From contig JANNQV010000035.1 in the NCBI GenBank assembly GCA_031400935.1, forward strand, positions 50,753 to 70,752: 20,000 nucleotides of DNA. Reading direction: 5' to 3'. How positions within the stretch are numbered: position 1 is the first letter of the stretch; the number at the start of each line of letters is the position of its first letter. Both the position numbers and the translations under genes were made by a program. The stretch comes from Armatimonadota bacterium (lineage in GTDB: Bacteria > Armatimonadota > Fimbriimonadia > Fimbriimonadales > Fimbriimonadaceae). The notes under the pieces were generated by a model. It had not been told where the DNA came from, did no database searches, and saw nothing but the letters and a program-made list of their open reading frames with translations. This document shows positions 1 to 20,000 of the stretch, in pieces.

Positions 1-162
1 GTCCAGAATGACGTAAAGGTCGGCGCTGTGGTCTCCCTTCCGAATCATAACGTCTCTAGCTGCAAACACTTCATAGGTGCCCAGCTCTGAAATTTCTTGG
101 ATTACCGAATCGGGCAAGCCGACAACGAGAAAGTTGTTTCGAAAGACGTCCATCTGTTCCAT
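1..162 (-). CDS. Cyclic nucleotide-binding (cNMP/Crp-like) domain protein, 5' part only; runs off the left edge
   Basis: Manual minus-strand translation: MEQMDVFRNNFLVVGLPDSVIQEISELGTYEVFAARDVMIRKGDHSADLYVILD, matching the cNMP N-terminus (F..G..I...GD....LY.I..G). In-frame ATGs at 153/162/171; 162 chosen because CACAAT lies 7 nt upstream. Not in the ORF track. Confidence 0.75.
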   Translation of the reverse strand, partial: MEQMDVFRNNFLVVGLPDSVIQEISELGTYEVFAARDVMIRKGDHSADLYVILD

Positions 163-185
163 CTGAAACATTGTGAACGATTTTT

Positions 186-287
186 GGGAGTTCGCGGGCT
201 TGACAGCTCTTCAACTCGTATTTCGTTACTCGTTATTCGCGAATAACGAGTAACGAGACTTCTGCGCGGTCCAGCCCGCGCACCCCC
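186..287. repeat. Nested palindromic intergenic element: perfect 34-bp palindrome (223-256) flanked by a degenerate inverted REP-like pair
   Basis: TCGTTACTCGTTATTCGCGAATAACGAGTAACGA is its own reverse complement. GGGAGTTCGCGGGCTTGAC (from 186) resembles the reverse complement of GCGCGGTCCAGCCCGCGCACCCC (about 264-286). Confidence 0.75.
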
Positions 288-290
288 AAA

Positions 291-836
291 TCAAGCAAAC
301 GGATACGCCGCTCGTTTTTGCGCCCGCAAGACCTCATAAGCCATGATTGCCGCTTCAATTTCTTCCATGTGTTCCCGAGCGTAAGCGATTGCCGAAGAAA
401 GTTGCCCGGTGGTCATGCCGGGGAAAGATTCGGTCAAACGATCCAGAGAGCCAAGCTTGCGATACTCCCGGAGGACTTCCCAAACCGGAACCTGCGTATC
501 TTCGACCATTGCGCCTCGATCCGATTCAACGATTTGAGCTTGAGAAATAGCCCATGAAGCTTCGCGGTATTGCTCGACTCTTTCAGCTATTTCTTCTGCG
601 GTTAAACCCAAGAAAGTTGCGGCATCAACCACGCGAAGTTCAGCTTGTTCAACTGCCGAAACAGCCAATTCAGCCCTTAATGCCGGATACATTGTCCAAA
701 CTGTATTGAGAATGGTTTCAAGCCTTTCCGGGTCAAACCGGGCTAGACGCAGCAATTGCGAGAGTTGCCATGGTTCATATTTAGTCCAAAGATTGCCACC
801 GATTTCTACTTTTTTCGCACTTTTCGTTTCTTTCAA
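291..836 (-). CDS. DUF433 domain protein (antitoxin-like, N-terminal HTH-like region)
   Basis: C-terminal GAMVEDTQVPVWEVLREYRKLGSLDRLTESFPGMTTGQLSSAIAYAREH fits the DUF433 pattern. TTG start preceded by AAAGGA. Confidence 0.75.
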   Translation of the reverse strand: MKETKSAKKVEIGGNLWTKYEPWQLSQLLRLARFDPERLETILNTVWTMYPALRAELAVSAVEQAELRVVDAATFLGLTAEEIAERVEQYREASWAISQAQIVESDRGAMVEDTQVPVWEVLREYRKLGSLDRLTESFPGMTTGQLSSAIAYAREHMEEIEAAIMAYEVLRAQKRAAYPFA

Positions 837-995
837 GTTTCTAATCCTTTGACAGCAAGTTGTTTCAGAGCTATATCGCCTTTATGTTAATCGGCAAATG
901 GGGACTTTTTTGAAGGTTCGTCCGTGATTCAATCAATTCGTCGTCGTAATTCGTTCTAAATTGGGCTTGGGTTTGCTACAATCTGTATCAAGTCT

Positions 996-1343
996 ATGTT
1001 TGCCCTTAACTTTTATTCGGACCTCTACGGCGAAGTATTGAGGAATCATCGCAAAACCTGTACGATTCGCTTGGGAAACAAAGGCGAAAAGTACCAAACC
1101 GGCATGATTGTCTGGGTTACAGTCGGTCCAAGATTCGGAAGAAGGCAAAAACTTTACTCGGCAATCATTGATCGTGTCGAAGTAAAACTGGTTTCCGAAC
1201 TAAGTCCCAGGGACATTGAAAGAGAAGGGCCGGAACTTAGGAGTCACGACGATGTGATCGAATTACTTTCTAGAATTTATGGCGACTTTGTGACGCCCCA
1301 ACACACGATTACGGTCATCTATTTTTCCAGAGTTGACGAGTAG
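996..1343 (+). CDS. ASCH (PUA-superfamily) domain protein, YqfB-like
   Basis: L.F...Y...L...RKTCTIR motif, G...V.V strand and ELS..DI.REG segment typical of ASCH domains; 115 aa. Confidence 0.8.
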   Translation: MFALNFYSDLYGEVLRNHRKTCTIRLGNKGEKYQTGMIVWVTVGPRFGRRQKLYSAIIDRVEVKLVSELSPRDIEREGPELRSHDDVIELLSRIYGDFVTPQHTITVIYFSRVDE

Positions 1344-1360
1344 TTCGCCCGGAGAAACTT

Positions 1361-1924
1361 TTGGACGTTGCAGCTCTGCCTTATAAGATTGGACAACTTG
1401 TCGAAGGCGAATGGATAGAATTTCGGCACTCCAATCGCTATTTTCCAGACTCAAGCGAAGGCGAACTTGCCTTGAAGGTCGGTGCTAGCCGTCCTTTCGA
1501 GCTTTTCATGCTGCTTGCAAAAAACTTGACAGCACCTGTTTCGTTGCTTGTTGTCTATCACTCTCCGAGAACCGAGAGCGAGGCCGCAAGGTACCAATTC
1601 TCCGGCTTAGAAATTGGACAACTCCAAACTTTTCTTCATAAATACCGAGCCGCTTTTGATCGGGATTCGCGAGCCGATTTGTGGCTAGTTTCTGAAGATG
1701 GAAGCGTTCGAATTGGATGGGAGAAGCACGATCTGATTTATGTATTCGGTCAAATTGATCTTGTCCAAGAATCATTGATCAGTTTAGGATTTGAATCTGG
1801 TGATTCGGATCTTCCGTTTCCTCACACTCACCATTATCATGAGGAATTCGATTTTGACTTCCAAGCGATGTTAGGGGAATTTGACTGGACAAAATCGCCT
1901 CTTGAGCCTGGGGATGGGGATTAG
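1361..1924 (+). CDS. Hypothetical protein
   Basis: 187-aa ORF with GGAGA RBS before a TTG start, 17 nt after the ASCH gene. Motifs WEKHDLIYVFG and PFPHTHHYHEEFD look conserved but no family recognised. Confidence 0.7.
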   Translation: MDVAALPYKIGQLVEGEWIEFRHSNRYFPDSSEGELALKVGASRPFELFMLLAKNLTAPVSLLVVYHSPRTESEAARYQFSGLEIGQLQTFLHKYRAAFDRDSRADLWLVSEDGSVRIGWEKHDLIYVFGQIDLVQESLISLGFESGDSDLPFPHTHHYHEEFDFDFQAMLGEFDWTKSPLEPGDGD

Positions 1925-1936
1925 GCGGGGTTATCA

Positions 1937-2078
1937 GGTCATTGGGTGATTGGGTCATTGGGTGTTTGTTGTTGGTTATCGGTTTTCGGTTCCAATATGT
2001 CCTAAGTCCCCCATAAGTCCAATATGTCTTATCAACCACAAGCCACGACCGCGAACAACTAACAACCAACAACCGACA
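1937..2078. repeat. Mosaic of short tandem repeats (8-, 7- and about 9-mers)
   Basis: GGTCATTG-GGTGATTG-GGTCATTG-GGTGTTTG; TTGTTGG-TTATCGG-TTTTCGG; CCAATATGT..CCCATAAGT-CCAATATGT; then opposite-orientation AACAACT-AACAACC-AACAACC. Confidence 0.7.
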
Positions 2079-2112
2079 CTAAGAACTTCCCCAAGATCAG
2101 CAATAATCACTC

Positions 2113-3087
2113 GTGCCCATTCTAGAAGTCAAAGACCTCATCCTCGAGATTTCGGGAAACCGAATCTTGCATGGCATTGATTTGACTCTCGAAGAGGGCA
2201 AAACTCACGGCGTTGTCGGCGAATCGGGTTGCGGGAAATCAATGACCGGATTTGCGATCATGGGCATGCTGCCACCAGGAGGAAAAATTGTCTCAGGTTC
2301 GATTCAGCTTGAAGGAAGAGAACTAACCACGCTGCACAGAAGGGAATGGCCCCAAATTCGAGGAAGTCAGATTGCGCTGGTGATGCAAGACCCTTTTACA
2401 AGTTTGAACCCCATGATGCGGGTCGGAGATCAGATTGCTGAAGCGATTTGGCTCCATCGTAAAGTCAAAAGATCGCAGGCCAAAAAAGAGGCAATTGAAC
2501 TGATTGATAAAGTCGGAGTGCCTTCTCCCGGAACTTCAGCGCGAAAATATCCGCATCAAATGTCAGGCGGGCAACGGCAAAGAATTGTTATTGCCATTGC
2601 ATTTGCTTGTCGGCCAAAAGTGCTCATTGCAGATGAGCCAACTACAGCACTCGATGTAACTCTGCAGGCTCAAATCCTGCGGCTTTTGGTTGATTTGCAA
2701 AGGGACGAAGGCACGGCCGTCATGCTGATTTCCCACGATATCGGAGTCATCGGCGCGATGGCAGAGCGGATATCCGTGTTTTACGCTGGCGGAGTTGTCG
2801 AGTTGGGAACGGCAGAGCAGGTATTGCGCTCGCCCACGCACCCATACACTCAAGCTCTCTTGGATGCGATGCCGCGAGTTGGACAGGAAGAACTGCGCTC
2901 CATTTCCGGCCAGCCGCCTGATTTGTCGAATCTGCCACCCGGTTGCCCATTTGCTCCCCGGTGCGTTTCCAAATTTGAGAAATGCGAAGTGAAACCCGAC
3001 CTAACGCGCGGTAAAGACGCGCATTCTTCCGCCTGTTGGCTCGTTCAAGACACGACGCGCGTTTCGTCCAAAGAAATTCCTTTCTAA
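2113..3087 (+). CDS. oppD: Oligopeptide/dipeptide ABC transporter ATP-binding subunit (OppD/DppD family)
   Basis: Walker A GESGCGKS, Q-loop MQDPFTSLNP, signature YPHQMSGGQRQR, Walker B LIADEPTTALDV, C-terminal HPYT and GCPFAPRC..C..ACW extension. Confidence 0.93.
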   Translation: MPILEVKDLILEISGNRILHGIDLTLEEGKTHGVVGESGCGKSMTGFAIMGMLPPGGKIVSGSIQLEGRELTTLHRREWPQIRGSQIALVMQDPFTSLNPMMRVGDQIAEAIWLHRKVKRSQAKKEAIELIDKVGVPSPGTSARKYPHQMSGGQRQRIVIAIAFACRPKVLIADEPTTALDVTLQAQILRLLVDLQRDEGTAVMLISHDIGVIGAMAERISVFYAGGVVELGTAEQVLRSPTHPYTQALLDAMPRVGQEELRSISGQPPDLSNLPPGCPFAPRCVSKFEKCEVKPDLTRGKDAHSSACWLVQDTTRVSSKEIPF

Positions 3088-3349
3088 AATTGTATGCATT
3101 GAAGGAAATCGCTTTATGGAGCGCGGAGCCACTCGCACCACAGAACTCAGACAATTGCAGATAGAACTCCGCATCTCGGTCCGCGGAGCCGCTCTTACGC
3201 GAGTTTCCCGACAACCATTGTTTAAGCTCCGCAAAAGTGCGCTGTCCTACTCGATTATCCAGTTTTTGAACCCAACGAACACCGCATTACGGATTCTGGA
3301 GACCTCGCTTCCGAGAATCCAAGAATCACCGTAGAACTCCAACTAAAGG

Positions 3350-3355
3350 TAAAGT
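3350..3355 (+). promoter_or_regulatory. Putative -10 box of a leaderless purM promoter
   Basis: ggTAAAGT lies 6 nt before the ATG at 3362; no convincing SD sequence. Confidence 0.55.
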
Positions 3356-3361
3356 CAACCC

Positions 3362-4402
3362 ATGCCGGAAGAGACCTTGACTTACCGAGATTCGGGCGTG
3401 AACATTGACGAAGCCCATCGCGCGCTTCGCGCGGTGTTGCCCAGCATTCAAGCCACATACAACGAATCGGTGGTAACTGGCGTCGGCGGCTTCGGCGGCC
3501 TTTTTCAGCTTCAGATCGGCGAAATGCAGAGGCCGCTTTTGGTTTCCAGCATTGATGGAGTCGGGACCAAAACCAAGGTCGCAGCAATGGTCGGCGACTT
3601 TAAAGGGCTCGGCCACGATATAGTCAACCATTGCGTAAACGATATTCTTTGCCAAGGCGCAAAGCCGCTTTTCTTCCTCGATTATTTCGGCACGAGCAGG
3701 CTCAGCGGATTGGTTTTTGAAGATGTGGTAACCGGCGCGGCAGATGCCTGCGCGGCTGTTGGAGCGGTTTTAATCGGCGGAGAAACCGCAGAGCTCCCTG
3801 GCGTTTACCACGATGAAGAAGTGGATATTGTGGGCTCTATAGTGGGGATTGTGGATTACGATTTGCGCCTGCCAAGGCAGAAAATGACGTCGGGATGCGC
3901 TGTGATCGGAATTGCGAGCGATGGGCTGCATACCAACGGTTTTTCTTTGGCGAGAAGGGCGCTTTTTGAGGTTGGGGGATTGAGCACCCGGGATGAAGTG
4001 CCGGGGCTAAGCTCAACCATCGGCGAAGAGCTGATTCGGCCGCATCGCTGCTATTTCAATTCGGTTTATCCGATGCTGCAAGATGGCACTCCCATCTATG
4101 CGCTGGCGCACATCACCGGCGGCGGGCTGTATGACAACGTCCCGCGCGTGCTTCCATCCGATATTCAAGTGGTTTTGGAGCGCCGGTCTTGGTCTCCGCT
4201 GCCCATTTTCAGGCTGATCCAAGAGGTTGGCAACATCGGCGATGCTGAAATGTTCCGGTCGTTCAACATGGGAATCGGGATGGTAATGATCGCTGAGCGC
4301 GACGCGGCGCTAGGGATTGTGCAAAGGCTGAACGCGGCTGGCGAATGGGCTGCTGTGATCGGGGAGACTCAGAACGGGCCTCATGATGTTCAGATAGCGT
4401 GA
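3362..4402 (+). CDS. purM: Phosphoribosylformylglycinamidine cyclo-ligase (AIR synthetase)
   Basis: TYRDSGVNI, GGFGGLF, DGVGTK, VNDILCQGAKPLFFLDY, GGETAELPG, GLHTNGFSL, AHITGGG and FNMGIGM motifs. Confidence 0.97.
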   Translation: MPEETLTYRDSGVNIDEAHRALRAVLPSIQATYNESVVTGVGGFGGLFQLQIGEMQRPLLVSSIDGVGTKTKVAAMVGDFKGLGHDIVNHCVNDILCQGAKPLFFLDYFGTSRLSGLVFEDVVTGAADACAAVGAVLIGGETAELPGVYHDEEVDIVGSIVGIVDYDLRLPRQKMTSGCAVIGIASDGLHTNGFSLARRALFEVGGLSTRDEVPGLSSTIGEELIRPHRCYFNSVYPMLQDGTPIYALAHITGGGLYDNVPRVLPSDIQVVLERRSWSPLPIFRLIQEVGNIGDAEMFRSFNMGIGMVMIAERDAALGIVQRLNAAGEWAAVIGETQNGPHDVQIA

Positions 4403-4446
4403 GGGAATGCAGAATGCGCTTTCGCTCCAAAAGTTCATTGATACGG

Positions 4447-4452
4447 TAGACT
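4447..4452 (+). promoter_or_regulatory. Putative -10 box of a leaderless rhuM promoter
   Basis: ggTAGACT lies 7 nt before the ATG at 4460. Confidence 0.5.
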
Positions 4453-4459
4453 GTTGTCT

Positions 4460-5485
4460 ATGAGCGAAGCGAGTTTTCTGCTCTATGAGGAATCACCGGG
4501 CGTACCTCGAATTCTCGTTCGAGTCGAGGACGAAACTGTTTGGCTGTCTCAAGCCCAGATGGTTGCGCTTTTCCAAACTACAAAGCAAAACGTCAGCCTA
4601 CACATTCGAAACATTTTTGAGGAAGGAGAGCTCGATGATATCTCAGTTGTCAAGGAATACTTGACAACTGCCTCAGATGGAAAGGATTACAGTGTCCTCC
4701 ACTACAACCTCGATGTCATCATTTCTGTCGGTTATCGAGTGAAGTCCCATGTGGGTACGCAATTTCGAATCTGGGCAACTCAGCGATTGAGGGAATACAT
4801 CGTCAAGGGCTTTACCTTGGATGATGCGCGGCTAAAGGAACAGGCAACAGTAACGTATTACTTTGACGAGCTGCTCGAACGCATTCGCGATATTCGCAGT
4901 TCGGAAAAGCTGCTTTACAAACGCGTTCGCGAAATTTGCGCTTTGAGTGTGGACTACAGTTCGGATTCAGCCGACTCTAGGAATTTCTTTGCAACCGTTC
5001 AGAACAAGCTTCATTTTGCAGTTTCTGGAATGACCGCCGCAGAAATTGTAAAGGCTCGTGCCGACTCCAAAGAGCCCAATATGGGGCTGACTTCGTTTAG
5101 CGGCGCTGCCGTTCGCAAAAAGGATGTTGCAGTCGCGAAGAATTATCTCCAAAAGGATGAGATAGAGACGTTGAACTTGTTAGTCGTCCAATTCCTCGAT
5201 TTTGCAGAGCTGCAAGCTAGGCGTCAACATCCGATTCAAATGGCAGAGTGGACGGTAAAGCTGGACGATATTTTGCGGCTGAATAGCTTCCAATTGCTAA
5301 ACGACGCGGGCAGAGTTTCTGCAAAAGTGTCGGAAGAGTTTGCGCACGATCAGTTTTCATCTTTCGAAGAGCGAAGAAACGAGGAAAAACGCAAGAAACT
5401 TGAGGCATCGCCGGACATTGATGAACTAGGGTCGAAAGCCGCTTCGCTGCTTGAGGGTAGAGCGAAAAAGAGCAGCAAGAAATGA
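4460..5485 (+). CDS. rhuM: Virulence RhuM family DNA-binding protein
   Basis: ETVWLSQAQM..LF......S.HI.NIF.EGEL, YNLDVIISVGYRVKS..GTQFRIWAT..L.EYIVKGF..DD.RLK, RIRDIRSSE and FFATVQNKLH motifs. ATG 4460 preferred over TTG 4454. Confidence 0.92.
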   Translation: MSEASFLLYEESPGVPRILVRVEDETVWLSQAQMVALFQTTKQNVSLHIRNIFEEGELDDISVVKEYLTTASDGKDYSVLHYNLDVIISVGYRVKSHVGTQFRIWATQRLREYIVKGFTLDDARLKEQATVTYYFDELLERIRDIRSSEKLLYKRVREICALSVDYSSDSADSRNFFATVQNKLHFAVSGMTAAEIVKARADSKEPNMGLTSFSGAAVRKKDVAVAKNYLQKDEIETLNLLVVQFLDFAELQARRQHPIQMAEWTVKLDDILRLNSFQLLNDAGRVSAKVSEEFAHDQFSSFEERRNEEKRKKLEASPDIDELGSKAASLLEGRAKKSSKK

Positions 5486-5514
5486 GGCAGATGTTCCTTG
5501 TGTTTCAACTTGAT

Positions 5515-6432
5515 TCATGCGATGAATTTATTCTTGTTATGCCAAAGTAATTTGCTCTCGCTTGGCTGATCACGCTCAATTTTGGGCCAAACTTTCAATT
5601 GCTTGTTCTCCAGAGCGTAATAGTCCCGACCGTTGTCAAAACGGTCACGAATAGCTGGACTAACTCTTACTTGATACTCCGGCGTTATCGTAATCAACCC
5701 ACGATCGAACAGAAGGTGGAGGTCTGCACGTAACAGGAGTCCATTGGAGACTTCATGAGTTCGAGCCTCAGAATAGGGTTGGATGTGAGCAGCTTCCAAT
5801 GCTGGCAAAGTTCGTTCGCCCGTTATTGCGCAACGCCTTTCATAAGCCTCGGTAACTAAAATTCGAAATGCCCCTTGACCAATTCTAACATTCGTCAATT
5901 GCTGAACGTAAGCCTCACTGATTCCTGGGGAATGCAATGAGACAGGAGTGCCACGGAGCCGTTCAGCAACACGCACAAAGACCTCAGAACCAAATTCAGA
6001 ATCGCTTCCGTAGGACTTGCCCTGGACAATATTAGGCTTCCAATCTGCAGGAGCAGGTATCCAGTCATGCTCTTCCAAAAAGAACGGCTCACTGAGTACC
6101 ACGCATCCTACTGTGGGATCATCAAACACAGTGAAGTCCTTCCGCCTGAAATGCGATACTCGTTCGGCAAAAGCGGGTAGGTCAGGTACTCCGTTTGCTC
6201 TGCCAAAGGCATCCCAAGCCAATGAAATTGGAAGAAATGAGAAGTTGGTGAAGAATCCGCCGCCAACAATGTAGTTTATTGGGCTCTTCAGCTTGAACAA
6301 AAAGAGCTCGTTCTGTTTCAGGACTCTGAATGTTGTTTCACCACCAGGTTTCCAGAAGTTAATGTCTTCGTGTGATTCACGTCTAAGCTGTTCGAACCAA
6401 TTACGATCAGTTAGGCCAACGTAGACGCTCAT
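5515..6432 (-). CDS. HNH endonuclease (putative restriction endonuclease) with an N-terminal EVE/PUA-like domain
   Basis: R.GQGAFR..V..AY.RRCAITG....LEAAHI.PY.....EVSNGLLLRADLH.LFDRGLI HNH motif; N-terminal INFWKP...LFLFKLKSP..YIVGGGFF. Confidence 0.9.
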   Translation of the reverse strand: MSVYVGLTDRNWFEQLRRESHEDINFWKPGGETTFRVLKQNELFLFKLKSPINYIVGGGFFTNFSFLPISLAWDAFGRANGVPDLPAFAERVSHFRRKDFTVFDDPTVGCVVLSEPFFLEEHDWIPAPADWKPNIVQGKSYGSDSEFGSEVFVRVAERLRGTPVSLHSPGISEAYVQQLTNVRIGQGAFRILVTEAYERRCAITGERTLPALEAAHIQPYSEARTHEVSNGLLLRADLHLLFDRGLITITPEYQVRVSPAIRDRFDNGRDYYALENKQLKVWPKIERDQPSESKLLWHNKNKFIA

Positions 6433-6435
6433 CGC

Positions 6436-6933
6436 TCATTCACCTGCCTTAAATTTCGCAAGCAAAGACCAGGGAACTTCACGAAGTTTAGTGGCAAGAT
6501 CTTTTACATCCGTTGGTGCAATCTCAGTCAGATCAAAGTAGATCCGACTACCTTGAAGGCCACCCATTGAGTCGTATACAAAGTCGGTCTGGCTAAGCTG
6601 AGATTGCAAGAAGACCAAACAAGGTCGCTCATTGCGTCGTGTTTTTGCCCGCACTTCTTCAGCTCTTTCCATTGCTGCAGCATCGTCGATGTCGCCAAAT
6701 TTCCAAAGGACTTCGTCTGGACCAACTTTATGCAGCTTGATGCACGCACTAACGACCCCGATGTACTTTGCGCCATTACTCACGTAATTTGCGATGTATT
6801 TGGCGGGATAGTGCTTGTACGAGGGGACAAACCCGTCTTCGGTAGCAGGGCAACAGTACATTTTGTGCTCGACAAAGTCCATGGGCCACTTAGCCATGTT
6901 GACAACAACCATTCGGTTTTCAGGAACACTCAT
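6436..6933 (-). CDS. Hypothetical protein, possible PUA/EVE-like nucleic-acid reader domain
   Basis: 165-aa ORF with 3-nt gaps to both prfA and the HNH gene; aromatic beta-rich pattern MYCCP...YKHYPAKYIANY....KYIGVV. The fold is inference. Confidence 0.7.
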   Translation of the reverse strand: MSVPENRMVVVNMAKWPMDFVEHKMYCCPATEDGFVPSYKHYPAKYIANYVSNGAKYIGVVSACIKLHKVGPDEVLWKFGDIDDAAAMERAEEVRAKTRRNERPCLVFLQSQLSQTDFVYDSMGGLQGSRIYFDLTEIAPTDVKDLATKLREVPWSLLAKFKAGE

Positions 6934-6936
6934 ATC

Positions 6937-7998
6937 TCACTCCAATCCCTCCCCCAACTTCCTCGCCTGATCTTCTTGAATCAGGGCATCTATCATCTCT
7001 TGGATATCGCCGTCCATAAACGCCACCGTGTTATGGACATCCACCTTGATTCTGTGGTCGGTGATTCGGCTTTGAGGGAAGTTGTAGGTTCGAATCTTTT
7101 CGCTTCTATCGCCCGAACCGATCTGCGAGCGGCGGTCGGCGGCTTGAGCCTGCTCGGCCCTCAATCTTTCCGCTTCAACCAGCTTTGAAGCCAGCACCTG
7201 CAGCGCGCGGAGCTTGTTTTGGGTTTGGCTGCGCTCGTCTTGGCAGGTGACGATGGTGCCGGTCGGCTTGTGGATGATTCGGATCGCGGTCTCCACCTTT
7301 TGCACGTTTTGGCCGCCCGCAGAACTCGCCCGGTAAGTACTGATCTCCAGGTCCTTTTCGTCAATCTTCACATCGTTGACTTCCACTTCGGGAAGCACTG
7401 CAACGGTGACCGTTGAAGTGTGGATTCGGCCGCCTGATTCCGTTTTTGGAACCCGCTGAACCCGGTGGACTCCGCTTTCAAATTTGAGCTGGCTGTAGGC
7501 TCCTGGCGCGTTAACCGTGAAGCAAACATAGCTCGCCCCGCCGATGCCGGTGTCTTCCAGATCAACGACTTCGTACTTCCATTTTTTGCGCTCTGAATAG
7601 CGGGTGTACATGCGGAAAAGCTCAAAAGTAAAGAGCGCGGCTTCATCGCCTCCGGCGGCTGGGCGGATTTCGATGATGACGGGCTTGTCATCATTGGGGT
7701 CTTTAGGAATCAGGTGAACCTTGATGTCGGCTTCAAGCTTTGTGATCGTCGTTTCTAAGGTTGCCAGTTCTTCTTGAGCCATTTCCCGCATGTCGGGGTC
7801 GTCAAGCATCGCCTTTGCTTCAGCTTGCTCGCTGAGTGCCCTTTTATAGCTGCGAATCGTTGTGACTACGGGATCAAGCTCAGAGCGAAGCTTTCCCAAT
7901 CGCTGCAGCTCGCTGATTTGAGAGGTGATATTGGGGTCTTGAAGCTGCTGTTCGACGAGTTCGAACCGCTTCTCGATTTCGCCGAGTTTGTCCAGCAT
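6937..7998 (-). CDS. prfA: Peptide chain release factor 1
   Basis: GGQ motif (ASSAGGQNV), RF1 PxT specificity motif (RVPKTESGGRIHTS), GDRSEKIRTYNFPQSRITDHR. Confidence 0.97.
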   Translation of the reverse strand: MLDKLGEIEKRFELVEQQLQDPNITSQISELQRLGKLRSELDPVVTTIRSYKRALSEQAEAKAMLDDPDMREMAQEELATLETTITKLEADIKVHLIPKDPNDDKPVIIEIRPAAGGDEAALFTFELFRMYTRYSERKKWKYEVVDLEDTGIGGASYVCFTVNAPGAYSQLKFESGVHRVQRVPKTESGGRIHTSTVTVAVLPEVEVNDVKIDEKDLEISTYRASSAGGQNVQKVETAIRIIHKPTGTIVTCQDERSQTQNKLRALQVLASKLVEAERLRAEQAQAADRRSQIGSGDRSEKIRTYNFPQSRITDHRIKVDVHNTVAFMDGDIQEMIDALIQEDQARKLGEGLE

Positions 7999-8007
7999 GT
8001 AGGTTCA

Positions 8008-8013
8008 ATTGTA
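8008..8013 (-). promoter_or_regulatory. Putative -10 box of a prfA promoter (leaderless or very short leader)
   Basis: ggTACAAT on the minus strand, 9 nt before the ATG at 7998. Confidence 0.5.
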
Positions 8014-8034
8014 CCGGTTATCGGCGCAAATTAG

Positions 8035-8081
8035 CCCCCTCCATGTTCGAGGAACGAGAATGAGGAGGGGGTTGGGGGTGG
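8035..8081. repeat. REP-like hairpin of the CCCCTCC...GGAGGGG-TTGGGGGTGG type
   Basis: CCCCCTCC (8035-8042) pairs with GGAGGGGG (8064-8071), followed by TTGGGGGTGG. A related copy in the opposite orientation is at 14670-14713. Confidence 0.6.
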
Positions 8082-8137
8082 AGTCAAGTATGTTCGCAAA
8101 GGAAAATCTAAGGAGATATCCCGTAAACTCCTACTCA

Positions 8138-9757
8138 ATGGCATACCGCGACTTCCGGCACTTTTTGGACACGCTCGAATCTAAGGGCGAGCTCAAACGG
8201 ATTTCAGAGCCGATTTCGCCGTATTTGGAAGTCACCGAAATCGCTGACAGAGTGATGAAATCTGGCGGACCTGCGCTTCTGTTCGAAAACGTTGTAGGCC
8301 CGCCGCACCGGTTGGGAACTCCGAACCCGAAGAGCGCGGTGATGGGGAACCCAAGCATTTACAAGGAATGTGTCTTGTCCGTCCCGGGCAAGTCCGGTTC
8401 AAAATCAACAGAAAGCCCAAGTCAAGGGGAACTTGTCCGGGACGGACAAGACACATTTCGAACCAAATACAATTTCCCCATCGCCATCAACACAATGGGC
8501 AGCAGAAAACGAATGTCCATGGCACTAAGCTGCGAGGATTTCGAAGAGCACGCCCAGCGGATTGCATCGCTTCTCAAACCGGAACTCCCGAAAGGTCCGA
8601 TAGAAGCCCTAAAACAACTTCCCAAACTACTTGGAGAACTAAAGAACATTCCCCCAAAAACGGTTTCTAGCGGAGCATGTCAGAAAATCGTCATGCAGGG
8701 TGACGAAGTTGACTTGACCAAACTTCCTATTCTCACTTGTTGGCCGGAAGATGGCGGGCCGTTCATAACATTGCCACTTGTGTTCACTTACGACCCAGAT
8801 ACAGGCAAACGAAACGTGGGAATGTACCGAATCCAGATTCACGACAAAAACACTTGCGGAATGCACTGGCAGATGCATAAAACTGGTGCGCGGCACATGG
8901 AAGCTGCCCAGGCGAAGGGCAAACGGATTGAGGTTTGCGTGGCGCTGGGCGGCGATCCGGCATTGACGTTTTCGGCGATTGCTCCACTCCCGCCAGGCAT
9001 GGATGAAATGCTCTTTGCGGGTTTTCTCCGTAAGGAAAGGGTTGATTTGGTCAAGGCAAAAACGGTGGACATAATGGTTCCTGCGGATGCTGAAATCGTG
9101 ATCGAGGGCTATGTTGATCCCACCGAAAAAAGGCTAGAAGGGCCGTTCGGCGACCACACCGGCTATTACTCTCTTGCCGAAGATTTTCCGGTCCTACATG
9201 TCACCGCCATTACAATGCGCGAAAACGCGATTTATCCAGCCACCATCGTCGGCCAGCCACCGATGGAAGATGGCTGGATGGGAAAGGCGGTCGAGCGGAT
9301 TTTCCTTCCCATGATCCAGCTTACAGTTCCTGAAATCGTGGATATGAATTTGCCGGTGGAGTCGTGCTTCCACAATGTCGCTTTTGTATCAATTAAGAAG
9401 AAATTCCCGGGCCACGCATACAAAACTATGAACGCGATTTGGGGGCTCGGCGGCCTGGCTTTTACCAAATTCGTTTACATTTTTGATGAAGATTGCAACG
9501 TGCAGGATTTTGGCGAAGTGCTTTTTAGAATTGGGGCAAACTGCGATCCTGGGCGTGATACTCTACACACAAAAGGGCCGGTAGATCAGCTTGACCATGC
9601 TTCTGTTGCTGAGGGTTTTGGCGGGAAATTGGGATTCGATTGCACCCACAAATGGCAGGGGGAAAATGGGTTCTCGCGGGATTATCCAAAGCTGATCACG
9701 ATGGCTGATGATGTCAAGGCGCGGGTTGATGAGATGTGGGGAAAGTTAGGTTTGTAA
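8138..9757 (+). CDS. ubiD: UbiD-family prFMN-dependent decarboxylase (menaquinone biosynthesis decarboxylase, MqnL-like)
   Basis: MAYRDFRHF start, GGPALLFEN, WPEDGGPFIT, RNVGMYR, EGPFGDHTGYY and LDHAS...GGKLGFDCT motifs. True start taken as ATG 8138 (TAAACT 8 nt upstream) rather than 8009. Confidence 0.93.
   Translation: MAYRDFRHFLDTLESKGELKRISEPISPYLEVTEIADRVMKSGGPALLFENVVGPPHRLGTPNPKSAVMGNPSIYKECVLSVPGKSGSKSTESPSQGELVRDGQDTFRTKYNFPIAINTMGSRKRMSMALSCEDFEEHAQRIASLLKPELPKGPIEALKQLPKLLGELKNIPPKTVSSGACQKIVMQGDEVDLTKLPILTCWPEDGGPFITLPLVFTYDPDTGKRNVGMYRIQIHDKNTCGMHWQMHKTGARHMEAAQAKGKRIEVCVALGGDPALTFSAIAPLPPGMDEMLFAGFLRKERVDLVKAKTVDIMVPADAEIVIEGYVDPTEKRLEGPFGDHTGYYSLAEDFPVLHVTAITMRENAIYPATIVGQPPMEDGWMGKAVERIFLPMIQLTVPEIVDMNLPVESCFHNVAFVSIKKKFPGHAYKTMNAIWGLGGLAFTKFVYIFDEDCNVQDFGEVLFRIGANCDPGRDTLHTKGPVDQLDHASVAEGFGGKLGFDCTHKWQGENGFSRDYPKLITMADDVKARVDEMWGKLGL
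8367..8457. repeat. REPIN-like inverted doublet inserted in frame within ubiD
   Basis: AATGTGTCTTGTCCGTCCCGGGCAAGT (8367-8393) vs ACTTGTCCGGGACGGACAAGACACATT (8431-8457): 26/27 complementary. Each arm is itself a hairpin (CTTGTCCG-TCC-CGGGCAAG). Confidence 0.85.
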
Positions 9758-9759
9758 TC

Positions 9760-10095
9760 ATGACAACCGAACTTAGATACCTAGTTCTCAATGCGCTGCT
9801 GAAGGATCGCACGAGAACTTGCCATGAGCTTTTTCAGGCGACTGCTGAGCACCTTCTCGATCCTAAAACTAGTGACCGACACCTAAATCAAATGCGAAAG
9901 GACCGACCCAAATTTCTACAAGCAATTAGGGCAGGCAAGAAACAGGGTCAGAACGCTGAAAGAATTGGCAATGCAATGTTGGACACAAAGGTGAGTGACG
10001 GAGCCGTAGCAATAGTTGTTGACCAACTGATACTCGGTGACTCGATCAGTGAGGATGCTGTCGTCAGAATTTGTGCCGGGGTTCTCGCACCCTAA
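9760..10095 (+). CDS. Hypothetical protein
   Basis: ATG 2 nt after the ubiD stop; 111 aa, helical; no family recognised. Confidence 0.55.
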   Translation: MTTELRYLVLNALLKDRTRTCHELFQATAEHLLDPKTSDRHLNQMRKDRPKFLQAIRAGKKQGQNAERIGNAMLDTKVSDGAVAIVVDQLILGDSISEDAVVRICAGVLAP

Positions 10096-10123
10096 CGATT
10101 TCCTCATAACCCCCAGATACAAT
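10092..10123 (+). promoter_or_regulatory. Putative autoregulated promoter of the response regulator: OmpR-type direct repeat plus -10 box
   Basis: CTAAC-N6-CTCAT (11-bp period), then N10, TACAAT, and N6 to the GTG start. Confidence 0.55.
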
Positions 10124-10129
10124 AGCTCC

Positions 10130-10804
10130 GTGCGCATTCTCATCGTAGAAGACGAACCTGATATCGCGGAAGGGATGGAGATTGCCCTTCGGCGCGAGGG
10201 GTATCGCCCCGAAATCGCCACGAACGGAACCGATGGCGAGGAAATGGCGATGATGCACAGCTATGGCGCAATCCTTTTGGATGTAATGCTCCCCGGCAAA
10301 AGCGGCACCGAGGTTTGCCGAAACTTGAGGCGGTGCGGAATCACAACCCCGGTTCTGATGGTGACAGCACGCGATCAAATTTCAGACAAAGTCGGCGGGC
10401 TAGATGTTGGAGCTGATGACTACCTCGTGAAGCCCTTTGCGATCGAGGAGCTTCTTGCAAGAATTCGAGCCATAACGAGAAGAGAGGGGTCCAGAAGAAG
10501 CGTGAGAATTGAAGTCGGACCAGTTGCCATTGATACCGTTGACCAAACAGCGACTTTGAACGGCCAAATCGTCAAGCTCACTCAAAGGGAGTTTTCACTA
10601 TTGGAAGCACTGGCTCAAAATGAAGGAAGGATACTCTCAAGAGATACAATTCTGGACCGGATTTGGAACACCGAAGAGGCTTTGCCAAACACGGTGAACT
10701 TCCACATGAAATCGCTCAGGCGGAAGATTGATCCCGAAGGCAAACTGATCCATACCGTTCATGGATTCGGCTACAGGCTTCATTGGGAGGGCGAACCCGT
10801 TTGA
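10130..10804 (+). CDS. OmpR/PhoB-family response regulator
   Basis: RILIVEDE, ILLDVMLPG (phospho-Asp), MVTARD, GADDYLVKPF and winged helix LTQREFSLL...LRRKID....IHTVHGFGY. GTG start at 10130. Confidence 0.95.
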   Translation: MRILIVEDEPDIAEGMEIALRREGYRPEIATNGTDGEEMAMMHSYGAILLDVMLPGKSGTEVCRNLRRCGITTPVLMVTARDQISDKVGGLDVGADDYLVKPFAIEELLARIRAITRREGSRRSVRIEVGPVAIDTVDQTATLNGQIVKLTQREFSLLEALAQNEGRILSRDTILDRIWNTEEALPNTVNFHMKSLRRKIDPEGKLIHTVHGFGYRLHWEGEPV

Positions 10805-12318
10805 GCCGCCAATCTCTTCGCACAAAGCTGACCATTTGGAATGCGGCGTTGTTTCTGGTCGCGATTCTTGCATTTGGCGGGCTACAAGTTTGGCTGGCAA
10901 CTCAATCTGCGGAAAAGATTTTGGATCAAGCACTTATCACAAGGGCGGAGGGTGCAATCCGCGGAGGAAGGCCGCGAGGAGGCCCATTTGGAATGGGCGG
11001 ACCTCCGGGCGGCCAAGGCGGGCAGCAACCGCCCGATCAGGTTCCGAATGGTCAGCCAAACAGCCAGCCCAATCCTAACGGCGGCCTAGGAAACCCTGGT
11101 GGGATTGTTCCAAGGCAAGGCGGACCACCGCCGGAGTCGCCCGGATCGCCGTTTTTCTTTCGCCGTCCGGCGTTCATCAATGCCGACGGCTCGTCAGGTG
11201 AACCTCAACAAAACATCGGCCCCTGGGCGCCAAATCTCGTTCAAAAAACATTAAACGGAGAATTGCAGCGAGGCTACGTTACGGTTCAAGAGACTCGCTT
11301 GAGAGTCATTTCTCTGCCGTTTGCCAGGCCGGATGGCAAGTTTGATGCGGTTCAAGTTGTGCAGGAGGCCGCCGGAATCGAACTTGCACAAAAGGCGCAG
11401 ATTCTCAGTATGTTGTCAACTCTGCCAATTGTCTTGCTCATTTCGTTCGGGCTTTCTCTCGTGCTATCGAGGCTTGTTCTGGTGCCTGTTGCAAAGCTAA
11501 CGAAAGCAGCTGAGGTACTTGCGCAAAATCCAAGTTCAAAGGAAAGAATCGAGTCCGGCGGCGATGACGAAATGGGCAGATTGTCGAACTCCTTCAATCA
11601 GATGACAGACCAAATGCAGCTTGCAAATGCTCAGCTTGCCGAATCTTTGGAAAGGCAAAAGCGGTTTACAAGCGACGCTGCTCATGAACTGAGAACACCC
11701 CTTACCAGCATTGCTTTAGCGGCTCAGAACGGTTTGCATGACAACGCGACGGAAGAGGATAAACTGAGATCGCTCCAGATCATTGATCGCTCTTCGGCTT
11801 CTTTGAGAAGGCTAACGGACATATTGCTTTCGCTGGCAAGGATTGATGCGGGAAAGACCTCAATAGAGCTTTTGCCGCTTTTGATTGCCTCTGTTGTTCC
11901 CGAAGCGATTGCAAACGCAGGATTAGACGGCGACACCAGAATTCGTGTCGAGATTGAATCAAATTGCCCAAAAGTCATAGCAAATGCTGACGGCTTGCGC
12001 CAAATCTTAACCAATCTGCTGACAAACGCCGCCGCCGCAACGCCAAAAGACGGATTCATTTTGATCGCCCAGACGGGAACGAGCATTAGAGTTCAAGATT
12101 CAGGATCGGGAATTGCACCCGAGCATTTGCCAAAGCTGTTCGACCGGTTTTATCGAGTGGATACTTCACGAACGAAGGCTTCAGGTGGATTCGGTTTGGG
12201 CTTGGCGATCACTAAGGCATTAGTTGAAGCGCAAGGTGCCGGAATCACAGTTTCAAGCAGCGTCGGGGTGGGAACGACATTTTCTATAGAATTTTCAAAA
12301 AGTGATCAAAACTCATAA
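10801..12318 (+). CDS. Sensor histidine kinase (2 TM, HAMP, HisKA, HATPase_c) with a G/P/Q-rich extracytoplasmic insert
   Basis: H-box DAAHELRTPLT, N-box QILTNLLTNA, DSGSGI, FDRFYRVD, GGFGLGLAI, HAMP DDEMGRLSNSFNQM. TTG 10801 overlaps the regulator stop (TTGA). Confidence 0.95.
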   Translation: MSRQSLRTKLTIWNAALFLVAILAFGGLQVWLATQSAEKILDQALITRAEGAIRGGRPRGGPFGMGGPPGGQGGQQPPDQVPNGQPNSQPNPNGGLGNPGGIVPRQGGPPPESPGSPFFFRRPAFINADGSSGEPQQNIGPWAPNLVQKTLNGELQRGYVTVQETRLRVISLPFARPDGKFDAVQVVQEAAGIELAQKAQILSMLSTLPIVLLISFGLSLVLSRLVLVPVAKLTKAAEVLAQNPSSKERIESGGDDEMGRLSNSFNQMTDQMQLANAQLAESLERQKRFTSDAAHELRTPLTSIALAAQNGLHDNATEEDKLRSLQIIDRSSASLRRLTDILLSLARIDAGKTSIELLPLLIASVVPEAIANAGLDGDTRIRVEIESNCPKVIANADGLRQILTNLLTNAAAATPKDGFILIAQTGTSIRVQDSGSGIAPEHLPKLFDRFYRVDTSRTKASGGFGLGLAITKALVEAQGAGITVSSSVGVGTTFSIEFSKSDQNS

Positions 12319-12343
12319 ATCTCTCATGTCGAAGTGGGAAAAT
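12312..12343 (+). promoter_or_regulatory. Putative response-regulator box and -10 box for the downstream secreted protein
   Basis: CTCAT-N6-CTCAT, then N10, GAAAAT: same geometry as the site at 10092-10123. Confidence 0.55.
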
Positions 12344-12381
12344 GAGTTCAATGAAGCAATGATTTGCATTCAGGTGAAACC

Positions 12382-13500
12382 ATGAAACAAAACAAAATCT
12401 TTCGAATCGTAACTATGAGCCTTGCAACGATGGCATTGTGCGCTGTTGTATTTGCACAAGCCGGCCCTCCTCAAGGCGGTCCCGGTGGACAAGGCGGACC
12501 GGGAGGGCAAGGCGCTCAAGCCGGACCAAGGCAAGGCGGCCAAGGCGGACCAAACCAAATGCAGCGGCGTGGGCCCGGCGCTGGAATGATGCTCGTCCGG
12601 ATGAGTTCGGTTCAAAAGGAACTTGAAATGTCAGCCGAACAGATCAAGCAGATTAACGAATTGCGCCCCATGATGAGCGGCCCAGGTGGGCAGGGTGGCC
12701 CCGGCGGGCCGGGCGGACCTCCTCAGGGTGGCGGGCAAGGCCAGCCTCCGCGTGGCGGCGGGCAGCCTCCTGCAGGACAAGGCGGACCACCACAAGGCGG
12801 ACCTCCTCAGGGCGGCGGATTTGGACAGCCTCCCCAAGGTCAGGGTAGGCCGGGTGGACCTCCTCAAGGCGGTGGATTCGGACAAGGCGGCCCAGGACAG
12901 GGAATGAACAACCCGTTGAACGACATCCTTTCCCAAAAGCAAACGAAGCGGCTACATCAGCTTGAGCTTCAGTTCAATGCGCCGATGAGCATGTTGCAGC
13001 AGGAAGCGAACAAGGAGCTCAAATTCACTGAAGAACAGCGAATTGAAATTGACGACATAATCAAAAAGTCTGGCCTCATAATGAGGGGCGGGCCTGGACA
13101 AGGTGGTCCCGGCGGACCTCCTCCTAATGGACAAGGCGCCGGATTTGGCGCACCTCCCCAGGGTGGCGGACAGCCTCCTCGTGGCGGCGGACAACCACCT
13201 GCGGGTCAAGGCGGATCTGCCCAAGGTGGCGGCCAAGGAGGCCCTCCTCAGGGCGGTGGATTTGGACAGCCCCCCCAAGGTGGCGGGCAAGGTCAAGGCA
13301 GACCGGGCGGTCCTCCGCAAGGCGGCTTTGGGCAAGGTGGGCCAATGCCGAGTTTCGGCGAAATGCAAGCTAAGAAGGCCGATGCTATGAAGAAAGTGAT
13401 GGGGATTCTGACTTCCGAGCAAAAGGACTTATGGAAGAAAATTACAGGTTCCGAGTTCAGTAAGTGGGAAGAGCCTAAGCGGCCGAATCCTGACAAGTAA
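12382..13500 (+). CDS. Secreted Spy/CpxP-like (LTxxQ-repeat) protein with Gly/Gln/Pro low-complexity inserts
   Basis: AGGTGA RBS; signal peptide MKQNKIFR..LCAVVFA|QA; four LTxxQ-like motifs (MSAEQ, LSQKQ, FTEEQ, LTSEQ); GGPPQGG repeats. Confidence 0.8.
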   Translation: MKQNKIFRIVTMSLATMALCAVVFAQAGPPQGGPGGQGGPGGQGAQAGPRQGGQGGPNQMQRRGPGAGMMLVRMSSVQKELEMSAEQIKQINELRPMMSGPGGQGGPGGPGGPPQGGGQGQPPRGGGQPPAGQGGPPQGGPPQGGGFGQPPQGQGRPGGPPQGGGFGQGGPGQGMNNPLNDILSQKQTKRLHQLELQFNAPMSMLQQEANKELKFTEEQRIEIDDIIKKSGLIMRGGPGQGGPGGPPPNGQGAGFGAPPQGGGQPPRGGGQPPAGQGGSAQGGGQGGPPQGGGFGQPPQGGGQGQGRPGGPPQGGFGQGGPMPSFGEMQAKKADAMKKVMGILTSEQKDLWKKITGSEFSKWEEPKRPNPDK

Positions 13501-13553
13501 TAGGGGGCGAACGCTTGGTTCGCACTAAGTCCGCGGACACTTAGTTCGCTAAC

Positions 13554-13583
13554 GGAAAGCCGTACATTTTTGTACGGCTTTCC
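13554..13583. terminator. Perfect 13-bp stem hairpin, likely terminator, preceded by two smaller hairpins (13507-13545)
   Basis: GGAAAGCCGTACA-TTTT-TGTACGGCTTTCC; the U-tract is weak. Confidence 0.6.
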
Positions 13584-13743
13584 ACTTCATGGACGCAACT
13601 ATGCTGCGAGTCCGAGTAGTCCGCTCTTGAAGCAATTTTTGGTCGGGCACGCTACCTGCCCACCAACCCCAACACTCCCCCCAACCTGCCATAATCTCCT
13701 TACAGCCCTACGGGCGCGAACTCAGGAGATTCAACTCAAAAAC

Positions 13744-14667
13744 ATGAAAGTTAGTATTATTGGTGGTGGTGGCCGCGTCGGATCAGATGCGGCTTTTTGT
13801 TTGCAACTCGATGGCATTGTCAACGAAATCGTACTCGTGGACGCCAACCCAGATATGGCCGCAGGAGAGGCGCTCGACCTCCGGCACGGCTCGGCTCTTA
13901 CTGCCAGCCAAAAGATCACTTCTGGCGATTACGACGCAGTCAACGGCTCGAATTGCATCGTGATTACCGCGGGCTTACGCCGCAAGCCCGACGAGAGTCG
14001 GTTAGAATTGATCAACCGAAATGTAGGACTTTTTGGCGGAATATTAGACAGTTTGAAGAATTGCAAACTACCTGCGGATTCTTCAATCCTGGTTGTTTCA
14101 AATCCGGTTGACATCCTTACCCAACTTGCAGCCGAATCTGGAATTTTGCCTTCTTCGCAAGTAATCGGGCTTGGAACCGTGCTGGACACTTGCCGATTCC
14201 GATCGTTGTTGGCGGACAATTTCAACGTCGGGGCACGAGACGTTCACGCCCTCATCCTTGGTGAGCACGGCGACAGCATGGTGCCCATGTGGTCTTCGGC
14301 GGGGATCAATGGTGTGAGCATTAAGAGCCTCAACGGCTGGTCTGATGAAAAGGGCGCCGAAATTTTTGATGCCACCAAGAAATCTGGCTCAGAAGTCATC
14401 CGATTGAAAGGTGGCGCGGGTCGCGCAGTCGGCGTTTCGATCATGGAAGTCTGCCGCGCGATCGCACTTGACAGCGGTGCATTGCTACCAGTCAGTTCGG
14501 TTCAAACGGGCAAATTAGGAATCGAAGGCGTCGCGCTTTCTTTGCCAACAAGAGTTGGAAGAAAGGGCGTTGTCGAAGTTCTGGCACCAGCTTGTTCAGA
14601 TTCGGAAAGAGAGCTGTTGATGAAGTCGGCCCAGTCGTTGAAAGATGTTCGGGCGCAGATAGCCTAA
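13744..14667 (+). CDS. mdh: LDH-like malate dehydrogenase (LDH/MDH family)
   Basis: MKVSIIGGGGRVG Rossmann motif, ITAGLRRKPDESRLEL (Arg at the specificity position), VVSNPVD, GTVLDTCRF, GEHGDS. AGGAG RBS upstream of ATG 13744. Confidence 0.85.
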   Translation: MKVSIIGGGGRVGSDAAFCLQLDGIVNEIVLVDANPDMAAGEALDLRHGSALTASQKITSGDYDAVNGSNCIVITAGLRRKPDESRLELINRNVGLFGGILDSLKNCKLPADSSILVVSNPVDILTQLAAESGILPSSQVIGLGTVLDTCRFRSLLADNFNVGARDVHALILGEHGDSMVPMWSSAGINGVSIKSLNGWSDEKGAEIFDATKKSGSEVIRLKGGAGRAVGVSIMEVCRAIALDSGALLPVSSVQTGKLGIEGVALSLPTRVGRKGVVEVLAPACSDSERELLMKSAQSLKDVRAQIA

Positions 14668-14669
14668 TT

Positions 14670-14713
14670 CCCCCACCCTAGCCCTCCCCCGTGGCTTCGC
14701 TCACTGGGGAGGG
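14670..14713. repeat. REP-like hairpin / possible bidirectional terminator between mdh and the tRNA 3' end
   Basis: CCCCCACCCTAG-CCCTCCCC...GGGGAGGG; same family as 8035-8081. Confidence 0.6.
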
Positions 14714-14724
14714 AATATAACAAA

Positions 14725-14772
14725 TGGCACCCTGAGCGGGACTCGAACCCACGACCCTCTGCTTAGAAGGCA
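14725..14772 (-). tRNA. 3' half of tRNA-Arg(TCT): displaced fragment / att site, not an intact tRNA
   Basis: Minus strand reads TGC-CTTCTAA-GCA-GAGGGTC-GTGGG-TTCGAGT-CCCGC-TCAGGGT-G-CCA: anticodon loop TCT, T-arm, acceptor 3' strand and CCA. No D-arm or matching acceptor 5' strand is present upstream. Confidence 0.85.
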
Positions 14773-14874
14773 AACCAGGCACCCAAAAGGGCTGTATTTA
14801 TAGGGTGATTATCACGTTTTCCAAAGAAAGTCAAATACTGCGGCGTCGTGCGGACGCGTGCGGAGGCGAAGCTC

Positions 14875-14896
14875 TGGCACAAAATTGGCACAAAAT
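14875..14896. repeat. Tandem 11-bp direct repeat, candidate tyrosine-integrase arm-type sites
   Basis: TGGCACAAAAT-TGGCACAAAAT about 100 bp inside the att core. Confidence 0.6.
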
Positions 14897-15042
14897 GCAT
14901 CACTCATTTTTCGCCGTCGCGATAGGTAGTTTGGATCGTTTTTTGGACGAATGCGTCGCCTGCCTGTGGGAAATCAACCGCCGCCTTAATTGGCGAAGCA
15001 TAAAACGAATCCTTAAAGTGCAATGCACCAGGACAAGCGAAG

Positions 15043-15255
15043 CTACCAGTTTCTGCGGTTGGACTGAAACAGGGCGCAAATCTGCCGTAGCGCGACAAGG
15101 GTCATCAGGAAGCTGATAATCAGCACGCCTTTGGTTACCACCAGTTCAGTCGACGGCGTGTTTTTAATAAACACGTCGCCAACCGGATGAACGAGCGAAT
15201 AGCAGATTGCAAAAATCACAATTCCCAAGGCGGCGATGATGAGTGCTTTTATCAT
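15043..15255 (-). CDS. Small two-TM membrane protein
   Basis: 70 aa with two hydrophobic segments (ALIIAALGIVIFAICYSLV; LVVTKGVLIISFLMTLVAL). ATGA overlap with the upstream stop. Confidence 0.55.
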   Translation of the reverse strand: MIKALIIAALGIVIFAICYSLVHPVGDVFIKNTPSTELVVTKGVLIISFLMTLVALRQICALFQSNRRNW

Positions 15256-16112
15256 ACGTACGTTGACGGGAATAAATCCCGCAATTCAGCGAGCGCTCGC
15301 GCGATATTTAACTCAGAAAAAATTTCACGCTTAAGCTTGGGAGCCCATTCAGTATTCGTGGCGATAACATGCTTAACATTCTCCCCCGTGACTTCCGTTC
15401 CTCGCTCGATAAGATCAAGGGCGGCAAAATCAACGGTTGCCAATAACTCCAGATCATCGTTTGTTCGACGGCCCAGTTTATTAACGACCCATTCGACGGC
15501 CGAGCAAACTGAATAGCGGGAAAGATACTGGTCAATTCTGTCAATTTTGTCCCCCACCACGAACCCTTCGTAAACGCCAACCTTTGCGCGCTTAACATAA
15601 CCGTTTTTTAACGCGATGTTCTCCGGCCCTTGATACTTCGCCCAAGGGCTATATGGGCCAGCAGCTTTTTTGAGAAACTGTTCACTAACATCATGCTCCG
15701 CTTTTCGATGGGAGAGATAGCCCAGTTTATTATAGCGCTTACGTCCCAGTGGAAACTTTGACGTAGATATTAATCGGGTGAGTTGGGCAATCACCACGGC
15801 CTCGACAAACTCCTCCCTGACTTTAGGCGAAGGATTAGAAGCTCCACTCCTGTTGCACTTTGTTGCAGACATGGGAACAACGTTGTTGGCAACGACACTG
15901 ACTGCCGCATGCTCAATTTGATCGAGTATTGATGAGGGGTCTCGCAGCCGGGGAGGAACTGTAACCGGATACTTTTTCAGCCTTGCCTTGGCGAGTCTAA
16001 CTTCTTCGACGGTCTTTGGAATGATAACGCCTTCCTCTCTTAATGCTTGGCGTATCTTTTCATCGAGTGCGTCGGGTTTTGTGACCGGTTTGGATGGATC
16101 ACGGGGTTTCAT
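15252..16112 (-). CDS. Sigma-coupled two-domain protein: N-terminal putative anti-sigma segment plus a DarG-C-terminal/SocA(Panacea)-like domain
   Basis: ATG 16112 overlaps the sigma stop (ATGA); 286 aa. C-terminal motifs LGRKRYNKLGYL, KAAGPYS, LELLATVDF, EW..KL...FSE.NI..AL..L. Confidence 0.7.
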   Translation of the reverse strand: MKPRDPSKPVTKPDALDEKIRQALREEGVIIPKTVEEVRLAKARLKKYPVTVPPRLRDPSSILDQIEHAAVSVVANNVVPMSATKCNRSGASNPSPKVREEFVEAVVIAQLTRLISTSKFPLGRKRYNKLGYLSHRKAEHDVSEQFLKKAAGPYSPWAKYQGPENIALKNGYVKRAKVGVYEGFVVGDKIDRIDQYLSRYSVCSAVEWVVNKLGRRTNDDLELLATVDFAALDLIERGTEVTGENVKHVIATNTEWAPKLKREIFSELNIARALAELRDLFPSTYV

Positions 16113-16801
16113 TTTGGAATCTCTGCAGTTTTCTTGGTAGTTTTGTAATTCAAAAGCTTCTTGCGGGCGCGTTCCCAAATCTTTCTAAAATTTTCTCGCG
16201 ATATCCCCAAAGTCTCAACGATTTCGTCCAAATCTCTTGTGGGGGTGCGTTGCTGTTCACGGCATTCGTAAAACTGGCTCCTCGCCCAAATAACAGTCTG
16301 TTCTTTGGGGGACAAACTGTCGATGGCCGCGCGCATCAATTCTACGTCTTCAGCTTCCTCTCCCCAGACAATCTCCGGAACTTCAAAAACATCATCTTCG
16401 CCTTCTAGCAACGTCGGATCAAAATTGACGCACTTGGGCTTCCGTCTCAATAAATCAAAGAGGACATTCTCAGCGATTCCGCCCAGCCACGCGTCTGCCT
16501 TGTCTTTCAACTCATCGGCACCAACCAAGCCCTCAGCCTTAAAACTATCCGCACTTTTTAACGCCTTGATCATCGTTGCCTGGAACAGATCGAATTCATC
16601 AAAAAAACCAAATTTGTACCGGTTGGCCAAGTTGAAGCAAATGGCGTGTAAATAGTCAACATGCCGACGATAGAACGCAGCAGAGGCGTCCCGCCAAGCC
16701 CCAGCATCGCCTTTGGCAATGCTTGAAAGGAGCTTGTCGTCCTTTTCCGCGTCCCAGTTTGTTTTCAGGGGCGCTGCATCTTGTAGTGCCTGCTTTTCCA
16801 A
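16109..16801 (-). CDS. ECF-type (sigma-70 group 4) RNA polymerase sigma factor
   Basis: Region 2: DDKLL..IAKGD..A...FYRRH...DLFQATMIKA..F...AWLGGIAENVLFDLLRRK. Region 4: AIDSLSPKEQTVI...EIVETLGISRENFRKIWERARKKL. Start uncertain: TTG 16801 chosen; ATG 16843 and GTG 16819 fall in or at the edge of the repeat element. Confidence 0.88.
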   Translation of the reverse strand: MEKQALQDAAPLKTNWDAEKDDKLLSSIAKGDAGAWRDASAAFYRRHVDYLHAICFNLANRYKFGFFDEFDLFQATMIKALKSADSFKAEGLVGADELKDKADAWLGGIAENVLFDLLRRKPKCVNFDPTLLEGEDDVFEVPEIVWGEEAEDVELMRAAIDSLSPKEQTVIWARSQFYECREQQRTPTRDLDEIVETLGISRENFRKIWERARKKLLNYKTTKKTAEIPK

Positions 16802-16805
16802 ACCT

Positions 16806-16903
16806 TTTTTACCCTTCACTACTGATACGCAGGAGCGTGACATCCGGCCTTTCGTCAGTCCAGCGTTGTCACGCTCCTGCGTAACATCTTTGAAGGGGGA
16901 AAA
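16806..16903. promoter_or_regulatory. Mirror-image 37-bp elements (divergent twin promoters/operators) between the sigma and Ubl operons
   Basis: TGTCACGCTCCTGCGTA-N7-TGAAGGG-N2-AAAA on the + strand (16867-16903) and on the - strand (16842-16806); 17-bp perfect core, 30/37 overall, 24-bp spacer. Confidence 0.7.
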
Positions 16904-16964
16904 CGCAGGTCTGCAGGGTGCAGAAGATGCAATACCCCCCAATAACAACAAACACTGACAACAT

Positions 16965-18098
16965 ATGGCAACACGAAAACAATTCGAGCAAGGCGATGCC
17001 TTGCATAAACATACGACTGATTGTATCCCCGCGTCGAAGTGGGCTGCACTGATTGATGATGTCGTCGTTCCCGCGCCGCAACGCGAGGTTAAGGTCAGTG
17101 TCTTGCTGGCTCAGGCCGGAGCCAAGCCGGGGCAGGTTCTGGTTCGCGATCACGGCGGTGAGCAAGATACCGCAATTGAGGATAACGAAGTCCTCGACCT
17201 GGCAACGGGGAACGATTTTTACGTTGTTCCAAGCTGCGACGCGCCAAAGAAATGCCACTGCACCAAGCCCGCAAAACTCGCCTTATTTGTGGATGACCGG
17301 CCCGAGGTCACATTGAACCCGGAGCAAACAGGTAAAACCATCCGGGAACTGTTCGGCCTCAAAGCTGACGTCATTCTGGTTCGTGATTATGAGTCGGATC
17401 ACGACGAGCCGGTCGGGTTGGAAGATGCCGCGCCCTTTGGCAAGGGGCCGGTGTTCATCACCCGGCGGCAGCACGCCGCGCTCAAAATCATCGTGAACAG
17501 CAAACCATTCACGGAAACTGATGGCGTGAAGAAGCACATGACAGGCCGGCAAATCGCGGCGTTGGTCAGCGATTGCCCGGACAACACGGAAGTGTTCCTA
17601 CTGGAGCAAGGACATCAACCCAAAGCCGTACCGCTCGATCAGGAAATCCTGGTCAAGAATTGCGATGAGTTCCGGGTCATCCGCAACAATGTCGCCGGCG
17701 GTTTCGAGCCGTCGCGCATCCAGCGCGAGTTGGACTGGCTACGCCAAGGCGGCGGGCGCGCGGACTTCATCGAACAGCCCTTTGCTGCGGTCATTTATCG
17801 GGATGTTCCAACGCGTCCCGGTTACGCGCACCTTGCGCTGACAGATGTGCTCGTCATCGTGCCGGGTGGTTATCCCGGCCAGCCGCTGGATGGTGCTCAT
17901 CTGCCCGAAGGTTCGCCCTTGCTGGGCCGCGTCGCCGGCTCACCGCAAGGTGTCGTCGTGACCGCCGAGCGACGATGGCAACTCGTGAGCTATCACCCGC
18001 ACAACGGCGGTGGCGCTCCACCGTGGAACAAGGACAAACACGGCTTGCACACTTACTTCGATGAAATCCTTTGCTGGATTCACCGTGCCAACAACTGA
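16965..18098 (+). CDS. Multi-ubiquitin-domain protein (three beta-grasp Ubls ending VAGG) fused to a prokaryotic E2-like (Prok-E2_E type) domain
   Basis: Three repeated Ubl-like units (..IDD/VDD/VNS..TG..I..L..LVRD..D..F), internal Gly245-Gly246, then E2-like DVLVIVPGGYPGQPLDG and WQLVSYH...W...HGLHTYFDEI. Confidence 0.85.
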   Translation: MATRKQFEQGDALHKHTTDCIPASKWAALIDDVVVPAPQREVKVSVLLAQAGAKPGQVLVRDHGGEQDTAIEDNEVLDLATGNDFYVVPSCDAPKKCHCTKPAKLALFVDDRPEVTLNPEQTGKTIRELFGLKADVILVRDYESDHDEPVGLEDAAPFGKGPVFITRRQHAALKIIVNSKPFTETDGVKKHMTGRQIAALVSDCPDNTEVFLLEQGHQPKAVPLDQEILVKNCDEFRVIRNNVAGGFEPSRIQRELDWLRQGGGRADFIEQPFAAVIYRDVPTRPGYAHLALTDVLVIVPGGYPGQPLDGAHLPEGSPLLGRVAGSPQGVVVTAERRWQLVSYHPHNGGGAPPWNKDKHGLHTYFDEILCWIHRANN

Positions 18099-19614
18099 AC
18101 CGCTTCCAATGCATGCCGCGACCCACACGCAAACGTGTCTGTTTCGGATTACGGTAGCCGACCTGGAAAAACTGCAGGCGCTCTTGTTCAAGCGGTATCC
18201 GCACTGCGAGTGGGGCAGTTTCTTCCGGTTCGGTTACCGGGTAACGAAATGGGGACTTCACGTCAGCTTCGTTGATACGATGGAGCCACAGTCGGGTGAT
18301 CTTAAACGAGAAAGCGGCATCGTTGAGTTCAGCGCCGGCTATATCCTGCGCGCCCAACTGGCCTTGGCTGACATGGAGCTTGGTATCGGCGTCATCCATT
18401 CGCACCCGCAAGGAAGCAGCACATTTGCAAGCTCGCTAGATGATGACATGGACGGTTATTTCTCGCGTGAGTTCGCAACCTACGGCGAGGGCCGCCCGTA
18501 TGTGAGTTTGCGGGTGGCGCGAAATGCCGCCGGTGAGTTCTCCTTCAGCGGTGAAGCTTGGATCAACGGTGAGCGGATGCCGGCGACTAGCTGGCTGACG
18601 GTCGGCGAAGAGCTTCGGCGAGAAGGCGCAGAACGAAATTATCGGAACCGAGACACTTCCGAACCCGAGGACGAACGCACTGCACGATTCACAGAACTTG
18701 TTGGCCCACGTGTTGGTCGCCTCAAAGGCTCGTTTGTCGCCGTCATTGGTTGCAGCGGCTTGGGCTCGCCAGCGATTCACATCCTCGTTCGCGCCGGAGT
18801 GCGCCGGTTCGTTTTGGTTGATCCCGAGTATTTCGCTCCATCGAATCAAGAACGCATGCACGGGAGTAGCTGGCGCGATCTTGAGATCATTCCGTTGAAG
18901 GTTGAAATTCTCCGCCGGCTGATTCTCGACATTGAACCGACAGCGGAAGTCACAATTATTCGCGGAAACGTCCTCGATGAAACTGTCCTCGATGAAATCT
19001 TACGATGCGATTTGGTCTTGGGTTGCACGGATAGCCAACACAGCCGCGCAGCGCTGGGAGATTATGCTAGTCACTACTTGTTGCCGTGCATTGACGCCGC
19101 CGTGTTGATGCGGGCCAAGAACGGAAAGCTCAAAGAACAAGTCGGGGAGCTTGCCCGCTACTCACCAGACGAACCGTGTCCTTGGTGCTTGGGGCGCATC
19201 AATCAGAAAGCGCTTGCGTACGAACTTCTGACTGAACAAGAACGCGAGCAACGCGCGCGTGCCGCCGCGGACGCCGTCCAGCGCGGAGTGGACGGGGCGC
19301 AGTATTGGGGCGATAAGCCGCCGCGCGAATTGACCGTAGGCTACATGACAACCATGGTCGGCGCAATGCAGGCAGGCTACGCGGAAGGCTGGATTACTGG
19401 CGCGAGCTCAATGCCGCACCAGAGATTGCAGTTTGATCTCGGAATGCCACTGCTCGGCGTTGTCCCGTGCGAGAAGCCCCGAAGGGCAGAGTGCTCATGT
19501 AATTGGACAAAAGGTTGGGGAAATCAGGCGCGAGCGGAACGCAGCGTCACCATGCCTACTCACTGGCCGCGGGCTGAAATTATTCACGGAGAGAATTATC
19601 CCGCCGTTACGTGA
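18085..19614 (+). CDS. JAB/MPN metallopeptidase fused to a ThiF/E1-like adenylyltransferase
   Basis: JAB: EWG...IHSHPQG....SSLDD. E1: VAVIGCSGLGS, VDPE....SNQERM, LKVE, LGCTDS..SR, IDAAV, Zn ligands CPWC and C-terminal CSC. Start GTG 18085 (overlapping the upstream stop) or ATG 18109. Confidence 0.9.
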   Translation: MPTTEPLPMHAATHTQTCLFRITVADLEKLQALLFKRYPHCEWGSFFRFGYRVTKWGLHVSFVDTMEPQSGDLKRESGIVEFSAGYILRAQLALADMELGIGVIHSHPQGSSTFASSLDDDMDGYFSREFATYGEGRPYVSLRVARNAAGEFSFSGEAWINGERMPATSWLTVGEELRREGAERNYRNRDTSEPEDERTARFTELVGPRVGRLKGSFVAVIGCSGLGSPAIHILVRAGVRRFVLVDPEYFAPSNQERMHGSSWRDLEIIPLKVEILRRLILDIEPTAEVTIIRGNVLDETVLDEILRCDLVLGCTDSQHSRAALGDYASHYLLPCIDAAVLMRAKNGKLKEQVGELARYSPDEPCPWCLGRINQKALAYELLTEQEREQRARAAADAVQRGVDGAQYWGDKPPRELTVGYMTTMVGAMQAGYAEGWITGASSMPHQRLQFDLGMPLLGVVPCEKPRRAECSCNWTKGWGNQARAERSVTMPTHWPRAEIIHGENYPAVT

Positions 19615-19642
19615 GGAGATGACTATTGGCGATGGTCGCGGC

Positions 19643-19900
19643 TTATTTGTCCTTCTTTATCAGAAGACGCGCTTCAATGGCCATAGCAATGCGTATGAGC
19701 TGGTTCAACGTGATCCGTCCGGTCCTTCCAGCCTCGGCTCGTTGAATTGTGTCAACAGGGACACCTGATCTTTCAGCAACTGCCTCAATTGAGAGGCTGG
19801 CTTTATCACGCAAAGCGTGGATGTTTATCCCGAGCGTCAGTTTTTCAACTTCAATTTGGACCATGAGCTGTTCTCTGGGATTCTCCAAAAATCGTTTCAT
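19643..19900 (-). CDS. XRE/Cro-C1 family HTH protein (HigA antitoxin-like)
   Basis: IHALRDKASLSIEAVAERSGVPVDTIQRAEAG...ITLNQLIRIAMAI is a classic XRE HTH. Confidence 0.85.
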   Translation of the reverse strand: MKRFLENPREQLMVQIEVEKLTLGINIHALRDKASLSIEAVAERSGVPVDTIQRAEAGRTGRITLNQLIRIAMAIEARLLIKKDK

Positions 19901-20000
19901 TGCGACCCCATTGTCAGTATCATTATTATCATTTGGTTTGTTCCACTACTGTCCGGTTAAAAACCCCGGTAAAGAGGGTTGATTATGAGGGTCGGTGGTA

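Follow-up and report, generated by a model that had tools for sequence, protein, structure and literature searches.

The 20,000 nt of Armatimonadota DNA analysed here (the window) carry a conjugation operon which is probably a BubE-less Type I Bub-like operon under a private ECF sigma factor, which a soluble partner of anti-sigma-like character would restrain, so that four genes would form a mobile cassette with one accessory gene. The pair of sigma factor and partner appears to be an on-switch for Bub-type systems that has not been described before, and the literature searched yielded no account of a sigma factor regulating Bub-type operons. Bub is a recently described bacterial ubiquitin-like pathway with three known regulators, all of the repressor type, and a positively acting switch built on a private sigma factor and an exchangeable sensor would, if true, represent a different control logic for Bub operons. 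It would also provide an experimental handle, as expressing the sigma factor or deleting the partner should turn the pathway on and make its targets findable.

Gene arrangement and island setting

Between positions 15043 and 19614 of the window an operon for Ubl-E2 and JAB-E1 diverges from an operon for the sigma factor, the partner and a hydrophobic protein (Table 1). An earlier note on this DNA had described two head-to-head operons with ATGA coupling, and this is what the open reading frames give, with ATGA overlaps read directly in the DNA at 16109–16112 (sigma/partner) and 15252–15255 (partner/2-TM). The five genes had been taken as a single unit, but only four are conserved and the 2-TM gene is an accessory fifth, found in just two of 84 related loci (L087, 81% identity, and L090, 57%) and absent from L007, L010, L011 and L022. 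The “2-TM” label is based on two hydrophobic stretches in the translation. In L011 the four genes stand alone between 242-nt direct repeats, and the cassette is likely to be a small and mobile one that joins a Bub-type tagging operon to a private sigma factor and a sigma-holding partner.

Table 1. Positions in the window of the cassette genes, the mirrored element and the island border
Feature	Position	Strand	Basis
putative 2-TM gene	15043–15255	−	ORF, 70 aa, two hydrophobic stretches
partner gene	15252–16112	−	ORF, 286 aa
ECF-type sigma gene	16109–16801	−	230 aa from TTG; longest ORF runs to 16951
mirrored cis element	16806–16903	.	two arms, 16806–16842 and 16867–16903, outward-facing
BubAB-like pre-protein (Ubl-E2) gene	16965–18098	+	ORF, 377 aa
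BubCD-like JAB-E1 gene	18109–19614	+	ORF start alternatives 18010/18109
displaced 3′ 48 nt of tRNA-Arg(TCT)	14725–14772	−	left island border

An island that has tRNA-Arg(TCT) as its insertion site carries the cassette at its edge, in agreement with the tRNA-integrated island suggested earlier. ARAGORN detects no tRNA within the window, but the 48-nt segment at the left border is the 3′ end of a tRNA-Arg(TCT) that is intact in a genome of the same genus, where it likewise follows mdh. The core repeat of this segment recurs at C15:485–518. Contig C15 begins with a hybrid tRNA that represents the second junction, and the flank on C15 matches the right flank of the same-genus genome at 81% over 848 nt. 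The contig that holds the cassette ends at window position 20000, inside the island. Convergent with the end of the operon is an HTH gene (19643–19900) with only a weak capH match (E 0.0026); a CapH+CapP pair was rejected for the window, as this gene has no adjacent M78 gene and the 84 related loci all lack it.

A Bub-like operon without BubE

In Pfam the JAB-E1 protein matches ThiF with 87.2 bits and Prok-JAB with 18.8 bits, the latter under the cut-off. A profile built from 15 JAB-E1 homologues has Citrobacter BubCD as its top solved sequence (E 1.9e-21), with both the JAB and the E1 parts covered. The JAMM residues (E34 and H97-S-H99...S108..D111) are invariant, and conservation extends to a GxGxxG motif at 214–219, two cysteine pairs (357/360 and 462/464) and an invariant Y351. 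The protein thus has the fusion of a JAB/JAMM domain to a homodimer-type E1 that characterises BubCD of Type I Bub.

The Ubl-E2 protein is remote in sequence from known Bub and has no match among solved sequences even when used as a profile. Neither of its Pfam matches, Multi_ubiq with 20.2 bits and Prok-E2_E with 16.7 bits, reaches the cut-off. Its AlphaFold model contains three beta-grasp domains (26–89, 105–166 and 175–240), then a low-confidence linker with an invariant GG at 245–246 (codons 17697–17702), then an alpha/beta domain at 249–376. Bacterial multi-ubiquitin proteins are the best Foldseek matches to this model (9cd2_A, E 6.7e-11, and 9d5a, 9.4e-11), while VIA-align superposes residues 248–377 on the BubB chain 9eav_D with Z 9.5 and rmsd 3.5 over 116 aligned residues. 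The predicted architecture is that of BubAB in Type I Bub, a fusion of Ubl and E2 with one to three beta-grasp domains. Among 28 sequences the E2-like part has an invariant S342-Y-H-P-H346 (S342, H344 and H346) and no invariant cysteine, which on residue conservation makes the E2 a candidate serine type; the E2 of Type I Bub acts through a serine, with His/Asp, instead of a cysteine.

As judged from its sequence, the operon is a Type I Bub-like variant (6E.1) with homologues of BubAB and BubCD and without BubE. Type I Bub comprises BubAB, BubCD and BubE according to Ye, Gong, Chambers and Corbett (PMC11601596), and the 6E.1 operon type goes back to Iyer, Burroughs and Aravind 2006 (PMC1779556). 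The window operon shares with Type I Bub the fusion of several beta-grasp domains to an E2 with GG before it, the JAB-E1 fusion, an E2 fold closest to BubB, an E1 profile closest to Citrobacter BubCD and a place in a tRNA-inserted island, as reported for the Citrobacter and E. coli operons in PMC11601596. It differs in lacking the serine protease BubE: DUF6527 (PF20137) was found neither in the window nor in its own genome (one genome, 95.6% complete) nor in four other host genomes. Over 16 loci, the 123 ORFs that follow JAB-E1 gave no match to PF20137 either, while a control genome gave a match. As the published census of 544 Bub operons was, by the account in PMC11601596, gathered through DUF6527, it could not contain a BubE-less branch. 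The window branch shows that BubAB and BubCD can exist without BubE, where a DUF6527-based census does not see them.

The PADLOC matches on the locus comprise Cap2-type matches to the E1 region, a DarG match and the weak capH match. Bil and CBASS Cap2/Cap3 were rejected, with nothing beyond the E1-region Cap2-type matches (best 2.3e-14) and no match on the locus to the Bil/ISG15-like and cyclase models. The idea of a new system put forward in the earlier note needs dividing: its conjugation operon belongs to a described family, as a variant of Type I Bub/6E.1, while for the regulator no published sigma counterpart was found. For canonical Bub itself, phage protection has not been demonstrated according to PMC13373217.

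A sigma factor linked to the conjugation genes

The sigma factor matches TIGR02937 (sigma70-ECF) with 59.1 bits against a cut-off of 42.9 and Sigma70_r2 with 25 bits against 24, while Sigma70_r4, at 22.2 bits, falls just under its cut-off of 24.1; the protein has the sigma-2 and sigma-4 domains only, as in ECF (group 4) factors. It probably starts at the TTG at 16801 and not with the longest ORF at 16951, as a database protein of 93% identity is 230 aa long, the same as from the TTG; an alternative ATG lies at 16843. Homologues with E at or below 1e-5 amount to only 23 proteins among 5.8 billion clusters, a rarity that speaks for a dedicated factor.

To describe the linkage we used two scans. 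In a metagenome scan seeded with Ubl-E2 only, 33 of the 80 loci have a Ubl-E2 with at least 62% identity to that of the window, and 22 of these can be assessed, having at least 750 nt upstream. An ECF sigma gene lies divergently upstream in 19 of the 22, a count of metagenome loci that are not independent samples (L094 and L095 are duplicates). The exceptions are L111, L113 and L158, and in L111 the slot of the sigma pair is filled by an HTH gene and an IrrE-type peptidase (Peptidase_M78, CapH/CapP-like). In the 47 more distant loci tblastn found neither sigma nor partner; with the three exceptions among the close loci, this indicates that the Ubl operon does not need this regulator. In a genome scan seeded with the partner, four of 80 loci have a stand-alone partner of full-length type (L007, L010, L011 and the frameshifted L022, with six mid-sized host ORFs left out), and all four carry sigma, Ubl-E2 and JAB-E1. 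The co-occurrence of the regulatory pair with the Ubl operon that had been predicted is thus seen from both directions.

The sigma factors come in two unrelated-looking types, A (window) and B (e.g., L087), and all 12 type-B factors scanned match TIGR02937. With hhalign, homology is not demonstrable between the two sigma types (E 0.033) or between the two partner N-termini (E 0.079), so that their description as the same module rests on position and architecture. The type of the partner N-terminus equals the type of the sigma factor in 21 of 21 loci (8 A/A and 13 B/B). In the Ubl-E2 tree types A and B interleave, and well-supported branches force at least four switches; between the type-A window and the type-B locus L087 the Ubl-E2 identity is 91–92% (tblastn, tree), but the intergenic DNA is unrelated.

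The mirror-image cis element noted earlier consists of two 37-nt arms, 24 nt apart and 81% complementary, with a perfect match over the inner 16 nt, and proved to be conserved and sigma-type-specific across loci. Each arm is an outward copy of TGTCACGC-N4-GCGT-N8-TGAAGG, and from the sequence the arms can be read as back-to-back sigma-dependent promoters, one for the sigma operon and one for the Ubl operon. In nine of nine type-A loci both strands carry the type-A core motif, which none of the 30 arms of type-B loci has, while the type-B motif TTGNKYY-N15-18-CGRG is in 28 of these 30 arms and in none of 18 type-A arms, with a mean of 0.28 per 30 arms in shuffles, both motifs having been derived from the sequences in which they were later counted. 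They have a common layout of an 8-nt element, 16 nt and a second element. In the window's own genome the core motif occurs only at the cassette locus, with 2 matches against 0–2 in shuffles. The parse of type A into promoter elements is uncertain, with TGA at a fixed spacing in nine of nine Ubl-side arms and only four of nine sigma-side arms. The conserved GCGT block of the type-A arms falls outside this parse, the sigma-side GAAGGG, lying 9 nt ahead of the TTG start, might alternatively serve as a ribosome-binding site, and within the arms is a small palindrome, ACGC-N4-GCGT, to which a dimer could bind.

These data bear on whether the two operons are simply neighbours on a mobile island, with the sigma factor acting on itself or on distant genes and the mirrored element serving some other factor as its operator or forming an RNA hairpin. 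Defence islands do pack unrelated genes, the palindrome would suit a dimer, and sigma is missing from three of 22 close loci and from all far-clade loci. We nevertheless consider chance neighbourhood very improbable, as the Ubl-side motif switches with sigma type across at least four swaps, the motif is present on both sides with the same geometry and has no copy of its core elsewhere in the genome, and the cassette holds no other conserved DNA-binding protein, the window HTH gene not being conserved in related loci.

The partner and the proposed switch

The partner has an N-terminal helical region (about 15–70), a disordered linker (64–97) and a C-terminal domain (100–285). In the models the C-terminal domain resembles in fold the toxin-binding domain at the C-terminus of DarG: Foldseek pairs it with 7yk3_B (E 3e-5, TM 0.60 on the target, 20% identity), which we take to be the DarG antitoxin C-terminal domain of Deep et al. 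2023, and the PADLOC DarG model matches the partner with 1.8e-6 over model positions 163–326. The likeness is to this domain only; DarTG was rejected, with neither macrodomain nor DarT found in the locus genes by Pfam and PADLOC.

A complex model of sigma and partner scores 0.77 against 0.11 for the best control, a mark attained by 116 of 157 solved complexes and two of 215 mismatched pairs, and one that may lean on solved sigma/anti-sigma complexes. Contact agreement between runs is at least 58% and partner pLDDT at least 65, while the partner N-terminus modelled alone has low confidence (pLDDT 41–66). The predicted interface joins sigma residues 37–114 (sigma-2) to partner residues 30–67, which supports binding of sigma by the partner N-terminus. 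This sigma-matched N-terminus is kept in 21 of 21 loci, while the C-terminal domain, common to both sigma types, is replaced or absent in five of 21, which marks the constant part as the sigma-binding part. The partner gene directly follows that of sigma; the model and the 21 of 21 type pairing support binding, and the partner is a candidate inhibitor.

In ECF systems the anti-sigma factor is usually co-transcribed downstream of the sigma factor with coupled translation. This shared layout, together with a variable “sensor” end on a constant sigma-binding piece, which is typical of anti-sigmas, speaks against a partner that activates sigma or serves as an adaptor or co-sigma, with the pair still switching the Ubl operon. 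Such a role would fit contacts predicted on sigma-2 only, the lack of a Pfam match to known anti-sigma domains, and the type-for-type pairing, which suits any obligate partner; we regard it as quite improbable.

The partner could also be a working part of the pathway, such as an effector or antitoxin-like protein (the toxin in some copies being the 2-TM protein), a substrate, an adaptor or a stand-in for BubE, with sigma regulating both. The antitoxin fold of its C-terminal domain, the missing BubE and the hydrophobic protein translationally coupled downstream, here and in L087, would agree with this, as would a lead from a protein atlas, in which SocA_Panacea is found in 13% of the members of the nearest named cluster (score 0.83). 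A SocA/Panacea domain (PF13274) was rejected, however, with no match to it or to a protease in Pfam even at E 10, the 2-TM gene is rare, and it is the C-terminal domain that varies while the N-terminus stays, so that a pathway role appears unlikely.

Under the preferred reading of an anti-sigma-like partner, its N-terminal helices (~30–67) would at rest hold the sigma-2 domain and keep sigma off RNA polymerase. The DarG-CTD-like domain, as a protein-binding module, would receive a signal, for example a phage- or stress-derived ligand, and release sigma, which would read the two mirrored promoters (TGTCAC...TGAAGG), raising its own operon and turning on the Ubl operon. The JAB domain would then cut the pre-protein after GG246 into a triple-beta-grasp Ubl and a serine-type E2, and the E1 would adenylate the Ubl for transfer through an E2 serine oxyester to target proteins, as has been demonstrated with Bub from Citrobacter.

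The regulators of Bub and related immune operons, CapH+CapP, CapW/BrxR and CapK+CapS, repress until, after DNA damage, cleavage, a ligand or phosphorylation lifts the repression (PMC11601596, PMC13373217); for Bub these are CapW, CapH+CapP or CapK+CapS (PMC11601596). Like the sigma pair, the Cap regulators are two-gene modules divergent at the promoter of a Bub-type operon, but they repress, whereas the window combines an alternative sigma factor, which would act positively, with a protein predicted to inhibit it. The earlier suggestion of a dedicated sigma factor with a soluble partner agrees with the predicted binding, but ECF control of defence loci has a precedent. According to PMC11506125, DdvS/DdvA of Myxococcus xanthus is an ECF sigma factor with a transmembrane anti-sigma that controls a CBASS/CRISPR island, again a cognate pair at a defence-type locus with E1/E2/JAB-like genes, a likeness of architecture. 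DdvA is described there as a membrane protein of ~900 residues with TPR-CHAT, in contrast to the soluble, DarG-CTD-like partner of 286 aa, and the target is CBASS/CRISPR instead of a Bub-like operon.

More tentatively, and more probably wrong than right, sigma and partner could add to the “controllers of adjacent pathway” of bacterial immune-type operons a fourth class, one that acts positively. In it a modular anti-sigma would hold the private ECF sigma factor, and its interchangeable and mostly DarG-CTD-like end would sense, in a general way, a signal of phage or anti-restriction origin and couple it to induction of BubE-less serine-based conjugation. The C-terminal domain ties this switch to two other defence contexts, DarG and the S subunits of type I restriction, and its ligand is worth finding. 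Elsewhere the homologous domain mostly extends type I restriction S subunits at their C-terminus, and in 68 of the 80 partner-seeded loci the host ORF has at least 547 aa, one such ORF having been checked by Pfam. DarG-CTD-like domains on type I restriction specificity subunits occur in many phyla.

Layout of the locus and identity of the Ubl operon

The window is the terminal 20 kb of contig C35 and five genes span positions 15043–19614. The two divergent operons described in the earlier note were found as claimed, with the minus-strand neighbours sigma/partner and partner/2-TM gene each sharing an ATGA stop/start overlap, and the mirror-image cis element placed between the operons was recovered as an inverted repeat. 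The 2-TM protein has no Pfam match even at E 10. The Xre-type HTH gene that follows JAB-E1 gives a weak capH-like match (E 0.0026) and has no counterpart in any related locus; the contig stops 100 nt past it.

Features of the locus and its flanks in window coordinates
Feature	Position	Strand	Description
G+C-rich repeat	14670–14717		~48 nt, hairpin-like
tRNA-Arg(TCT) fragment	14725–14772	−	final 48 nt of the tRNA
2-TM gene	15043–15255	−	ORF reading; 70 aa, two hydrophobic stretches
Partner	15252–16112	−	ORF reading; 286 aa
ECF-type sigma	16109–16801	−	ORF reading; from TTG start, longest ORF up to 16951
Inverted repeat between operons	16806–16842, 16867–16903		37-nt arms, 81% complementary, inner 16 nt perfect
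Ubl-E2 fusion	16965–18098	+	ORF reading; 377 aa
JAB-E1 fusion	18109–19614	+	ORF reading
Xre-type HTH gene	19643–19900	−	HTH_31, 37.3 bits; convergent with JAB-E1 end

For the window Ubl-E2 the Pfam matches to Multi_ubiq and Prok-E2_E are both sub-threshold, and neither a single-sequence nor a profile search matched it to the sequences of solved structures. Among its homologues PF14462 occurs in 29 of the 120 matches listed and PF14452 in most, according to a precomputed column. The AlphaFold model (mean pLDDT 77.7) has three beta-grasp domains followed by an E2-like domain, with the invariant GG245-246 in the floppy linker before the latter. Top Foldseek matches of this model are solved multi-ubiquitin proteins from E. 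coli and Citrobacter (E 6.7e-11 and 9.4e-11), and VIA-align superposed the last domain on BubB from the Citrobacter BubCD-BubB-BubA complex (116 residues, rmsd 3.5, Z 9.5), with Z 6.5–6.7 for other E2s. Across 28 homologues the E2 part contains an invariant S342-Y-H-P-H346 stretch and no invariant cysteine. In JAB-E1 the JAMM residues are invariant, and the protein contains a GxGxxG loop and two zinc-type Cys pairs, the first of which is preceded by an invariant Y351; its profile finds Citrobacter BubCD (a JAB-E1 fusion) as the top match among solved sequences (E 1.9e-21), with MoeB and ThiF behind. In the available parts of the published accounts, the JAB domain of the Type I Bub operon cleaves BubAB, its Ubl-E2 fusion, and conjugation is via oxyesters (PMC11601596, PMC1779556). 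The features of Ubl-E2 and JAB-E1 fit this already described operon, which makes the Ubl operon a variant within a known family, Type I Bub (formerly 6E.1; operon type 6e in the part of PMC1779556 available), and not the new system that had been proposed. In two metagenome loci, L121 and L158, the Ubl-E2 matches span residues ~170 to 377 only, and the first two Ubl domains of these copies seem to have been lost.

The window operon differs from Type I Bub in lacking one defining gene of the latter, BubE (a DUF6527 protease, PF20137). BubE/DUF6527 was not found in our own genome (2.97 Mb, 95.6% complete) or in four other host genomes, and it matches none of the 123 ORFs that follow JAB-E1 in 16 related loci of the metagenome scan. 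This ORF search left out 10 ORFs of L095, which duplicates L094, and 42 ORFs of four genome loci, whose whole genomes were searched instead. The census of 544 Bub operons was, by its supplementary table 1, gathered via DUF6527 (PMC11601596), and therefore a BubE-less branch could not enter it. No such branch was found in the published full texts searched, of whose supplements one table was covered.

Linkage of sigma and partner to the Ubl operon

A metagenome scan seeded solely with the Ubl-E2 alignment gave 80 loci, which were then searched with the proteins of the window and four genome loci. In 33 of these Ubl-E2 is at least 62% identical to that of the window, and 22 of the 33 have at least 750 nt upstream of Ubl-E2. 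An ECF sigma is found in the same divergent position in 19 of the 22; the exceptions are L111, where an HTH gene and a Peptidase_M78 gene, that is a CapH/CapP-like pair, take the place of sigma, L113, which has an HTH gene instead, and L158, which has no sigma and a truncated Ubl gene. By tblastn neither sigma nor partner was found in the 47 distant metagenome loci (Ubl-E2 at most 59% identical). Species genomes were scanned separately with the partner as seed, which also gave 80 loci. Four of these (L007, L010, L011 and L022) contain a stand-alone partner, and all four have sigma, Ubl-E2 and JAB-E1. The co-occurrence of sigma and partner homologues with Ubl operons holds beyond the window. 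The partner is rare, being present in 2 of 401 species genomes of the phylum with our own genome included. In database searches the partner had 129 hits and Ubl-E2 361. For 18 partner/Ubl-E2 database pairs (at least 4 kb) the longest contigs are equal in size, an indirect hint of shared contigs that was not counted as evidence.

The unit is smaller than first described. In L011 sigma, partner, Ubl-E2 and JAB-E1 are the only genes enclosed by two direct repeats of 242 nt (86% identical), a duplication of a transporter gene's end, and because the repeats enclose just these genes we take the core to be four genes rather than five. The 2-TM gene recurs in L087 (81% identity) and L090 (57%) only. 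Downstream of JAB-E1 the flanks of five metagenome loci (L092, L097, L098, L100 and L109) vary by locus and look mobile- or defence-related, with an integrase fragment, Replic_Relax, HNH and a BrnT toxin, DUF4145 and a JetA fragment.

Sigma types, partner domains and promoter-like motifs

The sigmas split into two groups, type A, which includes the window, and type B. Type A is a tiny family of 23 proteins at E<=1e-5 among 5.8 billion clusters, while TIGR02937 is matched by all 12 type-B sigmas scanned. Partner residues 1–75 are likewise of two kinds, one per sigma type, and partner kind corresponds to sigma type in all 21 readable loci (8 A/A, 13 B/B; zero cross matches). Profile-profile comparisons were not significant between sigma types A and B (E 0.033), between either sigma type and the ~200-aa X proteins of a distant clade (E 0.13 and 0.26), or among the A, B and X partner N-termini (E 0.079, 0.005 over 17 columns, and 0.11), and for this reason none of these sets is claimed as one family.

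Modelled alone, the partner has three low-confidence helices (residues 15–26, 35–47 and 59–70), a disordered linker and a confident C-terminal domain (pLDDT above 90). A complex of sigma (21-row alignment) and partner residues 1–75 (19-row alignment) was predicted with a score of 0.77 against 0.11 for the best control, a mark that 116 of 157 solved complexes attain, as do 2 of 215 mismatched pairs. Between runs the contacts agree to at least 58%, with partner pLDDT at least 65, and the predicted contacts join partner residues 30–67 to sigma residues 37–114, the sigma-2 domain. The prediction, which solved sigma/anti-sigma complexes may have aided, supports sigma binding by the N-terminal part of the partner.

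The C-terminal domain of the partner is common to both types (58–73% identity); of the 21 loci, 15 have it clearly, one gives a weak match and 5 lack it. L089, L091 and L116 encode the N-terminal piece as a protein of its own (137–150 aa), after which comes an unrelated protein of 356–378 aa. The partner, C-terminal domain included, has no Pfam family even at E 10, and the protein atlas gave a weak SocA_Panacea lead only. By structure the domain resembles the C-terminal domain of M. tuberculosis DarG (7yk3_B; E 3e-5, TM 0.60 by target, 20% identity), and it matches the DarG model of PADLOC (1.8e-6). Deep et al. 2023 reportedly found that the DarG domain mimics single-stranded DNA, keeping DarT inhibited. 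Elsewhere in species genomes this domain usually extends long proteins at their C-terminus: 68 of 80 loci, among L008 to L086 and from many phyla, have host ORFs of at least 547 aa, with host proteins of ~600–700 aa, and two record titles are labelled archaeal. One host ORF, that of L024, was checked; it encodes a type I restriction S subunit and follows HsdM, and database names and PF01420 tags are in agreement. One genome, G022, has the domain within a 1616-aa open frame. We read the domain as a putative protein-binding or sensor module.

The DNA between the operons follows the sigma type. All 9 type-A loci have the motif GTCAC[GA]N-N4-[GC][CG]GT on each of the two strands, with TGA at a constant spacing on 13 of 18 arms, and TTGNKYY-N15-18-CGRG is present on 28 of 30 arms of type-B loci. 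Neither crosses over, the type-A motif being on 0 of 30 type-B arms and the type-B motif on 0 of 18 type-A arms; the shuffled control averaged 0.28 of 30 arms. Both have an ECF-promoter-like layout (an 8-nt element and, after 16 nt, another element) facing outward, and in our own genome the core motif occurs at this locus only. On the Ubl side a putative short hairpin follows either motif, as judged by eye; relative to the TGAAGG box it lies ~12 nt further on. For nine type-A leaders RNAalifold picked up nothing beyond the invariant ACGC/GCGT mini-palindrome. A maximum-likelihood Ubl-E2 tree intersperses types A and B, with at least 4 switches required by its well-supported branches. Ubl-E2 of the window, a type-A locus, is 91–92% identical to that of the type-B locus L087, yet the upstream DNA is unrelated right to the start codon. 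The interleaved tree and this contrast indicate that the Ubl promoter region changes with every sigma change, as would be expected if the sigma reads that region.

On comparative sequence evidence, a role of the sigma/partner pair as the switch of the Ubl operon appears well supported. We consider it probable that the partner would hold the sigma and that its release would switch on the Bub-like operon from the mirrored promoters. The available parts of the published accounts give CapW (8%), CapH+CapP (31%) and CapK+CapS (59 of 544) as regulators of Bub operons (PMC11601596, PMC13373217). The text of the Bub preprint nowhere uses the term 'sigma factor', and 'sigma' in the CapK paper concerns anti-sigma-type kinases. 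No sigma-type regulator of Bub-like operons was found in the published full texts searched, of whose supplements one table was covered. The principle of ECF-sigma control has precedent in DdvS and DdvA, which, in the part of the source available, control a CBASS/CRISPR island (PMC11506125). The suggestion that the arrangement is uncharacterised thus survives for the sigma/partner switch, for which no description was found in print, and falls for the Ubl operon, a variant of the known Bub family.

Distant clade and tRNA-Arg island

In eight distant loci (L125, L137, L140, L146, L147, L148, L150 and L159) a Bub-like operon is divergent from a four-gene operon for an unknown protein of ~200 aa, a 122–127-aa protein, a PD-(D/E)XK nuclease and an 800–900-aa protein. 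The L120 homologue of the last has a weak Piwi match (E 6e-4), which suggests a candidate Bub-Argonaute neighbourhood recurrent in this clade. In L120, L122, L124, L156 and L161 a trio occupies the CapH+CapP slot upstream of Ubl-E2, comprising an unknown protein of 195–230 aa, a 136–147-aa protein and an IrrE-type Peptidase_M78; it may be a sigma, anti-sigma and protease form of the switch. TIGR02937, the ECF sigma model, is matched by 1 of 13 long (X) proteins of the clade.

The tRNA-integrated island proposed earlier was confirmed from both of its ends. ARAGORN detected no tRNA within the window, and the fragment listed in the table is identical to the end of an intact tRNA-Arg(TCT) in a same-genus genome, where it comes right after the same malate/lactate dehydrogenase gene. 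The genes that follow it there have own-genome homologues on contig C15 (81% over 848 nt), behind a hybrid tRNA-Arg(TCT) at C15 474–547 that has a 34-nt core in common with the window fragment (97%). From the fragment and the C15 junction, compared with the same-genus genome, the cassette lies at the left edge of an island inserted in tRNA-Arg. The assembly break falls inside the island, which is known here only from its two ends (C35 and C15), and tblastn found no relative in plasmid records. The hybrid is the sole tct tRNA-Arg that ARAGORN finds in our own assembly; its 5' part resembles the same-genus tRNA, its 3' part deviates (island-derived), and its acceptor stem is imperfect by eye. 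The G+C-rich repeat (CCCTCCCC...GGGGAGGG) follows the dehydrogenase gene in the window, and more copies are present on contigs C15, C20 and C50 of our own genome and in the same-genus genome.
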